Of a stretch of 64,000 bases of DNA, positions 1 through 64,000 are shown piece by piece. The translations under genes were made by a program, and so were the position numbers. A model generated the notes under the pieces. That model was not told where the DNA came from. It worked only from the letters and a program-made list of their open reading frames with translations, and searched no databases. Source of the stretch: Candidatus Paceibacter sp. (GTDB lineage: Bacteria; Patescibacteriota; Minisyncoccia; UBA6257; JAGOQP01); the NCBI GenBank assembly GCA_020724905.1, contig DYGB01000001.1, forward strand, positions 1,866 to 65,865. Direction: 5' to 3'. Every line of letters begins with the position of its first letter. Positions within the stretch are counted from its first letter, which is position 1.

Positions 1-12
1 ATCGGAGTTGAT

Positions 13-1743
13 ATGAAAAGCTCTGTATACACAGAAGCATTTAGCTCTCTCTACTACGAAAGACAAGATGCTATGCAAGCACTTAAACAAGGTATCTATC
101 TACTCCAGATGTCTGGATCAGGAGACACCTGGTCAGTTCTTGCAGGACTCGCAACAGGAGTGTGTGGAACTGATGATTATGCATGTATGGGGTCTGATAT
201 TGTTGTTGGATTTGTCCCTGTTGTAGGAACGGTAAAAGATGTTGTACAGACAGTCGTATCAACCCTTATTGGGTCAGGAATGAAAGTTGTTTCCTTCTTT
301 AACGGAGATGAGCAAACAAGTCAAAAAGCAGATGAGTATTTTATCTCTGCAGGATTTGCTGCCGTAGGAGTTGTTGGTGTATTTGTAGGAGCGTACTACA
401 TAGATGAGGTAGCCAAAGCTGCAAAGTATGGAAAAGTGATAGCAGAATCTGGTGCTCTCATGAAAAAAGCAGCTACGCTCAACATAGATGACCTTGGTCC
501 TTCAGCAGCAAAGATAGGAACAGCATCTGATAAGCTCAGATTCGTAAAAAAGGAAGCACAAGAACTCATTGATTTCAGAAATGACAAGCTTCCCCTTATC
601 CACTCCAATCAAGGAAATCTTCGAGGAGCGCAGTTTGAGTTTGACATGAAGTTACGAGCTCTTGGAAACACCTTCGAACACTTTGAAACAGCAACTGAAT
701 TTGTAGGAAGATACGGTACGGATGCACCAGAAGTAACACGAGGAATGGATGTGGTGCTCTGGGCAAAGCTCAAACCAAATGCCAAAGGAGCAAGTGTGCT
801 CGACTGGGATTACTCAACGACAAAAATAGGAGTTGGAGCAACGCGCCCATCAGATCTTTCATCGTCATATAAACAACTCACTGATGTGGACATCATACTC
901 AAAGACAAAGAAACTGGAGAATACGCACTCATCTTTGTAAAACGAGGTGATGACACAGAAGCGTTTGCTAAAAATTCAGAACAACTCTACAAAGTAAGAG
1001 AATCCATAGCAATGTCACCAGACATGGAAGTATTTAAAAATTCAGACACCTTCGGTATCGTTGGACCTGATTTAATGATACAGCCAAGCATGGTGGCAAA
1101 AAATTCAACATTCCAACCTCTTGATTCAATATATGTACACAACCTCAAAACAACCCCAGTGTTTGTTGATAGTATCTATTACACAACACAGGGTAATATC
1201 GCTCTTGAATTCCACACGGAAGGAGAAGAGTCAAACAAAGGTATGTATGTATACAGAAGCATCGCAGAAGAAAATGATTTCTCTCTTGTTTCCCCTCTTA
1301 TTGTTGGACATGGAACTGATCAATCGTATCATGAATATCTTTTTACCGATGATGGCATAGTAGAAGGAACAAAGTATCAGTACCTCATTCATCAAATTCA
1401 TAGTGTAGGATTTGAAACATTCATATCCGATACTATCAATTCCCCAACAATAACATCAGTGGAAGAAGAAGTAGAAGTAACCTTCTCTTTGCAACAAAAC
1501 TACCCTAATCCATTTAATCCAGAAACGGTAATTCCATACAGTGTTGCAGAACCAAGTCATGTACGAATAGACATATACAACATACTTGGAGAAAAAATAG
1601 AAACGCTTGAAAATACAAAAAAACAAGCGGGATTACACCAGGTTATATGGAATGCTACTCATATACCATCAGGTATGTATATCTACAACATATATACAGA
1701 CACTGGGTATAAAGAAGCAAAAAAAGCTCTTTTATTGAAATAA
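13..1743 (+). CDS. Secreted/surface protein with a T9SS-type (Por secretion) C-terminal sorting domain. The reading frame is open to the window edge, so the gene may start upstream.
   Basis: The last ~85 aa (FSLQQNYPNPFNPETVIPY...IDIYNILGEKIETL...AGLHQVIWNATHIPSGMYIYNIYTDTGYKEAKKALLLK) match the Por_Secre_tail/T9SS CTD consensus. There is no stop between nt 1 and the first ATG at 13. The N-terminal part could not be classified. Confidence 0.55.
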   Translation: MKSSVYTEAFSSLYYERQDAMQALKQGIYLLQMSGSGDTWSVLAGLATGVCGTDDYACMGSDIVVGFVPVVGTVKDVVQTVVSTLIGSGMKVVSFFNGDEQTSQKADEYFISAGFAAVGVVGVFVGAYYIDEVAKAAKYGKVIAESGALMKKAATLNIDDLGPSAAKIGTASDKLRFVKKEAQELIDFRNDKLPLIHSNQGNLRGAQFEFDMKLRALGNTFEHFETATEFVGRYGTDAPEVTRGMDVVLWAKLKPNAKGASVLDWDYSTTKIGVGATRPSDLSSSYKQLTDVDIILKDKETGEYALIFVKRGDDTEAFAKNSEQLYKVRESIAMSPDMEVFKNSDTFGIVGPDLMIQPSMVAKNSTFQPLDSIYVHNLKTTPVFVDSIYYTTQGNIALEFHTEGEESNKGMYVYRSIAEENDFSLVSPLIVGHGTDQSYHEYLFTDDGIVEGTKYQYLIHQIHSVGFETFISDTINSPTITSVEEEVEVTFSLQQNYPNPFNPETVIPYSVAEPSHVRIDIYNILGEKIETLENTKKQAGLHQVIWNATHIPSGMYIYNIYTDTGYKEAKKALLLK

Positions 1744-1781
1744 TGTTCAAACGCTCTCTTTTTAAGAGAGCGTTTTATTAT

Positions 1782-2618
1782 CTACACATCTCCATTACAA
1801 ATCATATGAGCTTCTCTTTGAGCCTGAAGAAGATCAGATGCTTGTAATGATAATTTCTTTGCTACCTTCTCTACATCAATATGTAATATATCTCTCGCAA
1901 GTAACATACCCTCCTGACTGAGTCTCTCAAGTGCATATAAGGAAAGTGAAGGAAGAATAGTAATAGGATAGAGGCGTTTTGATTCAATCATTGACTCAAG
2001 CCCCCCACCATGTGGATAGCGCCATGCAAAAATAGAAAGCCCAACACACTCAGCATATGAGATAGCCTGAGATGTACATTTTGTATTAGTAACGATCCAT
2101 CCTTCATTGCTAAATGTATCTTTCCTTCCTCGAGCCTGAATAATATCCTCGTACCGGGCCTCTACATACAGAGCAACTTTCAAGTCAGATTTTATCCCTG
2201 CATTATTATGATATTTACACTCAATAAATAATCGTTTATTTCCCTTTGTTGCAACAACATCTATTTCATAAGACACACATTTCCCTGCAATAGTAACACC
2301 AACCTCAGTACTATATCCATCTTCTTGAAGAATACGAGCAACGTACTGTTCAAAGACATACCCTGCAGGACCTAAACGAAAAATAGCTTTTTTCAAAGAA
2401 TACTTCACTGCAGCAGGAGCATCATGAGAGATAAGGAAACGGAGTGCTCGTCGATAAATGTCATCTGAACTCATGCCTTCAAAAACACCTCCTGAAACAA
2501 ATGAGGAGGTATCTTTTGCAACACGAGGTGTTGTACCAGCGCGGAGAAGAGATGTTTTTAATTTCTTTTCAGAAAAACGTTCTTTTTCTCCTGATGATTT
2601 TATAATAAAAGGTTTCAT
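1782..2618 (-). CDS. ATP-cone domain fused to a Mrr-like PD-(D/E)xK restriction-endonuclease domain.
   Basis: The N-terminus (MKPFIIKSSGEKERFSEKKLKTSLLRAG...) resembles an NrdR-type ATP-cone. The central YEIDVVATKGNKRLFIECKYH matches the Mrr_cat D...E-x-K nuclease core. Confidence 0.5.
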   Translation of the reverse strand: MKPFIIKSSGEKERFSEKKLKTSLLRAGTTPRVAKDTSSFVSGGVFEGMSSDDIYRRALRFLISHDAPAAVKYSLKKAIFRLGPAGYVFEQYVARILQEDGYSTEVGVTIAGKCVSYEIDVVATKGNKRLFIECKYHNNAGIKSDLKVALYVEARYEDIIQARGRKDTFSNEGWIVTNTKCTSQAISYAECVGLSIFAWRYPHGGGLESMIESKRLYPITILPSLSLYALERLSQEGMLLARDILHIDVEKVAKKLSLQASDLLQAQREAHMICNGDV

Positions 2619-2632
2619 GAAACAGTACTCTT

Positions 2633-2818
2633 CTAGAGAGATTTGTTCATCTTCTTGATGCAGTCAGTACATGCAAGAACACGCTTGCCTTCAAGCGTCT
2701 TTGCTTTCTGCAAATTAGGATACTTACGCTTCCATTGTGTCGGATTATAATTTCCTCGCAACTTCACACGCTTTCCTCCCATTTGAGAACCTTTTCCGCA
2801 TACATCACATGATTTCAT
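2633..2818 (-). CDS. rpmB: 50S ribosomal protein L28-like. The ORF-track start at 2938 is probably too long; the likely start is MKSCDVCGKG at 2818, with 2887 as an alternative.
   Basis: CDVCGKGSQMGGKRV...NPTQWKRKYPNLQK resembles the L28 N-terminal pattern (CxVTGK...SH..N.TKRRF.PNLQ). The upstream extension is not ribosomal-like. Confidence 0.55.
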   Translation of the reverse strand: MKSCDVCGKGSQMGGKRVKLRGNYNPTQWKRKYPNLQKAKTLEGKRVLACTDCIKKMNKSL

Positions 2819-3022
2819 ATCAGTATAATAGGAATTACTAAATCGGTGAGCCCTACGAACAAAAGACTTCTCCTGGCCAAAAGCCATGTGGGTGGTCGCA
2901 ATTATGTACCACGGCACATAATTATGTAGACCTCCCAAGAGAAATTGTTTGATCCAGAATCTTTTGGTAGGGCTCCCTTTCAGTATACCCTCAAAAACAT
3001 CCTCTCGTCAAACCATCCTTTT

Positions 3023-3616
3023 TTAAGCCTCTTTTTTCCATTCAATATCATACAACACTGCATCACGAGCATTTCGGTATGAGACAAGCTCACTCTCATC
3101 AAACCATAGTTTCAATTCATACTCAGCCTCAAATTCATTTGATGAGGCGTGTACAAGGTTTCGAACAGCACGACCATCAATATCAGCAATCTGATATGAA
3201 TCAACGGTAAAGTCTCCTCGAATTGTCCCCACATCAGAACTCAGCGGTTCTGTTGAACCAACAAGTTTTCGTACAATTTTTATCGCCTGATGGCCCTCAA
3301 TAGCAATTGCAACAACAGGACCAGAGGTAAGGAAAGAAACAAGTCCATGAATAATCTTTTCTCCTAGTGCGCGAGGATCTTCTCCTGTAGTATCCATTCC
3401 TGATTTCTTTTTCCCTTCAATAGATCGTTCTCCAAGCGCAGTTATTTCTTCTTCATTTTTTACATAGTGTGTATAAGCTCGCTTCTCATCAGGAACGATA
3501 AACTTCAACCCAACAATCTTTAACCCAACACGTTCAAAACGACTAATAATCTCTCCCACTAAACTTCTCTGTACTGCATCTGGTTTTAACAACACAAGTG
3601 TTCGTTCTTTTTTCAT
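3023..3616 (-). CDS. ndk: Nucleoside diphosphate kinase, a long form with a ~45-aa internal insertion.
   Basis: The NDK N-terminal motif is present (ERTLVLLKPDAVQRSLVGEIISRFERVGLKIVGLKFI), and the C-terminal region is conserved. Confidence 0.75.
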   Translation of the reverse strand: MKKERTLVLLKPDAVQRSLVGEIISRFERVGLKIVGLKFIVPDEKRAYTHYVKNEEEITALGERSIEGKKKSGMDTTGEDPRALGEKIIHGLVSFLTSGPVVAIAIEGHQAIKIVRKLVGSTEPLSSDVGTIRGDFTVDSYQIADIDGRAVRNLVHASSNEFEAEYELKLWFDESELVSYRNARDAVLYDIEWKKEA

Positions 3617-3624
3617 ATATATGA

Positions 3625-5034
3625 TTAGTTATCTTTTTTCTTCTCCACCGCTATATGGAGTTCGTTAAGTTGTTCCTGTGAAATAGGTGCTGGAGCATCC
3701 ATTAACAGATCACGCCCATCTCCTGTCTTTGGAAACGCAATAACTTCACGAATGTTTGGCTCACCTAACAAAAGTGAAATCAAACGATCAAGTCCCCATG
3801 CAATACCTCCATGTGGAGGAATTCCCAAAGAGAATGCCTTAAGCATATGTCCAAAGTGAGTCTCAATCTCCTCATCACTGTATCCAATGATAGAAAGAAC
3901 ACTTCGAAGTACATGTGGCTGATGAGCTCGAATACTTCCACCCCCTATTTCAAATCCGTTAAGAACAACATCATACTGTGTGGTAAGGATAGTATCAATA
4001 TCTCTCTTTTCTAAAATAGCATCAACATATTCCTTTTGAGGAGCTGAAAATGGATTGTGGGTAAAAGTCCATCCCCCACCATCAGTTTTCTCAAAAAATG
4101 GAAAATCAACAATCCATCCAAATGCTAATTCATGTGGATCACTTGTATCTTTACGAAGATCAGGTCGATCAGTTCCATACGTCTCCATTGCCTCCTTGTA
4201 GGTCAAGCGAGGAAATGGACGTTGAGAAATATGTTTTTGAGGAAACAGTGTTTCCACAAGATGCACAAGAAGCTCTTCATTTAACTGCATCACATCTTCT
4301 CGATCAACAAACGAAACCTCTAAATCCATCTGTGTAAATTCAGGTTGACGATCTCCTCGTGTATCCTCATCACGGAAACATCGAGCAATTTGAAAATAGC
4401 GCTCAACACCAGAAGCCATTAATAACTGCTTGTATTGCTGAGGAGCCTGAGGAAGTGCATAGAAAGATCCTTGATGTAATCGTGAAGGTACTACATAGTC
4501 ACGAGCTCCTTCTGGGGTAGAACGAGTAAGAATAGGTGTCTCAACTTCAAAGAATCCTTTTTGATCAAGCCATTGTCGAATTGTATGAATAATACGATGA
4601 CGCATACCAAGCATCGATGTAAGTCGCTTCCTTCGAAGATCAAGATATCGATACTTCATTCGCAATTCTTCTTTCACTTCATACCCATCACTCTCATGGA
4701 TATCAAATGGAGGAGTATCTGCTTCATTTAAAACTTCAATGCGATGGATATCAATTTCAATCTGTCCTGTTGGCAGGGCATCATTCACCATGTTATCAGG
4801 ACGCTTCTTTACTTCACCCTCAATACGAACAACCCACTCAGAACGAAGTGTGCTTGCAACAACATAGACAGACGCATCGGTCCATGGACCACAAACGGTC
4901 TGACATATACCACTTCTGTCACGAAGATCAAGAAAGATAATCTTTCCATGATCACGCCTGTTAGAAATCCACCCCTCAAGAACAACTGAAGATCCAACAT
5001 GATTAACACTTTCCCCTATCCACATCTGTTTCAT
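3625..5034 (-). CDS. aspS: Aspartyl-tRNA synthetase, class IIb, of the short archaeal/eukaryal type and possibly non-discriminating.
   Basis: An N-terminal OB-fold anticodon-binding region (GWISNRRDHGKIIFLDLRDRSG) is followed by class II motifs (FQIARCFRDEDTRGDRQPEFTQMD; GGGSIRAH). Confidence 0.8.
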   Translation of the reverse strand: MKQMWIGESVNHVGSSVVLEGWISNRRDHGKIIFLDLRDRSGICQTVCGPWTDASVYVVASTLRSEWVVRIEGEVKKRPDNMVNDALPTGQIEIDIHRIEVLNEADTPPFDIHESDGYEVKEELRMKYRYLDLRRKRLTSMLGMRHRIIHTIRQWLDQKGFFEVETPILTRSTPEGARDYVVPSRLHQGSFYALPQAPQQYKQLLMASGVERYFQIARCFRDEDTRGDRQPEFTQMDLEVSFVDREDVMQLNEELLVHLVETLFPQKHISQRPFPRLTYKEAMETYGTDRPDLRKDTSDPHELAFGWIVDFPFFEKTDGGGWTFTHNPFSAPQKEYVDAILEKRDIDTILTTQYDVVLNGFEIGGGSIRAHQPHVLRSVLSIIGYSDEEIETHFGHMLKAFSLGIPPHGGIAWGLDRLISLLLGEPNIREVIAFPKTGDGRDLLMDAPAPISQEQLNELHIAVEKKKDN

Positions 5035-5071
5035 ATACCACTTATCATACGAAAAAAGCAGAAAAACACAA

Positions 5072-5887
5072 CTATCGTTCTGTTATAACACGCAACTCAT
5101 CACCTTCCCACCACACAGATATTGTCCCATCACGATCAGTTCGAAATAACACCGAACCAATCTCCCCTACAATATCTTCTACATACGCGGCAGGATGCCC
5201 ATACGAATTCTCCCCCACACTCACCACCGATACCTGAGGAGAAACAGCTTTCAAAAACAGTGGAGAAGAAGAATATGCAGAACCATGATGAGGAATTTTA
5301 AGGACATGAGAAAAGAGTCGCTCCCCATACAGTTCCACCAACTCCTCCTCAACTGAGGCGGTAATATCACCGGTAAATAGTATACGCAGATTTCCAAGTG
5401 TTACATGAAGCACAAGAGATGCTTCATTAAGATCACGCATCACATCTTCTCCTGGAGGCCACAAAACACGAATACTCATATTCTCACCCTCTATACGATC
5501 ACCTTGAGAAAGAACAACACACGCAATAGAGTGCATACGACATAAGCTTTTCATCTCAGCCAAAGGAGGAGAAGAAAATGCGATAAAACCAATAGGAAAT
5601 GTTCTGATGATACGTGTCAGTCCTCCCATGTGATCATACTGATTGTGTGAGATAAAAATACCATCAATAAAACGAACCCCCTCTATCATCTCATTGATGT
5701 ATGAAAATACATGGTCATCTTTCCCTACATCAATAAGGAATCGTCTCCCCTGATAGGTAAGATACGCACCATCTCCCTGTCCCACTGAAATAAAATACAC
5801 TCCCTCTTCTTTTTCAAAAGAACCATCCCACACAAGAACAGCAGAGAAAAAAACACACACCACAATAAAAACATACCAATACCTCAT
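5072..5887 (-). CDS. comEC: Metallo-beta-lactamase domain of ComEC/Rec2, encoded as a separate ORF.
   Basis: ComEC-type MBL motifs are present (ISHNQYDHMGGL, IPHHGS). Its start overlaps the stop of the upstream membrane ORF by 4 nt. Confidence 0.75.
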   Translation of the reverse strand: MRYWYVFIVVCVFFSAVLVWDGSFEKEEGVYFISVGQGDGAYLTYQGRRFLIDVGKDDHVFSYINEMIEGVRFIDGIFISHNQYDHMGGLTRIIRTFPIGFIAFSSPPLAEMKSLCRMHSIACVVLSQGDRIEGENMSIRVLWPPGEDVMRDLNEASLVLHVTLGNLRILFTGDITASVEEELVELYGERLFSHVLKIPHHGSAYSSSPLFLKAVSPQVSVVSVGENSYGHPAAYVEDIVGEIGSVLFRTDRDGTISVWWEGDELRVITER

Positions 5888-7374
5888 GAAATAATTCGTG
5901 TATATAGAGATGATCGAGTATACCGACCAATGATATATACAATACTTATGTAATAGGCGACCACTCCAATAAATGGAAATGAAACATCTATTGTTCCAAT
6001 AGAGGAGAACACATTACTCACCCACAAACTCATATCAAGTAACACTGAAAGAAGTTTTACCCCCACAGAGGAAATCCCCCAAGAAACAATTCCCCCTACC
6101 CCAACAATTCCTGCTCCAAGCATAATAAAAGGAATAAGAGGAAGAATAAATATATTGGCAATAAGTCCTCCAAAAGAAACAGAAGAAAAGAAAAAGAGAA
6201 GAATTGGTAATGCTCCAATCTGAGCAGATACTGTTTCAACAAAAATTTTCCAAAGGGTATAGAGAAATGGAGATGATAACGACACAATTCCCACAAGACG
6301 AGGAGCACAATACAAAATACCCCACAAAGCAGAAAACGAAAGAAGAAATCCAACATCATATACAAGAAGGGAAGGACGGAACAAAACCATTCCAACAGCA
6401 ACACACACCATGACATACCAATGCCACTGAGGACGAGAAAAGAGAGTTCCGATAAGTACGACAGACGCCATAGCAGCAGCACGCACCACTGATGCCTCTG
6501 CCCCAACAAGAACAACAAAGACCCATACACACAATAAACTCATCCCCACACTCCATCGTCGAGAAAGAAAGAGACGAAAGAGTATCGCAATAATAAACAC
6601 TACAATTGATACATTATATCCAGACAGAGCAACAACATGAATAATGCCACTCCCAATAAGCTTCTCAACAAGATCATCGGAAAAAGAAACACTGTCTCTT
6701 CCAATAATAGTCCCTGCAGCAAATGAAGCCTCATCAAAAGGAAGAACTCTACGAAGAGATGATACAATAGACTCCCGAAACGCATATAGACTCCTCAACA
6801 CACTTCCCTCCCCCTCAAAGATAGAAAGGTTAGAGGGAAAAAATGAAACATACTCCACACCACGAGCTTTCAAATACATCGTATCAGAAGAAAGGGGCTC
6901 AAGGTCATCGTGTAATACAACTCTATCACCATACGAGACACCACTATCAAGAGAATGAAGTACTCCAATAGACATACCACTCTCATCTTCAATAATAAAA
7001 AATTGGTACGAATCATACAGCCGTGGAGAAGAAGAAACTCTTCCTTCATAGACACCATCAAGAGCGCTCTGAGAAACTGTATGCATGTGCTCATACCACA
7101 TCCCATACCCCTGCCCTATCCCCACAAACACACACCCAAAAATAAAGACCAACACATACCGACGATAGGAAGGAATAATAAAAAAAATACTTGCACCTGC
7201 AAGTAATACTGATCCACTATATGAAATCCCCACCCCTCCATAGACATAAAACAAAGCGACACCCCCAAGAAAACAGCAGAGGAGGATAAATACAATCCCT
7301 CCCCCTCCCTGCCTAGAAATCAAACCCTCTCTGTGCTGAGCTCCCCTCATCATAATGATGGAACACAGAGTCAA
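5884..7374 (-). CDS. comEC: Transmembrane part of ComEC/Rec2 (DUF4131 plus Competence domain). The start is uncertain, because the annotated start overlaps the CobO-like gene by ~60 nt.
   Basis: A polytopic membrane protein with the Competence-domain pattern, sitting directly upstream of the MBL ORF. Confidence 0.7.
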   Translation of the reverse strand: MTLCSIIMMRGAQHREGLISRQGGGGIVFILLCCFLGGVALFYVYGGVGISYSGSVLLAGASIFFIIPSYRRYVLVFIFGCVFVGIGQGYGMWYEHMHTVSQSALDGVYEGRVSSSPRLYDSYQFFIIEDESGMSIGVLHSLDSGVSYGDRVVLHDDLEPLSSDTMYLKARGVEYVSFFPSNLSIFEGEGSVLRSLYAFRESIVSSLRRVLPFDEASFAAGTIIGRDSVSFSDDLVEKLIGSGIIHVVALSGYNVSIVVFIIAILFRLFLSRRWSVGMSLLCVWVFVVLVGAEASVVRAAAMASVVLIGTLFSRPQWHWYVMVCVAVGMVLFRPSLLVYDVGFLLSFSALWGILYCAPRLVGIVSLSSPFLYTLWKIFVETVSAQIGALPILLFFFSSVSFGGLIANIFILPLIPFIMLGAGIVGVGGIVSWGISSVGVKLLSVLLDMSLWVSNVFSSIGTIDVSFPFIGVVAYYISIVYIIGRYTRSSLYTRIIS

Positions 7375-7843
7375 TACGACTCACTACATCAGCGCGATCG
7401 ACAATCGCACTTGGTGCATTACGTCCACTTGTAATGCAGATCATATCCTCAGGCACCTTTTCTAATACACTAATAACTCCTTCTTCACTAACGAGCCCTA
7501 AAGACAGCGCAACATGTACCTCATCAAGAATAACCATATCCCACTGCCCTGAAGTAATTGCCTTCTCTGCCTCCCTAAGAGTATCAAGAGCAGCAGCACT
7601 GTGCTCTGCAAAAGGAATCATGTCTCCTTTTATACCAACAAACCCTTTCCCTCCTCGGATAATAGAAAAATTCTTCTGTTGCTCTTTAGAAAGCATCTCT
7701 ACATAGAGATGTTCTCCAGATATCCAAGGACCTTTGATAAACTGAACCATACATGCTTTCTTTCCCTGTCCAACAGCACGGACCATATGTCCAAGACATG
7801 ATGTTGTTTTCCCTTTCCCATCTCCGGTAATAACAAATAACAT
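7313..7843 (-). CDS. CobO/CobA/BtuR-like P-loop protein (cob(I)yrinic acid a,c-diamide adenosyltransferase family).
   Basis: The N-terminal MLFVITGDGKGKTTSCLGH and later ...ILDEV fit the CobA/CobO fold family. Confidence 0.6.
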   Translation of the reverse strand: MLFVITGDGKGKTTSCLGHMVRAVGQGKKACMVQFIKGPWISGEHLYVEMLSKEQQKNFSIIRGGKGFVGIKGDMIPFAEHSAAALDTLREAEKAITSGQWDMVILDEVHVALSLGLVSEEGVISVLEKVPEDMICITSGRNAPSAIVDRADVVSRIDSVFHHYDEGSSAQRGFDF

Positions 7844-7846
7844 AGA

Positions 7847-9019
7847 CTAGACAATAAACCCCTGTTGCATAGACTTTACAATACGATCCTCAAGCACATC
7901 ATATCCATGATAGTATCCATACCATTCATTCCAGAGCGCCTCATACTGATGATAGGTATACATAGTGTCACGATGCACCACCACTGACATAGACACGTCC
8001 ATAATGTTAAAACTGTACCGTTTTTCTCCCTCAACATATCCCATCCACGAGGTATCATCCCACAGTGATGCTGATAAAAAAGAATGTTTCTGTGCAAATG
8101 AAAAGAATGACCTCTCAGCTTTGTACCAATGAAGCGCTTCAGGATTTACATGAGGAAATGAAAGACGCCAATCATTACTTCCTTCTTTTGAAAGATACCG
8201 CTGTACGATAAGAATATCTGTATCAGACACCTTTTCTCTTTCCTCTATAACGTCCCCTCGTAAAAGTGAACTCAACACACCACCAAAATCCTCATCCTCT
8301 TTGTGATGTTCAAATAATCGTGTATAAAATAACACCTCGTAGATATAGTGAAATAACAACAATACTGTTCGAAGTAACTGTCCTTCAAAAACTCGTGTGG
8401 TAGGAATAACAAAGATAAGACCGAGTTCTTTAAGATGGCTCACATTGTGATACTTCTTCTTGATAAATGTATCTGCATGAACAGCATACGTTTCAGAGAG
8501 CACATGAAGATGTAATGCTCGATATTCAAAATCAGAAAAAGAGAGTTTCTCATATAAAGGAAAAAATGATTCATGTAACCATGTCTTTTCTTCTAAGAAA
8601 CGAAGTCCTGCAGCAATATCATACAAAGACTCTTTTGAGATAAGTTCTTCAACAGAGCCATACCCCAACGCAGCAAGCGTCCCTACAGGAGGACAGGTAT
8701 ATAAAAGGCGTTCAAATACTTTCCATGAAAGTACCCACCCATGAGGAGAAGCAAGTTCAGTTACAACTTCTTTAAACACGGGAGAAAATGCATCAGGAGA
8801 AATCTGTGGAGAAGAAAAGTACTTTTCAAGATCTTTGTTAAGGTCTGAAACAAGAGAAAATAAATGAGTATTATCAGAAAAAGACTTTTTCTTTAACAAA
8901 AGTCTCTGATACATATCCTCAATACCCCCTCCTTTAGAAGAAAAAAGCGTATCAATACGTTCTACCTCTTCTTTTGGAAGGGAAAGCGCATCACAAAGCC
9001 ATTGGTATGCATCACTCAT
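7847..9019 (-). CDS. Hypothetical protein of ~390 aa with no recognisable domain. The start at MSDAYQ (9019) is preferred over 9055.
   Basis: A long open frame with coding-like composition. ATG at 9019 overlaps the PfkB stop by 2 nt, whereas 9055 would overlap by 40 nt. Confidence 0.4.
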   Translation of the reverse strand: MSDAYQWLCDALSLPKEEVERIDTLFSSKGGGIEDMYQRLLLKKKSFSDNTHLFSLVSDLNKDLEKYFSSPQISPDAFSPVFKEVVTELASPHGWVLSWKVFERLLYTCPPVGTLAALGYGSVEELISKESLYDIAAGLRFLEEKTWLHESFFPLYEKLSFSDFEYRALHLHVLSETYAVHADTFIKKKYHNVSHLKELGLIFVIPTTRVFEGQLLRTVLLLFHYIYEVLFYTRLFEHHKEDEDFGGVLSSLLRGDVIEEREKVSDTDILIVQRYLSKEGSNDWRLSFPHVNPEALHWYKAERSFFSFAQKHSFLSASLWDDTSWMGYVEGEKRYSFNIMDVSMSVVVHRDTMYTYHQYEALWNEWYGYYHGYDVLEDRIVKSMQQGFIV

Positions 9020-10011
9020 GATAGTGGTGTTACCTGTATTGGGAATTCCTTCCAACGAGGAGAAGAAAACGCATCTTTCTTTAACGCTCCCTCAGAAGCT
9101 CCTTTGTGTTCCACAATTGATGTTGCATTCGCACTCCCCCTACGAAGTGCTTCCTGTATCACATCTACATCAAACGTATCGTGCCCAAGAAGTGTAGAAA
9201 TAAATCCAGAACCAAACCCATCACCAGCCCCTGTTCTGTCAACAAGTTTCTCTTCAGGAAACGATCCAGCCTCGTATCGATATGATCCATCAGAAACAAT
9301 TACTCCTTTTTTTCCTCGTGTCACCACAACAATACCTGCAACTTGTTTATCTAATACTGCAAATACTTTCTCTGGAGTATCAAAGGAAATACCGGTAATT
9401 ATAGCAGCCTCATGTTCATTAACAAATAACACATCAACAAAAGGAAGGTGTTCCCATAACTCTTTAGATCCTTCTTTGATGTGTACACTACTTGGGTTAA
9501 GGGCAACACGAATACCCTCTTTTTTTGCATGGGAAAGAAGACGATCAAATGTCTTGTATGAATAACCCGGAAGAGATACATACCACCACTGTGCAGCAAG
9601 TTTTTCTCCAACAATAGCATCAAGAGAAAACTGATCAAGCGCTCCGTGATGTGTGATAATACTTCTCTCACCATCTTGTAAAAGCACCACTGCCTGTCCT
9701 GTAGCACCCTCAACACGTTCAACCATATCATGAGAAACTCCTTCACGATCCAACCGTTCATATAACAAATTGGCAAACACATCATTCCCCACAGCACTCA
9801 CTAGTGCGGTAGAGTATCCTTGCCGTGAAAATGTAATTGCTGCATTAACAGCATTTCCTCCAGTCGTACTATACACTCCCTCAGATGCATGTTTTTCTCC
9901 AAACGGAATAGCTAGCGCTTTTCCACTTGGGTTCTCCCAAGTAACATAAGGAAAAGAAACATTCCAGAATGAATCAATAGTACTTGAACCAATACAGATA
10001 ACATCTTTCAT
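9016..10011 (-). CDS. PfkB-family carbohydrate kinase (ribokinase-like).
   Basis: The C-terminal DTTGAGDGFGSGFISTLL motif and an N-terminal ICIGSSTID-like glycine-rich region. Confidence 0.75.
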   Translation of the reverse strand: MKDVICIGSSTIDSFWNVSFPYVTWENPSGKALAIPFGEKHASEGVYSTTGGNAVNAAITFSRQGYSTALVSAVGNDVFANLLYERLDREGVSHDMVERVEGATGQAVVLLQDGERSIITHHGALDQFSLDAIVGEKLAAQWWYVSLPGYSYKTFDRLLSHAKKEGIRVALNPSSVHIKEGSKELWEHLPFVDVLFVNEHEAAIITGISFDTPEKVFAVLDKQVAGIVVVTRGKKGVIVSDGSYRYEAGSFPEEKLVDRTGAGDGFGSGFISTLLGHDTFDVDVIQEALRRGSANATSIVEHKGASEGALKKDAFSSPRWKEFPIQVTPLS

Positions 10012-10013
10012 AC

Positions 10014-11012
10014 CTAACTACGTTTTCTTTTTATAACTTTTTGAGTAGCAATAATAATATCAGAAGAAAGAAGTTTGTACTGTTTGTACAATTCATACCC
10101 AGTACCTGATTGACCAAATTGTCCATCAACACCAATAAACTCCATAGGAACAGGATTCTTTTTTGAAAGTAGTTCTGAAATTGCAGATCCAATTCCTCCA
10201 TAGATAGAATGTTCTTCAACACTCACCACAGCCCCCGCTCGAGCTACCCATGAGAGAATCTCTTTGGTATCAAGAGGAACAATTGAAGGAACGTTAATAA
10301 CGACACTATGAATCTTTTTCTTTTCAAGATCACGAGCTGCCTTAAGAGCTTCATGAAGTACCGGTCCTGCGCCAATCAACACAACATCAACACGTTTTGT
10401 TTTAGGAATCCAGAGTGGATAGGCTCTCCCTATCTGAAATGGTGTATCTTTTGTTGTGATAACAGGTGTTTTCTCTCTTTGTAAACGAATATATACAGGA
10501 CCCCTCACTCCTGCTGCAGCAACAGTAGCTCGTTGTGCCTCAAGCGCATCAAGAGGAACAAGAACTCTCATATTTGCCATAGAACGCATCAGTGCAATAT
10601 CTTCAAGACTCTGATGTGTTGCTCCATCAGGACCAGTTAACAGCCCCGCATGATGTCCTGCTATTTTGACATTCGAATCGTTATACGCACACAACGTACG
10701 AATCTGTTCCCAGTTTCTTCCAGGAGAAAATGTTGCATACGAGTTAATAAAAGGAATCTTTCCAGAAATACCCATCCCTGCAGCAACAGCTGCCATATTC
10801 TGCTCAGCAACACCAACATCAAAGAATCGATCAGGATAGAGACGAGAAAACCAGTGACATCGAGTTGATTCTTCCAAATCAGCGGTAATAACAACAACGT
10901 TTTCATTTTCTCCAGCTTCTAAAAGACCCCTCCCATACCCATCTCGAAGAGCCTGCATGTCTTCATGCCCTGAAAAAAGTGTGTGTGAAAGTGAAAGCGC
11001 TTTGTGTATCAT
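10014..11012 (-). CDS. tkt: Transketolase C-terminal subunit (pyrimidine-binding and C-terminal domains).
   Basis: FDVGVAEQNMAAVAAGMGISGKIPF and the transketolase C-terminal region. Confidence 0.8.
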   Translation of the reverse strand: MIHKALSLSHTLFSGHEDMQALRDGYGRGLLEAGENENVVVITADLEESTRCHWFSRLYPDRFFDVGVAEQNMAAVAAGMGISGKIPFINSYATFSPGRNWEQIRTLCAYNDSNVKIAGHHAGLLTGPDGATHQSLEDIALMRSMANMRVLVPLDALEAQRATVAAAGVRGPVYIRLQREKTPVITTKDTPFQIGRAYPLWIPKTKRVDVVLIGAGPVLHEALKAARDLEKKKIHSVVINVPSIVPLDTKEILSWVARAGAVVSVEEHSIYGGIGSAISELLSKKNPVPMEFIGVDGQFGQSGTGYELYKQYKLLSSDIIIATQKVIKRKRS

Positions 11013-11347
11013 GCTTCTTCTTTACCTAAACGAATAATACGAACGTGAAACCAAAAGAGTGGTAACCCTACAAGAATAAACGCAAGTGACTGAGAAAGTT
11101 CTCTGTGAGTACGAGCTGTTTGTTCTTTTTGTTGATATTCCTCTAACTGTTGTTGATCTATATCTTTCTCTCCATCAGGTGTTTCAAGCCGCATAGGGTA
11201 TGCATAGTATGAATCAGCATCGGTAAATACAAATGAGCGAAATCCAAGATCAATCATCTGCACAGATCCAATAACTAAAATAATGAGCCCAACTGATGCA
11301 AAGATATACAGATACAATGTTCGAATGAATGTAGATTGAAGTGCCAT
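11009..11347 (-). CDS. Small membrane protein wedged between the two transketolase subunit genes.
   Basis: Two hydrophobic segments flank a charged middle. Its stop overlaps the tkt-C start by 4 nt. Confidence 0.4.
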   Translation of the reverse strand: MALQSTFIRTLYLYIFASVGLIILVIGSVQMIDLGFRSFVFTDADSYYAYPMRLETPDGEKDIDQQQLEEYQQKEQTARTHRELSQSLAFILVGLPLFWFHVRIIRLGKEEA

Positions 11348-11362
11348 AGTTATATATATTAC

Positions 11363-12220
11363 TTATTCCTCCTCACTTTTAATTTTTCCCCCAAGCTTTC
11401 GAAGCTGTCGCAGTGCTTCTCGTGCTTGTTTCTTGTTTGGTGGCATCCCATGCCACACATATTCTCGTTCCATAAAATCAACTCCTTTCCCTGGTATGGT
11501 ATGAGCAATAATAACGGTTGGTTTCTCATAGACTGCCTTTGCTTCGAATACTGCGCCGATAAATTCCTCAATATTATGTCCATCAACATCAATAACGTTC
11601 CATCCACATGCTTCATATTTATCTCGAAGTGGCTCTAAAGGAAGTACATCCTCTGTATACCCATCAATCTGAATATTGTTCCGATCAATAACAGCGGTAA
11701 GGTTGTTGAGACGATATTTCCCTGCAAGCATAATAGCTTCCCAGGTATTTCCTTCTCCATGCTCTCCATCAGAAAGAACAACATAGGTTCGAAACTTCTT
11801 CTTGTCTAGTCGCGCACTCAATGCAACACCAATTCCCTGAGAGAGTCCTGATCCAAGAGGACCTGATGTTGTTTCAATTCCAGGAAGTGAAAGGCGGTGA
11901 GGATGTCCTTGTAGAGGAGAGGCAAATGAACGAAGTGTTTTTAACTTTCGGAGAGGAAAATATCCAGAACGTGCAAGCGCTGCATATTGGATAGGACAAA
12001 TATGCCCATTAGAAAGGATAAGCCGATCCCTCTCATCATATGAGGGATCCTTTGGATCATGGTTAAGAATATAAAAATAAAATGCACTCATTATATCTGC
12101 CATACCAAGAGGTCCTGCAGAATGCCCTGATCCTGCACTCTCAAGCATCCCAATAACATCTTGGCGTAATTGATTTGCAGTACTGTACAATTCTTTTATA
12201 CGTGCATGTGAGATATACAT
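11363..12220 (-). CDS. tkt: Transketolase N-terminal subunit (TPP-binding).
   Basis: GHSAGPLGMADIMSAFYF and VLSDGEHGEGNTWEA match the TPP-binding motifs. Confidence 0.8.
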   Translation of the reverse strand: MYISHARIKELYSTANQLRQDVIGMLESAGSGHSAGPLGMADIMSAFYFYILNHDPKDPSYDERDRLILSNGHICPIQYAALARSGYFPLRKLKTLRSFASPLQGHPHRLSLPGIETTSGPLGSGLSQGIGVALSARLDKKKFRTYVVLSDGEHGEGNTWEAIMLAGKYRLNNLTAVIDRNNIQIDGYTEDVLPLEPLRDKYEACGWNVIDVDGHNIEEFIGAVFEAKAVYEKPTVIIAHTIPGKGVDFMEREYVWHGMPPNKKQAREALRQLRKLGGKIKSEEE

Positions 12221-12221
12221 A

Positions 12222-12848
12222 TCAAAGTGATATAAGTTGACGATACGCTAATGATGGATCGTTATGCTGCCAAATAAAGGATGCGGAGATAATTCGTTCA
12301 ATTCCTTTCCCTCGTAAATGCAGTGCTGCTTCCGGTTCTATTCCTCCATCAACACTCAGTATACCATGCGCAGATACCTGCCTCAACGTTGTTATATGAG
12401 CATCAATCATATGAGAAAATGATTGTCCAGATGCACCAGGACTCACTGCGAGAAGTAATGTATGAGAAGCAACATGGGAAGAAAAAAATGAACGGATAGT
12501 TTCCTCTGTATCATGAATATCAAACACAGGAACACTTTTCTGATACTCCCACAGTGTATCATCTTTTACCGCTCGAGGATGAAAATATAGATAAGAAAAA
12601 AGATCGTCCTCCAAAAGATCTGCAACATCTTTACACGAATGCACCTCTCTCATCACATGTGCCTCATAGGTAAAAGACGGATACTGAGCCATCACCGCTC
12701 TGTCCCAATATGAATCTTGAGAAGAAAATGGTTTTTGAGATATATCAATATGTAGTGCTGAAGGAAATGGAGAAAAATGACTCACCGCCTCAAGACGCTC
12801 TGAGAAACATTCAGGAGAGGAACAATTAAGAGCAGGGATAACTATCAT
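12222..12848 (-). CDS. Ribulose-phosphate 3-epimerase-like TIM-barrel protein, divergent.
   Basis: The overall pattern is RPE-like (IPALNCSS...ALHIDIS...LLLAVSPGASGQSF...SVDGGIEP...ISASFIW), but the MDGHFVPN metal-binding motif is not conserved. Confidence 0.45.
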   Translation of the reverse strand: MIVIPALNCSSPECFSERLEAVSHFSPFPSALHIDISQKPFSSQDSYWDRAVMAQYPSFTYEAHVMREVHSCKDVADLLEDDLFSYLYFHPRAVKDDTLWEYQKSVPVFDIHDTEETIRSFFSSHVASHTLLLAVSPGASGQSFSHMIDAHITTLRQVSAHGILSVDGGIEPEAALHLRGKGIERIISASFIWQHNDPSLAYRQLISL

Positions 12849-13312
12849 ACAGAACCAAACCCATTACGTGTTTCAATGTCTTTTATATCCTGGATACGTT
12901 TTAGATGTTGAGGATCATTATCAAACGGAGTATCAAGCCATGCAGATACAATTTGAATCGCCTCATCTCGAGAAAGCATATCAGCCCCCAGTGCAAGCAC
13001 ATTCGTATCATCATGTTCCCGAGATACTGCCGCATGCTCAGGAGAAAAACTTAATACACTTCGAATGAAACGAAATTTGTTTGCTACGATATCAACACCA
13101 ACACCAGACCCACAAATAACAATCCCCCGATGATTAAATGGATCTTTACTTACTGCCTCAGCAGTTTTTGCTGCAAACTCTGGATAATCATCATTCTCAT
13201 CGTACTCACTATTCCCACAATCAACAACGTGATACCCTACCGATTTCAGGTAGGTAATAATCTCTTCTTTAAGGGAAAATCCCCTATGATCAGCTCCAAT
13301 ACAAATAACCAT
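12845..13312 (-). CDS. rpiB: Ribose-5-phosphate isomerase B.
   Basis: MVICIGADHRGFSLKEEI...GIVICGSGVGVDIVANK matches the RpiB/LacAB family. Confidence 0.8.
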   Translation of the reverse strand: MVICIGADHRGFSLKEEIITYLKSVGYHVVDCGNSEYDENDDYPEFAAKTAEAVSKDPFNHRGIVICGSGVGVDIVANKFRFIRSVLSFSPEHAAVSREHDDTNVLALGADMLSRDEAIQIVSAWLDTPFDNDPQHLKRIQDIKDIETRNGFGSV

Positions 13313-13338
13313 ATATCTTAGTATACAAAAAAATCTCC

Positions 13339-14316
13339 TTACTGTAACGTGGCAGAACTTGGAGTAATGCTCTGAACCTGATATCGCTCAGAAAGCTTGC
13401 TGTCAAATAACGAGACCGACTCAATTCCTTCCATAGAAACATCAACAATCCCCACCATTCCACGCATGGTTTCATCAGAAAAATACTGATCAAAGATAAA
13501 ATTCCCAAGGCTGTAAAAAATAACTCCTCCCTTGTACCAGGCAACATCTTGAACGACATGGGGATGATGCCCCACAACAATATCAACCCCTGCATCAATA
13601 AGACGATGTGCAAGATTCTCTTGTCGTTGATTAAATACTTCGTATTCCTCTCCCCAGTGCAGTGAAACAACCTGAATATCACTTATCTCCAAAGATTCCC
13701 TTACACGATCAAATACCAAAGGATCATCACACCCAAAAAGTCCAGGAGTATTTCCTGCACGAGCAAACTCTCCAAACACATCACTACAAGCAAAAAAAGA
13801 AACACGTGGATTTTCCCCCACAACAACAATTTCAGATGCTGCCTCCTTATTCTCCCCCACACCAACACTTTCAATACCATGTGCGGACAATATGCTAACA
13901 GTATCTAGTAACGCCTCAGCACCCCAATCATAAATGTGATTATTAGCAAGAGAAAGAACAGAAAAATGACTCTCTAAAAGACCCTCTATGACACGAGGAT
14001 CGGAACGAAAAGAATATACCGAACCCATATCAGTCCCTCTCTCAGAAATAGAAGTCTCTAAATTTCCAAACACAATATCACTATCAGAGAAAAAATCCTT
14101 ACTCACCCCAAAAGGATAGAGCGGATCATCTTCTTCCTTGATAATCTTCCCCACACTACGAGAAAGCATAATATCCCCCACAACTGCAATTGAAACAGAT
14201 TGAGGAGAAGAGTTTTCTTGCATGAGAGACTCATCCCTTTTCTCTTCAGGAGGAAATATAAAAACAAACGAAAGAATAAACAAGCACACAACACCTATCC
14301 ATAAAAATTGTCTCAT
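13339..14316 (-). CDS. CapA/PgsA-family metallophosphatase, with an N-terminal signal/anchor.
   Basis: VVGDIMLSR...NLE...LANNHIYDWG...HWGEEY...GVDIVVGHHPHVVQ. Confidence 0.7.
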   Translation of the reverse strand: MRQFLWIGVVCLFILSFVFIFPPEEKRDESLMQENSSPQSVSIAVVGDIMLSRSVGKIIKEEDDPLYPFGVSKDFFSDSDIVFGNLETSISERGTDMGSVYSFRSDPRVIEGLLESHFSVLSLANNHIYDWGAEALLDTVSILSAHGIESVGVGENKEAASEIVVVGENPRVSFFACSDVFGEFARAGNTPGLFGCDDPLVFDRVRESLEISDIQVVSLHWGEEYEVFNQRQENLAHRLIDAGVDIVVGHHPHVVQDVAWYKGGVIFYSLGNFIFDQYFSDETMRGMVGIVDVSMEGIESVSLFDSKLSERYQVQSITPSSATLQ

Positions 14317-14319
14317 ATA

Positions 14320-15345
14320 CTAGGAACGGTGTTGAGCAATTGCTTCTGCATGAGCACGAAGTGTTGCTACATACCCCCACTCATTGTCATACCATGAAAG
14401 AATCTTTACCAAATCTCCATCAACAACACGGGTATAGGAAAGATCAACAAGAGCTCCATAGGGCATACCAATAACATCTGAAGAAACGATAGGATCATGT
14501 GTCACAGCAAAGGTTCCTCTCCATCGTGGGTCAGAAGCTCCTTTCTCTAAAATACTATTCACTTCCTCAACACTTGTTTTCTTCTTTGATACGAATACAA
14601 CATCAGCAACTGATCCAGCAATAACAGGAACACGAAAGGCAATACCATCAAATGTATCTGCAAATGATGCTTGTGCACGCCCCAGTGCATGAGCAGCTCC
14701 TGTGCTAGAAGGAATAATATTCTGAGCAGCAGCACGTCCTCGTCTCACATCCTTTCCTTTTTGCACTGTATCAACAAGACTCTGTGTTGATGTATACCCA
14801 TGGACCGTACTCAACATTGCCTTTGTAATACCAATTGTTTCAGAAAGAAGCGCAAGTGGAGGAGAAATTGCATTTGTCGTACATGATGCATTCGAAGAAA
14901 TAGAGCAGGTAGCAAGGTCACCCTCATTAACTCCAATGAGGACTGTTTTCCCCCTCTCCCCATCATCATCCTTAGAAGGAGCGCTCATGAGTACATGTGA
15001 AGCTCCTGCGCTCAAATGAGCAGAGGCTTTTTCATAGGTAGTAAATACACCTGTTGATTCGATAACAATATCAACACCTAGTTCTTTCCAGGGAAGCTTA
15101 GTAGGATCAGGTTCATGAAAAAACGGAATGCTTTTATCACCAACGATAATATGATCACCCTGAACTTTTACCGACTCACCAAAGGTACGATATACAGAAT
15201 CGTATGTGAGGAGATAAGCAAGATTATCTATATTACCAAGGTCATTAACCCCAACAATCTCACACCACTCTTGATTATAGACCTGCCTAAAAAATAATCG
15301 TCCGATACGACCAAATCCATTTATTGCAATACGTACTGGTTTCAT
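14320..15345 (-). CDS. gap: Glyceraldehyde-3-phosphate dehydrogenase.
   Basis: VRIAINGFGRIGR Rossmann motif and the active-site SCTTN. Confidence 0.85.
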   Translation of the reverse strand: MKPVRIAINGFGRIGRLFFRQVYNQEWCEIVGVNDLGNIDNLAYLLTYDSVYRTFGESVKVQGDHIIVGDKSIPFFHEPDPTKLPWKELGVDIVIESTGVFTTYEKASAHLSAGASHVLMSAPSKDDDGERGKTVLIGVNEGDLATCSISSNASCTTNAISPPLALLSETIGITKAMLSTVHGYTSTQSLVDTVQKGKDVRRGRAAAQNIIPSSTGAAHALGRAQASFADTFDGIAFRVPVIAGSVADVVFVSKKKTSVEEVNSILEKGASDPRWRGTFAVTHDPIVSSDVIGMPYGALVDLSYTRVVDGDLVKILSWYDNEWGYVATLRAHAEAIAQHRS

Positions 15346-15390
15346 GTTTCTATTTTACCGCATGAAACATGATATATCCAGAAACACCCT

Positions 15391-16575
15391 TTATCGTATC
15401 TCTGCTCCTAACTCTTCTTGAGTTTTTTGAATAATGGTTCCTTGGATATTATTTACCTCATCATTGGTAAGGGTTCTTTCTGGAGAACGATACACGATAC
15501 GAAATGTGTAACTCACTTTCCCAGAACCAAATTTTTCTTTATTTCGATAGGTGTCAGTAAGTTTAACCTCCTCAATAAGATCATCAGCACAATCACGAAC
15601 AATTTCATAATAGTTATTCAAGCTTGTTTCCTCAGGAACAATAAAAGAAATATCTCGATAGGTCATAGGGTACTTACTCACCTCTTCATATACACTATCA
15701 AGACCTCTAAACTGATCTACGATACGAGGATCATCAGACCAAAATACACGGATATCAGGAATCTGCATCTTTGCCATAGCAAGTCGCTCAAGTCCAAATC
15801 CAAATGCCCATCCGTTATATACTTCAGGATCAACTCCCATACGTTTAAGAACTTCAGTGTGCACCACTCCGGCACCAACGACTTCAAGCCATTGTTTCTC
15901 TTCTTTTTCCTCTTCATCATTCCCCTTTCTCATAACTTCAATTTCAATCTGCGTACTTGGATTCGTAAACGGAAAAGTATCTTCTAAAAATCGATAGGTA
16001 ATACCATCTCCATAGATAGCTTTGGTAATAGCGGTTAACACTTCCTGTAGTTCAGGAATTCCAATAATATGTTTTTCTTTTTTGCAGATATAGAGTCCAT
16101 CTACCTGATGGAATACAGGAAAGTGATTCCTGTCTATCTCATCTTTCCGAAATACTTTCCCATGCGCTAAAAGACCCACCTCTCCTTCTTGTTCCAATTC
16201 TTCCATCGTTTCTTTCCGACGAAGATAGTAGGGCCACATCGTTGTCGTATGTGTTCGAAGTACATGAGTATCGTCAACATAATATGTATCAGTTTCATTC
16301 CGACTTGGATGATCTGAGGGTGTGTTTAAAATATCAAAATTATCCTCAACACTGACAATTTCAGGAAAATGCATTACATCAAACTGTGTAAACATATCCA
16401 ATGCAAGCACTGCATCAACAATATATTTGATAGGAGACCTTTCTTTTCGAGACAGATCAGGTAAGTGTAAAAGACGTTGCAAGCGAAGACCCTTAACATC
16501 TTCGCGTGTTTCAACGTCTTTTCTCAGTTTTTCACTGACAGGATCTGTGATATCGATATAATGTCTATCTGTCAT
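15391..16575 (-). CDS. pheS: Phenylalanyl-tRNA synthetase alpha-type catalytic domain fused to a C-terminal FDX-ACB anticodon-binding domain (monomeric, mitochondrial-like architecture). The start is trimmed to MTDRHYIDIT because the longer frame runs into tRNA-Leu.
   Basis: Class II motifs are present (HPSRNETDTYYV; FRKDEIDRNHFPVFHQVDG; GWAFGFGLERLAMAKM). The C-terminal ~95 aa (SKYPMTYRDISFIV...YRSPERTLTNDEVNNIQ...LGAEIR) match the PheT-type FDX-ACB domain. Confidence 0.8.
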   Translation of the reverse strand: MTDRHYIDITDPVSEKLRKDVETREDVKGLRLQRLLHLPDLSRKERSPIKYIVDAVLALDMFTQFDVMHFPEIVSVEDNFDILNTPSDHPSRNETDTYYVDDTHVLRTHTTTMWPYYLRRKETMEELEQEGEVGLLAHGKVFRKDEIDRNHFPVFHQVDGLYICKKEKHIIGIPELQEVLTAITKAIYGDGITYRFLEDTFPFTNPSTQIEIEVMRKGNDEEEKEEKQWLEVVGAGVVHTEVLKRMGVDPEVYNGWAFGFGLERLAMAKMQIPDIRVFWSDDPRIVDQFRGLDSVYEEVSKYPMTYRDISFIVPEETSLNNYYEIVRDCADDLIEEVKLTDTYRNKEKFGSGKVSYTFRIVYRSPERTLTNDEVNNIQGTIIQKTQEELGAEIR

Positions 16576-16649
16576 AATAATCCCAGTGTACTGAAAAAAA
16601 GACTGAAAAACAAATAAAAACACCTCTTTAAAAGAGATGTTTATATCTG

Positions 16650-16735
16650 TGCGCGAGAGAGGACTCGAACCTCCACGGGACGTAATGCCCACTACCACCT
16701 CAAGGTAGCGCGTCTACCAATTCCGCCACCCGCGC
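16650..16735 (-). tRNA. tRNA-Leu(GAG) with a long variable arm.
   Basis: The reverse complement folds as a cloverleaf with acceptor stem GCGCGGG/CTCGCGC. The anticodon loop TTGAGGT gives anticodon GAG. The T-loop is TTCGAGT. CCA is not encoded. Confidence 0.8.
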
Positions 16736-16789
16736 AAAAAGAACACTGCTATTATCAACTAAACGAATACTATTTGCAAGTATACATAT

Positions 16790-16820
16790 AAAAAGAGAGC
16801 TCAGGCGAGCTCTCTTTTTT
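16790..16820. terminator. Bidirectional intrinsic terminator (perfect 9-bp stem AGAGAGCTC/GAGCTCTCT flanked by an A-run and a T-run) abutting the rplS stop.
   Basis: The hairpin and flanking homopolymer runs are seen directly in the sequence. Confidence 0.6.
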
Positions 16821-17145
16821 AGAGTGATACTCCAATCTTCTTTCGAGACATTCTCTTAGAGACTTTTCTAAGATAATAGAGTTTTGCACGACGAACACGT
16901 GTTGGTTCAGTTACCACGGTAACTGATGCAATAAGTGGTGAGTGAAATGGATAAATCTTTTCAACCCCAACACTGTCAACAACACTACGAACGATAAAGG
17001 TAGCATTCTTCTGCGTACCATTCTTTCGTGCAAGCACAATGCCACGAAACGGTGTTGTTCGTTCTTTATCTTTTTCCTTGATACGCTCTTGTACTACAAC
17101 GAGCATTCCAGGTTTAATTTTCTCAATTGCTTCTATTCCAGTCAT
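16819..17145 (-). CDS. rplS: 50S ribosomal protein L19.
   Basis: GVGVEKIYPFHSPLI and RRAKLYYLR are L19 signatures. Confidence 0.85.
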   Translation of the reverse strand: MTGIEAIEKIKPGMLVVVQERIKEKDKERTTPFRGIVLARKNGTQKNATFIVRSVVDSVGVEKIYPFHSPLIASVTVVTEPTRVRRAKLYYLRKVSKRMSRKKIGVSL

Positions 17146-17178
17146 ACGAAACGATACTACCTTAAAGAAGAAAAAATG

Positions 17179-17868
17179 TCAAAGAGAAACAAGCTCATTC
17201 ATATCACTCCACAGAGGAGCCTCAATAGTTCTCCTCTCACCATCAAGATCTAAAAATGAGATAGAAAAAGCATGAAGCAAATGCCGAAGCACAGGAACAT
17301 CCTTATTCTTTTTAGGGCTGTAGAGCTTATCTCCTACGATAGGGTGATTAATGCTATTCATATGTACTCGTATCTGATGCGTTCTTCCCGTACGGGGTGT
17401 TATTTCAAGAAGTGTACAGGTACGTCCTCCCCACTCAAATACTTTAAGGGGATTGTATGAGGTAATCGCCTCTTTCCTCATCTTCTGTCCATGAGTACTT
17501 CTTCGAGTTGACCCTCTCACAAGACCAATGGCAGCATCGATAGTTCCAGGTTCTGTCACCTCTCCATGAACAATCCCTAGATACACTTTATGTACCTGTC
17601 GTTCTAAGAACTGTTTTTTTATATGTATATAAAATTCCTGACTTCGAGCAACAAGAAGTACACCACTTGTTTCACGATCAAGACGATGTATAACACCAGG
17701 ACGATGTATAAGATCATCTCCTACCTCTGCGATTTCAGGGAACATCTCCTGAGCCCATGAAACAACTGTCTCAATTTCACTCTGATGAGAAAAGGTATGC
17801 ACAAGCACACCAGGAGGTTTATTGATAGCAACAACGTGATCGTCTGTATATACAACAGGAATATCCAT
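17179..17868 (-). CDS. RluA-family pseudouridine synthase.
   Basis: HRLDRETSGVLLVAR catalytic motif. Confidence 0.8.
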   Translation of the reverse strand: MDIPVVYTDDHVVAINKPPGVLVHTFSHQSEIETVVSWAQEMFPEIAEVGDDLIHRPGVIHRLDRETSGVLLVARSQEFYIHIKKQFLERQVHKVYLGIVHGEVTEPGTIDAAIGLVRGSTRRSTHGQKMRKEAITSYNPLKVFEWGGRTCTLLEITPRTGRTHQIRVHMNSINHPIVGDKLYSPKKNKDVPVLRHLLHAFSISFLDLDGERRTIEAPLWSDMNELVSL

Positions 17869-17872
17869 TTTG

Positions 17873-17946
17873 TGGGCGATAGAGGACTTGAACCTCTGGC
17901 CTTCACAATGTCAATGTGACGCTCTAACCACCTGAGCTAATCGCCC
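17873..17946 (-). tRNA. tRNA-Val(GAC).
   Basis: The reverse complement reads GGGCGATTAGCTCAGGTGGTTAGAGCG TCACA-TTGACAT-TGTGA ... GGTTCAAGTCC. The anticodon loop TTGACAT gives GAC. Confidence 0.75.
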
Positions 17947-17959
17947 TCTATCTTTTATG

Positions 17960-18031
17960 TGCGTGTGGAAGGAATTGAACCTTCGACCTCTGTCTTATCA
18001 GGACAGCGTTCTACCACTGAACTACACACGC
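17960..18031 (-). tRNA. tRNA-Ile(GAT).
   Basis: The reverse complement reads GCGTGTGTAGTTCAGTGGTAGAAC G CTGTC-CTGATAA-GACAG ... GGTTCAATTCC. The anticodon is GAT. Confidence 0.75.
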
Positions 18032-18072
18032 AAAAACATACTACCCGATTGTATCCACAAATAACTTTTTTT

Positions 18073-18342
18073 TCAAGGTGTCACTGTTGGTTGAGACTCC
18101 CCTATCCCTAAATCAGACAATTCATCAAGATGAAATCCAGCTGATTCCTCCATCGTTGTTGTTTCAATATCAAGTGCAGTATCAATGCGTCCAGCAAGAA
18201 AACTAATTGAAACAACAAACAGAATAAGGACTCCAATGCTCAAAAGAATGCCAACAACAATAAATACCACCTCCTCACGTTGAGAACGAGACTCTGTGAT
18301 ACGTTCAAACCATCCTCGTATACGTACGATAAGTTGTTTCAT
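18073..18342 (-). CDS. Small single-pass membrane protein, hypothetical.
   Basis: The ORF has a central hydrophobic helix. Confidence 0.3.
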   Translation of the reverse strand: MKQLIVRIRGWFERITESRSQREEVVFIVVGILLSIGVLILFVVSISFLAGRIDTALDIETTTMEESAGFHLDELSDLGIGESQPTVTP

Positions 18343-18345
18343 AGG

Positions 18346-18879
18346 CTATTTAAAATACACATACCCATTAAATGATAATCGCATCACATCACTCCGTTCT
18401 TGATTCCTCATATCAAGAGAATCAATACGAATAGAAAAGAACTGTTCTTCAAGATGTTTCATAAATGAAATAAGTTGAGAGGGTCGTCCCTCAGCAGTAG
18501 CAGAAAACGCAATTAAGTTAAGCCCTCCTCCTGCGCCAGGTTCTTCATTTCCAAATGAAAAGGTGAACACAACATCATCACCAGCAGCAACTTCCTTAAG
18601 TCTATTATTGTATTCAACTAAATCATCTTTACTAGGAACAAGAAGAAATACATCATCTTTGTACAAACGAGCTTGATCCCATTGCTTTTTAAGAATAGAA
18701 AGTCCTTCGGTTGATTGAATCAACAACGATCGTTGTGATTGAAGCGTTGCAATAGATTCAGCCTCCTTGTTAATATTCGCTCGAAAAAGAATGAAGAACG
18801 TAACAAAAATAATAATCACAACACCAAGAATAATTAATTCTCGTGTGAGTGCCTTTTTATAGTCAGTGCGAATAATCAT
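18346..18879 (-). CDS. Membrane-anchored protein, hypothetical (weakly PilO/PilN-like topology).
   Basis: An N-terminal TM helix is followed by a coiled-coil-like segment and an alpha/beta region. No motif could be assigned. Confidence 0.3.
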   Translation of the reverse strand: MIIRTDYKKALTRELIILGVVIIIFVTFFILFRANINKEAESIATLQSQRSLLIQSTEGLSILKKQWDQARLYKDDVFLLVPSKDDLVEYNNRLKEVAAGDDVVFTFSFGNEEPGAGGGLNLIAFSATAEGRPSQLISFMKHLEEQFFSIRIDSLDMRNQERSDVMRLSFNGYVYFK

Positions 18880-18939
18880 AACAAAGAGTGGAAATCAATA
18901 TAGAAATGATACACAATAACAGTATACCGCAAAAGAGCT

Positions 18940-19590
18940 ATGCAACTCAATTACACAACACATATTTCTCCTCCACTCTCACATATCCCTCATCCCCCAA
19001 CGCAGCTCTACATACAGGGAACCTACACGCCAACACCCTATGGTGTTGCAGTGGTAGGAACTAGAAACCCTCTTATCTCATCAGAGCAAGAAGCATTTCT
19101 CTTCTCCTATATCTGTGCACAACAGGGCATTACCATTATTAGTGGTCTTGCCTACGGTATCGACGCCGCAGCACACACAGGAGCACTTGCAGCAAAAAAG
19201 CCAACATGGGCAGTTTGTGCTCATGGACTTAATCGCATCTACCCAAAAACACATACTCCCCTTGCCCATGCTATCCTTGAAGGAGGTGGAGCACTGATAT
19301 CAGAATACACACCACATACACCCCCTCTCCCAAAACAGTTTCTCCAGCGAAATAGAATTATTAGTGGTCTTGCAAGTGCTGTTGTTATTATAGAAGCTCC
19401 TCGACGATCAGGAACACTTAATACTGCTCGTCACGCTCTCGAACAAGGACGAGACGTATATGTATTTTCTCCTCTACAAGAACACAAAGAACGCTTCCAA
19501 GGGTCAGCTGACCTTATCGCTGATGGAGCAATTCCTATACGAAGCGCTCAAGACTTTTTATCCCTTCATACCTTCTATCCGTTGACATAA
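18940..19590 (+). CDS. dprA: DNA processing protein DprA/Smf (Rossmann core only).
   Basis: VAVVGTRNP...ISGLAYGIDAAAH...IEAPRRSGTLNTARHALEQGRDVYVF. Confidence 0.8.
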   Translation: MQLNYTTHISPPLSHIPHPPTQLYIQGTYTPTPYGVAVVGTRNPLISSEQEAFLFSYICAQQGITIISGLAYGIDAAAHTGALAAKKPTWAVCAHGLNRIYPKTHTPLAHAILEGGGALISEYTPHTPPLPKQFLQRNRIISGLASAVVIIEAPRRSGTLNTARHALEQGRDVYVFSPLQEHKERFQGSADLIADGAIPIRSAQDFLSLHTFYPLT

Positions 19591-19624
19591 CACAAAAAAC
19601 GCATACACTCAGTGCAATAGACCT

Positions 19625-21817
19625 ATGAAATTACTTATCGTAGAATCCCCAACAAAAGCAAAGACCATAGCACGCTTTATCCCCGATAAAGACCTGAAAG
19701 TTGAAGCAAGTGTGGGGCATATTCGTGATATTCCAAAATCAAACAAAGACGCTATTGATATAGATAATGGCTTTACTCCCCGATACATCATCCCAGAAGA
19801 GAAGAAAAAAGTTGTTGCGCTGTTAAAAAAACAGATTCAAAAAGCTGATAGTGTCTATCTTGCAACTGACCCTGATAGAGAGGGAGAAGCTATCGCATGG
19901 CACATACAAGAAGTCTGTGATATCAAAAACCCTCAACGTGTGGTATTTCATGAAATTACCAAAGAAGCAGTATCAGAAGCACTGGCTCACCCTAGAGAGA
20001 TAGACATGAATCTCAAAAAAGCCCAAGAAGCACGACGTGTACTTGATAGGCTCTTTGGGTATGACCTCAGTGGACTAATCTGGAAAAAAGTACGCTATGG
20101 ACTTTCAGCAGGACGCGTACAATCTCCTGCACTACGTATTATTGTAGAAAAAGAAAAAGAGATACGAGCATTTAATCCAGAAACGTATTGGATTATCGAT
20201 GCTCTTTTTAACACAAAGAAAAAAGAAACACTTCCTGCTACATACGAAAAAACTCTCACAGACGAGAAGGAAAAAGATGAGATCCTTAAACGAATCCCTT
20301 CCGCTTCATGGCACATTGCTGGTATTGAAGAAACACAAGCAACACGAAAACCACGAGCTCCCTTTACCACCTCAACCCTACAACAAAGCGCTTCTTCATT
20401 TTTAGGATACTCCCCAAGTATCACGATGCGACTTGCTCAAAAACTCTATGAAGCAGGACATATCACCTACATGAGAACTGATAGTATCTCTCTGAGTAGT
20501 CAGGCAATTGGGCAGATGGCATCTGTAATAGAAAAGACGTATGGAAAAAACTATCTTGAAGTGCGACATTACAAGACAAAATCAAAAAATGCTCAAGAAG
20601 CTCATGAAGCAATCCGCCCTACCAATAGTGCTATCCCTTCAGCAGGAGCAACTCCTCAAGAAAAAAAGCTCTATGATCTTATACGAACACGAGCTCTCAC
20701 CTCTCAAATGAAAGATGCTCAAATAGAAAAGAAAAAGATTCTCATTACAGATGAAACAGAAACAGATACTTTTGTGAGTAATGGATCTCATATTATCTTT
20801 GATGGATGGCTCAAAGCAGACATCAGAGCAAAGCAAGAAGATGTATTACTTCCTCCATTAGAAAAAGGACAACCCCTTACCCTCGTCTCACATGAGAGCC
20901 AAGAAAAACAAACAGAACCACCACGACGATATTCAGAAGCAGGAATCATTAAAGAACTTGAAAAACGAGGTATTGGACGACCAAGTACCTACGCTACTAT
21001 TATCCAAACACTTCAAAAGAGAGGGTACGTGATAAAAGAGAAACGTTCCCTTATCCCAACAGATACTGGAGAGGTAGTAAGTAATTTTCTCTCACAACAT
21101 TTCTCAACCTATATCAGCGACTCATTTACCGCAGAGATGGAAGATGAACTTGATGAGATTGCACAAGGAGAACGCACCTATAAAAAAACTCTCTCAGATT
21201 TCTATACCTCATTCAAACAAGAGGTTGATAAAAAACAAGATATAGAAAAGCTCACTACGCTTGGGAAAGCTCCTGACACCATAGTCTGCCCTCTTTGTGG
21301 ATCAGGGATGGTACAAAAACTAGGACGAGGGGGAGTATTCCTCAGTTGTGATAGATTTCCAGAATGTCATGGATCACGAACAAAAGATGGAAAAGAAATA
21401 CAACCACCGAAGGATACCGGAAAAACATGTCCACACTGCGAAAAAGGAACATTAGTTGAAAAAGAAGGAAAGTATGGAAAATTCACTGCCTGTAGTAAGT
21501 ATCCAAAATGTACCTATATAGAGAAAAACGAAAAGCAAGAAAAAGAATATCTTGAAAAATATTCAACAGGAATTACCTGCCCTGTCTGTAAAAAAGGTCA
21601 AATGGTTGAAAGAAAAGGACGGTATGGAACATTTTACAGCTGTTCACAATATCCTTCTTGTACCTACACGACAAAAGCAAAGCCTCTTGATAAGATATGT
21701 GGATACACACGAGAAGATGGAACGACATGCCAAGCACTTATGATGGAAGGAACAAAAACAATTCCCCAGCGATGTAGTGATAAGACATGTCCAAACCATA
21801 ACCCTCATAAACTCTAA
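19625..21817 (+). CDS. topA: DNA topoisomerase I with C-terminal zinc-ribbon repeats.
   Basis: The TOPRIM N-terminus (KLLIVESPTKAKTI...DPDREGEAIAWH) and three C4 zinc-ribbon motifs near the C-terminus. Confidence 0.9.
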   Translation: MKLLIVESPTKAKTIARFIPDKDLKVEASVGHIRDIPKSNKDAIDIDNGFTPRYIIPEEKKKVVALLKKQIQKADSVYLATDPDREGEAIAWHIQEVCDIKNPQRVVFHEITKEAVSEALAHPREIDMNLKKAQEARRVLDRLFGYDLSGLIWKKVRYGLSAGRVQSPALRIIVEKEKEIRAFNPETYWIIDALFNTKKKETLPATYEKTLTDEKEKDEILKRIPSASWHIAGIEETQATRKPRAPFTTSTLQQSASSFLGYSPSITMRLAQKLYEAGHITYMRTDSISLSSQAIGQMASVIEKTYGKNYLEVRHYKTKSKNAQEAHEAIRPTNSAIPSAGATPQEKKLYDLIRTRALTSQMKDAQIEKKKILITDETETDTFVSNGSHIIFDGWLKADIRAKQEDVLLPPLEKGQPLTLVSHESQEKQTEPPRRYSEAGIIKELEKRGIGRPSTYATIIQTLQKRGYVIKEKRSLIPTDTGEVVSNFLSQHFSTYISDSFTAEMEDELDEIAQGERTYKKTLSDFYTSFKQEVDKKQDIEKLTTLGKAPDTIVCPLCGSGMVQKLGRGGVFLSCDRFPECHGSRTKDGKEIQPPKDTGKTCPHCEKGTLVEKEGKYGKFTACSKYPKCTYIEKNEKQEKEYLEKYSTGITCPVCKKGQMVERKGRYGTFYSCSQYPSCTYTTKAKPLDKICGYTREDGTTCQALMMEGTKTIPQRCSDKTCPNHNPHKL

Positions 21818-21823
21818 CCATCT

Positions 21824-23524
21824 ATGTCTCTCTCACAAATTCTTGAAACATATCGAACATGGTTTCCTGATGATGCTGATGGCATTGTCCTTATCCAACA
21901 AGCATACCTGTACGCAGAAAAAATACACAAAGGACAAGAACGAGCAAGTGGAGAGGCATACATTACTCACCTCGCACACACAGCCCTGCAACTTGCACAG
22001 TGGAGACTTGATGCGCAAACAATTGCAGCAGGACTTCTCCATGACAGTATTGAGGACAAGCAAATTGCAACAGGAGAAATAGAAAAACGTTTTGGAAAAG
22101 ACGTCCTGTTCCTCATCGAAGGAGTAACAAAACTTTCAAAAATAAAATATAGAGGACAGGAACGAAGTCTTGAGTCCCTGAGGAAAATGATTCTTGCTAT
22201 CAGTAAAGATCTCCGTGTTATTTTTATTAAACTCGCTGATCGTCTTCATAATATGAAGACTCTTGATCACCTTCCCCCTCCAAAACAAAAACGTATTGCA
22301 CTTGAAACAGATGAGGTATACGCACCTCTTGCTTCACGACTCGGTATGCAACATGTATCAGGAGATCTTGAGGACCTTGCGTTCCCCTATCTCTATCCTG
22401 ATAAATACGAATGGATAAAAGAACATGTACAGGAAACCTACGATGCACGAAACAGATATCTTGAATACGTAAAGCCACTTGTTGAAAAACAACTTAAAAA
22501 GATAGGAGTTATTCCCCTCCGTATTGATTATCGAGCAAAACGAATCTCAAGCTTGTATAAAAAACTTCTCAGATATGAAATGAACCTTGAACACATTCAT
22601 GATCTTGTTGCGATGAGAATCATCGTAAAAACAATTGATGATTGTTACCTTGTTCTAGGAGCAATACACCAACTTTGGAGACCACTTCCAGGAAGAATAA
22701 AAGACTATATTGCACTTCCAAAACCAAATGGATACAGAAGTCTTCATACGACCGTATTTTGTTTAGAAAATAGACCAACAGAATTTCAAATACGCACACA
22801 GGAAATGCACGATGAAGCTGAACACGGAGCTGCTGCTCACTGGTTCTATGAATCACACAGAGGCACAAAACAACATAAAAAAGGAATCGGAACAGCAACA
22901 CAACAACACGAAAGCTCTATTGTAAAACAACTAAAAGAATGGCAAGAAGAATTCCCAGGAACAAAAGAATTTGTTGAAGCATTAAAAGTTGATGTGTTCT
23001 CAGATCGCATCTTCGTTCTCACTCCCCAAGGAGAGGTTATCGATCTTCCTCGAGAAGCAACCCCTATCGACTTTGCATACCACATACACAGTGAGGTTGG
23101 AAACTCTTGTATTGGAGCAAAGGTAAATAATAAGATTGTCCCACTCGACTACCAACTTCAATCAGGAGACTATGTAGAAATACTCACTCAGAAAGGAAAA
23201 AAACCATCATCATCATGGCTTGATACCGTACGAACAAATTATGCACGAAAAAAAATACGCCTCTCTCTTAAAAAGAAAATGCTTATCCCTAAAAAAACTG
23301 AATTTAGAATTACCTGTGAATCTCGAGTTGGAATGATAAAAGATATCTCCTCAATATTTTCACGAAACAAAATATCAATAACAAGTCTTCAAACTATTGA
23401 AAATGAAAAGTATCCTCTCATAAAAGCATTGGTTGATGTTGATAACAGAACACGAGCAGAACAAATTCTTCTCAAACTCAAAAAGATAGAGGGAGTAAAA
23501 GAGATATCATACAAACTTATATAA
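21824..23524 (+). CDS. rel: Bifunctional (p)ppGpp synthetase/hydrolase (HD, RelA_SpoT, TGS, ACT).
   Basis: The HD motif (HLAHTA...LLHDSIEDK), the synthetase region (RSLHTTV) and TGS/ACT-like C-terminal segments. Confidence 0.85.
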   Translation: MSLSQILETYRTWFPDDADGIVLIQQAYLYAEKIHKGQERASGEAYITHLAHTALQLAQWRLDAQTIAAGLLHDSIEDKQIATGEIEKRFGKDVLFLIEGVTKLSKIKYRGQERSLESLRKMILAISKDLRVIFIKLADRLHNMKTLDHLPPPKQKRIALETDEVYAPLASRLGMQHVSGDLEDLAFPYLYPDKYEWIKEHVQETYDARNRYLEYVKPLVEKQLKKIGVIPLRIDYRAKRISSLYKKLLRYEMNLEHIHDLVAMRIIVKTIDDCYLVLGAIHQLWRPLPGRIKDYIALPKPNGYRSLHTTVFCLENRPTEFQIRTQEMHDEAEHGAAAHWFYESHRGTKQHKKGIGTATQQHESSIVKQLKEWQEEFPGTKEFVEALKVDVFSDRIFVLTPQGEVIDLPREATPIDFAYHIHSEVGNSCIGAKVNNKIVPLDYQLQSGDYVEILTQKGKKPSSSWLDTVRTNYARKKIRLSLKKKMLIPKKTEFRITCESRVGMIKDISSIFSRNKISITSLQTIENEKYPLIKALVDVDNRTRAEQILLKLKKIEGVKEISYKLI

Positions 23525-23543
23525 ATGTTGTATACTATATACT

Positions 23544-24077
23544 ATGGAGAATGAGAAAAAGAGTATATTATCTTGGTTTAAACTCTTTAAAGAAAAAGGA
23601 GAAAGTGTAGATATTATTGCTTTTATAGCAGGAATTTTTTTCTTTTTCCTTGGAATTAATTTTATAATAAATACCTCAGGAATCATTACTCCTCTTTTAT
23701 TTTTTTCGATAGGATATATGTTTATCAGAGCAGTAAATATTAGAATTCACAGAGATAAAGAAAAGAAAGTAGAAGAGAAAATTCCTGAAATTAAAAAGAG
23801 GTCTTCCTTCACCTTATCAAAGAAACAAGTTGTTCTTGTAATTGTCTTATTACTTGTCAATGTAGTACTAATAGTATTAGAAGCAGGATTATTTACTCCC
23901 CTTATAGTACAGTTACCATTATTAGCACTTGCATTCCCTATCGCATTAGGAGAGATAATAACAGAAACTCCATCCAGGGGATATTTCTATTTCTCTCTGA
24001 TACTCCTTTCTCTATTACTTTTTATTTCACTAAGCATACTTTTATTTTTACTTATAAATGACATTCAATTTCTTTAA
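23544..24077 (+). CDS. Polytopic membrane protein, hypothetical (AT-rich gene).
   Basis: Several hydrophobic helices. No motif could be assigned. Confidence 0.4.
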   Translation: MENEKKSILSWFKLFKEKGESVDIIAFIAGIFFFFLGINFIINTSGIITPLLFFSIGYMFIRAVNIRIHRDKEKKVEEKIPEIKKRSSFTLSKKQVVLVIVLLLVNVVLIVLEAGLFTPLIVQLPLLALAFPIALGEIITETPSRGYFYFSLILLSLLLFISLSILLFLLINDIQFL

Positions 24078-24414
24078 AAACTTCTATAAAGGAAGAATAA
24101 GTTCAACACAATATCTAAAAGCACGTTTTCTGCTAATGATATTGCTCATCATTATAATAATACTAGGTATCGTACTTGGACAAAAAGATGGCAGAATTGC
24201 CGTGGGAATGATAGTTGCCGGAATGGTTCTTTTTATTATATTCGATCAATCTATTTCTGTACGAAGACAACACGATTTAGGAAAAAATGGTAGGAATAAT
24301 ATATTTTTATTTTCCTTCCTGAATAATCTAGAAGATGGGGTGGATGCTGAAAATGAATATGGACCCCCTCCGAAAAAGAGAAACGTATTTAAAGTTATAT
24401 TAAATAAGGATTAG
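24058..24414 (+). CDS. DUF805-like small membrane protein.
   Basis: FYKGRISSTQYLKARFLLMIL... and ...VRRQHDLGKNG match the DUF805 pattern. Confidence 0.45.
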   Translation: MTFNFFKNFYKGRISSTQYLKARFLLMILLIIIIILGIVLGQKDGRIAVGMIVAGMVLFIIFDQSISVRRQHDLGKNGRNNIFLFSFLNNLEDGVDAENEYGPPPKKRNVFKVILNKD

Positions 24415-25644
24415 CTATTCTGATATATGAACCAAACGTTCATACTTTACACTCCTTTCAGGACGAACAGGAGCGCCTGCTTTTATTCCCCAAGCACCAA
24501 TTCCCACTGCAAGGTCTGAAATAAAGGTATCAAGTGTCTCTCCACTTCGATGTGAGGCAACTGCTCTCATTCCATGGGCATACATATATGAAACAACCTC
24601 AAGCACTTCAGTTATCGTCCCTACCTGATTTGGCTTAACGATACATGCATTCACCGCCCCCTGCTTGGATGCCTCTGCTACACGAGGTAATTGTGTCACT
24701 GTTAAATCATCTCCAACAATTAAAAGATCTTCGCTTTTTACCTTTTCAAACAGTTCTGAGAATGAAGCAAAGTCATCTTCATGAAATGGGTCTTCAAGAA
24801 AGAGAAGTGGATAGGTATCGATGATGTGTACATATTCAGATAATAATTCCTCCTTTGATATCTCTTTTCCCTGATACAGATACATACCATCTTTGTAAAA
24901 TTCACTTGCTGCAGCATCAATCCCTATCCCACAAGGATAGTGATATTTCTCAATAAGGTCAGAGAAGATATCAAGTACCATATGAGGAGAATCAAATGGA
25001 GCAGAAAATCCAGCCTCATCTCCCATGGCAATATTTGCATCATCAAAATATGAAGACAACTTTCTTCCTAACTTTGAATACAGCTCCTGGATAAGCCCAA
25101 GCCCAACAGCGACATCGTCAACAAGAGGAATAACATGAAACTCCTGAAATGAAAGTGGAGATACATGAAATTGAGATCTCCATGCAGAAGAAAATGATCC
25201 ATGAGCACCTCCATTTACCAAATTAGCAACAAGATAGGGAGACTTCTTTTGAGCAGAAGGAACGCGAGAAAGAAATTCTTGATGTATATAGTCATACACT
25301 TCCTGTTTTCTTTCCCGTGACATAAGGCGAGCAAACGCAATAGAGAGAGCAAGCATCGTATTAGCCCCAAGCACATGTTTGTCCTCACTCCCATCCCATT
25401 GAGAAAGAAACATGTCAAAATCTTTCTGGGAAGAAAAATCCTCTTGGTACAACTCTTTATGTATTCGATCAAATGATCGTAATGCCTCCTGAAATGGAAG
25501 TGCAACCGCTTCATGAGAACCAGTACTCTTCCCATGAGGAACACTCGCTTTCACAGAAAATCTTCCTGAAGTAAGGACAACTTCAAGTGTTTGTTCCTTT
25601 CGAGAATCAAGAAGTGGACGAAGTTGAGCTGTATGAATATACAT
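24415..25644 (-). CDS. eno: Enolase.
   Basis: SHRSGETLDTFISDLAVG and IKPNQVGT. Confidence 0.85.
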   Translation of the reverse strand: MYIHTAQLRPLLDSRKEQTLEVVLTSGRFSVKASVPHGKSTGSHEAVALPFQEALRSFDRIHKELYQEDFSSQKDFDMFLSQWDGSEDKHVLGANTMLALSIAFARLMSRERKQEVYDYIHQEFLSRVPSAQKKSPYLVANLVNGGAHGSFSSAWRSQFHVSPLSFQEFHVIPLVDDVAVGLGLIQELYSKLGRKLSSYFDDANIAMGDEAGFSAPFDSPHMVLDIFSDLIEKYHYPCGIGIDAAASEFYKDGMYLYQGKEISKEELLSEYVHIIDTYPLLFLEDPFHEDDFASFSELFEKVKSEDLLIVGDDLTVTQLPRVAEASKQGAVNACIVKPNQVGTITEVLEVVSYMYAHGMRAVASHRSGETLDTFISDLAVGIGAWGIKAGAPVRPERSVKYERLVHISE

Positions 25645-25645
25645 A

Positions 25646-28120
25646 CTATGATTTCCTCTTTTTCTTTTTTGCTGACTGGAGATAAGAACGCGTCTTCATA
25701 ACTACATCAGGATTGAGGGACATACTCTCAATTCCCTCATCAACAAGAAACTTGGCAAACGAAGGGATATCAGAGGGAGCTTGTCCACAAATACCAATAT
25801 ACTTCCCTCTCTTCTTGCACACTTGAATAACAGAAGAAACACTTTTCTTAACGGACGGATCAGTTTCATGTGCAATCGTTCGTACTGCACCATGTCCATC
25901 ACGATCAATCCCCAACACAAGCTGGGTAAGGTCATTGGACCCAATGCTCATTCCATCAAATACATCAAGGAATGCATCAGCCTCAATCACATTAGAAGGA
26001 ATCTCACACATCACATATACTTTCAATCCTTTTGAAAGAAGGCCTTTTGATTGGATCAATTTTTTAACTTTTCTTCCTTCTTGAGGAGTACGGCAAAATG
26101 GAACCATCACATGCAGGTTATCAAATCCCATAGCAATACGAACCTTCTCTATTGCATCAAGCTCAAGCATAAATGCATCCTGAAAATCAGGGTGATAGTA
26201 TCGAGAAGCACCTCTCCATCCAAGCATAGGATTTTCTTCTTGTGGCTCAAAGAGTTCTCCTCCAATTAAATTACGATACTCATTTGTTTTAAAATCAGAA
26301 AACCGAACAATAACTTCTTTTGGATAAAATGCTGCAGCAATACGTGCAATACCGTAGGAAAGTCTATCAACATAAAAATCTGTTGGCTTTTCATCCCCAA
26401 TATACGCATCAATACTACGAAGAATTTTCTCTAGTATTTCTTTGCGAGAAGATGATGCTTTTGAAAGTTTCTCATATTCTTTTTTAAGTTCTTTGTAGCG
26501 AACAAGTGCCATAGGATGAATACCGATATCAGAAGCAATAATAAATTCTTCTCGAGCAAGTCCAACACCATCGTTAGGGATAAATGATTTTTCAAATGCG
26601 CTCTGTGGAGTAGCAATATTCATCATAATCTTTACCGGAAGTTTTGCTCCCTCTTTTACTTTCTGACGAGACACGGAAAAAGGAACACGTCCTGCAAGCA
26701 CAACCCCATCACTCCCTGTACTATCAACAGTCACAACATCTCCTGTGTGAATATTTCGAGTAGCAGTTTCTGTTCCTACAATACAGGGAATACCAAGTTC
26801 TCGAGATACGATAGCAGCATGAGATGTTCTCCCTCCTTTATCAGTTACGATAGCTCCTGCTCGTTTCATAATAGGTTCCCAATCAGGATCAGTCATATCA
26901 GTAACCAAAATCTCACCATCTTGAAAAAGATGCATATCTTTTGCATCAAGAATAACACGTGCTTTCCCACTCACAATATAACTCCCTACCGATGCTCCTT
27001 TTACAACAAGCGGAGCATCCCCTTCTCGTGTATAGGTAATGATAGTAGAAAAATCTTTTTGAGATTGTACAGTCTCAGGACGAGCCTGGACAATATAGAG
27101 CTTTCCATCGTTCCCATCTTTTGCCCATTCAATATCCATAGGAGTCCAGGTCCCCCGTCGCTTAGTATAATGATTTTCAATCGTAACAGCAGCTCGTGCT
27201 AACTCAAGTACTTCTGTATCAGAAAGTGTATAGGTACGTCTCTTTTTTTCTTCAACTGTTTCAATACGAGTAGGTTTCTTGTGTTTCTCTCCATACACCA
27301 TACGACGTTCTTTTTTTCCAAGTGATTTATGAATAATAGGAGAAACACCTTTCTTTTCTAAAAATGGTTTAAATACAATATATTCATCAGGGATTACCTC
27401 TCCTTGCACAATCATTTCCCCTAGTCCCCATGCACCATTAATAAGAACAATATCAGGAAATCCACTTTCTGTATCAATGCTAAAAAGAACCCCAGAAGAA
27501 GCCCTATCAGATCGAACCATTTTCTGCACCCCTACTGAAAGCGCAACAGAAAAATGATCAAATCCTTTATCCTGTCTGTATGAGATTGCTCTATCGGTAA
27601 ATAAGGAAGCAAAACAATTTCTCACTGCTTTGATAAGTGCTTCTTCTCCTCGAATATTAAGATAGGTTTCTTGTTGCCCTGCAAATGATGCATCAGGAAG
27701 ATCTTCAGCAGTCGCTGAAGAACGAACCGCAACATCAACCCCTTTCCCATGAAGTTTTTCTAGTTTTTTATACGCATCAGCAATATCAGCAACAATATCT
27801 TCGGGCATATGTGCTCGTTTTATTGCACGACGAACAGCAAGTCCCTTTCTTTTCAAACTTGCAATATTACGAGTGTTCACAGACGCCAATGTTTTTTTAA
27901 TGAAATCACGGAGTGACATCTTCCCCGTTAAGGTAGTAACAATACTTGAGTCAAGAATATGCCAATACGCATCGGCACTCACTGCAAACCCTCCAGGAAC
28001 ACGCACCCCTTCACCCTTTAACGCTGAGATCATTTCTCCTAGTGACGCATTCTTTCCTCCAACACGAGGAATGTCATCAAAAGAAAGATCAGAAAATGGA
28101 ATAACATACTGTTTTTTCAT
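25646..28120 (-). CDS. ppsA: PEP synthase-like pyruvate, water dikinase (PEP-utilizing enzyme family; PPDK not excluded).
   Basis: An ATP-grasp N-terminus, the phosphohistidine domain GGRTSHAAIVSRELGIPCIVG and a C-terminal PEP-utilizers TIM barrel. Confidence 0.8.
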   Translation of the reverse strand: MKKQYVIPFSDLSFDDIPRVGGKNASLGEMISALKGEGVRVPGGFAVSADAYWHILDSSIVTTLTGKMSLRDFIKKTLASVNTRNIASLKRKGLAVRRAIKRAHMPEDIVADIADAYKKLEKLHGKGVDVAVRSSATAEDLPDASFAGQQETYLNIRGEEALIKAVRNCFASLFTDRAISYRQDKGFDHFSVALSVGVQKMVRSDRASSGVLFSIDTESGFPDIVLINGAWGLGEMIVQGEVIPDEYIVFKPFLEKKGVSPIIHKSLGKKERRMVYGEKHKKPTRIETVEEKKRRTYTLSDTEVLELARAAVTIENHYTKRRGTWTPMDIEWAKDGNDGKLYIVQARPETVQSQKDFSTIITYTREGDAPLVVKGASVGSYIVSGKARVILDAKDMHLFQDGEILVTDMTDPDWEPIMKRAGAIVTDKGGRTSHAAIVSRELGIPCIVGTETATRNIHTGDVVTVDSTGSDGVVLAGRVPFSVSRQKVKEGAKLPVKIMMNIATPQSAFEKSFIPNDGVGLAREEFIIASDIGIHPMALVRYKELKKEYEKLSKASSSRKEILEKILRSIDAYIGDEKPTDFYVDRLSYGIARIAAAFYPKEVIVRFSDFKTNEYRNLIGGELFEPQEENPMLGWRGASRYYHPDFQDAFMLELDAIEKVRIAMGFDNLHVMVPFCRTPQEGRKVKKLIQSKGLLSKGLKVYVMCEIPSNVIEADAFLDVFDGMSIGSNDLTQLVLGIDRDGHGAVRTIAHETDPSVKKSVSSVIQVCKKRGKYIGICGQAPSDIPSFAKFLVDEGIESMSLNPDVVMKTRSYLQSAKKKKRKS

Positions 28121-28151
28121 ACAGTATCATTGTAGCATATCTTCTCTTTTC

Positions 28152-29249
28152 TTATGAGCGTGCATCTATAATGCGAGCACCTCCAAGTAACTGTCCCTTT
28201 TTATTATAAAAAACACACGATTGTCCCTGAGCAGGAAATGTCTGGACAGGAGAAGAAAATACAACAGAAAGGCCCTCTCTGTTGACAAGTGTCGCTGCAA
28301 GTGAAGGCTGTCTATATCGAGTCTTCACATACACAGGAACTTCACCTTTTTTTGCAAGCTGATATTCTGTTTGCGTATCTAGTATATTGGAACTCCCCAA
28401 CACTATTTCTGAAGTGTACGTAGAAGTATGATCAAATGGTGCTACATACAATGTGTTAGTGGTATCATTCTTTGAAACAACATATAGTGGCCCTGGACGA
28501 TCATGGGTAAATCCATGCCTCTGTCCAATAGTATACAGATGTGTCCCTTCGTGTACCCCAATAGTTGCTCCTTTCTCATCAATAACAGAACCTTCTTTTG
28601 TACCAAGGTGTTCTTTAAGAAAATCTCGAAAGTTAAACTGTCCTAAAAAACATACTCCCTGAGAATCTTTTTTATCTGCGGTAGGGATAGCATTCTCACG
28701 AGCAATACGACGAATCTTTTCTTTTTTATACTTCCCTATCGGAAACAACAGAGAGGGAAGAACAGCTTTATTAATATCCCACAAAAAATATGTCTGATCT
28801 TTATTCTCATCTTTCCCCTGATAGATACGATGTGTATGACCCCAATGGGTAATACGTGCATAATGGCCAGAAGCGATATACTCAGCCCCTAGTGAAGCTA
28901 TCTGATCATAGAGAAGACCAAACTTAATCTCACGATTACACACAACATCAGGGTTAGGAGTTATTCCTTCCCGATATCCTGTAAGTAAATAATCAACAAC
29001 TCGTTTCTTGTATTCTTTCTCAAAATCAAATACATAAAATGGTATAGAAAGGGTACGAGCAACAGCAGCTGCATCACGTGCATCCCTATCCTGACACCCA
29101 TCAACATTGTATCCTCGTATAAATGCTCCAATAACAGAGTATCCTTTTTTCTTTAAAAGAAGAGCAGCTACAGAAGAATCTACTCCCCCAGAAAGAGCAA
29201 CTAAAACTTTAGGCTTAAGTGTGGTATATCTATTCCAAATACGATTCAT
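28152..29249 (-). CDS. mnmA: tRNA-specific 2-thiouridylase MnmA.
   Basis: VLVALSGGVDSSVAA PP-loop, with the remainder conserved. Confidence 0.85.
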   Translation of the reverse strand: MNRIWNRYTTLKPKVLVALSGGVDSSVAALLLKKKGYSVIGAFIRGYNVDGCQDRDARDAAAVARTLSIPFYVFDFEKEYKKRVVDYLLTGYREGITPNPDVVCNREIKFGLLYDQIASLGAEYIASGHYARITHWGHTHRIYQGKDENKDQTYFLWDINKAVLPSLLFPIGKYKKEKIRRIARENAIPTADKKDSQGVCFLGQFNFRDFLKEHLGTKEGSVIDEKGATIGVHEGTHLYTIGQRHGFTHDRPGPLYVVSKNDTTNTLYVAPFDHTSTYTSEIVLGSSNILDTQTEYQLAKKGEVPVYVKTRYRQPSLAATLVNREGLSVVFSSPVQTFPAQGQSCVFYNKKGQLLGGARIIDARS

Positions 29250-29274
29250 ATTAATCTTATACTAGATACTCGCA

Positions 29275-30180
29275 TTAGTCTGATCGATTTGCACCATCGT
29301 ATATATATTTTTCACTGATTTTCCAAACACCTTTCTCTCGAAACGCTGGAATGTTTTGACGTCGAGCAGCATTAGTCATAGCAGGAGCAGACTTGCTATG
29401 TTTTTTTATATATTCAGACAAAGGAATAATAGGATCACCTCTTAGATAAGTAATTCGTTTATGTAAAGATTCTATGAGAGCAAGAGACACCACCTTTTCC
29501 ATCGTTTTAGTATTTTTATCATCACGATAATCATCAAAAGACCTATAATATTCTTTTTTCTCACTGTCCCGAATAATAATCATTGGAAACCCAAGTCGTT
29601 GAAGCTGAAAACAAATAAGTACACGACCGATACGACCATTCCCATCACAGAATGGATGAACTGTTTCAAAATTCAAATGGAACTTAACAATTTTGTCTAG
29701 AAAGTATGTAGTAAAATCACTCGTATATTCGGTAAGAATAGATTCAATCATGCGCTCAACATGCTCTGGAGCAGGTGCGACATGGGTACCAACTCGAACA
29801 TATTCTCCCTCAGTTCTAAATCGGCCAGCAATATTATCATCAATACCACCGATAAGCATCTGGTGCAAAAGCAAAATAATCTTTTTATTTATTTCTGTCT
29901 CTTGAGATTTGTTACGAACATATCCCATAACACGGGCAAGATTTTTCGCCTCAAACACCTCTCGAACTGAAACGTCTCGAGCAATTTCCATATCTAAAAG
30001 AATTTTTTCTGTTTCCTTTAGGGTGAGTGTAGAATTTTCAATAGCATTAGAATTATAAACACTTTCTGGCACCTCAGCTTCATCAATCATAACCAAAAGT
30101 GATTCTTTGTCTTTGCGGAGTGCATCAAACTCAGCTTTAAGAGCTGTTATTCGATCTTTAATTGGTTTAGTTGTTGCCAT
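29275..30180 (-). CDS. Fic-family protein with canonical HPFCDGNGR and an N-terminal inhibitory (S/T)xxxE(G/N) helix motif (SNAIEN).
   Basis: The Fic motif HPFCDGNGRIGR and the upstream SNAIENSTL motif are seen directly. Confidence 0.8.
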   Translation of the reverse strand: MATTKPIKDRITALKAEFDALRKDKESLLVMIDEAEVPESVYNSNAIENSTLTLKETEKILLDMEIARDVSVREVFEAKNLARVMGYVRNKSQETEINKKIILLLHQMLIGGIDDNIAGRFRTEGEYVRVGTHVAPAPEHVERMIESILTEYTSDFTTYFLDKIVKFHLNFETVHPFCDGNGRIGRVLICFQLQRLGFPMIIIRDSEKKEYYRSFDDYRDDKNTKTMEKVVSLALIESLHKRITYLRGDPIIPLSEYIKKHSKSAPAMTNAARRQNIPAFREKGVWKISEKYIYDGANRSD

Positions 30181-30329
30181 AGACTTTTTTACTACTATGC
30201 ATCTATTATAGTCTATTCACGTAAAAAAGTCAATCTTTAGTGAATGAGAGCCATATATTGCATGCCATTCACTAAAATATGGGCAATTAAAGCCTCTATA
30301 CACTACTCTGCTTAGAAAATAGCCTGTAT

Positions 30330-30902
30330 TTATACTCCTTTCTCTACTCGTTCAACGTATTCTCCCGTTTCTGTATTAACTCGAATAATATCCCCTGTTT
30401 GTATAAAAAATGGAGTATTGACTCGAGCACCTGTCTTTACCGTCACTGCTTTTGACCCTCCTGATGCAGTATCTCCTTTTATACTTGGGGGAGCTTCAAT
30501 AACTTCAAGATCAATTTTTGCAGGAAGCTGAATCCCAACAAAAGTATCATTAAACCAGATTGAAAGAATTTCTGTCTGCTCAACAAGATAATTTTTCTTC
30601 TCTCCAATCTGTTCATCTGAAAGTGAAAACCTGTTTTGAGGATTTCCCACTTCATCAAACCACCACTCTCCTTTACGAGCATACAGGAAACGAGCATTCA
30701 TTCTTTCAAGATCAGCTTCTCCAATATCATCACTTGGCTGAAATGAAAGTTCTTTTACTTTTTGTCCGATAACGTCACGAAGTTTTACCTTCATAACTGG
30801 CTTTCTCTGTTGCATGCGCAAAAAAGAAGCTTCGAGAACTTCATAAAGAGTTTCTTCAAAAACGATAAACATGCCTGGACGAACTTCATTATATGAAATC
30901 AT
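30330..30902 (-). CDS. efp: Elongation factor P.
   Basis: MISYNEVRPGMFIVFEETLYEV... matches the EF-P N-terminal KOW region and OB domains. Confidence 0.85.
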   Translation of the reverse strand: MISYNEVRPGMFIVFEETLYEVLEASFLRMQQRKPVMKVKLRDVIGQKVKELSFQPSDDIGEADLERMNARFLYARKGEWWFDEVGNPQNRFSLSDEQIGEKKNYLVEQTEILSIWFNDTFVGIQLPAKIDLEVIEAPPSIKGDTASGGSKAVTVKTGARVNTPFFIQTGDIIRVNTETGEYVERVEKGV

Positions 30903-30927
30903 AGATAGATGTAGTGTTACGTGTATA

Positions 30928-32379
30928 TTATTTGTCTTTCCCTAATGCCTTTCGAATAACGTCTTTTAACTCTTTGACTGCTGTAGGTTTCTTTTCTCTT
31001 TCCTTGTGAGGTTTTTTCTTCCTCTCATCTTGTTTTAGTGTTTCAGCGAGAGACCGCTCCCCCTGTCGCGCAATCATCTCAGCAACACGCTCATGACTTC
31101 CAGCATATTCTTCCTGAATCTTTTTTTCAACCTCTCCTCGAGGAAGGGTAAACTTGTCACGAGAGTATTCCAAGATAACGTCATAGAGTGATTGTTTGGG
31201 GAGCGGTGGTGGAGGCAGTGTTCGAGCTGAGAAAGGACGAGATGACACCCCATCAATCATCAAACGGATATAGATATAGGTATTAGGAAGATTCACAAAA
31301 TCACTCGCCTCAAATTCCTCAAAGAATTCTTTTTCTAAAAATTCTGCATCATCTGCTCCTACCCGAAATACAATCATTGTTCCCACGTTACCAAAAATAG
31401 CAGATTTCACCCGTTCATTGTCATCAAGCTGATCAATATACTGGTGAGCAAGAATCAAACATAATCGATACTTTCGTGCCTCAGAAAGAATCGTTGCAAA
31501 TGATTCTGTTGCAAAGTTCTGAAACTCATCAACATAGAGATAAAAATCACGTCTCTCTTCTTGAGGAGTATCAACACGAGACATCGCAGCAAGCTGAAGT
31601 TTCGTAATAACCATAGCTCCAAGAAGCGCGGAGTTATCTTCACCAATTTTTCCTTTTGAAAGATTCACCACAAATATTTTCCCCTCATCCATGATACGTC
31701 GTGCATCAAATGATGAGTGTTCTTGTCCGATAATATTTCGAATCAACGGATTGGAGACAAACTGTCCCACCTTGTTCTGGATTGCAGCAACGGCCTCTGT
31801 TTCAAGTCGTTGTGTATAGCGAGCAAACTCATCAGCCCAGAATGAACGAACGATAGGGTCCTGAAGATTATCAACAATATTTTTCCGATACTCTTTATCA
31901 GAAAACATCTTCATAATCCCGAGCAATGTCGAATTAGGATACTCCAGCAATGCAAGAAGCGTATTGTTAAGAATATATTCCATGCGGGCAGACCAGGCAT
32001 CAGGCCATATCTTTTTAAACACAGACATAAGTCCAGAAGCAACCAAATGTCTTTGTTCAAAATCAACACGTTCAAGTGGATTAAATGCGATGGGGTAATT
32101 TGTATCAGCAGGGTTAAAATACACTACATCATTAACCCGCTCTTCAGGAATAAAGTGAAGTACTTCTTCAGCAACCTCACCATGTGGATCAACAATACAG
32201 ACTCCCTTCCCTGCTTTGATATCAGAAAGAACCATATTCAAAAGCAAGGTACTTTTCCCAGTACCTGATTTCCCAATGACATACATATGCTGTCTACGGT
32301 CAGCAGTTTTTACACCAAATATCCGTTCTTCATTTCGAAACGTTGTTTTCCCAAGGTGTAGAATATCTTTTTCATCCAT
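30928..32379 (-). CDS. P-loop ATPase of the FtsK/HerA/TraG superfamily (AAA_10/DUF87-like, T4SS coupling-protein-like).
   Basis: Walker A (YVIGKSGTGKSTLLLN), CIVDPHGE, Walker B (LYVDEFQNF) and ARKYRLCLILAHQYIDQL. Confidence 0.6.
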   Translation of the reverse strand: MDEKDILHLGKTTFRNEERIFGVKTADRRQHMYVIGKSGTGKSTLLLNMVLSDIKAGKGVCIVDPHGEVAEEVLHFIPEERVNDVVYFNPADTNYPIAFNPLERVDFEQRHLVASGLMSVFKKIWPDAWSARMEYILNNTLLALLEYPNSTLLGIMKMFSDKEYRKNIVDNLQDPIVRSFWADEFARYTQRLETEAVAAIQNKVGQFVSNPLIRNIIGQEHSSFDARRIMDEGKIFVVNLSKGKIGEDNSALLGAMVITKLQLAAMSRVDTPQEERRDFYLYVDEFQNFATESFATILSEARKYRLCLILAHQYIDQLDDNERVKSAIFGNVGTMIVFRVGADDAEFLEKEFFEEFEASDFVNLPNTYIYIRLMIDGVSSRPFSARTLPPPPLPKQSLYDVILEYSRDKFTLPRGEVEKKIQEEYAGSHERVAEMIARQGERSLAETLKQDERKKKPHKEREKKPTAVKELKDVIRKALGKDK

Positions 32380-32394
32380 AGCTTCACTATACCA

Positions 32395-33597
32395 CTATTC
32401 AAGTGGCAAATTAACTGGAGGCGTACCTTTACGAGAATCAATCTTTCCAAGACGAGGAGCACGAACTGATGAGAGAGGAAAATGAAACAGTGTTGCCAAC
32501 TCTTCTGAAGAGAGTATAGGGAACGTTTCATCAACCAAACGATTCGTATATCCAAACCGTCGTGTCTTAAGATAATCAAAGAGAATACGTTTTTTCCGTA
32601 ACATCGTTGTTTTCTTTATCTTAGGAAACAACTTCATCTTGATTCCTCCTGCAACAGTAATCAATTTGTCAGGACGAAGACCATTCATGTGCTGTGTATT
32701 GAATTGTTGCAGTGATCCCATAACTGATGAAATGTTAAGAAAGCTAAAACTATCTTTCCGATCAATATAGACGAATCGAAGATTAGCCTGGAACACATGT
32801 TTTGATGCTTTGTTCTCAATTGCTCTTATCACATCCCTATCTCCTCCTGTCATATCAGATTTTCCTTCTTCATCTTTCTTCTTTTCAATAATAGCTTTAA
32901 TTTCTTTTTGGGCGTCATCTTTGATAGAGACACCTGTTGCAGGACCCGTTGGACTTATCAAAAGCTGTATACATACCATCTCATCATCTTTCAGTTTTGA
33001 CATTGCTTCAAACAATGGAGCAAGAGGATCAATACGTTCTTCCTCCTTTGAAAGTTCATGGAAAAAATCATGATACGTACGAATAGGATACACACTGTTT
33101 TTCACAAGGGTAAATCCTGATCCCCAAAGATCATAGGTATCATCAGGAAGTGTTGCGGGAAGATCATCCATGTAGTCTGTTGTCTCAGATATTTCAGCAT
33201 CAGGATATTGGGCATAGAGTGCTGATTCTACAAGATTTCGATAATCTTTTGGTGTACGAACATAAAAAGAAATACCTCCTCCTCGAGCAACCATCTCAAA
33301 AGAAATCCATATGTCTACTTTTCCATCCAGATACTTGTTTAACGCAGGAATTCCAAATGAATAAATACCAAATAAGCTCGCAAATACTTGCTCCATTGAT
33401 TTTGGGCCTCGTGCCTCCCCATGAGGAATACGAATCTGTAATATATTCCATTCAATTCCTTCTATAAACAAATATCGTTTATAAAAAAGCCGCATTTTCC
33501 AACAGAGAACAGCGGCAAAAATAGGAACAACAATCCACAGAGCAACAGAGAGTGCTTTATATACACCGACAATAAGAATATCCTCTAAAAACGGCAT
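32395..33597 (-). CDS. Membrane-anchored hypothetical protein (two N-terminal TM helices plus a ~330-aa soluble domain), the partner of the downstream ATPase.
   Basis: The N-terminal hydrophobic segments are seen directly. The gene is packed tightly between the HTH gene and the ATPase gene. Confidence 0.4.
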   Translation of the reverse strand: MPFLEDILIVGVYKALSVALWIVVPIFAAVLCWKMRLFYKRYLFIEGIEWNILQIRIPHGEARGPKSMEQVFASLFGIYSFGIPALNKYLDGKVDIWISFEMVARGGGISFYVRTPKDYRNLVESALYAQYPDAEISETTDYMDDLPATLPDDTYDLWGSGFTLVKNSVYPIRTYHDFFHELSKEEERIDPLAPLFEAMSKLKDDEMVCIQLLISPTGPATGVSIKDDAQKEIKAIIEKKKDEEGKSDMTGGDRDVIRAIENKASKHVFQANLRFVYIDRKDSFSFLNISSVMGSLQQFNTQHMNGLRPDKLITVAGGIKMKLFPKIKKTTMLRKKRILFDYLKTRRFGYTNRLVDETFPILSSEELATLFHFPLSSVRAPRLGKIDSRKGTPPVNLPLE

Positions 33598-33600
33598 AAA

Positions 33601-34635
33601 TTATGCAAGATGATAGTGTCCCTTATCGTTTTTTTTGAAAAACTTTTTATTCTGCAAATTAAGGAAAATAGTATTGTATTTCAATACACGTTCCTGAGAA
33701 ACAAGACTTACAATATCTTCAAGAGGAAGTGAACCGTGCTTCTTTAAAATACGTTGTAACACTTCACGTGTTGTTCCTGGTTCAACACCAAACTCTCGAA
33801 GAGAATACAGTCCTCGTCCAACCAACACAAATCGCTTATCTTTTATCAATTCATTATGTACTGTTTGAGGATGAGCTTTCTTTGTATCAAATTCAATATC
33901 ATTAATATGTTGTGCAATGTCACGAAAGTGCATTGGTTCTTTTCTTTTCTTCAAAATCAAGTATGACTTGTCACGAACTGTTTTTGGAGTAATCTCAGGC
34001 CATTCTACAAGTCCAAAATCTCCAAATGGATTTACTGAAAACTTCTTTGAGTTTAACAAATAGTTAAGCGCAATAAATTCTTTAATTTTGTGTTGTTTTG
34101 TTGCCTGAGCAAATAACTGATCAAATTCTTTTCTCTCAACCAACATTTCTTTTTTACTCTTAAGAAGTGTTCGTACTTTCTTTACAAATGATTTCAATTC
34201 TTTTACATGCTCTTCTTGGGTATACCAAAATGGATAGAACTCACTATTCTCTCCAAAAATCTGAGGCTTTTTAAAAGTAGCGAATAGTAATGAAACGTAT
34301 GGTTCGCTCACATCATGATCTTTAAAGACGAATTTCAAGTCATCAACTAATAAATCTGCGCGACGAATACCACCAAGAGAGGCGATATGATCAAGTGCCT
34401 TTTCAAGAAATGAAACAGCATCAGCATTATCCTGAGCTTCTCCTCGGATAGATTTAAGTGCTGCGTTTTCAATTTGACGAACTCGTTCTCGGGTAATTCC
34501 ATATTCTTCACCAAGAGAAGCAAGCGTCTGAGGCTCTTTCCCAAGTAATCCGAATCGACGAACAACAATATCTCGCTGTCGTTTTGGGAGCGAGGAAACG
34601 AGAGAATCCAATGTAGAATGTAATGTCATACTCAA
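33601..34635 (-). CDS. DNA-binding protein with an N-terminal sigma-70 region-4-like HTH and a C-terminal HARE-HTH-like domain.
   Basis: The N-terminus (RQRDIVVRRFGLLGKEPQTLASLGEEYGITRERVRQIENAALKSIR) matches the sigma70 r4.2 consensus. The C-terminus (FRDIAQHIND...HPQTVHNELIKDKRFVLVGRGLYSLREFG) matches the HARE-HTH pattern. Confidence 0.5.
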   Translation of the reverse strand: MSMTLHSTLDSLVSSLPKRQRDIVVRRFGLLGKEPQTLASLGEEYGITRERVRQIENAALKSIRGEAQDNADAVSFLEKALDHIASLGGIRRADLLVDDLKFVFKDHDVSEPYVSLLFATFKKPQIFGENSEFYPFWYTQEEHVKELKSFVKKVRTLLKSKKEMLVERKEFDQLFAQATKQHKIKEFIALNYLLNSKKFSVNPFGDFGLVEWPEITPKTVRDKSYLILKKRKEPMHFRDIAQHINDIEFDTKKAHPQTVHNELIKDKRFVLVGRGLYSLREFGVEPGTTREVLQRILKKHGSLPLEDIVSLVSQERVLKYNTIFLNLQNKKFFKKNDKGHYHLA

Positions 34636-34686
34636 TAAAATTATACCACTAATTATACTGTAGTTTTCAGGTAGTGTCTATATACC

Positions 34687-35583
34687 TTACTTACTTTTAC
34701 CAGATTTGTACCAAAGAGTCAATAGGGGGCTGGCAACACAGATCGATGAATAGGTTCCCACCAATGTCCCGATCAATACAATTAAGACAAAGAAGTTCAA
34801 ACTCACTGCTCCAAAGAACAGTAGTGCAAGCAGGACAAGGATAAGGGTAAGTGAGGTATTAATAGAACGAACCAATGTCTGAGAGATACTCTCCCCTACC
34901 TTTTCTTCAAAAACATCTCCCTTTTTCATATGTCCAATATTCTCACGAATACGGTCAAAGACCACAATCGTATCATGTACAGAAAATCCCATGATAAAGA
35001 GGATTGCAACAATAAAGTTGCTATCAAGCTCAATCCCATTGAGGTTCCCTAAAAATGCAAGTAGTCCAGCAGGGATAATAACATCATGAAAAAGTGTGAC
35101 CAAAGTGACAACCCCATATTTCCATGAAGTTATTGGGTAAGAAACCTTTCGAAATGCAAACGCGATATACAAAGAAACAGCAACAAGAACAAGTATCACT
35201 GCCCAGATAGCACGAGAACGAAGTTCTTCCCCCACCGTAGGACCAATAAATTCGAATCGTAACTCTTCAAATGCCCCCGCAGATTCTTCAAGTGCAGCTT
35301 CAAGAACTGGCTTTTCATCTTGGCTCAACTCTTTCATCTTTATCAACAAAAGTCCTTCTTCAGACAAGTCTTCAAAAGCTGATACATCAACAGCTCCTGC
35401 ATCCTGCAAGATACGCACTACCTCATCTTTAGAAACCTCCTCTTCAAAAGAAAGTCTCCAGAGCACTCCTCCAGTAAAATCAGTTCCTGGACGAAATCCA
35501 AAGACAGCGATACTCACAACACCAGCAAGAACTAACAATGCTGAAATACTCAAAAATATTTTTTTATATCGAATAACAAACAT
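34687..35583 (-). CDS. secF: Protein translocase subunit SecF.
   Basis: SecF TM topology and conserved N-terminal region. Confidence 0.85.
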   Translation of the reverse strand: MFVIRYKKIFLSISALLVLAGVVSIAVFGFRPGTDFTGGVLWRLSFEEEVSKDEVVRILQDAGAVDVSAFEDLSEEGLLLIKMKELSQDEKPVLEAALEESAGAFEELRFEFIGPTVGEELRSRAIWAVILVLVAVSLYIAFAFRKVSYPITSWKYGVVTLVTLFHDVIIPAGLLAFLGNLNGIELDSNFIVAILFIMGFSVHDTIVVFDRIRENIGHMKKGDVFEEKVGESISQTLVRSINTSLTLILVLLALLFFGAVSLNFFVLIVLIGTLVGTYSSICVASPLLTLWYKSGKSK

Positions 35584-35584
35584 A

Positions 35585-36823
35585 CTATTTTTTATTACGA
35601 GAAAATACGATCATAAGGTTTCGCGTTACGACAATAGCGGTAAACATGCTGATGAGCACTCCTAAAAGAAGTGTTAGAGCAAGTCCTTTCACAAAACTTG
35701 AAGTGAACTGGAAAAGAATCAGCGCGGTAATCATAGTAGTAATATTCGAATCTCGAATTGATGGCCACGCACGAGTAAATCCTTCAGATACTGCAGCCAA
35801 ATACGATGAACCTTTTTTAAGTTCTTCTTTAGTTCTCTCAAAGATAAGAATATTAGCATCCACTGCCATACCCACAGAAAGAAGAAATCCTGCAATTCCT
35901 GCAAGGGTAAGGGTCACAAATAATTTAAATACTGAAAGCGTTAAAATAACATAGATAAGCAAAGCAATCGTAGCAAGTACACCTCTCCCACGATAGTAGA
36001 TAATCATAAAGAGTGCGACTGCTAAGGTACCCAACATACCAGCAAATACAGATGCATCGAGTGCATCTTTTCCAATATCAGCACCAACGTTCTGCTGACT
36101 GATACGTTCGATAGGAGCTGGAAGCGCTCCCGCATTAAAGCGTGAAACAAGTTCTTTGGCTTCATCTAAATTAAAGACTCCACTAATCACTGCTTCGCCA
36201 CTTGGGATATGTTCATTCACCCGAGGTTCACTAATTGGTTCTCCATCAAGGAAAATACCAACAATGTTTCCAATGTTTCTCTTTGTAACATCACTAAAAA
36301 TACCAGACCCTTCAGAGGTGAATGAAATAGTCACCTGTGGTTCTCCTGTTGTAGGATTAAATGAAAGCTGAGCTCCTTTAACATATCGTCCATCAAGTTC
36401 AGTAGGAATATATCCAACCGTTCCATCCTCAAGTTCTGTTAATTCACGAAAATCAAGAAATGGTGTTTCTCCAATTTGACGAACTGCTTCATCAATATCA
36501 GAAACTCCAGCAAGTTCAACGATAAGACGATATTCATCTCCACTTTGGGAGATAGAAACCTGAGGTTCTTTTACCCCAAACAGGTTCACTCGTCGTTCAA
36601 TAACATCTCGAAGTCCAGAAAGCGTGGTAGAAACATCATCTCCAGAGAGATGAGATGTGTCAACGTTGTACTCAAGTCGAGTACCACCGACTAAATCAAG
36701 TCCAAGCTTCCAATCAGTGCTGTTATACAACCATGAGGTATAAGGGGTTGGGTAAATAAAAAATGCCCCCACAATACTCAAGGCAACAACTCCTAAAAGA
36801 AACCATAGTGCCTGCTTTTTCAT
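35585..36823 (-). CDS. secD: Protein translocase subunit SecD. The start is trimmed to MKKQALWFLL because the longer frame overlaps the glycerate kinase gene.
   Basis: A SecD periplasmic domain plus a C-terminal 6-TM bundle. ATG at 36823 gives a signal-anchor N-terminus. Confidence 0.85.
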   Translation of the reverse strand: MKKQALWFLLGVVALSIVGAFFIYPTPYTSWLYNSTDWKLGLDLVGGTRLEYNVDTSHLSGDDVSTTLSGLRDVIERRVNLFGVKEPQVSISQSGDEYRLIVELAGVSDIDEAVRQIGETPFLDFRELTELEDGTVGYIPTELDGRYVKGAQLSFNPTTGEPQVTISFTSEGSGIFSDVTKRNIGNIVGIFLDGEPISEPRVNEHIPSGEAVISGVFNLDEAKELVSRFNAGALPAPIERISQQNVGADIGKDALDASVFAGMLGTLAVALFMIIYYRGRGVLATIALLIYVILTLSVFKLFVTLTLAGIAGFLLSVGMAVDANILIFERTKEELKKGSSYLAAVSEGFTRAWPSIRDSNITTMITALILFQFTSSFVKGLALTLLLGVLISMFTAIVVTRNLMIVFSRNKK

Positions 36824-36866
36824 ACAAGGGATATGATACCACAAAAGAGAAGAAGAGCAAAGAACA

Positions 36867-38144
36867 TTACTTCCGTGCAACAACAATTAAATCAGACACA
36901 TTAAGACATTTCTGTTTAATAGTAACATGACCACCTCGTTCTTTAAAAAAGTGGTATGAATTATGAGATTTTACATATGAAGGATCAATATCCTTTGCAT
37001 CAGCACTACATCCAATCGCTCCTGCAACAGGAACATTATCTTTCCCATCAGAAGCAATACTCCCCACACAGATATCTCCTTTAAGAGACTGTTTGGAAAG
37101 TTCAGAAAGTGCTCCTAGTACTACCTCCTGATTTCTTCCCCCTTCTCCACCTATGCATCCTGATACTAAGCTCTCCCCTCCAAATAGATACATTTCTCCT
37201 GGACGAATTGTAGTGAGGTATGGAGAAAGAAGCTTCGATGCCTCCCCCTGAAATGCAGTAGAGATAATTTTTGTTTGAAATCCTTCTTCTCTTCCCTTCT
37301 CAAGCATCGCAACAAGAGCATCTTCATTACATGCTAATAACAATGCACGAGATCTTTCAAAAATACGTTCATCTTTTACTGTTTCTTGTAAAAAAGGAAT
37401 CGCATCATGACATTCATATTTCTCAAGAATCGCCACCGCATCTTCTTTTCGTGACGCATCAAAGACGCTTGGACCAGAAGCAACAGTCCCTAAATCATTT
37501 CCACAGACATCTGAAACAACAAGGGATAGTATTGTTGCAGGATACGCAGCTTTGGCAAGACCACCTCCTTTCACAGAAGAAAGGTGTTTTCTGACAATAT
37601 TAATTTCTCTAATCTGAGCCCCTTTGTTGGTAAGTCGTTTAAATAAATCGCTCCCTACATCTTTTTCTTTTTCATCTCCACAGAGAAGAGAAGATCCTCC
37701 ACCAAGGATAAGAAAAATAACTAAATCATCCTCACTACATGTTTCAAGAACAGTAATAATGTGTTGTGTTGCCTTAATATTAACATCAGAAGGATGAGGA
37801 TGTGTTCCCTCATACACCTGAACCATCTCATGAGTAGAGATACTAGAAGCATATCCCTTTACATCAAGTGCGTAAGCTTCATCTACCCCCTCAACGTGGC
37901 CAGAAAAAAGAGAAACAACTCCCCGAGCACCCTTCCCAACCCCTACCACAACAACTCGTTTAAAATATTTTGTATCGTAGATATGATCGTCCCCTTTAAT
38001 AGAAAAAGAATGGTCACGAACATGAATCTTTTGAGGAATAATATGCTCCATATCAATCGCCTCAAGTCCAGCATCAAAAACACGAATAACCGATGATCGT
38101 AAATCATCTTCCCTTACTCCTTCCCTCTCTATAATATAGGACAT
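36867..38144 (-). CDS. Glycerate kinase of the MOFRL family (DUF4147 plus MOFRL).
   Basis: VVVGVGKGARGVV, LLCGDE..., and glycine-rich C-terminal motifs typical of MOFRL glycerate 2-kinases. Confidence 0.65.
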   Translation of the reverse strand: MSYIIEREGVREDDLRSSVIRVFDAGLEAIDMEHIIPQKIHVRDHSFSIKGDDHIYDTKYFKRVVVVGVGKGARGVVSLFSGHVEGVDEAYALDVKGYASSISTHEMVQVYEGTHPHPSDVNIKATQHIITVLETCSEDDLVIFLILGGGSSLLCGDEKEKDVGSDLFKRLTNKGAQIREINIVRKHLSSVKGGGLAKAAYPATILSLVVSDVCGNDLGTVASGPSVFDASRKEDAVAILEKYECHDAIPFLQETVKDERIFERSRALLLACNEDALVAMLEKGREEGFQTKIISTAFQGEASKLLSPYLTTIRPGEMYLFGGESLVSGCIGGEGGRNQEVVLGALSELSKQSLKGDICVGSIASDGKDNVPVAGAIGCSADAKDIDPSYVKSHNSYHFFKERGGHVTIKQKCLNVSDLIVVARK

Positions 38145-38145
38145 A

Positions 38146-41100
38146 TTATTTCTTTACCCCTATTGTCATCGATGTTCCTCTCAACGAAAGTTCTTTTTTG
38201 GCATCAACAGACGTGCCTGGTTCATACACAAATGCAACTGCATGAACTTCTTTTTTAAGTATACGCTCATGATTCTTCAAAAACGAGATAACATCATGGT
38301 GCCCCTGTATATGAAGGGTAATCTCATCATGAAATGCATATCCTGCATCTTGTCGAAGTCCTTGTACGAAACGAATAAATTCACGAATATCTCCTTCATC
38401 TTTAAGGTCTTCACTTAATGTCGTATCAAGAACGAAGTCTTCTTCTTGAGATACTCCAAAAACAATGCGCTTCACATTCACCTCATCTTGGAGAAGCGTA
38501 ATAAGTTGTGATGCATAGGTACCAGTCAATTTCTTTCGTTTACATGAAAGTGTTGCAAGTGGTTGACGCACCTTTATCTGAGCGCTTGCTCGTTGTGCAA
38601 GCACTTCACTTGCAGCATCCCTAACCCACTGCATATCAGCGATAAGTTTTTTGTAACGTGTATCAAAGCCATGTTCTGGCCATCCTTCAAGGTGAACTGA
38701 ATCAGCTCCTTTGATGGTGTAGAGATTTTTAAGTGACTGATAGAGCGCCTCTGAGAAAAATGGAATAAAAGGAGCGGTAAGTTTACTCAATGAAAGTAAT
38801 ACATAACCAAGTACTGAGGATGTCATCTCCCATTCTTTCTTTGTCTCAGGTTTTTGTAATCGTCGTCGAGAACGACGGATATACCATCGAGACATGTCAT
38901 CAACAAATGTTTCAACAGCAGATGAGGCACGGGTAATATCATACTCATCCATAGCATCTTTTACGATCTGCTCTGTCTCTCCCAATCGTGCCAAAATCCA
39001 TACATCAAGCACATGCTCACTTTCAGGTGCAGCGGAAAGAGAAAGTTTCTTCTTTCCATATAGTTCAAGGAATGAAAATGAGTTGTACATAACAAGCAAG
39101 AATCGTCTCAAGATATTCCCCACATCAGCTTCATCAAAATTCTTTGGTTCTCCTGGAGCATTGATAGTAAAGAAATACCAACGAATTGCATCGATACCAT
39201 ACTTTTCAATAAGTGCCCATGGGTCAACAACATTTCCTTTTGACTTAGACATTTTCTGTCCATTCTTATCAAGCACCAATCCAAGAGACACCACATTTTT
39301 GTATGGTGTTCCTAGTCCCAATAGAACTGCTGTTGCCATAAGGGTATAGAACCATCCACGTGTTTGATCAATTCCCTCAGAAATAAAGTCTGCAGGAAAT
39401 CCATGTGGCTTTTTACCCTCTGCCTTAAAAGGAAAGTGGGTACTTCCATACGGCATTGAACCAGAATCAAACCACACATCAGCAACATCAGGAACTCGTT
39501 TCATTACCTCTCCAGAATCAGAACGTAGGAAAACCTCATCAACATAAGGACGATGCATATCAATCATACCAAGCGCATCAATAGGGAGGTTATCAGAAAC
39601 ACAAGATACATATCCTCCCGTAGGAATAAAGTGTTTCTTTTCTTTCTTTATCATTTCCTCCATTGATAGATGTTCCATGACAGCACGAAACATACGAAGC
39701 GTATCTCCATGACTTACCACTGCAATGGTCTTGTCTGGATATTTCCTCTGCATCTCTTTGTAAAATTCTGTTACCCGTACACGAACATCATGTAGTGATT
39801 CAGCTCCCTCAGGAGCATCCATAACAGGATCGATATCTTTTTGAGAAAAGAATCCATAAAATTCAGAAATAGCTTTATGTGCATATATTCCTGCTTCTCG
39901 TTCTTTAATACGCTCATCAACAATGACACGCTTTACCCCAAGTTCCCGAGAAAGAAGCTCAGCTGTTTGTTTCGTTCGAGTATAAGGAGAAGAGACGATA
40001 ATATCAACATTCTCTTGTACAAGCTTTTTGGCTAAATGAGCAACTTCTTCTTTTCCTTTCTCGGTAAGACGGGAGGTATATTCTTTTGTTTCCTTCCCTG
40101 AAGCCCACCATCCTTCAACATTGGCACGAGCTTCTCCATGACGAATAAGAAGGAAGGTATTACTATGAGCACGATATGTCGTGAGATCTTCTAAGCTCTT
40201 TACCACCCGAATTTCTCCTGTATCAGATTTCCAGATAGGAAGTGGCGTACCCCAGTATCGTTCACGTGAAATTGCCCAATCTTTTGCCTGCGCAATCCAT
40301 TCTCCAAAACGCCCCTCTTTAATATGTGCAGGAACCCATGATACTCCTTTATTTGCTTTAAGAAGTTCTTTACGAAGTGAAGACACTTCAAAAAACCATG
40401 CTCGACGAGCCCAATAGATAAGAGGTGAAGAACAACGCCAACAAAATGGATATTCATGATCGCCGTGACCTCCCTTAAGAAGCAATCCCTTTTCTTCAAG
40501 GTATGCACTAATAACACTATCAGCCTCCTTTATCGGCTTTCCTTCTCCAATGCATCCTTCTGCTACTTTCCCATCAGCGGTAATGGTCTGAGGAAGTATA
40601 TGTTCTTCCTTAAGACCATCAGGAAATACAAGTGAAAAATCATCCTCTCCAAAACTTGGAGCAATATGAACAAGACCAGTCCCCTCATCGGTAGAAACAA
40701 AGTCAGCGCCACGAACATAATAGCGATCAAATGGTAAAGATACCTCTCCTTCATACGGAACAGCGGGAAGATACTCCCATCCAACCATCTCGCTTCCTTT
40801 CTTTTTTACCTTACTTGTTTCTTCATATCCTTCAGGAAGCTTATGAGCCCATACCTTCTTTCCTTCAAGAGAAAACTGATGATATATCACCTTTGGATCA
40901 AGGGCGATAGCAACGTTTGCAGAAAGTGTCCATGGTGTTGTCGTCCACACTAATAAAAATTCATTCTTCTTCCCCTTGAGAGGAAAAAGTACGTAGACCG
41001 AAGGATCACTCACCGTTTGATATACTCCTGGTTGTCCTAACTCATGGTTTGCAAGTGCTGTTTGACAGCGATAACAATACGGAGTCACTTTATATGATTC

Positions 41101-41616
41101 TTTTAAATACCCTCTTTCTGCGATACGAGAAAACACCCACCACAGACTCTCTATATATTCAGGAGCATAGGTAACATATGCATTATCAAGATCAAGCCAG
41201 TATCCAATGCGTTCGGTAAGTTTCTCCCACTCATCTTTGTAGCGAAAGATAGATTCTCGTGCTTTGTTATTAAACGTATCAATACCAATACGCTCAATGT
41301 CTTTTTTTGTTTGTATCCCAAGGCTTTTTTCAGTTTCTATCTCAATAGGGAGTCCATGTGTATCCCACCCTCCCTTTCGAGGAACACGGTACCCTTGCAT
41401 TGTTTTGTACCGAAGAAAGACATCTTTCATAGCACGAGCAAGAATATGGTGTATTCCAGGACGTCCATTCGCATACGGAGGACCTTCCCAAAAATAAAAT
41501 TCCTCTCCCTCTGTATTGTGAGAAAGGCTTTTTTCAAAAATCTTTTTCTTCTTCCATAACGAAAGAATGTTTTCTTCTACTTCCGATGCATTAAATGCTT
41601 TAAGTTTTTCTAACAT
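38146..41616 (-). CDS. ileS: Isoleucyl-tRNA synthetase with a complete histidine-phosphatase (PGAM-like, RHG) domain inserted between the WxISRxRYWGxP motif and the KMSKS region.
   Basis: HIGH region (PPYANGRPGIHH), GWDTHGLPIE, the editing domain (TTTPWT...GTGLVHIAPSFGEDD) and KMSKS. The ~190-aa insert is LLIRHGEARAN...SHGDTLRM. Confidence 0.9.
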   Translation of the reverse strand: MLEKLKAFNASEVEENILSLWKKKKIFEKSLSHNTEGEEFYFWEGPPYANGRPGIHHILARAMKDVFLRYKTMQGYRVPRKGGWDTHGLPIEIETEKSLGIQTKKDIERIGIDTFNNKARESIFRYKDEWEKLTERIGYWLDLDNAYVTYAPEYIESLWWVFSRIAERGYLKESYKVTPYCYRCQTALANHELGQPGVYQTVSDPSVYVLFPLKGKKNEFLLVWTTTPWTLSANVAIALDPKVIYHQFSLEGKKVWAHKLPEGYEETSKVKKKGSEMVGWEYLPAVPYEGEVSLPFDRYYVRGADFVSTDEGTGLVHIAPSFGEDDFSLVFPDGLKEEHILPQTITADGKVAEGCIGEGKPIKEADSVISAYLEEKGLLLKGGHGDHEYPFCWRCSSPLIYWARRAWFFEVSSLRKELLKANKGVSWVPAHIKEGRFGEWIAQAKDWAISRERYWGTPLPIWKSDTGEIRVVKSLEDLTTYRAHSNTFLLIRHGEARANVEGWWASGKETKEYTSRLTEKGKEEVAHLAKKLVQENVDIIVSSPYTRTKQTAELLSRELGVKRVIVDERIKEREAGIYAHKAISEFYGFFSQKDIDPVMDAPEGAESLHDVRVRVTEFYKEMQRKYPDKTIAVVSHGDTLRMFRAVMEHLSMEEMIKKEKKHFIPTGGYVSCVSDNLPIDALGMIDMHRPYVDEVFLRSDSGEVMKRVPDVADVWFDSGSMPYGSTHFPFKAEGKKPHGFPADFISEGIDQTRGWFYTLMATAVLLGLGTPYKNVVSLGLVLDKNGQKMSKSKGNVVDPWALIEKYGIDAIRWYFFTINAPGEPKNFDEADVGNILRRFLLVMYNSFSFLELYGKKKLSLSAAPESEHVLDVWILARLGETEQIVKDAMDEYDITRASSAVETFVDDMSRWYIRRSRRRLQKPETKKEWEMTSSVLGYVLLSLSKLTAPFIPFFSEALYQSLKNLYTIKGADSVHLEGWPEHGFDTRYKKLIADMQWVRDAASEVLAQRASAQIKVRQPLATLSCKRKKLTGTYASQLITLLQDEVNVKRIVFGVSQEEDFVLDTTLSEDLKDEGDIREFIRFVQGLRQDAGYAFHDEITLHIQGHHDVISFLKNHERILKKEVHAVAFVYEPGTSVDAKKELSLRGTSMTIGVKK

Positions 41617-41665
41617 ACTGCTATCTCTCTACACTATCAAAAAAAAGAGAATAAAAAAAGAACGA

Positions 41666-41694
41666 TTGTAAGAATAGAAAAAGTACCATACAAT
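41666..41694 (+). promoter_or_regulatory. Sigma-70-like promoter (TTGTAA, 17 bp spacer, TACAAT) ending ~7 nt before the smpB ATG, implying a leaderless or near-leaderless transcript.
   Basis: The hexamers and spacing are read directly. No SD sequence fits before the ATG at 41702. Confidence 0.45.
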
Positions 41695-41701
41695 TCCTAG
41701 T

Positions 41702-42142
41702 ATGAGCTTTGCAGACAATAAAAAAGCATATCATGACTATCACATCCTCTCAGAATATGAAGCGGGCATTCTTTTATCTGGACAAGAAGTAAAATCCCTC
41801 AGAAACAAGAGGGGATCACTTCAAGGAGCATACGTTAAAATCTATGGAGGTGAACCATGGCTCCTTAACATGCACATTCCACCCTATCAAGAAAAAAATG
41901 CACCTCCTCAATATGCCCCGGATCAGCCCAGAAAACTTCTTCTTCACAAAAAAGAACTTGATGAACTCCGTGGGCAAAGTGATCAAAAAGGATTGACAAT
42001 TATTCCTCTTTCATTGTATAGTAAGGGTCGTTACATCAAAGCAAAGATAGGAATCGGACGAGGAAAGAAGAAAGCAGATAAGCGAGAAACAATAAAGAAA
42101 CGAGATGTAGAAAGAAAGATACGACGAACACTACAACACTAG
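41702..42142 (+). CDS. smpB: SsrA-binding protein SmpB.
   Basis: YHDYHILSEYEAGILLSGQEVKSLR...IPPY matches the SmpB family. Confidence 0.85.
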   Translation: MSFADNKKAYHDYHILSEYEAGILLSGQEVKSLRNKRGSLQGAYVKIYGGEPWLLNMHIPPYQEKNAPPQYAPDQPRKLLLHKKELDELRGQSDQKGLTIIPLSLYSKGRYIKAKIGIGRGKKKADKRETIKKRDVERKIRRTLQH

Positions 42143-42477
42143 GGGGGCGTCAGTTTCGACAAATGCACTCCTTAAAAAATTGCGAGTTGAGTTGAACATC
42201 TCATAAATCTGTTCACCATTTTATCTGCAAACAAAACTGCAGCTCCAGCACTTGCGTACGCGTAAGTGTTGGCTCTCGACATAAGCTCGAGACATCAGCC
42301 CTCAATGTCTGATGCGAGGATTACTGGTGTTATATATCTCAGACCCTCCTACGGAACTGGATAAGCCGTAGTACAGGTAAACTATCCACCTATTGAGGTG
42401 TCAGACGACATTCTGACTATGCTCGTAGATTGTTTTTTAAGATGTTTTTGGACGGGAGTTCAATCTCCCCGCCTCCA
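42143..42477 (+). ncRNA. ssrA: tmRNA (ssrA), with a putative tag reading frame GCA AAC AAA ACT GCA GCT CCA GCA CTT GCG TAC GCG TAA (ANKTAAPALAYA).
   Basis: It starts GGGGGCGTCAGTTTCGACA immediately after the smpB stop. The 3' end GGACGGGAGTTCAATCTCCCCGCCTCCA forms a T-arm and a tRNA-Ala-like acceptor stem. An intrinsic terminator follows. Confidence 0.8.
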
Positions 42478-42482
42478 CAAGA

Positions 42483-42508
42483 AAACAAGCACTCTTGCTT
42501 GTTTTTTT
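42483..42508 (+). terminator. Intrinsic terminator of ssrA (AACAAGCA-CTCT-TGCTTGTT followed by a T-run).
   Basis: Hairpin and T-run seen directly. Confidence 0.6.
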
Positions 42509-42570
42509 ATTTCATGTTTCAGTATAGCCAGTTACTTAAAATTACTTCAAACCAATACAAGGAGCTTCCC

Positions 42571-42843
42571 ATGGAAAAGCACGTTCTTCTCATTATCTCT
42601 GATAAACCCATAACACCCCCAAAAGACATGGAAGGAGTACAACACTTCATCCATGAAATACTCCCTATCAAGCCAGGACCCCACCAAGGTATAGGGATAG
42701 AAAAATCTGCCCCCCAACACATGCTAGATAGATCTAACTACGCTGTATGGGGAGAAGGCACCCATGTTTCGGGAGCCATAACAGACTGGTTACACAACCT
42801 AGTAAATGTTATGGGATACCAACCGCATTACAAAAAACAATAA
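42571..42843 (+). CDS. Hypothetical 90-aa protein immediately downstream of tmRNA. The start is trimmed to MEKHVLLI because the longer frame overlaps ssrA.
   Basis: ATG at 42571 is preceded by AAGGAG at about -8. A terminator hairpin (AAGGAGTC...GGCTCCTT plus T-run, ~42856-42880) follows. Confidence 0.4.
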   Translation: MEKHVLLIISDKPITPPKDMEGVQHFIHEILPIKPGPHQGIGIEKSAPQHMLDRSNYAVWGEGTHVSGAITDWLHNLVNVMGYQPHYKKQ

Positions 42844-42896
42844 TAGTTATATATAAAGGAGTCTTTGGGGCTCCTTTTCTATTACTCTCCTTCTAT

Positions 42897-42926
42897 TTGA
42901 CAATACACAACAAAGAATGGTAATCT
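42897..42926 (+). promoter_or_regulatory. Candidate sigma-70 promoter for the infC-rpmI-rplT operon (TTGACA, 18 bp spacer, TAATCT).
   Basis: A -35 consensus hexamer and a 4/6 -10 hexamer lie upstream of infC. Confidence 0.4.
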
Positions 42927-43016
42927 GTGTATGAAAAGCACGGTATGTGTTTTTCTTTTTTCAAAAGTAATTAGTTATATCTGAAGATAAAACGGCGACG
43001 GCCACAACAAAGAAAA

Positions 43017-43538
43017 ATTCCTCTGAATCGAAAGTTCGTTATCAACGAACGAATCCGAGCTTCATCCTTGCGCGTTATTGATGCAGAAGGAGAAAATAGA
43101 GGGGTCTGCACAAGAGAAGAAGCTCTTGCGCTCGCACAAGAACAAGGAAAAGATCTCATCATTATTAGTGATCAGGTTGATCCTCCTGTTGCCCGTATTA
43201 CAGACTTTGACAAATTCAGATATCAACACGAAAAACAGGAAAAAGAAAAGAAAAAGCAGCAAGCACAAAAAGGAGCAGGAGAAGTAAAACATATTCGCTT
43301 CTCAGGACGTGCTGCTGAAAATGATTTAAAAACAAAAATACGCCAAGTAGAGAAGTTTCTAGAACATGGAGCAAAAGTAGAGCTCATGCTCGTTTTAAGG
43401 GGAAGAGAGAAGGCAAATAAGACATGGGCATATGAACGACTTGACCATTTCCTCTCATTAATAGAAACTGAGTACAAAATAGTATCACCAGCGAAAAAAG
43501 GAGGACGAGGAATCATCGCACAGATAGTAAAAAAATAG
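43017..43538 (+). CDS. infC: Translation initiation factor IF-3. The start is probably non-AUG (ATT at 43017 or ATA at 42987). The ORF track begins at TTG 43068 and truncates the conserved N-terminus.
   Basis: The in-frame upstream sequence ...NRKFVINERIRASSLRVIDAEGENRGV matches the IF-3 N-terminal region. There is no in-frame ATG between the stop at 42972 and 43068. Confidence 0.75.
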   Translation: MPLNRKFVINERIRASSLRVIDAEGENRGVCTREEALALAQEQGKDLIIISDQVDPPVARITDFDKFRYQHEKQEKEKKKQQAQKGAGEVKHIRFSGRAAENDLKTKIRQVEKFLEHGAKVELMLVLRGREKANKTWAYERLDHFLSLIETEYKIVSPAKKGGRGIIAQIVKK

Positions 43539-43539
43539 T

Positions 43540-43722
43540 ATGAAAAAATCAGTCACCACACGTATCAAAATAACAAAGAACCAGAAGGGACTTCGTCGTA
43601 ACATGGCACAGTGCCACTTTCGTGCGAAAAAATCATCACTCCAATTACAACGAACTGCTGGAAAGAAAAGTGTCCCTGCAACGTTGATAAAACGAGTCAT
43701 TAAAAAACAAGGTGAACTATAA
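43540..43722 (+). CDS. rpmI: 50S ribosomal protein L35.
   Basis: A small, very basic protein in the canonical position between infC and rplT. Confidence 0.75.
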   Translation: MKKSVTTRIKITKNQKGLRRNMAQCHFRAKKSSLQLQRTAGKKSVPATLIKRVIKKQGEL

Positions 43723-43734
43723 TAATTTAGATCT

Positions 43735-44082
43735 ATGCCACGAGTAAAACGAGGAACCAGTGCAAATAAGAAACGAGCACGCGTTCTTAAAAAAACAAAA
43801 GGGTTTATGTGGGGACGAAAGTCCAAAGAACGAGCTGCAAAAGAAGCTCTTCTTCACGCACAATCACATGCCTTTAAAGGACGAAAAGAAAAGAAACGAG
43901 TATTTCGTCGTCTTTGGCAGACACGACTCAATGCAGCAGTACGAGCACGAGGAACAAACTATAGTACATTCATCGCAAAAGCAAAAGAAAAGAGCGTACT
44001 CCTTGATAGAAAGATACTTTCAAATCTTGCAAAAGATGATCCAAAAGCATTTGATGCAGTCTACGAGACTGTGATGAAATAA
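43735..44082 (+). CDS. rplT: 50S ribosomal protein L20.
   Basis: MPRVKRGTSANKKRARVLKKTKGF...RRLWQTRLNAAVRARG. Confidence 0.9.
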   Translation: MPRVKRGTSANKKRARVLKKTKGFMWGRKSKERAAKEALLHAQSHAFKGRKEKKRVFRRLWQTRLNAAVRARGTNYSTFIAKAKEKSVLLDRKILSNLAKDDPKAFDAVYETVMK

Positions 44083-44108
44083 AAATCTGCCTTAGGCAGA
44101 TTTTTTTT
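44083..44108. terminator. Bidirectional intrinsic terminator (AAATCTGCC-TTAG-GGCAGATTT plus an 8-T run) after rplT. It overlaps the 3' codons of the convergent NUDIX gene.
   Basis: A perfect 9-bp stem and T-run are read directly. Confidence 0.6.
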
Positions 44109-44589
44109 GATCATTCCCCTCCTTCCTTTTCTTGTGTTTCTTTTTCAAAAATCCATACGCTTGGCGTAACACCTTCCTATTCTCCTTATTCTTCTCTCCA
44201 GAAAAAATACGAAGTGCTTCTCGATATACAAACCATCCATATCCTTCAAAGTCTGGTTCGAGACGAACATTCTTTCCCTTTGTTTCTCCAAGATAAAATA
44301 TCACTGTCTTTGATATCCGTTGTCTATGTTTCGTAAAGACCCAATGCTCATACGCCTTAAACCCATTAATAATAGAAAAATCAGATCGTGACAGTCCTGT
44401 TTCTTCACGTGTCTCACGTAGTGCTGCTTCAAAACTCCTCTCTTCATTCTCTATCTTTCCCCGTGGAAAGGTCCAGTGAGACTTTCCTCTATACAGTATT
44501 AAAAAAAGCGGCTCTTTTTTTTCAAGCCGAAAGATGATAACACCAGAAGAAATTTCTTTCTTGTCTGTTTGTTTCTTTTGCATTTCCAT
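44092..44589 (-). CDS. NUDIX hydrolase.
   Basis: Nudix box GKIENEERSFEAALRETREETGL. Confidence 0.8.
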   Translation of the reverse strand: MEMQKKQTDKKEISSGVIIFRLEKKEPLFLILYRGKSHWTFPRGKIENEERSFEAALRETREETGLSRSDFSIINGFKAYEHWVFTKHRQRISKTVIFYLGETKGKNVRLEPDFEGYGWFVYREALRIFSGEKNKENRKVLRQAYGFLKKKHKKRKEGNDQKKSA

Positions 44590-44592
44590 ATA

Positions 44593-45738
44593 CTACAATT
44601 GATCTCTCTTAATACGACTTAAAATACCATCGATCTCCTCAGAGGAATAAAAATGAATGATAATCTTTCCTCCCTTTTTACTCTGTTCAACTCGTACAGG
44701 AGCTCCTAGTGTTTCAGACAATTCTCTTTCAAGTCGATGGAGTCGGACATCCCCTACCGATGTCACATGAGACACATGGTCTTCTTTTTCTTCGACAACA
44801 TCCCTTCTCTCAAGAGACTTCATATATCGTTTTAATTCACGAACACTCATCGTATCATTCCGAGCACGAAGGAATAATTCCTTTTGTATCTGTGGGTCTG
44901 ATACTTGTAATAGGAGCCGTGCACTACTCTCACTAATTTCACTTTTCAGAAGTGCATCTTGGATGTCACTAGGTAAAGAAAGTAAACGAAGTGTATTTGC
45001 AACAGATTCTCTACTCTTTCCCAGCTTTGCTGCAATTTCCCTCTGTGTCATACCAAATTCATCTGAGAGTCGTGCATATGCTCGTGCTGTTTCAATACTA
45101 CTTAACTCTTGTCTTTGAATGTTCTCAACGATAGCCATTTCAAGAGAATGAGATTCTTCTCCTTTCTTTCGAACAATCGCAGGAACAGTTTTAAGACCAG
45201 CTTTCTTTGCCCCAAGAAGTCGTCGATGCCCTGCAACAAGCTGATATGAAACTCGTGTCCCTAGTTCAGTTTCTCGCTCTTTTTTCTCAACCACAAGAGG
45301 TTGAAGAATACCATATTCACGAATTGATACTGCAAGTTCACTAATTGCCTGTTCATCAAATGTTTTTCGAGGTTGATACGGGTTAGCAACAATCTTTTCT
45401 ATCTCTATCTGAAATACAGGACCCATCTCATGGAGCTTTTCTTCTTCCTGTTCATATACAGGAGGGGGTGAAGAAGGAATGTGAGAAAAAGAAGGTGTTT
45501 CTTCTTCTTGTCTTTCATATGAAGGAGTATAGGTATGAGTACTTCTTTCATGAGAAGGCTCAAATCTTTCTTCTGGTTGCTCAGAAGAAAGATCGGAAAG
45601 AACGCCAAGTCCTTCGCGTTCTTCTCGTACTATTTCTTCCTCATCCTGAGAAGTTATATCATCATCAAACAGAGCGTCATCATCCGCCCTCTGAATATCT
45701 CTTCTAGGGATAAGTGATTCAAGTCCTTTTCCTGACAT
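44593..45738 (-). CDS. parB: ParB/Spo0J partition protein with a ~110-aa acidic N-terminal extension.
   Basis: ParB box (IVANPYQPRK...LQPLVV...YQLVAGHRRLLGAKKAGLKTVPAIV) and an HTH region. Confidence 0.85.
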   Translation of the reverse strand: MSGKGLESLIPRRDIQRADDDALFDDDITSQDEEEIVREEREGLGVLSDLSSEQPEERFEPSHERSTHTYTPSYERQEEETPSFSHIPSSPPPVYEQEEEKLHEMGPVFQIEIEKIVANPYQPRKTFDEQAISELAVSIREYGILQPLVVEKKERETELGTRVSYQLVAGHRRLLGAKKAGLKTVPAIVRKKGEESHSLEMAIVENIQRQELSSIETARAYARLSDEFGMTQREIAAKLGKSRESVANTLRLLSLPSDIQDALLKSEISESSARLLLQVSDPQIQKELFLRARNDTMSVRELKRYMKSLERRDVVEEKEDHVSHVTSVGDVRLHRLERELSETLGAPVRVEQSKKGGKIIIHFYSSEEIDGILSRIKRDQL

Positions 45739-45775
45739 ACAATATCACCATTATGACAAAAAATACTCTAAAACG

Positions 45776-46573
45776 CTACCACGCAACAAAATTATGTGCC
45801 TGAGGTTTATTCTGTTCATCAGCGATAATCTCACGAGCAAGCGATTCATAGGCACGAGCACCTTGTGATGAACGGTTGTGTAGGATAATAGGTTTTTTAA
45901 AGCTTGGAGATTCTGCAAGTGAAACAGAACGAGGGATAACGGTATTAAACACTCGATGAGGGAAATGTCTTCGTACTTCCTTTGCTACTTCACGACTCAA
46001 CACCTCTCTTCTGTTATACATAGTAAGAAGCGCTCCTCCGATTTTAAGGTTGGTCTTGAGGTTTGTGTTAATAAGGGTAATAGTTCGAAGTAATTCCCCT
46101 AGTCCCTGAAGACTGTAGTATTCAGTCTGTATAGGGATAAGTACTTCATCAGAAGCAACTAACCCATTAAGAGTTAGTAAGCTTAAACTAGGAGGAAGAT
46201 CGATAAATACATAGGCGTATTGATGACGTACACGAGAAAGAAGTCGGCGCAAAAGAAACTCTCTATCCCCTACATCAATAAGCTCTACAAGAGCTCCAGC
46301 TAAATCTGAATTTGCGGGCAAGATATCAAGGTGTGGTATTTCTGTTTTTCTCACAGACACATCAAAAGGAACATCCCCTAAAAAAGAATGATACACACTG
46401 TACTGTAATGTATGTGGAGTAATACCAAGTCCTGATGTTGCATTCCCCTGAGGATCAAAATCAACGATAAGAGATTTCTTCCCAAGCGTCGCTAAATACG
46501 CAGCCAAATTTATAGTTGTTGTTGTTTTCCCTACTCCTCCTTTTTGATTACAAACGGAAAATACACGAGCCAT
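45776..46573 (-). CDS. parA: ParA/Soj partition ATPase. The start is trimmed to MARVFSV because the ORF-track N-terminal extension is the antisense of tRNA-Leu.
   Basis: Deviant Walker A NQKGGVGKTTTTINLA. ATG at 46573. Confidence 0.85.
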   Translation of the reverse strand: MARVFSVCNQKGGVGKTTTTINLAAYLATLGKKSLIVDFDPQGNATSGLGITPHTLQYSVYHSFLGDVPFDVSVRKTEIPHLDILPANSDLAGALVELIDVGDREFLLRRLLSRVRHQYAYVFIDLPPSLSLLTLNGLVASDEVLIPIQTEYYSLQGLGELLRTITLINTNLKTNLKIGGALLTMYNRREVLSREVAKEVRRHFPHRVFNTVIPRSVSLAESPSFKKPIILHNRSSQGARAYESLAREIIADEQNKPQAHNFVAW

Positions 46574-46623
46574 AACTAAATTGATTTTATCCCAAATCAG
46601 TGATAGTATCAACGAGAAATCAT

Positions 46624-46707
46624 GGGCGAGTGTCGGAATTGGTAGACGAGCACGACTCAAAATCGTGTGGCCTAGTTGCCGTGAGGGTTCGATTCCCTCC
46701 TCGCCCA
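46624..46707 (+). tRNA. tRNA-Leu(CAA) with a long variable arm.
   Basis: GGGCGAG...CACGA-CTCAAAA-TCGTG...GGTTCGATTCC...CTCGCCCA. The anticodon is CAA. CCA is not encoded. Confidence 0.8.
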
Positions 46708-46786
46708 CATAGAATATCTTTACAAAATATACATATTGTGATTTTATAATATTAGTATTCTAAAACTAATAAAAAAGAGGCGTCCC

Positions 46787-47176
46787 GTGAAACAAACACT
46801 ATATTTCTATGGATATCATGGAAATGAACAAGTACGATGTGGTGCAGATACACACGTTATATCAGAAATCCGCATCCCTCAAGATCAAAGATTTTATCCT
46901 CCATTTACCATTGATTTCACCGATGCGAACAAATTACTAAGGATTGGTGAAGTGGCAGATATAGTAGTAGGAGATATGGGGCTTCTAAAGAAGGCTACAC
47001 GTCTTGGGATTAGGGAAAATCCCCCTCCTCACATACCTCAAGAAGAAACAGCACAGAACACGTACGATCCATACGATCCAAATGAATTCAAGCAGGTATT
47101 CAGATGGAAAAAGAAACGTGTTTGGATTGTTGAAAATTTTTCATGTCTCTTAAGGCATAAAGTAGGATCAAAATGA
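46787..47176 (+). CDS. Hypothetical 129-aa protein.
   Basis: The ORF has coding-like composition but no recognisable motif. Confidence 0.35.
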   Translation: MKQTLYFYGYHGNEQVRCGADTHVISEIRIPQDQRFYPPFTIDFTDANKLLRIGEVADIVVGDMGLLKKATRLGIRENPPPHIPQEETAQNTYDPYDPNEFKQVFRWKKKRVWIVENFSCLLRHKVGSK

Positions 47177-47209
47177 CTTCATATTACAATACGAAAGGAG
47201 GTGAGTATT

Positions 47210-47347
47210 ATGGGAAAGGGACAAGGAAGAAGTAGTAATAGGGGAACCCCTCGTGGTCGCAGACATCCAGGCCAAGGCGGAGGACCAAAGAGAAAACCGA
47301 AGCCAAAGCCAAAACGTAAGAAAATGGGTCCACGAAGAAAAGCTTAA
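47210..47347 (+). CDS. Small (45 aa) extremely basic Gly/Pro/Lys/Arg-rich protein. It is absent from the ORF track, which has a 60-aa minimum.
   Basis: AAAGGAGGTGA lies 8 nt upstream of the ATG. The product is MGKGQGRSSNRGTPRGRRHPGQGGGPKRKPKPKPKRKKMGPRRKA. It is followed by a hairpin plus T-run terminator at ~47362-47390. Confidence 0.35.
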   Translation: MGKGQGRSSNRGTPRGRRHPGQGGGPKRKPKPKPKRKKMGPRRKA

Positions 47348-47388
47348 CCTCTATGAATGCAGAGCCAGAGATATTTCTCCGGCTTTTT

Positions 47389-48549
47389 TTATTCAAACCT
47401 TTTCACCACCACCCTTCTTAAATGTTGTGGTATATGGATAAGTACCTCATAAGGTATACACCCACATACACGAGCAAGAGAAGACACTGAACAGGGACTC
47501 TCCTCTTTTTCACTAATAATAACCACCTCATCTTCTCTTTTCACTCCCTTAATATCAGTAACATCACAAGATGTAATATTCATACTTACCCTTCCAAGAA
47601 GAGGAGCTTTTTTACCATGAACAAGAAAAGATCCTGTATTTGAAAGTCTTCGATCAACTCCCTCAAAGTATCCAACAGGAACAGTCGCAATCTTCATCTC
47701 TTTGTCTGTAGTAAATGTTCCTCCATACCCTACAGACTCACCAGGACCAAGTGTTCGTATCTCACTTATCCGAGACACCATGCGAAGTGCAGGAACAAGT
47801 GGCTCTACTATCGTACCAGGATTAATTCCATAGAGCCCAATACCAGCACGGGCACAGTTCGCATCAATAAGTTTGTGATGTGCAATCCCCCCAGAATTGG
47901 CGATATGGTAATAGGTGATAGAAGGAATACGTTTCTTACACACGCCAACAATTTGATTCCATACATTAATCTGATGCCTACTCAAAGGGAGAGTAATATC
48001 TTCAGATGCGGCAAAATGTGACATTACTCCCTCAAGAGAAAGCGATGAGGAAGTAATGATATCAAGTGCAGCAGCAAGATCTTTTGGAGCGATACCCTGT
48101 CGATGCATCCCCGTATCAATTTTAAGATGAATAGAGCTAGAACTTTCCTGTATCTCAGATAATTGCTCTAAAGAAGTAATTACAAATGAAACATGCTGTA
48201 ATGAATTATTCTCAATGACACTCCGTGGTGTATACCCCATTACAAGAAGTGGCGTTTTAATACCTTCCATACGAAGTGTCTCTGCTTCAAAGTAAGAATC
48301 AACGCAAAAAAAAGGAGATCCCCCCTCCTTTTCAAATAACAAAGCAACAAGGTTTAACCCATGCCCATATGCATTACTCTTTAATACAGGAGCAATACTC
48401 CATTCAGGAGCAGTCTTGCGCAAAGAAGCAAGATTTCCTAGTAACGCATCTTCACTCACCTGTATCATCACAACCGATTCCCTCTGTGTGAACCGTTTTC
48501 GGATACTTCGAATACGTCGTATAAGAGAACGAATCATACGCACAAGCAT
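47389..48549 (-). CDS. alr: Alanine racemase (the start may be the internal MIQVSEDALL at ~48468).
   Basis: PLP-binding region VLKSNAYGHG, with the remainder conserved. Confidence 0.8.
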   Translation of the reverse strand: MLVRMIRSLIRRIRSIRKRFTQRESVVMIQVSEDALLGNLASLRKTAPEWSIAPVLKSNAYGHGLNLVALLFEKEGGSPFFCVDSYFEAETLRMEGIKTPLLVMGYTPRSVIENNSLQHVSFVITSLEQLSEIQESSSSIHLKIDTGMHRQGIAPKDLAAALDIITSSSLSLEGVMSHFAASEDITLPLSRHQINVWNQIVGVCKKRIPSITYYHIANSGGIAHHKLIDANCARAGIGLYGINPGTIVEPLVPALRMVSRISEIRTLGPGESVGYGGTFTTDKEMKIATVPVGYFEGVDRRLSNTGSFLVHGKKAPLLGRVSMNITSCDVTDIKGVKREDEVVIISEKEESPCSVSSLARVCGCIPYEVLIHIPQHLRRVVVKRFE

Positions 48550-48561
48550 AAAAACATACTA

Positions 48562-49044
48562 CTAATCAGCCTTTATCTTTAACTTTTTGCTTTCTTTTTT
48601 GTTGAGCTTTGGAAGTACAATTTTAAGAACACCATTTTTCAATGAGGCTTTTGCCTTGTCAGGGTCTATCTCTTCAGGAAGTACCACGGAACGAGAGAAT
48701 GTTCCCCAAAAACATTCTTGATACAAGAAATCATCTTCCTGTATTTTTTCTTTTCGCTGTCGCTCTCCTCGAATAGAAACAGACTCAGCGTTAATAGAGA
48801 TATCAAGATTGTCACTTTCAACACCTGCAACCGTTGATTCAACCACAATACTGTCCCCATCTTCATAGACATCAATGGTAAGGTGTCCCTCAGCTTCTTC
48901 ATCTGAGTCCTCTTTCACGTTTAACGCAACATCTTCCTTTGCTGAGGCTGATGCTTTCATAAGTTCAGGATCATAGGATTCATCAGATGATGCATCACTC
49001 CCATAGGATCCCGTTAAATGATCAAAAAAATCCTTGTTGGTCAT
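48562..49044 (-). CDS. Hsp20/alpha-crystallin small heat shock protein.
   Basis: Alpha-crystallin domain (...SFSRSVVLPEEIDPDKAKASLKNGVLKIVLPK). Confidence 0.8.
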   Translation of the reverse strand: MTNKDFFDHLTGSYGSDASSDESYDPELMKASASAKEDVALNVKEDSDEEAEGHLTIDVYEDGDSIVVESTVAGVESDNLDISINAESVSIRGERQRKEKIQEDDFLYQECFWGTFSRSVVLPEEIDPDKAKASLKNGVLKIVLPKLNKKESKKLKIKAD

Positions 49045-49081
49045 ATATATTCAGTATAGCGTACTTAAAAAGAAAACAAAA

Positions 49082-49759
49082 CTATTCAGAAAAACCCTTT
49101 AAATCCTCAAAATCATACAATACAAAGAATCCAACGAGTATTAAAAAGACGACAGGATAGATAAGAAAGTTGTTAAACTCAGTAATAAGAATATTAAAGA
49201 GAGTATGTACAAGTGATGCAACAATAATACCCGCTACGACAAATCGCCCCTCAAGACCCAGCTTTATCCCCCGAGCCCAATAGTGTCCAATAATACCAGC
49301 ACTCAATGCATGTAGTAATGTTGCCCCAATAAAGCGAAGTACAATTGTTCCCACAACATCTCCTCCAGACTGAAGGGCGATAAACACATCTTCAACGGTA
49401 GCAAATCCAAGGGCTCCGGTAATCATATAGATCATCGCATCAATAGGCTCATCAAAGTATTTACTCTTCCTCACAACAATATAGACGAGTAAAAACTTTG
49501 AGATCTCTTCAATAAATGCAAAGGAAAGAAAGGGAGCAATATTTTCTTCATATAAACGAGGAAGTTCAAAGACTATCCCTTGGACAATATCATTGAGAAA
49601 GTACTGGGCAAAAAAAGCAACGAATGCAGAAACAGCTCCCATCGCATAGGTGAGTGCAATCATTTTTCGAGGCTCAGGATGAGAATCTTCACGAAGGAAA
49701 AAAGCCAACCAAAGCAGAGAAGGAATAAGTCCTAGTGCCAGTGCGATAACCGTATCCAT
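49082..49759 (-). CDS. PrsW-family intramembrane protease-like membrane protein.
   Basis: EExxK (FIEEISKF), FxxxE (FATVEDVF) and HxxxA (HALSAG) motifs in a polytopic membrane protein. Confidence 0.55.
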   Translation of the reverse strand: MDTVIALALGLIPSLLWLAFFLREDSHPEPRKMIALTYAMGAVSAFVAFFAQYFLNDIVQGIVFELPRLYEENIAPFLSFAFIEEISKFLLVYIVVRKSKYFDEPIDAMIYMITGALGFATVEDVFIALQSGGDVVGTIVLRFIGATLLHALSAGIIGHYWARGIKLGLEGRFVVAGIIVASLVHTLFNILITEFNNFLIYPVVFLILVGFFVLYDFEDLKGFSE

Positions 49760-49771
49760 ATATATACTATA

Positions 49772-51163
49772 CTATACATCTATGTGTTTTCGAATCAGAT
49801 CAGAAAACACATCTCCTCGATGAAATTCATTTTGGAACTTCTCAAAGCTTGAACCCCCAGGAGAAAAGACAATACGCGTATATCCTTTCTGAACGATGGC
49901 AATAACAATAGCTTCAAGAGACTCGTAAGTAGACTTCCCCTTATACGCCTCATATGAAGAAAGTTCCCCTAAGAGTTTTTCTGTTCCACTCCCCTCAAGG
50001 AAAAATACATCATCTGGAGAAACACGCTCTCCAAGAACAGATGCAAGTCCACTCATATCAAGCCCTTTATCTGTCCCTCCAATAACAAAGGCGGTTCCTG
50101 GTACATAAAATCGCTCTAAGGCAGCAATAACAGCATCAGGGCTAGTTGCAGCACCATCATTAACAACAAGATACTTCTCATTCTCAACAATCTTCTCCTG
50201 ACGCAAAGGAATGCTTGGAAGCGTAGCAATACGCTCAAAGAGACCCTCCCAGGACCCTTTAAAGAGATACGAAGCTAAAAGAGAAGCAAGGAGATTATAT
50301 TTCATATGACGCCCCATATCAGAAGGCACTATCCCCACTCTATACTCACCCTTCTCATCTCGGAATCGAATGGTTTCATCTTCAAGATACAGCCCCTTCT
50401 TTTCTTGAGGAAGTAAGCTAAGAGAGATACACCATTGTTGAGACTGATACGAAAGTGTCTTGAAAAATGAATACCCTGGATCATCTGCATTAAAAATCAC
50501 ATGATCATCTTTACCCTGATACAATGCGATACGAGCCTTAATTGATCCATACACCTCCATTGTCTTATGACGATTAATATGATCAACGAATAGATTTGTA
50601 AGGACAGCAACATGAGGAGCAGGAAGTGTCTCATCCATATATTCAAGTTGAAACGATGAAGTCTCAACAACAAGAGGATCACCTTCTCCTTCCTCGACTC
50701 TCTCTGCAAGCCAGAAAAACCCTCTCTGAGGCATATTTCCCCCATACAAAGAAGACCCTAGTATATGAGCAATCCACTGTGTTGTGGTTGTCTTTCCCCG
50801 AGTTCCCGTAACAGCAATATAGGGAGTGATGCGATCACCATACTCTTTTAAGAAAAAAGATAGGTCATTATATACAGGAGCATACTGCTGAGCACACTTC
50901 ACCCACTGACTATCCTGAGGAACAGCAGGACTACAAATAACAGCATCAGACCCGATAAAGTCCTCTTTCTCGTGTCCTCCACAATGGAATGTTATTCCTT
51001 CTTTTCCTAGGAATTGATCAAGGGAATCTTTTAGTTCTTCCTTACTCTTTTGATCAGTAACATGAACCGCTATCCCCCTCTTTAAGAAATAAGAAATAGC
51101 AGCAAGTGATCCCCCCAGTCGTCCAAGCCCCATGATAGTAACTTTCTGTATCGGTATATGCAT
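49772..51163 (-). CDS. murD: UDP-N-acetylmuramoylalanine--D-glutamate ligase.
   Basis: N-terminal MGLGRLGGS...VTD and the Mur ligase P-loop IAVTGTRGKTTTT. Confidence 0.8.
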   Translation of the reverse strand: MHIPIQKVTIMGLGRLGGSLAAISYFLKRGIAVHVTDQKSKEELKDSLDQFLGKEGITFHCGGHEKEDFIGSDAVICSPAVPQDSQWVKCAQQYAPVYNDLSFFLKEYGDRITPYIAVTGTRGKTTTTQWIAHILGSSLYGGNMPQRGFFWLAERVEEGEGDPLVVETSSFQLEYMDETLPAPHVAVLTNLFVDHINRHKTMEVYGSIKARIALYQGKDDHVIFNADDPGYSFFKTLSYQSQQWCISLSLLPQEKKGLYLEDETIRFRDEKGEYRVGIVPSDMGRHMKYNLLASLLASYLFKGSWEGLFERIATLPSIPLRQEKIVENEKYLVVNDGAATSPDAVIAALERFYVPGTAFVIGGTDKGLDMSGLASVLGERVSPDDVFFLEGSGTEKLLGELSSYEAYKGKSTYESLEAIVIAIVQKGYTRIVFSPGGSSFEKFQNEFHRGDVFSDLIRKHIDV

Positions 51164-51183
51164 GCATATACTCTATCAAAAAA

Positions 51184-51217
51184 GAAAACCGGCATAAAGC
51201 CGGTTTTATCATTTTTT
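51184..51217. terminator. Bidirectional intrinsic terminator (AAAACCGGC-ATAAA-GCCGGTTTT with flanking T/A runs).
   Basis: A perfect 9-bp stem seen directly. Coordinates are approximate. Confidence 0.55.
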
Positions 51218-51694
51218 TGAAAATCGTTCTAGGAAAAGATCATTCCCTCGAGAACGAAATTCTCGGATTCTTTTTAGCACCTTTTTAAAAAAGGCGATGA
51301 GAACGTCATGCTCTTTTTTGACGACCCTGTCAGTTTCACTATATATGTGATAGACAGTGTCAATATTTTGAACATAAAGTTCTGCAAATATATCCTCAAG
51401 AGCATCAAGCTCTCTTCCTATATAATCATAAAAGAAAAAGAAGTCATCATCCCCATAAAACATATGAGAACGAATATGTTCTTCAAATATTGTAATATCA
51501 TACAGATGCTCTGCAAGGGTTTTTTCAAAGTAGTTCCGCGCCCATCCATCTGTCCATACAAGATATAAATCTGACATACTTAACGAAAATGGATCAGATG
51601 TAGTACTTCTCATTTGGACACTTTCTCGGACCAATGTCCCCTGAGGCGTCACTGCAGACACCCCAAGCTCTTTCTTTTTTACAATCCCAGACAT
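51209..51694 (-). CDS. Hypothetical 161-aa protein, acidic and aromatic-rich.
   Basis: ORF only, with no recognisable motif. Confidence 0.35.
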   Translation of the reverse strand: MSGIVKKKELGVSAVTPQGTLVRESVQMRSTTSDPFSLSMSDLYLVWTDGWARNYFEKTLAEHLYDITIFEEHIRSHMFYGDDDFFFFYDYIGRELDALEDIFAELYVQNIDTVYHIYSETDRVVKKEHDVLIAFFKKVLKRIREFRSRGNDLFLERFSKK

Positions 51695-51706
51695 TTTTCC
51701 TCCTTT

Positions 51707-51937
51707 TTATAACGCAAGAAGATGTTGAGCGAAATAAGAAACATCTTCTAGGAGTTTCTTATCAATTTCCATGTGGTGAGCAATGTGCTCAACCACTTCT
51801 TTGGCAAAACCTTGATCAATGTAGTCAGGGTTTGCGATAACCTCAATAAAACCCTTTATTACTTCCTCATCAGAAAAATTTTCTGGAGGAGGGGTTCCAT
51901 GAACCCGTGTGTAGGCTTCTTTAACTAGAGAATCCAT
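51707..51937 (-). CDS. Hypothetical 76-aa protein, likely co-transcribed with the 161-aa ORF.
   Basis: ORF only. Confidence 0.3.
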   Translation of the reverse strand: MDSLVKEAYTRVHGTPPPENFSDEEVIKGFIEVIANPDYIDQGFAKEVVEHIAHHMEIDKKLLEDVSYFAQHLLAL

Positions 51938-52017
51938 AATTGTACCTCCTTATATTATTAATGTGCGTAAATCTATTATACCCTAAAAAGTTTTCCTTGT
52001 CACTACCATGTTATGGT

Positions 52018-52933
52018 TCAATAGCTTTGCAACACCTGTGTGTGATACAACCATAGATATATGCCATATACGTCAAATCCTCATATACCAGAGGTACGCA
52101 GACAAGCAGTTATGCATGTACGCTCTGGATGGTCGATGCGCATGACCGCTCGTCACTTTGGAGTCCAGCCCAGTACTATTTCTCGATGGGTGAAACGAAT
52201 GCCCTCTCATGGAAGGAGTGTCATTCAAACCCTTTCTTCACGCCCTCTGGGACATCCTCGAGCACTACCTCCTGATGTGGTGCGTGCTATCATCTCATAC
52301 CGAGAGCGGTATCATCGTTGTGCAGACGTGATTCACTGGCATCTGAAAAACGATGGCTATCACCTCTCCCTCTCGTCAGTGAAACGAACCTTGAGAAGAA
52401 ATCATCTCACCTATCCTTCTCTCTGGAAGAAATGGTATCACTCCACTCCTCGCCCCGTCCCTCAATCCCCTGGAAAACTCATTGAAATTGATACCATTAT
52501 GGACGGTCCTGTACACGGGAGAATCTATATCTACACACTTCTGGATGTGTGTTCTCGCTGGGCATATGCAGCTCCTTCACTGCATGCTCGAGCAGGCATC
52601 AGTGTGCAGATGCTCCGTTCTGCACAGACAGCCTCTCCATTTCGATTTGAAACAATTCAATCAGATCATGGAAGTGAGTTCTCACGCTACTTCACCAAGG
52701 GATGTGACACCCTTCATATGATCCATCGTCACAGCAGAGTGAGAACCCCTACCGACAACGCCCATCTGGAACGATTTAACAGAACCATACAACATGAGTG
52801 TCTTTCCCATGTTCCTCGGAGATTATCGATCTATACCAAAGAAATTTATGACTATATCCACTATTACAATTATGAACGTCCTCATATGTCGCTGGGGATG
52901 AAAACGCCTATGGAAGTGTTGCGAAGCTATTGA
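52018..52933 (+). mobile_element. IS481-family insertion sequence, ~0.9 kb, with 18-bp imperfect terminal inverted repeats (17/18 identical) and a visibly more GC-rich composition than its flanks.
   Basis: Left end TCAATAGCTTTGCAACAC at ~52018-52035. Right end GTGTTGCGAAGCTATTGA at ~52916-52933, whose reverse complement is TCAATAGCTTCGCAACAC. A DDE transposase ORF lies inside, and its 3' end lies within the right IR. Confidence 0.7.
52061..52933 (+). CDS. IS481-family DDE transposase (HTH plus rve integrase core).
   Basis: N-terminal HTH (ARHFGVQPSTISRWVKR) and rve core (...IEIDTIMDGPVHGRIYIYTLLDVCSRWA...QSDHGSEF...HSRVRTPTDNAHLERFNRT). Confidence 0.8.
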   Translation: MPYTSNPHIPEVRRQAVMHVRSGWSMRMTARHFGVQPSTISRWVKRMPSHGRSVIQTLSSRPLGHPRALPPDVVRAIISYRERYHRCADVIHWHLKNDGYHLSLSSVKRTLRRNHLTYPSLWKKWYHSTPRPVPQSPGKLIEIDTIMDGPVHGRIYIYTLLDVCSRWAYAAPSLHARAGISVQMLRSAQTASPFRFETIQSDHGSEFSRYFTKGCDTLHMIHRHSRVRTPTDNAHLERFNRTIQHECLSHVPRRLSIYTKEIYDYIHYYNYERPHMSLGMKTPMEVLRSY

Positions 52934-52936
52934 GTT

Positions 52937-55117
52937 TTATACATACCACTCTTCAGCAATCAATGCAGACTTCTTCTTGTCAGGAAGCCGTTGATAAATA
53001 GCTTCTGTCACAAATGGCATAAACGGATGTAACATCACAAGTGATTCTAATAACAACATAAACAGTACCTTCCGAGCAGATGCCTGTACTAAGAGTTCCT
53101 CTGAAGAAAGATCCTCTTTAAACAGAATGTCTTTCTTTGCCTCAATAAGCTCATCAGCAAGAACATGCCATACATAGTGGTAGGCATCCTCAGCAGCTTG
53201 AGAGAAACGATACTGATCCATCTGTTCTGCTACACGTTGCTTTGTCTTTATACATGTTTCATACAGCACTCTATCTTCATCAGTTACAACGCTCTCCTCA
53301 AGAGCTCCTCCCTTCTCTACATGAGTAATAATAAAACGAGCAATATTCCACAATTTGTTTGAAAAATTTCGGTATCCTTTTATCTTCTCCTCAGAAATCA
53401 CTACATCTTGTCCTGGAGAATTTCCTACAATCAGCGCCATACGTAATGCATCAGCACCATACTGATCAACAATACCCAACGGATCAATAACATTTCCTTT
53501 AGACTTAGACATCTTCTTTTTATCTTTGTCTCTCACTAGTCCATGCAAATATACTGTCTTAAATGGTATCTTTCCTGTGGTATAAATCCCCAGCATCACC
53601 ATACGAGCAACCCAGAAGAAAAGAATATCATAGGCTGTCTCCATAACACTGGTTGGATAGAATGTATCAAAATCTCCTTCCCCTGTTGTCTGAAGTGTCG
53701 CAAAAGGCCACTGCCCTGATGAAAACCATGTATCAAAGACATCAGTTTCTTTTCTAAATGATGTCCCAGAACATTTCTTACATACACTAGGAGCTTTCCC
53801 ATCAATACACACCTCCTCTTTTTCACACGATTCACAGTAATAGACTGGGATAGGAATACCCCAGACAATTTGTCGTGAAATATTCCAATCTCGTATATTC
53901 TCAAGCCAATGGAAAAATATTTTCTTTTGAAAATCAGGAATAATAGTAATATCTCCACGCGTTACCGCATCAATTGCAGGTTGTACGATCTTCTCTTTCC
54001 CCTTATCTGTTAAATCAACAAACCATTGAGAAAGTATCATCGGCTCAATAACCCGACGACACTTGTAACAGACACCAACCTGATGTGTGTAGGATTCTCG
54101 TTTCTCAAGTAGTCCCTTCTCCTCAAGAATCTCAATGGCTTTCTTTCGAGCATCAGAAATATTCATCCCTTCAAGTTCTCCTGCATTGCTATTCATCTTC
54201 CCAAAGAAATCTATCGTCTCGATAGTAGCAAGATGGTGTCGCTTTCCAATCTCAAAATCCAATGCATCATGTGCAGGGGTAATTTTAAGAGCACCTGTAG
54301 CAAATGATTGTTCAACCGCCTCATCAGCAACAACAGGAATACTTTCTCCAGAAAGAGGATTGAGGACCTTTTTGCCAATCCAGTTAGAGTACCGTGGATC
54401 ATCAGGATGCACTGCAACCGCAACATCTCCATAGATGGTCTCCGGACGTGTTGTTGCCACAGAAAGAGACCCTTCTCCATCTTCACAACGGTACGTAACA
54501 TAAAAAAGCTCGTCATCCTTCTCCTCCCATGACACCTCAAGGTCAGAAAGTGCTGTTTGATGTTTTGAACACCAATGCACCGTACGCTTGTCACGATACA
54601 CAAGCCCATCATCATAGAGCTTCTGAAATGTCCTGTATACCACCTCAATGACGTCAGGATCAAGGGTAAAGGTAGAACGGGACCAATCACAAGAGGCACC
54701 TAGTTCTTGCACCTGTCCCTCCATATGCTTCTTGTTCTCCTGGGTAAATGCAAAGATACGCTCATAGAGCTTCTCTCTTCCTCCCTCTTCTTTTAACACT
54801 TCAAATCTACTTGTTCCCTCTTTTTCTAGCTTTTTTTCAAATACCACCTGTGTTTCGAATCCTGCATGATCAGCAGCAGGAAGCCACAGAGCTCGTTTCC
54901 CTCTCATGCGAGCAAAACGCGTCATCATATCCTCTATGGTAATACCAACTGCATGCCCCACATGTAATGATCCATTCGCATTAGGAGGAGGCATGATAAT
55001 ACAGAACGGTTCCTTTGTTTCATCGCTATCAGGAGCAAAAAATCCACCCTCTTCCCAGAGCGTGTAGATGCTTTTTTCTTGTGAATGGTTGTAGGGTTGT
55101 AGGAAATCCTCGTGCAT
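52937..55117 (-). CDS. valS: Valyl-tRNA synthetase, a short form of 727 aa. The start is trimmed to MHEDFL because the longer frame overlaps the PAP2 gene.
   Basis: HIGH region PPPNANGSLHVGHA, KMSKSKGNVIDP and an editing-domain region. Confidence 0.85.
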   Translation of the reverse strand: MHEDFLQPYNHSQEKSIYTLWEEGGFFAPDSDETKEPFCIIMPPPNANGSLHVGHAVGITIEDMMTRFARMRGKRALWLPAADHAGFETQVVFEKKLEKEGTSRFEVLKEEGGREKLYERIFAFTQENKKHMEGQVQELGASCDWSRSTFTLDPDVIEVVYRTFQKLYDDGLVYRDKRTVHWCSKHQTALSDLEVSWEEKDDELFYVTYRCEDGEGSLSVATTRPETIYGDVAVAVHPDDPRYSNWIGKKVLNPLSGESIPVVADEAVEQSFATGALKITPAHDALDFEIGKRHHLATIETIDFFGKMNSNAGELEGMNISDARKKAIEILEEKGLLEKRESYTHQVGVCYKCRRVIEPMILSQWFVDLTDKGKEKIVQPAIDAVTRGDITIIPDFQKKIFFHWLENIRDWNISRQIVWGIPIPVYYCESCEKEEVCIDGKAPSVCKKCSGTSFRKETDVFDTWFSSGQWPFATLQTTGEGDFDTFYPTSVMETAYDILFFWVARMVMLGIYTTGKIPFKTVYLHGLVRDKDKKKMSKSKGNVIDPLGIVDQYGADALRMALIVGNSPGQDVVISEEKIKGYRNFSNKLWNIARFIITHVEKGGALEESVVTDEDRVLYETCIKTKQRVAEQMDQYRFSQAAEDAYHYVWHVLADELIEAKKDILFKEDLSSEELLVQASARKVLFMLLLESLVMLHPFMPFVTEAIYQRLPDKKKSALIAEEWYV

Positions 55118-55173
55118 AACTACCCTGTATTCTATATGAAAAAGAAGTCTTTGCAAAATAAAAAAAGTATGTC

Positions 55174-55734
55174 CTACATACTTTTTTCTTCTTCTCTGGG
55201 AATCTTTTTCCACATATCCTTCCCCCAGAGTTGCCAGAGTATATACACAACTCCAATAGCAATAACGGTTCCTCCAACAATATCCCCAAACCAATGAACT
55301 CCTGAAATGACTCGGGAAAGCGCAGAGAGAAGTGCAAGCGCTCCAGCCCACAGTCCTGTTTTTTTATGTATTAAAAAGATAACCGCAGCGATACCAAACA
55401 TGGTAACAGTATGCCCAGAAGGAAACGCCGCAGTATGAGAAAGGGTGTAAAAAAGAGGTTCAAAGGAAAGCGCAGAAAAAGGACGAATTCGTGCAGTAAA
55501 ATACGAAAGACTCTGAGTAATAAGCCCCCATGAAATAATAAACTGGAACAATAAAAAAAGAACAAAAAATAACCGTTCTTTTATCGATACCCTATATCGT
55601 GCAATAACGATAAGAAACAAGATAATGAGTATGTATATCACCAATCGTGCTAAAAGCACCCACATCCAAGAAAAAGACCCTCCAGAACCAAGGGAAAACA
55701 ACCATTCAGATATAGCACTATCAAATGCGTTCAT
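55174..55734 (-). CDS. PAP2-superfamily membrane phosphatase.
   Basis: FPSGHTV and SRVISGVHW...D motifs in a polytopic membrane protein. Confidence 0.6.
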   Translation of the reverse strand: MNAFDSAISEWLFSLGSGGSFSWMWVLLARLVIYILIILFLIVIARYRVSIKERLFFVLFLLFQFIISWGLITQSLSYFTARIRPFSALSFEPLFYTLSHTAAFPSGHTVTMFGIAAVIFLIHKKTGLWAGALALLSALSRVISGVHWFGDIVGGTVIAIGVVYILWQLWGKDMWKKIPREEEKSM

Positions 55735-55737
55735 ATG

Positions 55738-55947
55738 TTATTTCTTCACAAACGAGAGAAACCCCATAAATCGAGCCCTCTTGATTGCTTGAGCTAACAT
55801 GCGTTGATGCTTTGCGCAGGTCCCTGTGTGACGAGGATCAACAATTTTTCCCTGTCCAGAGATAAAGCGACGAAGAAGCATTACGTCTTTATAGTCAACC
55901 TGTTTTACATTTTGTGAACAGAAAAAACACTGCTTCATTTCATTCAT
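55738..55947 (-). CDS. rpsR: 30S ribosomal protein S18.
   Basis: [29 protein letters not shown]... Confidence 0.85.
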
Positions 55948-55957
55948 ACGATATAAG

Positions 55958-56413
55958 TTAAAATGGTAAATCTTCTGGTTTTATTTCATCATCAACAGAC
56001 ACTTCAGGGACATTGTCTTCAAGAGAATCATCAAATCCAGAATCTTCTTTCTTTGATGATGCACTTGGTGAAGAGCCTCCTCCACTTGAGCGAGGACCAA
56101 ACTGGATTCGTTCACACACGACTTCAGTAGTTTTTCGTGTCTGATCATCTTTATCCTTCCAGCTTCGTGTCTGTAAACGTCCCTCAATCATAACCAGTGA
56201 TCCTTTTGAGAGGAACTGTGATGCAAGTTCAGCCTGACGACCCCATACGACAATATTATGAAATTCAGTATCTTCTTGCTTGGCACCAGATTTATCAACC
56301 CAGTTTCGATTAGTAGCAATACTAAAATTAGCAACAGACTGACTTGTTGCGGTAGATTTTACCTCAATATCAGCTGTCACACGACCAATAAGAATAACTT
56401 TGTTTAAATTCAT
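55958..56413 (-). CDS. ssb: Single-stranded DNA-binding protein (start at [11 protein letters not shown]).
   Basis: An OB-fold SSB N-terminus and an acidic C-terminal tail ...[11 protein letters not shown]. Confidence 0.85.
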
Positions 56414-56450
56414 ATATAGGTATGCTACCACAGAATATATGAGAGCACAA

Positions 56451-56855
56451 TTACTCTAAAATATCCTGTAATGTCTTTTCTAAATCCTCATTTGTTACCT
56501 CAGAAGCACTCTTTGTAGGGGTCGTCTCGCTAGAAAATGACCGCTCCTCTCGTTCCTGTCTTTGTACAGGAGCTGGATTACTCACAACAAGTGTTCGAAG
56601 AACAGATTCTTTTTCAAGCTCTGTTTGACGAAGTATCTTTGGAACAGCTGTACTCTGAGCAGAAAAATGAATAAAACCAAATAATGCACTTGTCTGTTTC
56701 TCGATAGGATAAGCTAAAGACATCTGCTTAAGAGGAGATTCATATAAAATCTCTGCCTCTTGTTCTGCAAGAAGACGCTTAATAAATGAAAGCCCCTCTT
56801 CATTTCGAAGAAGAAACCCTATCTCATATGTAGTTGTATCTTTTATTTCTTCCAT
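56451..56855 (-). CDS. rpsF: 30S ribosomal protein S6 (start at MEEIKD).
   Basis: YEIGFLL...EQEAEILYESPLKQMSLAYPI. Confidence 0.8.
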   Translation of the reverse strand: MEEIKDTTTYEIGFLLRNEEGLSFIKRLLAEQEAEILYESPLKQMSLAYPIEKQTSALFGFIHFSAQSTAVPKILRQTELEKESVLRTLVVSNPAPVQRQEREERSFSSETTPTKSASEVTNEDLEKTLQDILE

Positions 56856-56900
56856 AAATATACTCAAGCAAACTACCACACCTCTTCTAAAAACACAATA

Positions 56901-59900
56901 CTATTCCTCAGTTTCCTCACTTCTCTTCCCTGCCTTCATCTCTTGATGTATTTTGAGCCCCGTTCCTGCAGGAATAAACCGTCCAATGATAACATTTTCC
57001 TTAAGGCCACGAAGGTGATCAACACGACATTCTGTTGCTGCATTCACCAATACACGAGCTGTTTCTTGGAATGATGCTGCTGAAAGGAAACTTTCTGTAG
57101 AAAGCGATACACGACTGATACCAAGGAGTAACTGCTTTGCCTTCGCAGGAGTCTTTCCTTTTGTACGAAGTTTTCGATTTACTTCCTGAAGTTGTGACTT
57201 TTCAACTGTCTGTCCAACAACAAAGTTACTATCTCCAGGTTCTTTAATCATAACTCGAGAAAACATCTGTTTTGCAATGATTTCAATATGCTTGTCACTG
57301 ATGATACTTCCGTTTGAAACGTAAATCTTTTGAACTTCGTTAATAACATACTTCTCAACAGCTTCTTTTCCTTTCAATTGGAAGAGTTCCTTAAGATCAA
57401 GACTTCCTTCATAGAGCTGTTGTCCCTTTTCAATAACATCTCCTTCTTTTACATAGATAGAAACGTTTCGAGGAACTGGGTATTCAGAAACATCCTTCTT
57501 GCTTCCTTTCTTTCCTGCTTTCTTTCCTGTTTCACGAAGTGTGATAACACGAATACCTTTCTTGTCTTCAATACTCTCAACAACACTCTCTTCTTTTGAA
57601 AGTGCAGCTTTTCCTTTTGGAGGACGTGCCTCAAAAATTTCTTCAATACGAGGAAGCCCTGAGGTAATGTCTTTTTCAGCAACACCTCCACTGTGAAAGG
57701 TTCGCAGGGTAAGCTGTGTTCCTGGCTCTCCAATAGACTGAGCAGCCACGATACCAACAGCCTCACCCCTCTCAATTGGAGCTAATCGTCCAAGATCAAG
57801 TCCGTAACACTTTGAACACACTCCATATAATGACTTACAGGTTAATGGAGAACGAACCATAACCTCACTCACATCAGCTGTATCAATCTTTTCTGAAAGA
57901 TCTCGATCAACAATATCACCAGATCGAGCAACAACCTTTCGTCCATCTTTTACATCTTGAGCAAGTGTACGTCCAAAAAGACGTGTTCCAAAATTAAATC
58001 CATATTCATTCCCTACCGATCGCTCAACAAGAACTCCTTCGGTAGTACGACAATCTTCTTTGTTAATGGTCATTGATTGACATACATCAACCATACGACG
58101 AGTAAGGTATCCAGCTGATGCCGTTTTAAGAGCAGTATCGGTAAGTCCTTTTCGAGCACCATGGGTTCCGATAAAGAACTCAAGCACAGAAAGTCCCTCC
58201 TTGTATGAAGAAATAACAGGAAGCTCAATTGTATCTCCCTGGGGATTGTTAACAAGCCCCTTCATTCCCGTCATCTGAATTGCCTGAGACCATGATCCTC
58301 GAGCTCCTGACTGAATAATATCAAAAATAGGATTTGTCTTATCTTTACTCAAGGTAGCAGGGACAACATCAGATACTTGTTTCTTAGCCTTGTCCCAAAT
58401 ACGAATAATTTGAATTTTCTTTTCTTCTTCATCAAAGTATCCATCTTCATACTGTTCATGTACCTTTTCGACCGCTTTTCGTGCAGCTTCAATAATTGCT
58501 TTCTTTTCTTTTGGAATATCAAGGTCAAAGATACTCCAGGTAATTCCTGAAAGAGCAGCCCATTCAAATCCAAGTCGTTTTACGTTATCAAGAAATATCC
58601 ATGTGCGTTCTATACCAAAGATATCAATATGACGAGAAACAAGTTTCTGAAGATTCTTCTTGTCCATCTCTTCATTAATGTATCCAAACTCTTTAGGTAA
58701 GATAGTATTGAAGATAATTCTCCCACATGATGTTACTTCATCAGTTATTGACCCTACGCGAATTGGTTCATTCACCTTAATCTGTCTAAATTCAAATGCG
58801 ATAAGGACCTCATCAACATCACTGAAGTTTCGAAGTGCCTTCTCATCCTTAAGCGCCTCTTCAAGATGAGGAATCTTGGTAAGGTAGTATGCTCCAAGCA
58901 CAATATCCTGAGATGGTGTTGCAATAGGATCACCATTTGAAGGACGAATAATATTCAATGAAGAAAGCATACGTGTCTTTGCTTCATGTTGTGCATCATC
59001 AGAAAGTGGAAGATGGACCGCCATCTGATCACCATCAAAGTCAGCGTTAAACGCACTACATACCATTGGAGGAATACGGAGCGCAAGATCTTCAATAAGG
59101 ACAGGATAAAATGCCTGCACACCAAGCCTGTGAAGCGTAGGAGCACGGTTCAATAGAACTGTTTTGTCCTGAATAACTTCTTCTAAAATCTCCCATACCT
59201 CAGGAATACCCTGTTCAATAAGACGATTTGCATTCTTGATATTGTGAGCCATTCCTCGCTCAAGAATCTGATTAATAACAAATGGTTTAAACAACTCAAG
59301 AGCCATCTTCTTTGGAATACCACACTGGTTTAAACGAAGTTCAGGACCAACAACGATAACTGAACGTCCAGAATAATCAACACGTTTCCCCAATAGGTTC
59401 TGACGGAATCGTCCCTGTTTCCCCTTCAAAATATCTGCAAGAGATTTCAATGGTCGATTCTGAGCTGACATCTGTTGTCGTCCAAATCGAGCACTGTTAT
59501 CAATTAACGCATCAACAGCTTCCTGAAGCATACGCTTCTCGTTGGTGATAATAATCTCAGGAGCATGCAAGTCCATCAACTTCTTAAGACGATTATTTCT
59601 GTTAATAACTCGTCGATACAAATCATTCAAATCAGAACTCGCGAATCGGTTTCCATCAAGTGCAACCATAGGACGAAGATCTGGAGGAAGTACAGGAATA
59701 ACAGTTAAAATCATCCATTCAGGACGAATATTATTTTTCAAAAATGTCTTTAACACTCGAAGACGAGCTCCTAGTTTTTTCTCTGCAATAGAATCTTTTC
59801 TTTTCTTCAATGCATCAATCTTCTTTTCAGTATCGGTAATCTCTTTTTTAAGATTGAGATTCTCAAGAATATTTCGAAGTGCCTCTGCACCAGAACCAGC

Positions 59901-60518
59901 TTGAAATACATCACCAAATCGACGAGACAAATCAAAGTATTCAGCTTCTCCAAGCACCATACCAATATGAAGATCCTGGAGAAATTGTCGTGTACGAGAA
60001 TATACAGTCTCAAGTTCAGCAAGCATCTCTTCGTCAGCTAACTGTTTCTTCTTATCATTGTATTCAGCTTTTAGATTCTCCAATGCAGCACTGCGATTAT
60101 CCTCATCAACATGGCTCACCATGTAGGCAGCATAGTAAACAACTTTTTCTATCTTGCTAATAGGAGCATCAAAGAAGAGTCCCAAACGTGACGTTCCAGT
60201 TTTTAAGAACCAAATGTGAGTAACAGGAGTTGCAAGACTGATATGTCCCATACGTTCACGACGAACAATGGCACGAGTTACCTCAACACCACACTTATCA
60301 CAGATAGTTCCTTTATATCGAATACCCTTAAACTTTCCACAGTAACAACGATAATCTTTTGTAGGACCAAAAATACGTTCAGAGAACAATCCATCTTTCT
60401 CAGCACGTTGGGTACGGTAGTTTATTGTTTCAGGCTTGGTTACCTCTCCATATGAAGATGTTAACACTTCTTCAGGTGAAGGAATTTTAAGCCGTAAAAA
60501 ATCAAAATCAAATGCCAT
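56901..60518 (-). CDS. rpoC: DNA-directed RNA polymerase subunit beta'.
   Basis: The zinc-binding N-terminus (CYCGKFKGIRYKGTICDKCGVEV), the catalytic NADFDGDQM motif and other conserved blocks. Confidence 0.95.
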   Translation of the reverse strand: MAFDFDFLRLKIPSPEEVLTSSYGEVTKPETINYRTQRAEKDGLFSERIFGPTKDYRCYCGKFKGIRYKGTICDKCGVEVTRAIVRRERMGHISLATPVTHIWFLKTGTSRLGLFFDAPISKIEKVVYYAAYMVSHVDEDNRSAALENLKAEYNDKKKQLADEEMLAELETVYSRTRQFLQDLHIGMVLGEAEYFDLSRRFGDVFQAGSGAEALRNILENLNLKKEITDTEKKIDALKKRKDSIAEKKLGARLRVLKTFLKNNIRPEWMILTVIPVLPPDLRPMVALDGNRFASSDLNDLYRRVINRNNRLKKLMDLHAPEIIITNEKRMLQEAVDALIDNSARFGRQQMSAQNRPLKSLADILKGKQGRFRQNLLGKRVDYSGRSVIVVGPELRLNQCGIPKKMALELFKPFVINQILERGMAHNIKNANRLIEQGIPEVWEILEEVIQDKTVLLNRAPTLHRLGVQAFYPVLIEDLALRIPPMVCSAFNADFDGDQMAVHLPLSDDAQHEAKTRMLSSLNIIRPSNGDPIATPSQDIVLGAYYLTKIPHLEEALKDEKALRNFSDVDEVLIAFEFRQIKVNEPIRVGSITDEVTSCGRIIFNTILPKEFGYINEEMDKKNLQKLVSRHIDIFGIERTWIFLDNVKRLGFEWAALSGITWSIFDLDIPKEKKAIIEAARKAVEKVHEQYEDGYFDEEEKKIQIIRIWDKAKKQVSDVVPATLSKDKTNPIFDIIQSGARGSWSQAIQMTGMKGLVNNPQGDTIELPVISSYKEGLSVLEFFIGTHGARKGLTDTALKTASAGYLTRRMVDVCQSMTINKEDCRTTEGVLVERSVGNEYGFNFGTRLFGRTLAQDVKDGRKVVARSGDIVDRDLSEKIDTADVSEVMVRSPLTCKSLYGVCSKCYGLDLGRLAPIERGEAVGIVAAQSIGEPGTQLTLRTFHSGGVAEKDITSGLPRIEEIFEARPPKGKAALSKEESVVESIEDKKGIRVITLRETGKKAGKKGSKKDVSEYPVPRNVSIYVKEGDVIEKGQQLYEGSLDLKELFQLKGKEAVEKYVINEVQKIYVSNGSIISDKHIEIIAKQMFSRVMIKEPGDSNFVVGQTVEKSQLQEVNRKLRTKGKTPAKAKQLLLGISRVSLSTESFLSAASFQETARVLVNAATECRVDHLRGLKENVIIGRFIPAGTGLKIHQEMKAGKRSEETEE

Positions 60519-60532
60519 ATATCACAATTTAA

Positions 60533-63500
60533 TTACATCTCATCCTCAGACAAATCTTCTTCATGAATAGGATCCATCTTAAGTCCGAGGGCGTTAATTT
60601 CATTCGTCAACACATTAAAGGCTGACGGATTGTTCGACGTTTTAATAGTTTCTCCTTTCACAATCGCTTCAAATACTGATGCTCGTCCAAGGACATCGTC
60701 GGATTTTACCGTGAGCATTTCCTGCAATGTATGCGCAGCACCATATCCTTCCAATGCCCACACCTCCATTTCTCCAAATCTCTGTCCACCAAATTGAGCT
60801 TTTCCTCCAAGTGGCTGTTGTGTTACCAGTGAGTATGGTCCAATAGAACGCATGTGAATCTTATCCTCAACAAGGTGAGACAATTTCAACATATAAATAT
60901 ATCCAACTGTTGCATCCTGCCCTAGCTGTTTTCCTGTTCGTCCATCATAGACTGTCAATTTTCCATTATCGTTATACCCAGCTTTCTGTAATTCTCTTTT
61001 AATGTCATCTTCTTTTGCTCCGGTAAAGACAGGAGTAACCGCACGATACCCTTGCTTAAGAGCAGCAAGGCCCAAATGCGTTTCAAGAATCTGCCCTAAG
61101 TTCATACGAGACGCAACACCAAGTGGATTTAACACAATATCAACTGGAGTTCCATCTTCAAGGTATGGCATGTCTTCAACAGGACGAATCTGTGAGATAA
61201 CACCCTTGTTTCCATGTCGTCCTGCAAGCTTGTCACCCGCACGAACACGTCGCAATTGAGCAACTTCAATTTGTATACGTTTAATAACACCTGGTTCAAG
61301 CTTGTCACCTCGTTCACGAGAAAATATTTTAATACCAACAACCCGTCCCCATTTTCCATGAGAGAGATAAAGAGACGTATCTTTCACATCACGAGCTTTT
61401 TCTCCAAAAATAGAACGAAGTAGTTTTTCCTCAGCAGTTAATTCAGTTTCTCCTTTTGGAGAAATCTTTCCTACCAATATATCTCCAGAACGAACTTCAG
61501 CACCAATACGGATAATACCCTCTTCATCAAGGTTACGAAGTTTCTCTTCAGAGACGTTTGGAATATCAGATGTTGTTACCTCAGGTCCTAATTTTGTATC
61601 ACGAACATCACACACAAAGTCTTCTATGTGAACTGATGTAAATCGATCTTCTTGAGCCACTCTCTCAGAAAGCACAATAGCGTCTTCAAAGTTTCCTCCA
61701 AAGAATGGAATAAAGGCAACAAGAAGGTTTTGACCAAGAGCCAACACTCCATGATCAGTAGAAGGTCCATCAACAAGAACATCTCCCTTCTTCACTTTCT
61801 GTCCTACATTTACTAATACTTTTTGGTTAATAGCTGAATACTGGTTTGATCGTTTAAACTTACTCAAACGATATGTTTTTGATCCAAGTTTCTTGTATGA
61901 AAGAGTAATTGAGTTTGCGTCAGCTTTCTTCACCTCCCCTGCATCTTCAGCCACGATAACACGTCCAGAATCACGAGCAACATATTCTTCATTTCCAGTA
62001 CCAACAAGTGGCATCTGTGGGTTAATAGAGGGAACAGCCTGACGTTGCATGTTTGATCCCATAAGTGCACGGTTTGCATCATCGTGTTCAAGAAATGGAA
62101 TCAAGCTTGTTGCACTACTGATAACCTGCACAGGAGATACATCGATAAGGTTCACGTCTTTTCGAGAACAGAGTCCAGGTTCTCCATTAATACGAGCTTC
62201 AATAATATCATCAAGCAATCTTCCTTTCTCATCGAAGTTAACTCCTCCTTCTGCAATATTGTGTTTCACCTCTTCAGCAGCATCCATCCATACAATCTCA
62301 CTTGTGACCACACCGTTTTTCACACGTGCATAGGGGGTCTCTAAGAATCCAAGTTCATTAACTCGAGCAAATGTCGCTAAATGGTTAATAAGACCAATGT
62401 TTGGTCCTTCTGGAGTTTCAATAGGACAAATACGTCCATAGTGAGATGCGTGAACATCTCGCACTTCAAACCCTGCTCTTTCTCGAGTAAGTCCCCCCGG
62501 ACCCATCGCAGAAAGACGTCGTTTATGTTCTAGTTCTGCAAGAGGATTTACCTGATCCATGAACTGAGACAACTGAGATGATACCAAAAATTCTCTCACT
62601 ACAGATGAAAGTGGTTTTGGATTAATTAAATGAACAGGAGTCAATAATTCTGGCTCTGTTGTTGACATACGATCCTGTACAATACGACGAATACGAGCAA
62701 ATCCAACACGCATACGATTCTGCAAAAGCTCTCCAACAGAACGGACTCGTCGATTTGAAAGACTATCAATATCATCAGCTCGTCCATGAGGATCATTATT
62801 CAAACGAATAACTTCTTTTATAATCTCAACGAGATCTTCTTTTCGAAGTAGATGTGTATCAACTGAATCACTAATACCAAGTCGTTTATTTAACTTGTAT
62901 CGTCCTACATCAGAAAGACTAAATCGATCTTTCCTTTGAAACATCCCATCGATAAGACTTTTAGCATTCTCAACACTTGCCAAATCTCCTGGGCGAAGTC
63001 GCTTATATATCTCAATATATGACTCATCCACGCTATGAGCGCCATCTTTTTTAAGTGTTGTTTCAATGTGTTGTATCTCCCCCGTATCAACATCAGCAAA
63101 TGCTGCGCGAATCTCATCATCGCTCTTAAATCCAAACACTCGCAACACATCACTTACCGCTACTTTTCTATGTTTATCGATCTTTACCCCGATAAATCCA
63201 TCATTTTCAGTCTCAATTTCCATCCAACTCCCTCGATCAGGAATAATCTTTGCTCCAAACTGTCTTTTTCCTTTTAATATTCGTGAGGTAAAGTTAACCC
63301 CTGAAGAACGAATAAACTGTGATACCACAACTCTCTCAACACCGTTGATAATAAATGTTCCCCGATCAGTCATGATAGGATACTCACCAAGATACACTTC
63401 TTGTTCTACTTCTTTCTTTGTCTTAAGGTGAACCAATCGTACCTTCGCTCGCAACGATGCCTCATAGGTAGCATCACGCTCCCATGATTCTTCCTCGCTA

Positions 63501-63736
63501 AATTTAGGCTCATCAAATGAATGTCCTAGAAAATATAATTCAAATTCTTCTCCTGTATAATCAGAAATAGGAGAGATCTCTTTGAAGAGATCTTTAATTC
63601 CTTTTTGCACAAACCATCTCCATGACTGAAGCTGGATCTCAGCTAAAAATGGTCGAGGGGTAAGGTCCCCTGAATGTTTTGAAAACGAACGAACCTCAAG
63701 TGTATGCATAAATATAGGGATGTTAGTGTAACACAA
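60533..63736 (-). CDS. rpoB: DNA-directed RNA polymerase subunit beta (the alternative start MHTLEV is at 63709).
   Basis: Conserved blocks are present throughout, including the rifampicin-cluster region and the C-terminal GGQRFGEMEVWALEGYGAA. Confidence 0.95.
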   Translation of the reverse strand: MCYTNIPIFMHTLEVRSFSKHSGDLTPRPFLAEIQLQSWRWFVQKGIKDLFKEISPISDYTGEEFELYFLGHSFDEPKFSEEESWERDATYEASLRAKVRLVHLKTKKEVEQEVYLGEYPIMTDRGTFIINGVERVVVSQFIRSSGVNFTSRILKGKRQFGAKIIPDRGSWMEIETENDGFIGVKIDKHRKVAVSDVLRVFGFKSDDEIRAAFADVDTGEIQHIETTLKKDGAHSVDESYIEIYKRLRPGDLASVENAKSLIDGMFQRKDRFSLSDVGRYKLNKRLGISDSVDTHLLRKEDLVEIIKEVIRLNNDPHGRADDIDSLSNRRVRSVGELLQNRMRVGFARIRRIVQDRMSTTEPELLTPVHLINPKPLSSVVREFLVSSQLSQFMDQVNPLAELEHKRRLSAMGPGGLTRERAGFEVRDVHASHYGRICPIETPEGPNIGLINHLATFARVNELGFLETPYARVKNGVVTSEIVWMDAAEEVKHNIAEGGVNFDEKGRLLDDIIEARINGEPGLCSRKDVNLIDVSPVQVISSATSLIPFLEHDDANRALMGSNMQRQAVPSINPQMPLVGTGNEEYVARDSGRVIVAEDAGEVKKADANSITLSYKKLGSKTYRLSKFKRSNQYSAINQKVLVNVGQKVKKGDVLVDGPSTDHGVLALGQNLLVAFIPFFGGNFEDAIVLSERVAQEDRFTSVHIEDFVCDVRDTKLGPEVTTSDIPNVSEEKLRNLDEEGIIRIGAEVRSGDILVGKISPKGETELTAEEKLLRSIFGEKARDVKDTSLYLSHGKWGRVVGIKIFSRERGDKLEPGVIKRIQIEVAQLRRVRAGDKLAGRHGNKGVISQIRPVEDMPYLEDGTPVDIVLNPLGVASRMNLGQILETHLGLAALKQGYRAVTPVFTGAKEDDIKRELQKAGYNDNGKLTVYDGRTGKQLGQDATVGYIYMLKLSHLVEDKIHMRSIGPYSLVTQQPLGGKAQFGGQRFGEMEVWALEGYGAAHTLQEMLTVKSDDVLGRASVFEAIVKGETIKTSNNPSAFNVLTNEINALGLKMDPIHEEDLSEDEM

Positions 63737-63888
63737 ACAAAAAAAGGCCCACTCCTTGCGGAGGTTTCTTTATGTGTTGTAATTAGTTATATACTTGCTT
63801 CGCTACGCACAATAGTAGTAGTGAATGCTCTGATTTATAAAACCTAAGTCTCAGAGTTACATGTGATGAAAAAAAAGTCAAGAGCGTT

Positions 63889-64000
63889 CTCGTATGTTCT
63901 GAACATCAGCAAAGACTGCACCAACAAACCCTACAAGAATCATTCCCCCAACAGCCCACCACAATACAGAGACTGGGACGATAAGTAACGACTCATGAAC
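63889..64000 (-). CDS. C-terminal fragment of a hydrophobic (membrane) protein running off the window edge.
   Basis: The minus-strand frame reads ...LLIVPVSVLWWAVGGMILVGFVGAVFADVQNIRERS* ending at ~63889. Only ~37 codons are visible. Confidence 0.25.

Follow-up and report, generated by a model that had tools for sequence, protein, structure and literature searches.

A patescibacterial protein that joins a sigma-70 region 4 to four winged-helix-like modules, encoded beside a DUF8128/ATPase gene pair

The window analysed here, a stretch of 64,000 nucleotides from a Candidatus Paceibacter sp. contig, contains its organism's copy of a single-architecture protein family that is spread across the Patescibacteria. 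The 344-aa product belongs to the Sigma70_r4 and HARE-HTH domain families, and it falls outside both the sigma-factor and the delta-subunit protein families because defining features of each are missing. Since the family is widespread in Patescibacteria, since its counterpart is essential in one genome-wide screen and since it carries the promoter-reading part of a sigma factor, we regard the protein as a strong candidate for a core component of gene expression or chromosome handling that is specific to the lineage. Our preferred explanation, held tentatively, is that of a non-sigma, autonomous factor that binds -35-type DNA, probably regulates its own gene and is linked to an ATPase. Patescibacteria account for a large part of bacterial diversity; their genomes are tiny and hold few regulators, and molecular studies of the group are almost lacking. 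The family itself is already catalogued in databases and in a published essential-gene table, and our literature searches returned no functional study of it and no account of its mechanism.

Table 1. Features of the locus, in window coordinates
Feature	Position	Strand	Basis
Promoter-like site TAGACA-17-TATAAT just 5' of the gene	34652..34680	-	matches 11/12 consensus positions
Sigma-4/four-winged-helix protein, CDS	33601..34635	-	ORF list, called genes, Pfam, AlphaFold
Module 1, aa 5-68, sigma-70 region-4 helix-turn-helix	34432..34623	-	Pfam, PDB RpoS/SigA region 4, residue mapping, alignment
Module 2, aa 69-139, acidic (pI 4.7), winged-helix-like	34219..34431	-	helix/strand order in the model, per-module pI, DPAM
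Module 3, aa 140-212, basic winged helix (pI 9.6)	34000..34218	-	model, DPAM "winged" in the counterpart
Module 4, aa 219-282, HARE-HTH winged helix	33790..33981	-	Pfam; TIGR04567 below cut-off
Module 5, aa 285-344, C-terminal winged helix (pI 9.8)	33604..33783	-	model, hhalign
secD-secF, conserved upstream neighbours	34687..36823	-	called genes, synteny
DUF8128 (PF26449) protein, 400 aa, N-terminal membrane helix and alpha/beta domain	32395..33597	-	precomputed Pfam, AlphaFold, Foldseek, synteny
Soluble TrwB/VirD4/TraD-like P-loop ATPase, 483 aa, without a transmembrane region of its own	30928..32379	-	Pfam, NCBIfam, PDB
efp (elongation factor P)	30330..30902	-	Pfam, synteny
Fic-domain gene	29275..30180	-	PADLOC
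Promoter-like site of the Fic gene	30205..30233	-	matches 11/12 consensus positions
Isoleucyl-tRNA synthetase, 1156 aa	38146..41616	-

Domains and modular architecture

The open reading frame starts with a TTG at 34635, and the start used by the gene caller, recovered through an exact-sequence look-up, is the ATG at 34629, which gives 342 aa. A first-pass annotation, made from the sequence alone, had read residues ~15-65 as a sigma-70 region 4, and this holds: the Pfam Sigma70_r4 model (PF04545) matches aa 14-64 with an E-value of 1.7e-14 and 53.5 bits against a gathering threshold of 24.1 (hmmscan). HARE-HTH (PF05066), the second profile that the annotation had proposed to search with, also scores above its gathering threshold, at aa 219-282 (E 5e-8, 33.7 bits against 25.9). 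The domain is thus real, but it is not the C-terminal ~70 aa of the protein as had been thought, because another winged helix (aa 285-344) follows it.

The rest of a sigma factor is missing. No Pfam match to sigma region 1.2, 2 or 3 (PF04542 included) was found in the 344-aa protein, and the matches to NCBIfam sigma models and to PDB sequences cover the RpoS/RpoD/SigA region-4 segment alone, at aa 3-71. The NCBIfam sigma models are aligned by their last 60-70 positions alone and reach 40-55 bits, against family cut-offs of 240-800. The earlier statement that regions 2 and 3 are absent and that this is not a sigma factor is therefore upheld by Pfam and NCBIfam, and also by Southlakia epibionticum, the one genome covered here by a complete annotation table, where RpoD is a separate essential gene and the sole protein with a sigma region 2. 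Compared with RpoD, SigA and RpoS, region 4 here is N-terminal, stands without regions 1.2, 2 and 3 and is followed by four winged helices. The HARE-HTH module, for its part, matches the RNA polymerase delta model TIGR04567 with E 2.5e-8 but with 34.0 bits, under the cut-off of 42 (NCBIfam), and the sole solved delta matched by sequence is 8x6g_E of S. aureus, at E 0.18.

The protein had also been described as a two-HTH DNA-binding protein. Both HTH domains are present, but the count was too low: the AlphaFold model, built on 63 homologues (pLDDT 94.4, pTM 0.80), is confident and rigid for five HTH-type modules, the sigma-4 module (aa 5-68) and four winged-helix-like modules at aa 69-139, 140-212, 213-284 and 285-344. 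The HARE-HTH topology is readily followed in the model, with helices at 220-231, 237-247 and 256-265 and then wing strands at 269-273 and 276-279. All modules except module 2 are basic, and the protein as a whole has a pI of 9.5 and a net charge of +13. When all five modules were compared by hhalign, relatedness was detected between modules 4 and 5 alone, which appear distantly related (probability 83%, E 9e-6); a simple recent tandem duplication is thereby ruled out as the origin of the array.

Module 2 is probably packed against sigma-4. Foldseek searches of the PDB gave as best matches chimeras of sigma-4 with the beta-flap tip, with alignments that extend beyond region 4, and in Wang et al. 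Table S2 DPAM treats aa 6-155 of SEML1_0294, which is the counterpart in S. epibionticum, as a single domain. The DPAM parse of SEML1_0294 as a tri-helical domain followed by three winged domains agrees with our model of the window protein. In Foldseek alignments restricted to region 4, the fold is the same as that of RpoD/SigA and RpoS, with 38-47% identity. Over the whole chain, tandem winged-helix arrays such as the SelB C-terminus (1lva) and UFL1/DDRGK1 (8b9x) are matched at E about 4-5e-4, values similar to those of the region-4 structures; this likeness is one of architecture only (TM 0.23, rmsd 11-17 A).

The residues with which region 4 reads a promoter are kept. On the sigma-70 sequence, numbering and -35/backbone contact residues that we take as the reference, E. 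coli R554, R562, T572, L573, R584, E585, R586, R588 and Q589 correspond to R19, R27, T37, L38, R49, E50, R51, R53 and Q54. All nine equivalents are invariant or at least 90% conserved among 63 sequences reaching down to 45% identity, and those of R584, E585, R586, R588 and Q589 are invariant across the family alignment. The TRERVRQIE helix is kept in genomes of Parcubacteria, Peregrinibacteria and Doudnabacteria and in those labelled Saccharibacteria. By contrast, the sigma-70 residues contacted by activators, K593 and K597, are not kept in the window protein, where A58 and S62 take their places. In alternative sigma factors with other -35 targets, the recognition helix is different. Because the -35-reading residues are conserved here while such factors differ in that helix, the predicted target of the sigma-4 module is TTGACA-like DNA.

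Family, essential counterpart and gene neighbourhood

A word-indexed search returned at least 7997 matches to the protein. Among the best 120 of these, 114 carry both Pfam domains and 115 are 339-354 aa long (range 312-369), at 45-96% identity, and every named match among those listed is patescibacterial (Paceibacterota, Wolfebacteria, Parcubacteria). When 1.84 billion cluster representatives were searched exhaustively with HMMER, 575 clusters (50% identity) came up at E <= 1e-30, and their lengths are almost all 330-380 aa. In GTDB species genomes, full-length matches occur in Parcubacteria, Kaiserbacteria, Doudnabacteria, Peregrinibacteria and Saccharibacteria-labelled genomes, and the other matches are to region 4 of ordinary sigma factors. 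The window protein shows the family pattern of about 340 aa, an N-terminal Sigma70_r4 and a HARE-HTH near 220-285. One cluster of the representative search departs from this length: according to Pfam, P0209 (659 aa) is SecF fused in frame to the sigma-4/HARE-HTH protein, which may be genuine, and would then place the protein at the membrane, or may be an artefact of read-through or of a frameshift.

SEML1_0294, the counterpart in S. epibionticum, is a 349-aa protein in which both Pfam domains recur. The Tn-seq data tabulated by Wang et al. 2023 (PMC10633639) score it as essential at all three time points, with 24 insertions in the input DNA and 1 at T0, and the tables mark its family as core and Patescibacteria-enriched. 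The text of that study leaves the gene undiscussed (PMC10633639). SEML1_0294 is the sole HARE-HTH (PF05066) protein of S. epibionticum. We see no difference in kind from the window protein: the two are of similar length, with the Pfam pair at the same positions, the same module parse and an adjoining gene for a T4CP-like ATPase. This adjoining gene, SEML1_0293, is non-essential (PMC10633639), and that SEML1_0294 is essential while the ATPase gene is dispensable speaks against the protein being only a component of the cassette. The ATPase occupies aa 361-795 of the 921-aa SEML1_0293, and from this length and these domain positions we infer that SEML1_0293 is a DUF8128-ATPase fusion. No such fused protein was seen in 96 loci or in the top 120 relatives retrieved with a second DUF8128 query.

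As the first-pass annotation had suggested checking, homologues almost always precede the membrane-protein/ATPase pair. In the window, DUF8128 starts 3 nt past the stop codon of the sigma-4/HARE-HTH gene. Across locus samples in which relatives of the query are over-represented, DUF8128 is the gene directly downstream in 64 of the 70 evaluable metagenome loci (80 sampled; within 1.5 kb in 3 more) and in 15 of the 16 loci from genome and encoding-contig searches, a set that includes 14 GTDB genomes labelled as several CPR lineages; the ATPase follows DUF8128 in 38/46 metagenome loci, and SecF is directly upstream of the homologue in 42 of 56 evaluable ones. Several loci (L005, L007, L008 and L012) have DUF8128 without an adjoining ATPase, and a few loci have neither. 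In L004, L006 and L010, 340-390 nt separate the homologue from DUF8128, where 0-100 nt is usual. The ATPase is followed by efp in the window and in 4 of 15 other distinct loci, and the transcription unit probably ends with efp; no strong promoter was found on the minus strand from 34635 to 30330. The neighbours are secDF, efp, mnmA and ileS.

The AlphaFold model of the DUF8128 protein (pLDDT 90.4) has a long N-terminal membrane helix, and its best Foldseek matches in the PDB are TrwK/VirB4 of plasmid R388, with E 2e-5 but a TM of 0.40 and an rmsd of 8-10 A. The modelled fold thus appears to resemble the N-terminal domain of VirB4. The ATPase matches TrwB_AAD_bind (1e-14) and T4SS-DNA_transf (4e-13) in Pfam, a VirD4-like model in NCBIfam and TrwB among PDB sequences (2.8e-7). 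By sequence it is therefore nearer to TrwB/VirD4, while the DUF8128 model weakly matches TrwK/VirB4. As a pair they resemble a VirB4-type motor divided between two proteins. No VirB3/B6/B8 or other channel genes of a type IV secretion system are linked among the neighbours. Patescibacteria have been found to hold 5,713 VirD4-like genes, of which 148 are near virB4, and it was suggested that they were taken over for another function (PMC12102498). Pairing with DUF8128 and with the sigma-4/HARE-HTH protein gives a context to these thousands of orphan genes, and a split VirB4-type motor may explain them.

Promoter-like sites upstream of the gene

The TAGACA-17-TATAAT site just upstream of the gene is, jointly with the site of the Fic gene, the best within 29000-38500 (9.5 kb). 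The survey of promoters covered sites 110-160 nt upstream of the homologue in loci L001-L016 and L083-L162; because some TTGAC words are codons of the SecF C-terminus (PLLTLW), coding DNA was masked and the statistics were repeated on intergenic DNA only, with genes of the same loci that have at least 40 nt of intergenic sequence upstream as controls. TTGAC precedes 77% of homologues and 15% of other genes. In this comparison, in which the loci are related by descent and many control genes lie inside operons, TTGAC-N17-20-TAnnnT is found upstream in 52/78 homologue loci against 32/345 other genes (67% vs 9%, Fisher p = 3e-25), and under a stricter promoter consensus the figures are 40% and 4% (Fisher p = 1.5e-15). 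A pair of TTGAC within 25 nt is present in 14 of the 78 homologue loci (18%) and before 1 of the 345 other genes (Fisher p = 2e-10); these tandem arrays have two or three boxes, spaced mostly by 8-12 nt (about 5-12 overall). The promoter signal persists in 32 of 49 clusters at 60% identity.

At the promoter of the window gene itself the -35 box reads TAGACA instead of TTGAC, and the window contains no tandem TTGAC. The upstream sites fit a gene that starts its own transcription unit and that may be regulated through -35-type boxes; a strong promoter in this place would also fit plain high expression.

Within the window, TTGACA occurs 21 times where 57.5 +/- 7 are expected from dinucleotide shuffles, and TTGACT has an observed/expected ratio of 0.24. 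As a signal of the family, TTGACA depletion was rejected: it is explained by shorter words and is absent from pooled related loci.

Possible roles of the protein

To explain these results we propose that a cytoplasmic, basic protein of five modules could act as an autonomous DNA-binding factor. Its sigma-4 module would read TTGACA-like boxes. The hydrophobic groove of this module would probably be covered in cis by module 2 and not by the beta-flap of RNA polymerase, because the Foldseek alignments run past sigma-4 on the flap-tip chimeras and because DPAM merges the corresponding part of the counterpart. The basic winged-helix modules might add contacts with DNA or with a partner, and, because regions 2 and 3 are absent, neither sigma-style binding of the core enzyme nor DNA melting is expected. 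We envision that the factor would act at promoters, its own included, where occupancy of the -35 box would compete with RpoD and establish a negative feedback. As the product of the first gene of a conserved unit, it would probably be functionally tied to the DUF8128/ATPase motor. The domains, conserved residues, gene order, promoter statistics and published essentiality are observations; DNA binding, target sequence, autoregulation and contact with the ATPase are what we infer. Several points speak against this proposal: conserved -35 residues are also expected if sigma-4 sits on RNA polymerase at promoters, strong promoters may reflect no more than high expression, the site in the window departs from TTGAC, and the tight DUF8128 linkage is unexplained by a purely transcriptional role. 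The autonomous factor, a delta-like subunit and an adaptor of the ATPase are not mutually exclusive. The roles offered by the first-pass annotation, namely an anti-sigma-like factor, a factor that interacts with RNA polymerase or a DNA-targeting component of the cassette, are likewise still candidates.

A module that keeps region 4 apart from region 2 has precedents. Sigma functions are split in phage T4 gp33/gp55 and in B. subtilis SigO-RsoA, and gp33 has lost its DNA-reading residues. As in these systems, the region-4-like module of the window protein stands on a polypeptide of its own; here, however, no region-2-like partner is seen and, unlike in gp33, the DNA-reading residues are kept.

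The protein could instead belong to RNA polymerase as an accessory subunit, the patescibacterial analogue of delta in Firmicutes. With sigma-4 on the beta-flap tip helix of core or elongating polymerase and the HARE-HTH placed as in delta, it would modulate promoter selectivity, recycling or the handling of nascent RNA. We consider this possible, if on the unlikely side. Sigma region 4 and the delta N-terminal domain both bind RNA polymerase in characterised settings, so that each recognisable domain of the protein has a polymerase-binding relative elsewhere. The E-value of the TIGR04567 match is in its favour, as is the best DPAM template for the HARE-HTH module of SEML1_0294, e7f75L1, which comes from a B. 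subtilis RNA polymerase complex (PDB 7f75); SEML1_0294 is moreover the only PF05066 protein of its genome, essential and in a core family, and one JGI record names a homologue "DNA-directed RNA polymerase delta subunit". Yet the score stays below the cut-off of the delta model (34 vs 42 bits) and the solved delta is barely matched. Compared with delta (RpoE of Firmicutes), with which it has the HARE-HTH in common, the window protein is basic and several times longer, and in place of an acidic, polyanionic C-terminal tail it ends in a folded basic winged helix. Placed on the flap, its sigma-4 would compete with RpoD region 4 for the same site, and both the invariance of the DNA-reading residues and the linkage to DUF8128 would be left unexplained.

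This linkage is the starting point of another explanation, to which we give a somewhat lower, doubtful standing: the protein would serve the neighbouring split VirB4/T4CP-like membrane ATPase as its DNA-recognition or adaptor subunit, loading a DNA translocase on specific sequences or orienting it there, be it for chromosome handling or for the uptake or export of DNA. The near-constant DUF8128-ATPase succession downstream and the 3-nt gap in the window point this way, and so do the likeness of the DUF8128 model to TrwK/VirB4 and of the ATPase to TrwB, the single 921-aa ATPase protein that neighbours the counterpart in S. epibionticum, the SecF fusion of P0209, which would put the protein at the membrane, and the large number of VirD4-like genes away from virB4 (PMC12102498). 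On the other hand, the ATPase gene SEML1_0293 is non-essential and SEML1_0294 is essential, several loci lack the ATPase beside DUF8128 and a few lack both. Since the flanking secDF and efp have housekeeping roles, operon inertia could account for part of the conserved order, and DUF8128 at the N-terminus of SEML1_0293 is deduced from length and domain positions.

Winged-helix modules that recognise DNA are known from translocases of this group, as the gamma domain of FtsK and the wHTH of Streptomyces TraB. As in FtsK/TraB-type translocases, the winged helices of the window protein are tied genetically to an ATPase of the FtsK/HerA/VirB4/VirD4 group; the differences are that they belong to a separate protein, that this protein also has a sigma-4 module and that its counterpart is essential though the ATPase is not.

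A true alternative sigma factor, as automatic annotation would have it (Prokka names SEML1_0294 RpoS; PMC10633639), is very improbable: the region-4 similarity to RpoS/RpoD is strong, but region 2/3 is missing, the scores fall far short of the sigma-family cut-offs and region 4 is N-terminal with winged helices making up the remainder, and we reject this identity on domain content. HARE-HTH domains are common in restriction and BREX-type systems. We nonetheless also reject, as more improbable still, an anti-phage defence or mobile cassette, for which this commonness, the resemblance of the ATPase to HerA- or TraD-type proteins and PADLOC matches to MzaA (region-4 segment alone, E 1.9e-7) and mad8 (ATPase, E 8e-19) could be cited, since this is a core gene with an essential counterpart and a fixed place between secDF and efp across phylum-level lineages, with no linked nuclease, methylase or mobility genes and no PADLOC match for DUF8128.

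A bolder extension of the autonomous factor, which we think quite unlikely, is that Patescibacteria have an essential, lineage-specific second -35 reader, a free-standing sigma-4 module on a scaffold of winged helices, that marks or occludes TTGACA boxes independently of RpoD and might tether promoter or chromosomal DNA to the membrane-anchored, split VirB4-like motor. If true, such a reader would constitute a general layer of transcription or chromosome organisation without counterpart in studied bacteria. In the genetically tractable Saccharibacteria, a role of the protein in gene expression or chromosome handling is open to direct test.

Two other genes of the window deserve mention. The Fic-domain gene lies between efp and mnmA and has a promoter-like site of its own (Table 1); in a 68%-identical relative, mnmA comes directly after efp, without a Fic gene between them. 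Because it matches the PADLOC candidates PDC-S04 and SoFic (E 4e-35), it resembles a small defence or toxin gene inserted at this place. In the isoleucyl-tRNA synthetase, a His_Phos_1 domain (E 2e-32) is inserted at aa 489-655, inside the catalytic domain.

What the first reader, a model, noticed from the sequence alone, without database searches (positions are those of the whole stretch)
39590..40175. Complete histidine-phosphatase (PGAM-like, RHG) domain inserted inside isoleucyl-tRNA synthetase
A ~190-aa block sits between the conserved IleRS WAISRERYWGTPLPIW motif and the HRPYVDEV / KMSKS region. It reads LLIRHGEARANVEGWW...IIVSSPYTRTKQTAELL...AVVSHGDTLRM. This carries both the RHG catalytic signature and the downstream SHG/His motif of the branch-1 histidine phosphatase superfamily (phosphoglycerate mutase / phosphatase fold). 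In canonical IleRS this position holds only a short linker or zinc knuckle, and the protein is ~120-200 aa longer than usual (1156 aa). The frame is uninterrupted, so this is a true in-frame domain insertion and not a neighbouring gene. A phosphatase fold embedded in a class I aaRS is not something I recognise as described. It could act on a nucleotide or phospho-intermediate such as Ap4A or pNpp, or be a degenerate structural module.
Basis: partly seen in the sequence, partly recalled or inferred. Interest (0 to 1): 0.78.

Follow-up and report, generated by a model that had tools for sequence, protein, structure and literature searches.

The report
Phosphatase domain built into isoleucyl-tRNA synthetase
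A complete, apparently active histidine-phosphatase enzyme sits inside the catalytic half of the isoleucyl-tRNA synthetase of a Parcubacteria (candidate phyla radiation) bacterium, and because the same phosphatase recurs in or right beside this synthetase gene in many related lineages, it points to an undescribed phosphatase job tied to tRNA charging.

Summary
ORF 38146-41616 (-) encodes a 1156-aa type-2 IleRS (TIGR00392, 823 bits). A roughly 200-aa His_Phos_1 domain (Pfam E=2e-32) replaces a linker of about 12 residues found in T. thermophilus IleRS.

The domain is not degenerate:
- R492, H493, R547, E572 and H636 are invariant in 124 relatives and nearly invariant in 87 more distant ones.
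- dN/dS is 0.13, against 0.08-0.10 for the synthetase core.
- AlphaFold gives pLDDT 95.

It is not universal in IleRS. It defines a large Patescibacteria family: 85 of the 150 best 50%-identity representatives carry it.

New here: the same phosphatase subfamily also exists as a free gene of about 190 aa. In 47 of 48 informative metagenome loci that free gene lies upstream of an insert-less ileS on the same strand, usually in the order argS-hp-ileS. The domain is also inserted at two other IleRS positions in other lineages, occurs as a tandem double insert, and is fused once to ArgRS.

This repeated coupling argues for a function tied to IleRS. The substrate is unknown. It is not a phosphoglycerate mutase by family cut-offs. 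I found no paper describing the architecture.

Verdict: a new variant of a known kind. Interest 0.72.

The parts
38146..41616 (-). ileS: 1156-aa type-2 (eukaryote-like) isoleucyl-tRNA synthetase carrying the inserted phosphatase domain
   Evidence: ORF. TIGR00392 ileS scores 823.5 bits against a cut-off of 621.4. 1ILE matches at E=3e-210 and 8C8U at E=1e-199. Pfam finds tRNA-synt_1, Anticodon_1 and DUF5915.
39565..40176 (-). Inserted histidine-phosphatase domain with its short linkers (aa 481-684)
   Evidence: The family HMM and the AlphaFold2 model of this block give pLDDT 95.0 and pTM 0.92. In the full-length model the pLDDT across this block is 88-97. 1ILE has only residues 476-488 here.
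39652..40152 (-). Pfam His_Phos_1 (PF00300) match, aa 489-655
   Evidence: E=2.1e-32, 112.8 bits, cut-off 21.7.
40135..40143 (-). RHG motif: R492 and H493 (predicted phospho-accepting histidine), then G494
   Evidence: R492 is kept in 86/87 and H493 in 87/87 divergent homologues. Both are kept in 124/124 closer ones.
39976..39978 (-). R547, second phosphate-binding arginine (S-P-x-x-R-T-x-Q-T-A motif)
   Evidence: Kept in 85/87 and 124/124.
39901..39903 (-). E572, predicted general acid/base glutamate
   Evidence: E in 81/87 with D in another 6, and E in 124/124.
39706..39711 (-). H636-G637, second catalytic histidine (SHG motif)
   Evidence: H636 is kept in 86/87 and 124/124.
40231..40278 (-). 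IleRS motif WAISRERYWGTPLPIW (aa 447-462), upstream anchor of insertion site A
   Evidence: Aligned to 1ILE residues up to 476.
40213..40230 (-). First half of the zinc knuckle, degenerate here (KSDTGE where the family consensus is C-x-x-C)
   Evidence: Family columns 464 and 466 hold Cys in 57/87 and 52/87 sequences. The window has S and T.
39508..39555 (-). HRPYVD (aa 688-693), the downstream anchor of the insert, followed by the degenerate second half of the zinc knuckle (LRSDSGE)
   Evidence: H688 and D693 are kept in 86/87 and P690 in 80/87.
39460..39480 (-). DVWFDSG strand (aa 713-719), where the chain re-enters the Rossmann/HUP catalytic core
   Evidence: Domain boundaries of P. megaterium IleRS2 (HUP core 40-168 and 513-632) come from PMC10485003.
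39241..39255 (-). KMSKS signature loop (aa 788-792)
   Evidence: K788, M789, S790 and K791 are invariant in 92 sequences.
41446..41457 (-). Class I signature motif in its non-canonical form, GIHH (G-x-H-H instead of H-x-G-H)
   Evidence: The motif is described for IleRS2 in PMC10485003.

Best explanation
**Shown.** The gene encodes a bifunctional protein. It is a working type-2 IleRS. Its CP2 connective peptide, about 25-30 residues before the chain re-enters the catalytic core, carries a complete small histidine phosphatase of branch 1. By every sequence and fold criterion this phosphatase is catalytically competent. It belongs to a Patescibacteria-specific subfamily that is genetically tied to ileS. 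In some lineages it is a free gene of about 190 aa placed directly upstream of an insert-less ileS, in the order argS-hp-ileS. In a large Parcubacteria clade, including this organism, it has moved into the IleRS chain.

**Inferred.** The phosphatase serves aminoacylation rather than central metabolism. Held next to the KMSKS half of the synthetic site, it would remove a phosphomonoester that would otherwise block charging. I see two candidate substrates:
- a phosphate or pyrophosphate on the 2'/3' hydroxyls of the tRNA(Ile) 3' end (sub-probability about 0.2);
- a phosphoserine on the synthetase itself, such as the KMSKS loop (about 0.1).

The remaining weight goes to an unidentified nucleotide or other ligand of the IleRS reaction.

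The chemistry would be that of the family: H493 attacks the phosphate held by R492, R547 and H636; E572 protonates the leaving group; the phospho-histidine is then hydrolysed.
For: **Domain identity and integrity**
- Pfam E=2e-32.
- AlphaFold pLDDT 95 and pTM 0.92 for the domain; pLDDT 91.7 and pTM 0.85 for the full protein, with confident linkers.
- Foldseek TM 0.72-0.78 to small histidine phosphatases.
- All five catalytic residues are invariant or nearly so.
- dN/dS is 0.126 in the insert against 0.077 and 0.103 in the two IleRS halves.

**IleRS intact**
- TIGR00392 scores above its cut-off.
- KMSKS, GxHH and the editing motif WTTTPWT are conserved.

**Coupling to ileS**
- All 120 best full-length homologues carry the insert.
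- 85 of the 150 best 50%-identity representatives carry it at the same site.
- A profile of the insert finds free proteins of about 190 aa scoring 158-201 bits, against 128 or less for generic family members.
- In a domain tree, 127/128 inserts and 23 free proteins separate from 96 generic ones.
- Of 80 metagenome loci found with the free-protein profile, 30 are inserted in ileS. Another 43 are free with ileS immediately downstream on the same strand. Four have ileS 0.2-1.4 kb downstream, two are cut by contig ends, and one has no ileS within 7 kb.
- The called genes are 9 bp apart in L008-L010.

**Independent fusions**
- Site B, between DxWFDSG and PADFIxEGxDQTRGWF: P0214 and P0252, the latter from Peregrinibacteria and seen on three contigs, the longest 260 kb.
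- Site C, about 75 aa after KMSKS: P0178, on a 267-kb contig, and the second copy in P0185.
- Tandem double insert at site A: the P0242 cluster.
- One ArgRS-phosphatase fusion: L091.
- Sources.
- Sites B and C lie in genomes without the argS neighbourhood, so local adjacency alone does not explain them.
- No end-to-end N- or C-terminal fusion to IleRS was seen among 288 proteins and 80 loci, although that is the easiest product of adjacent genes.

**Precedents for the inferred step**
- HipA and HipT kinases inactivate class I synthetases by phosphorylating the KMSKS-type loop (PMC6581861).
- toxSAS toxins block charging by pyrophosphorylating the tRNA CCA end, and hydrolases reverse this (10.1101/2021.04.30.441581).
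Against: - No result here identifies the substrate.
- The closest solved structures are all small-molecule phosphatases: PspA, glucosyl-3-phosphoglycerate phosphatase, PhoE, CobC and a riboflavin-pathway phosphatase.
- Some free members are not next to ileS. The P0410-P0412 group lies beside secA, and L064 has no ileS within 7 kb.
- Operon adjacency in a streamlined genome can be historical rather than functional.
- No defence-system model matches, and no toxin kinase or toxSAS was looked for or found.
- The domain is only mildly basic, with mean net charge +2.7 for inserts.
- A tRNA-bound pyrophosphate is not a simple monoester.
Confidence: 0.45

Rival explanations
1. Hitch-hiking housekeeping phosphatase. 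The domain is an active small-molecule phosphatase of the PhoE, PspA or CobC type with a metabolic role unrelated to aminoacylation. It started as the gene next to ileS. It was inserted into tolerant surface loops because fusion guarantees co-expression and saves regulatory DNA in a very small genome. IleRS and the phosphatase work independently.
For: The nearest solved structures and the best sub-threshold NCBIfam models are all small-molecule enzymes. Some free members sit beside secA or away from ileS. The insertion sites are loops whose length varies among IleRS. Another domain (GNAT) is already known inside IleRS as NCBIfam NF040702. The insert evolves faster than the core, with 29% against 45% mean pairwise identity.
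Against: There are three independent internal insertion sites, two of them in lineages without the argS-hp-ileS neighbourhood. There are no simple end-to-end fusions to IleRS. 77 of 78 informative loci link the phosphatase to ileS. A metabolic enzyme would not be expected to be tied so exclusively to one synthetase.
Confidence: 0.35
2. Ligand-sensing or structural module. The fold binds a phosphorylated metabolite, or simply buttresses CP2, and tunes IleRS activity allosterically without turning over substrate.
For: The domain sits in the catalytic half, close in sequence to the KMSKS loop. In the window protein the flanking zinc-knuckle cysteines are lost, so the domain could have taken over a structural role.
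Against: The full catalytic set, including the nucleophile His and the acid/base Glu, is invariant. Binding alone would not need that. Free-standing orthologues keep the same residues. Most family members still have the zinc-knuckle cysteines.
Confidence: 0.08
3. Glycolytic cofactor-dependent phosphoglycerate mutase. The insert supplies 3PG/2PG interconversion, perhaps linked to the glycerate-kinase-like gene immediately downstream (36867-38144).
For: The fold class is that of dPGM. The best NCBIfam hit of the excised block is the archaeal dPGM model. The next gene downstream is DUF4147+MOFRL, the glycerate-kinase family.
Against: No PGM model reaches its cut-off: NF038349 scores 80 against 225 and TIGR01258 scores 34 against 81.7. 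The domain is about 190 aa. Its motif after the catalytic Glu follows the phosphatase pattern (L-R-E-I-x-F-G-x-F-x-G) and not the E-R-H-Y-G of dPGM (plus my knowledge of the family). A relative with the insert has a separate iPGM gene 5 kb away. The glycerate-kinase neighbour is seen only in the 87%-identical relative and not in L002 or L003.
Confidence: 0.04
4. Artefact or selfish element: an assembly chimera, a frameshift joining two genes, or an intein-like mobile insertion.
For: None beyond the general possibility in metagenome assemblies.
Against: The same protein occurs on a 181-kb contig and on other contigs. Relatives 84-87% identical are the same length or within two residues (1156 and 1158 aa), and the 87%-identical one aligns without gaps. 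Hundreds of independent assemblies carry the insert. G+C does not change across the insert. The phosphatase domain fills the insert, leaving linkers too short for a Hint splicing domain, and Pfam finds none.
Confidence: 0.01

Closest known systems
Small branch-1 histidine phosphatases: PhoE/YhfR (1EBB, 1H2E), PspA phosphoserine phosphatase (4IJ5), mycobacterial GpgP Rv2419c (4QIH) and hydrolase 6S2Q, CobC (6NRU), riboflavin-pathway HFP (9MMH)
   Same: Same fold (Foldseek TM 0.72-0.78, E about 1e-13), same size of about 190-210 aa, and the same catalytic Arg-His...Arg...Glu...His set.
   Different: Only 21-26% identical, and no curated family cut-off is reached. All of these are free-standing proteins. 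This one is embedded in, or operon-coupled to, a tRNA synthetase. Its substrate is unknown.
Type-2 IleRS (T. thermophilus 1ILE; P. megaterium IleRS2 8C8U), including the G/AxHH mupirocin-hyper-resistant variants
   Same: Full-length homology (E=3e-210), the C-terminal DUF5915-type domain, KMSKS, the editing motif and a GIHH signature.
   Different: About 195 extra residues forming a second catalytic domain in CP2. In this organism the flanking zinc-knuckle cysteines are also lost.
NCBIfam NF040702, isoleucine--tRNA ligase containing an N-acetyltransferase (GNAT) domain
   Same: A precedent for a foreign enzymatic domain inside a bacterial IleRS chain.
   Different: A different domain at a different place. 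Its extra residues fall between profile positions of about 267 and 493, in the CP1 region, judging from how the window and L008 proteins align to it. The window protein scores 255 bits against a cut-off of 1999, so it is not a member.
Rv2228c-type bifunctional RNase H / acid phosphatase (NCBIfam NF005567)
   Same: A branch-1 histidine phosphatase fused to an enzyme that handles nucleic acid. It is among the best sub-threshold NCBIfam matches, at 76-79 bits.
   Different: An end-to-end fusion and not an internal insertion. The partner is RNase H. The cut-off of 326 is not reached.
Hydrolases that reverse toxin-made phosphorylations in translation: SAH enzymes that remove the pyrophosphate put on the tRNA CCA end by toxSAS. 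Related toxin targets: HipA and HipT kinases, which phosphorylate class I synthetase KMSKS-type loops
   Same: A possible functional analogy only. In both cases a phosphate group on the tRNA 3' end or on the synthetase loop blocks charging and has to be removed.
   Different: SAH enzymes are HD-domain proteins, not histidine phosphatases. No toxin partner was identified here. The analogy was not tested.

Membership tests
Histidine phosphatase superfamily, branch 1 (Pfam PF00300) | Profile match above the curated threshold | tested here: met
   112.8 bits against a cut-off of 21.7, E=2.1e-32. The excised block scores 117.8 bits.
Histidine phosphatase superfamily, branch 1 (Pfam PF00300) | Catalytic core: RHG (Arg plus nucleophilic His), a second Arg, an acid/base Glu and a second His | tested here: met
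   R492, H493, R547, E572 and H636 are present. They are invariant in 124 homologues and kept in 81-87 of 87 divergent ones.
Histidine phosphatase superfamily, branch 1 (Pfam PF00300) | The alpha/beta fold of the family | tested here: met
   AlphaFold2 pLDDT 95.0. Foldseek probability 1.00 and TM 0.72-0.78 to PspA, GpgP, PhoE and CobC.
Histidine phosphatase superfamily, branch 1 (Pfam PF00300) | Phosphomonoesterase or mutase activity through a phospho-histidine intermediate | not testable with these tools
   Needs an enzyme assay with an H493A control.
Cofactor-dependent phosphoglycerate mutase (dPGM) | Equivalog or subfamily model above its cut-off | tested here: not met
   NF038349 scores 80.3 against 225. 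TIGR01258 scores 34.4 against 81.7. The other gpmA models score 47 or less against 305-409.
Cofactor-dependent phosphoglycerate mutase (dPGM) | Needed as the organism's phosphoglycerate mutase | tested here: inconclusive
   A relative with the insert encodes a separate iPGM 5 kb away. No PGM is seen in the 64-kb window, and the rest of that genome was not available.
Named small phosphatases (CobC, PspA, SixA, GpmB, PhoE-type acid phosphatase) | NCBIfam equivalog cut-off reached | tested here: not met
   TIGR03162 scores 76 against 163. PspA scores 78 against 350. SixA scores 32 against 74.5. GpmB scores 47 against 261. The free-standing orthologues give the same picture.
Isoleucyl-tRNA synthetase, type 2 | ileS equivalog model above its cut-off, and closest solved structures are IleRS2 | tested here: met
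   TIGR00392 scores 823.5 against 621.4. 1ILE matches at E=3e-210 and 8C8U-8C9D at 1e-197 to 5e-201, against 1e-86 for type-1 1FFY.
Isoleucyl-tRNA synthetase, type 2 | Class I signature motifs and the editing-site motif are present | tested here: met
   GIHH (the G/AxHH form described for IleRS2) at aa 54-57, KMSKS at aa 788-792 and WTTTPWTL at aa 224-231.
Isoleucyl-tRNA synthetase, type 2 | Aminoacylation of tRNA(Ile) | not testable with these tools
   Inferred from conservation. dN/dS of the two IleRS halves is 0.077 and 0.103.
IleRS with GNAT domain (NF040702) | Exception-model cut-off reached | tested here: not met
   255 bits against 1999.
Intein or other self-splicing/mobile insertion | Hint/splicing domain and room for it in the insert | tested here: not met
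   Pfam finds only His_Phos_1 in the insert. The linkers are about 8 and 30 residues. The base composition is unchanged.

The most novel reading that the evidence does not exclude
The phosphatase is a dedicated unblocking enzyme for isoleucine charging. It is positioned beside the synthetic site to strip an inhibitory phosphate or pyrophosphate from the tRNA(Ile) 3' end, or a phosphoserine from the IleRS KMSKS loop. That would make the synthetase self-repairing, or immune to kinase or pyrophosphokinase toxins from hosts, competitors or phages. It would be the first aminoacyl-tRNA synthetase with a built-in phosphatase that acts on its own substrate or on itself. It would also reveal a tRNA or synthetase phosphorylation cycle in candidate phyla radiation bacteria.
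Probability: 0.25. Interest if true: 0.9.

Novelty: new variant of a known kind. Interest (0 to 1): 0.72.

Why it matters
Bacterial aminoacyl-tRNA synthetases are seen as conserved enzymes whose insertions serve editing or tRNA binding. A second, unrelated catalytic centre inside the catalytic half of IleRS is unusual in several ways. It is kept under purifying selection in a large share of Parcubacteria. It was re-invented at three insertion sites. It is mirrored by an operon-coupled free gene.

This pattern implies a phosphate-removal step connected with isoleucine charging, or more broadly with ArgRS and IleRS, that is not part of textbook translation.

It offers a concrete, testable entry into the poorly known physiology of candidate phyla radiation bacteria: one protein, one histidine to mutate, and a short list of candidate substrates. 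If the substrate proves to be tRNA or the synthetase, it links this architecture to toxin-mediated phosphorylation of the translation apparatus. Even if the domain turns out to be a metabolic phosphatase, the case is a clear natural example of repeated domain insertion into an essential enzyme.

Tried and rejected
1. **Glycerate-kinase link.** The gene just downstream (36867-38144, DUF4147+MOFRL) suggested a 2PG/3PG connection. The neighbour recurs only in the 87%-identical relative L004 and not in L002 or L003, so I dropped it.

2. **Sole phosphoglycerate mutase.** Family cut-offs are not met, and L003 has its own iPGM. tblastn found no iPGM or second His_Phos in the window, which says nothing about the rest of the genome.

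3. **Intein, mobile element or chimera.** Rejected.

4. **Single origin tested on 138 distant representatives.** A crude NJ tree gave 24 gain/loss changes. Core identities are flat (0.447 within the insert group against 0.435 between groups), so the tree is unresolved. The Mantel correlation between insert and core distances is weak (r=0.15, 2 of 2000 permutations reaching it). A closer sample of 55 IleRS did resolve: 5 changes, against 18.4 for shuffled labels.

5. **Domain tree of fused against free phosphatases.** The two are interleaved and too short to give a direction.

6. **Genome-contig scan with the window peptide.** It found only one locus, L001, because the exact-peptide patterns were too specific.

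7. **First homology search.** It returned only partial proteins. The full-length query was needed.

8. **PADLOC defence models.** No match.

9. **Charge or pI as a hint of RNA binding.** Only a mild shift, confounded by Lys-rich proteomes.

10. **afdb50 fold library.** Unavailable.

11. **Docking of the insert relative to the active site.** The full-length model is confident, but its coordinates are not exposed, so no distances could be measured.

12. **Literature.** Five searches found no description of the architecture.
Full report
**1. The observation**

The window holds an uninterrupted 1156-aa ORF on the minus strand, 38146..41616. The in-frame block is 39589-40176, aa 481-676.

Pfam finds His_Phos_1 (PF00300) at aa 489-655, with E=2.1e-32 and 112.8 bits against a cut-off of 21.7. 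The match cuts the class I synthetase match (tRNA-synt_1) in two. Anticodon_1 and DUF5915 follow. The excised block alone gives E=6e-34.

NCBIfam identifies the host as isoleucine--tRNA ligase: TIGR00392 scores 823.5 bits against a cut-off of 621.4. The best solved relatives are the type-2 enzymes of T. thermophilus (1ILE, E=3e-210) and P. megaterium (8C8U and its series). In the 1ILE alignment, window residues 478->685 correspond to residues 476->488, so about 195 residues stand where the canonical enzyme has about 12.

G+C content does not change across the block.

**2. Is the domain intact?**

Across 87 homologues drawn from different 50%-identity clusters, the catalytic set of the family is kept:
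- R492 in 86/87
- H493 in 87/87
- R547 in 85/87
- E572 in 81/87, with Asp in another 6
- H636 in 86/87
- N499 in 71/87, E606 in 86/87 and R614 in 84/87

In 124 closer homologues R492, H493, R547, E572, E606, R614 and H636 are all invariant.

Against an 87%-identical relative (L004), dN/dS is 0.126 for the insert, 0.077 for the N-terminal IleRS part and 0.103 for the C-terminal part, with dS about 0.7-1.0.

AlphaFold2 models the block with mean pLDDT 95.0 and pTM 0.92. The full protein reaches pLDDT 91.7 and pTM 0.85, with the insert and both linkers at 88-97. Foldseek places the domain among small histidine phosphatases at TM 0.72-0.78: mycobacterial hydrolase 6S2Q, PspA 4IJ5/4IJ6, riboflavin-pathway HFP 9MMH, GpgP 4QIH, PhoE and CobC. 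Sequence search of the PDB agrees.

No curated NCBIfam model for a named enzyme reaches its cut-off, either for the insert or for its free-standing orthologues. That covers dPGM, CobC, PspA, SixA and GpmB. It is therefore an active-looking member of the superfamily with unassigned specificity, and not a phosphoglycerate mutase by the available tests.

**3. How widespread is it?**

An exhaustive search of 1.84 billion cluster representatives with the whole protein returned 150 best hits. In 85 of them the distance across the insertion point is 193-245 residues, and in 65 it is 20-69, with nothing in between.

All 120 best full-length hits in the 90%-clustered collection carry PF00300 together with the IleRS domains. 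Where named, they come from Patescibacteria: Paceibacterota, Colwell-, Lipton-, Harrison- and Nealsonbacteria, Minisyncoccota, and Parcubacteria GW2011_GWA1_60_11.

The window protein itself is on a 181-kb contig in NCBI and IMG. Members have been in GenBank and UniRef for years, named 'Isoleucine--tRNA ligase', 'class I tRNA ligase family protein' or 'hypothetical protein'. The insert is thus neither unique to this genome nor a universal IleRS feature.

**4. The finding that changes the picture: the phosphatase is tied to ileS**

*Free-standing relatives.* A profile of 31 inserts (A1) retrieved free-standing proteins of about 190 aa that score 158-201 bits, while ordinary family members score 128 or less. 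One of them is annotated from Paceibacterota. In a neighbour-joining tree of the domain, 127 of 128 inserts and 23 free proteins form one group separate from 96 generic proteins.

*Their gene neighbourhood.* The free gene P0416 lies 9 bp upstream of an insert-less ileS of 958 aa. The neighbourhood is the one also found around insert-bearing ileS in L003: L20, L35, IF3, smpB, argS, then ileS. P0415 has the same argS-hp-ileS arrangement. The window itself keeps smpB and IF3 beside ileS.

*Metagenome scan.* A scan with a profile of 13 free proteins (A2) gave 80 loci. I classified them with HMMs for the two IleRS halves and the phosphatase:

| Arrangement | Loci |
|---|---|
| Phosphatase inside ileS | 30 |
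| Free, ileS within 100 bp downstream on the same strand (often overlapping) | 43 |
| Free, ileS 0.2-1.4 kb downstream | 4 |
| Uninformative (contig end) | 2 |
| No ileS within 7 kb (L064) | 1 |

argS is upstream on the same strand in most loci of both kinds. Two loci have two free copies in tandem before ileS (L074, L092). In one locus the phosphatase is fused to the C-terminus of ArgRS, with ileS following (L091). A second free group (P0410-P0412) sits beside secA instead.

**5. Independent insertions**

I searched 288 full-length IleRS with the insert HMM, scanned seven unusually long ones among them with Pfam and aligned seven to an insert-less reference. This shows three insertion sites.

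- **Site A** lies between WxISRxRxWG and DxWFDSG. It is the site used in the window and in the great majority.
- **Site B** lies after DSGSMP..HYPF and before PADFIxEGxDQTRGWF. It is used in P0214 and P0252. P0252 is PCI25629.1 from Candidatus Peregrinibacteria and is found on three contigs, the longest 260 kb.
- **Site C** lies about 75 residues after KMSKS, just before the anticodon-binding domain. It is used in P0178, on a 267-kb contig, and by the second copy in P0185.

The P0242 cluster (three members on several contigs) has two phosphatase domains in tandem at site A. The site B and site C genes lie in unrelated neighbourhoods without argS. Local adjacency therefore cannot explain those events.

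No fusion of the phosphatase to the N- or C-terminus of IleRS was seen.

On a tree of 55 full-length IleRS cores from the fetched loci, the states 'inserted' and 'free and adjacent' need 5 changes. Shuffled labels need 18.4 on average, with a minimum of 12. The midpoint root is in the free state. This fits mostly vertical inheritance and a main site A insertion from an ancestral hp-ileS operon. The direction is an inference from a crude tree.

**6. Where the insert sits**

For P. megaterium IleRS2 the HUP (Rossmann) core is given as residues 40-168 and 513-632, with CP1 (carrying the editing domain) and CP2 between them (PMC10485003). Window residues 10-484 align to 8C8U residues 10-480.

Site A is therefore in the CP2 part, about 25-30 residues before the chain re-enters the core at DVWFDSG. 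It lies between the two halves of a zinc knuckle. The family consensus is C-x-x-C ... C-x-C. In the window these residues are replaced by KSDTGE and LRSDSGE. Sites B and C flank the KMSKS loop on either side in sequence. I could not measure three-dimensional distances, because model coordinates are not exposed.

**7. Mechanism**

*Shown.* The protein has two intact catalytic modules, and the phosphatase subfamily is genetically coupled to ileS.

*Inferred from the family's established chemistry.* H493 accepts the phosphate held by R492, R547 and H636. E572 is the acid/base. The phospho-enzyme is then hydrolysed.

*Inferred from the repeated coupling (confidence 0.45).* The phosphatase serves IleRS function by removing a phosphate that would block charging. 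Two precedents make this concrete.
- HipA and HipT kinases inactivate GltX and TrpS by phosphorylating the serine of the KLSKR or KMSKS loop (PMC6581861).
- toxSAS enzymes pyrophosphorylate the 3' hydroxyl of the tRNA CCA end, and hydrolases restore charging (10.1101/2021.04.30.441581).

Neither was tested here. No toxin was sought, PADLOC gave nothing, and the domain is only mildly basic.

*Main rival (0.35).* The domain is an ordinary small-molecule phosphatase that merely travels with ileS. The nature of its closest structural relatives and the secA-adjacent group favour this. The three independent internal insertions, two of them outside the ancestral neighbourhood, count against it, as does the absence of simple end-to-end fusions.

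*Minor rivals.*
- An allosteric or structural module (0.08). The invariant nucleophile and acid/base argue against it.
- A glycolytic dPGM (0.04). Cut-offs are not met, and a relative has its own iPGM.
- An artefact or intein (0.01).

**8. Comparison with what is known, and novelty**

The two parts are members of known families: type-2 IleRS, and branch 1 of the histidine phosphatase superfamily. The combination is not described in any paper I could find, although the sequences are public and automatically annotated.

The nearest precedents are these:
- IleRS with a GNAT domain (NCBIfam NF040702), which has a different domain at a different site. The window protein scores far below its cut-off.
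- The RNase H/acid phosphatase fusion Rv2228c type, which is an end-to-end fusion with a different partner.

I rate this a new variant of a known kind. Interest is 0.72. The recurrence, the three insertion sites and the operon-coupled free form make an undiscovered translation-linked phosphatase function a serious and directly testable possibility.

Noticed in passing
window 41446-41457 (-), aa 54-57: The class I HIGH signature is in the swapped form GIHH (G-x-H-H). H57 is invariant and H56 is kept in at least 90% of 92 relatives. Brkic et al. (PMC10485003) show that this form gives IleRS2 mupirocin hyper-resistance, so the whole Parcubacteria family appears to carry it.
   Followed up: partly
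window 40213-40230 and 39508-39528 (-): The zinc-knuckle cysteines flanking the insert (family consensus C-x-x-C ... C-x-C, Cys in about 52-57 of 87) are replaced in the window protein by KSDTGE and LRSDSGE. This organism's IleRS has therefore probably lost that zinc site.
   Followed up: partly
window 36867-38144 (-): A glycerate-kinase-family gene (DUF4147+MOFRL, 425 aa) starts one base after the ileS stop codon. The arrangement is shared with the 87%-identical relative L004 but not with L002 or L003.
   Followed up: yes
P0238 (1395 aa), aa 747-863; rep-library protein on an 11.6-kb ENA contig: This IleRS carries the phosphatase at site A. It also has a second insertion of about 200 aa after DCWFESGSMPYA, with a borderline AAA_18 (P-loop kinase-like) match of 28.9 bits against a cut-off of 29.4. 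A kinase-like module together with a phosphatase in one synthetase would recall polynucleotide kinase-phosphatase repair enzymes.
   Followed up: no
L091 5375-7561 (+): A single 729-aa ORF joins a complete ArgRS (Arg_tRNA_synt_N, tRNA-synt_1d, DALR_1) to the phosphatase domain at its C-terminus, and ileS starts right after it. This is one instance only, so a sequencing frameshift is not excluded.
   Followed up: partly
L074 6986-8164 and L092 6986-8180 (+); P0242/P0288/P0289: The phosphatase is duplicated in tandem. It occurs as two free genes before ileS (distance between copies 0.57-0.70 substitutions per site) and as two domains in a row inside IleRS at site A.
   Followed up: partly
window 41702-42142 (+) and 42143-42480 (+): smpB is followed without any gap by the tmRNA gene (Rfam 94.7 bits; tag peptide AAPALAYA). 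smpB is next to or close to ileS in L002, L003, L004, L008 and L009 as well, and IF3, L35 and L20 lie nearby in L003, L008 and L009. In the window IF3 lies at 43068-43538.
   Followed up: partly
window 30928-32379 and 32395-33597 (-): A TrwB/TraG-like type IV coupling ATPase lies next to a 400-aa protein with no Pfam match here. Its counterpart in L004 is labelled DUF8128. Both are conserved in the close relative.
   Followed up: no
(database names): NCBI's pipeline often names these insert-bearing enzymes only 'class I tRNA ligase family protein' or 'hypothetical protein' rather than isoleucine--tRNA ligase. A genome survey by product name could therefore score them as lacking IleRS.
   Followed up: no
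P0001 (388 aa, 1198-bp contig): One insert-bearing fragment is labelled Sedimentisphaerales (Planctomycetota). On so short a contig this is more likely a binning error than a real occurrence outside Patescibacteria.
   Followed up: no
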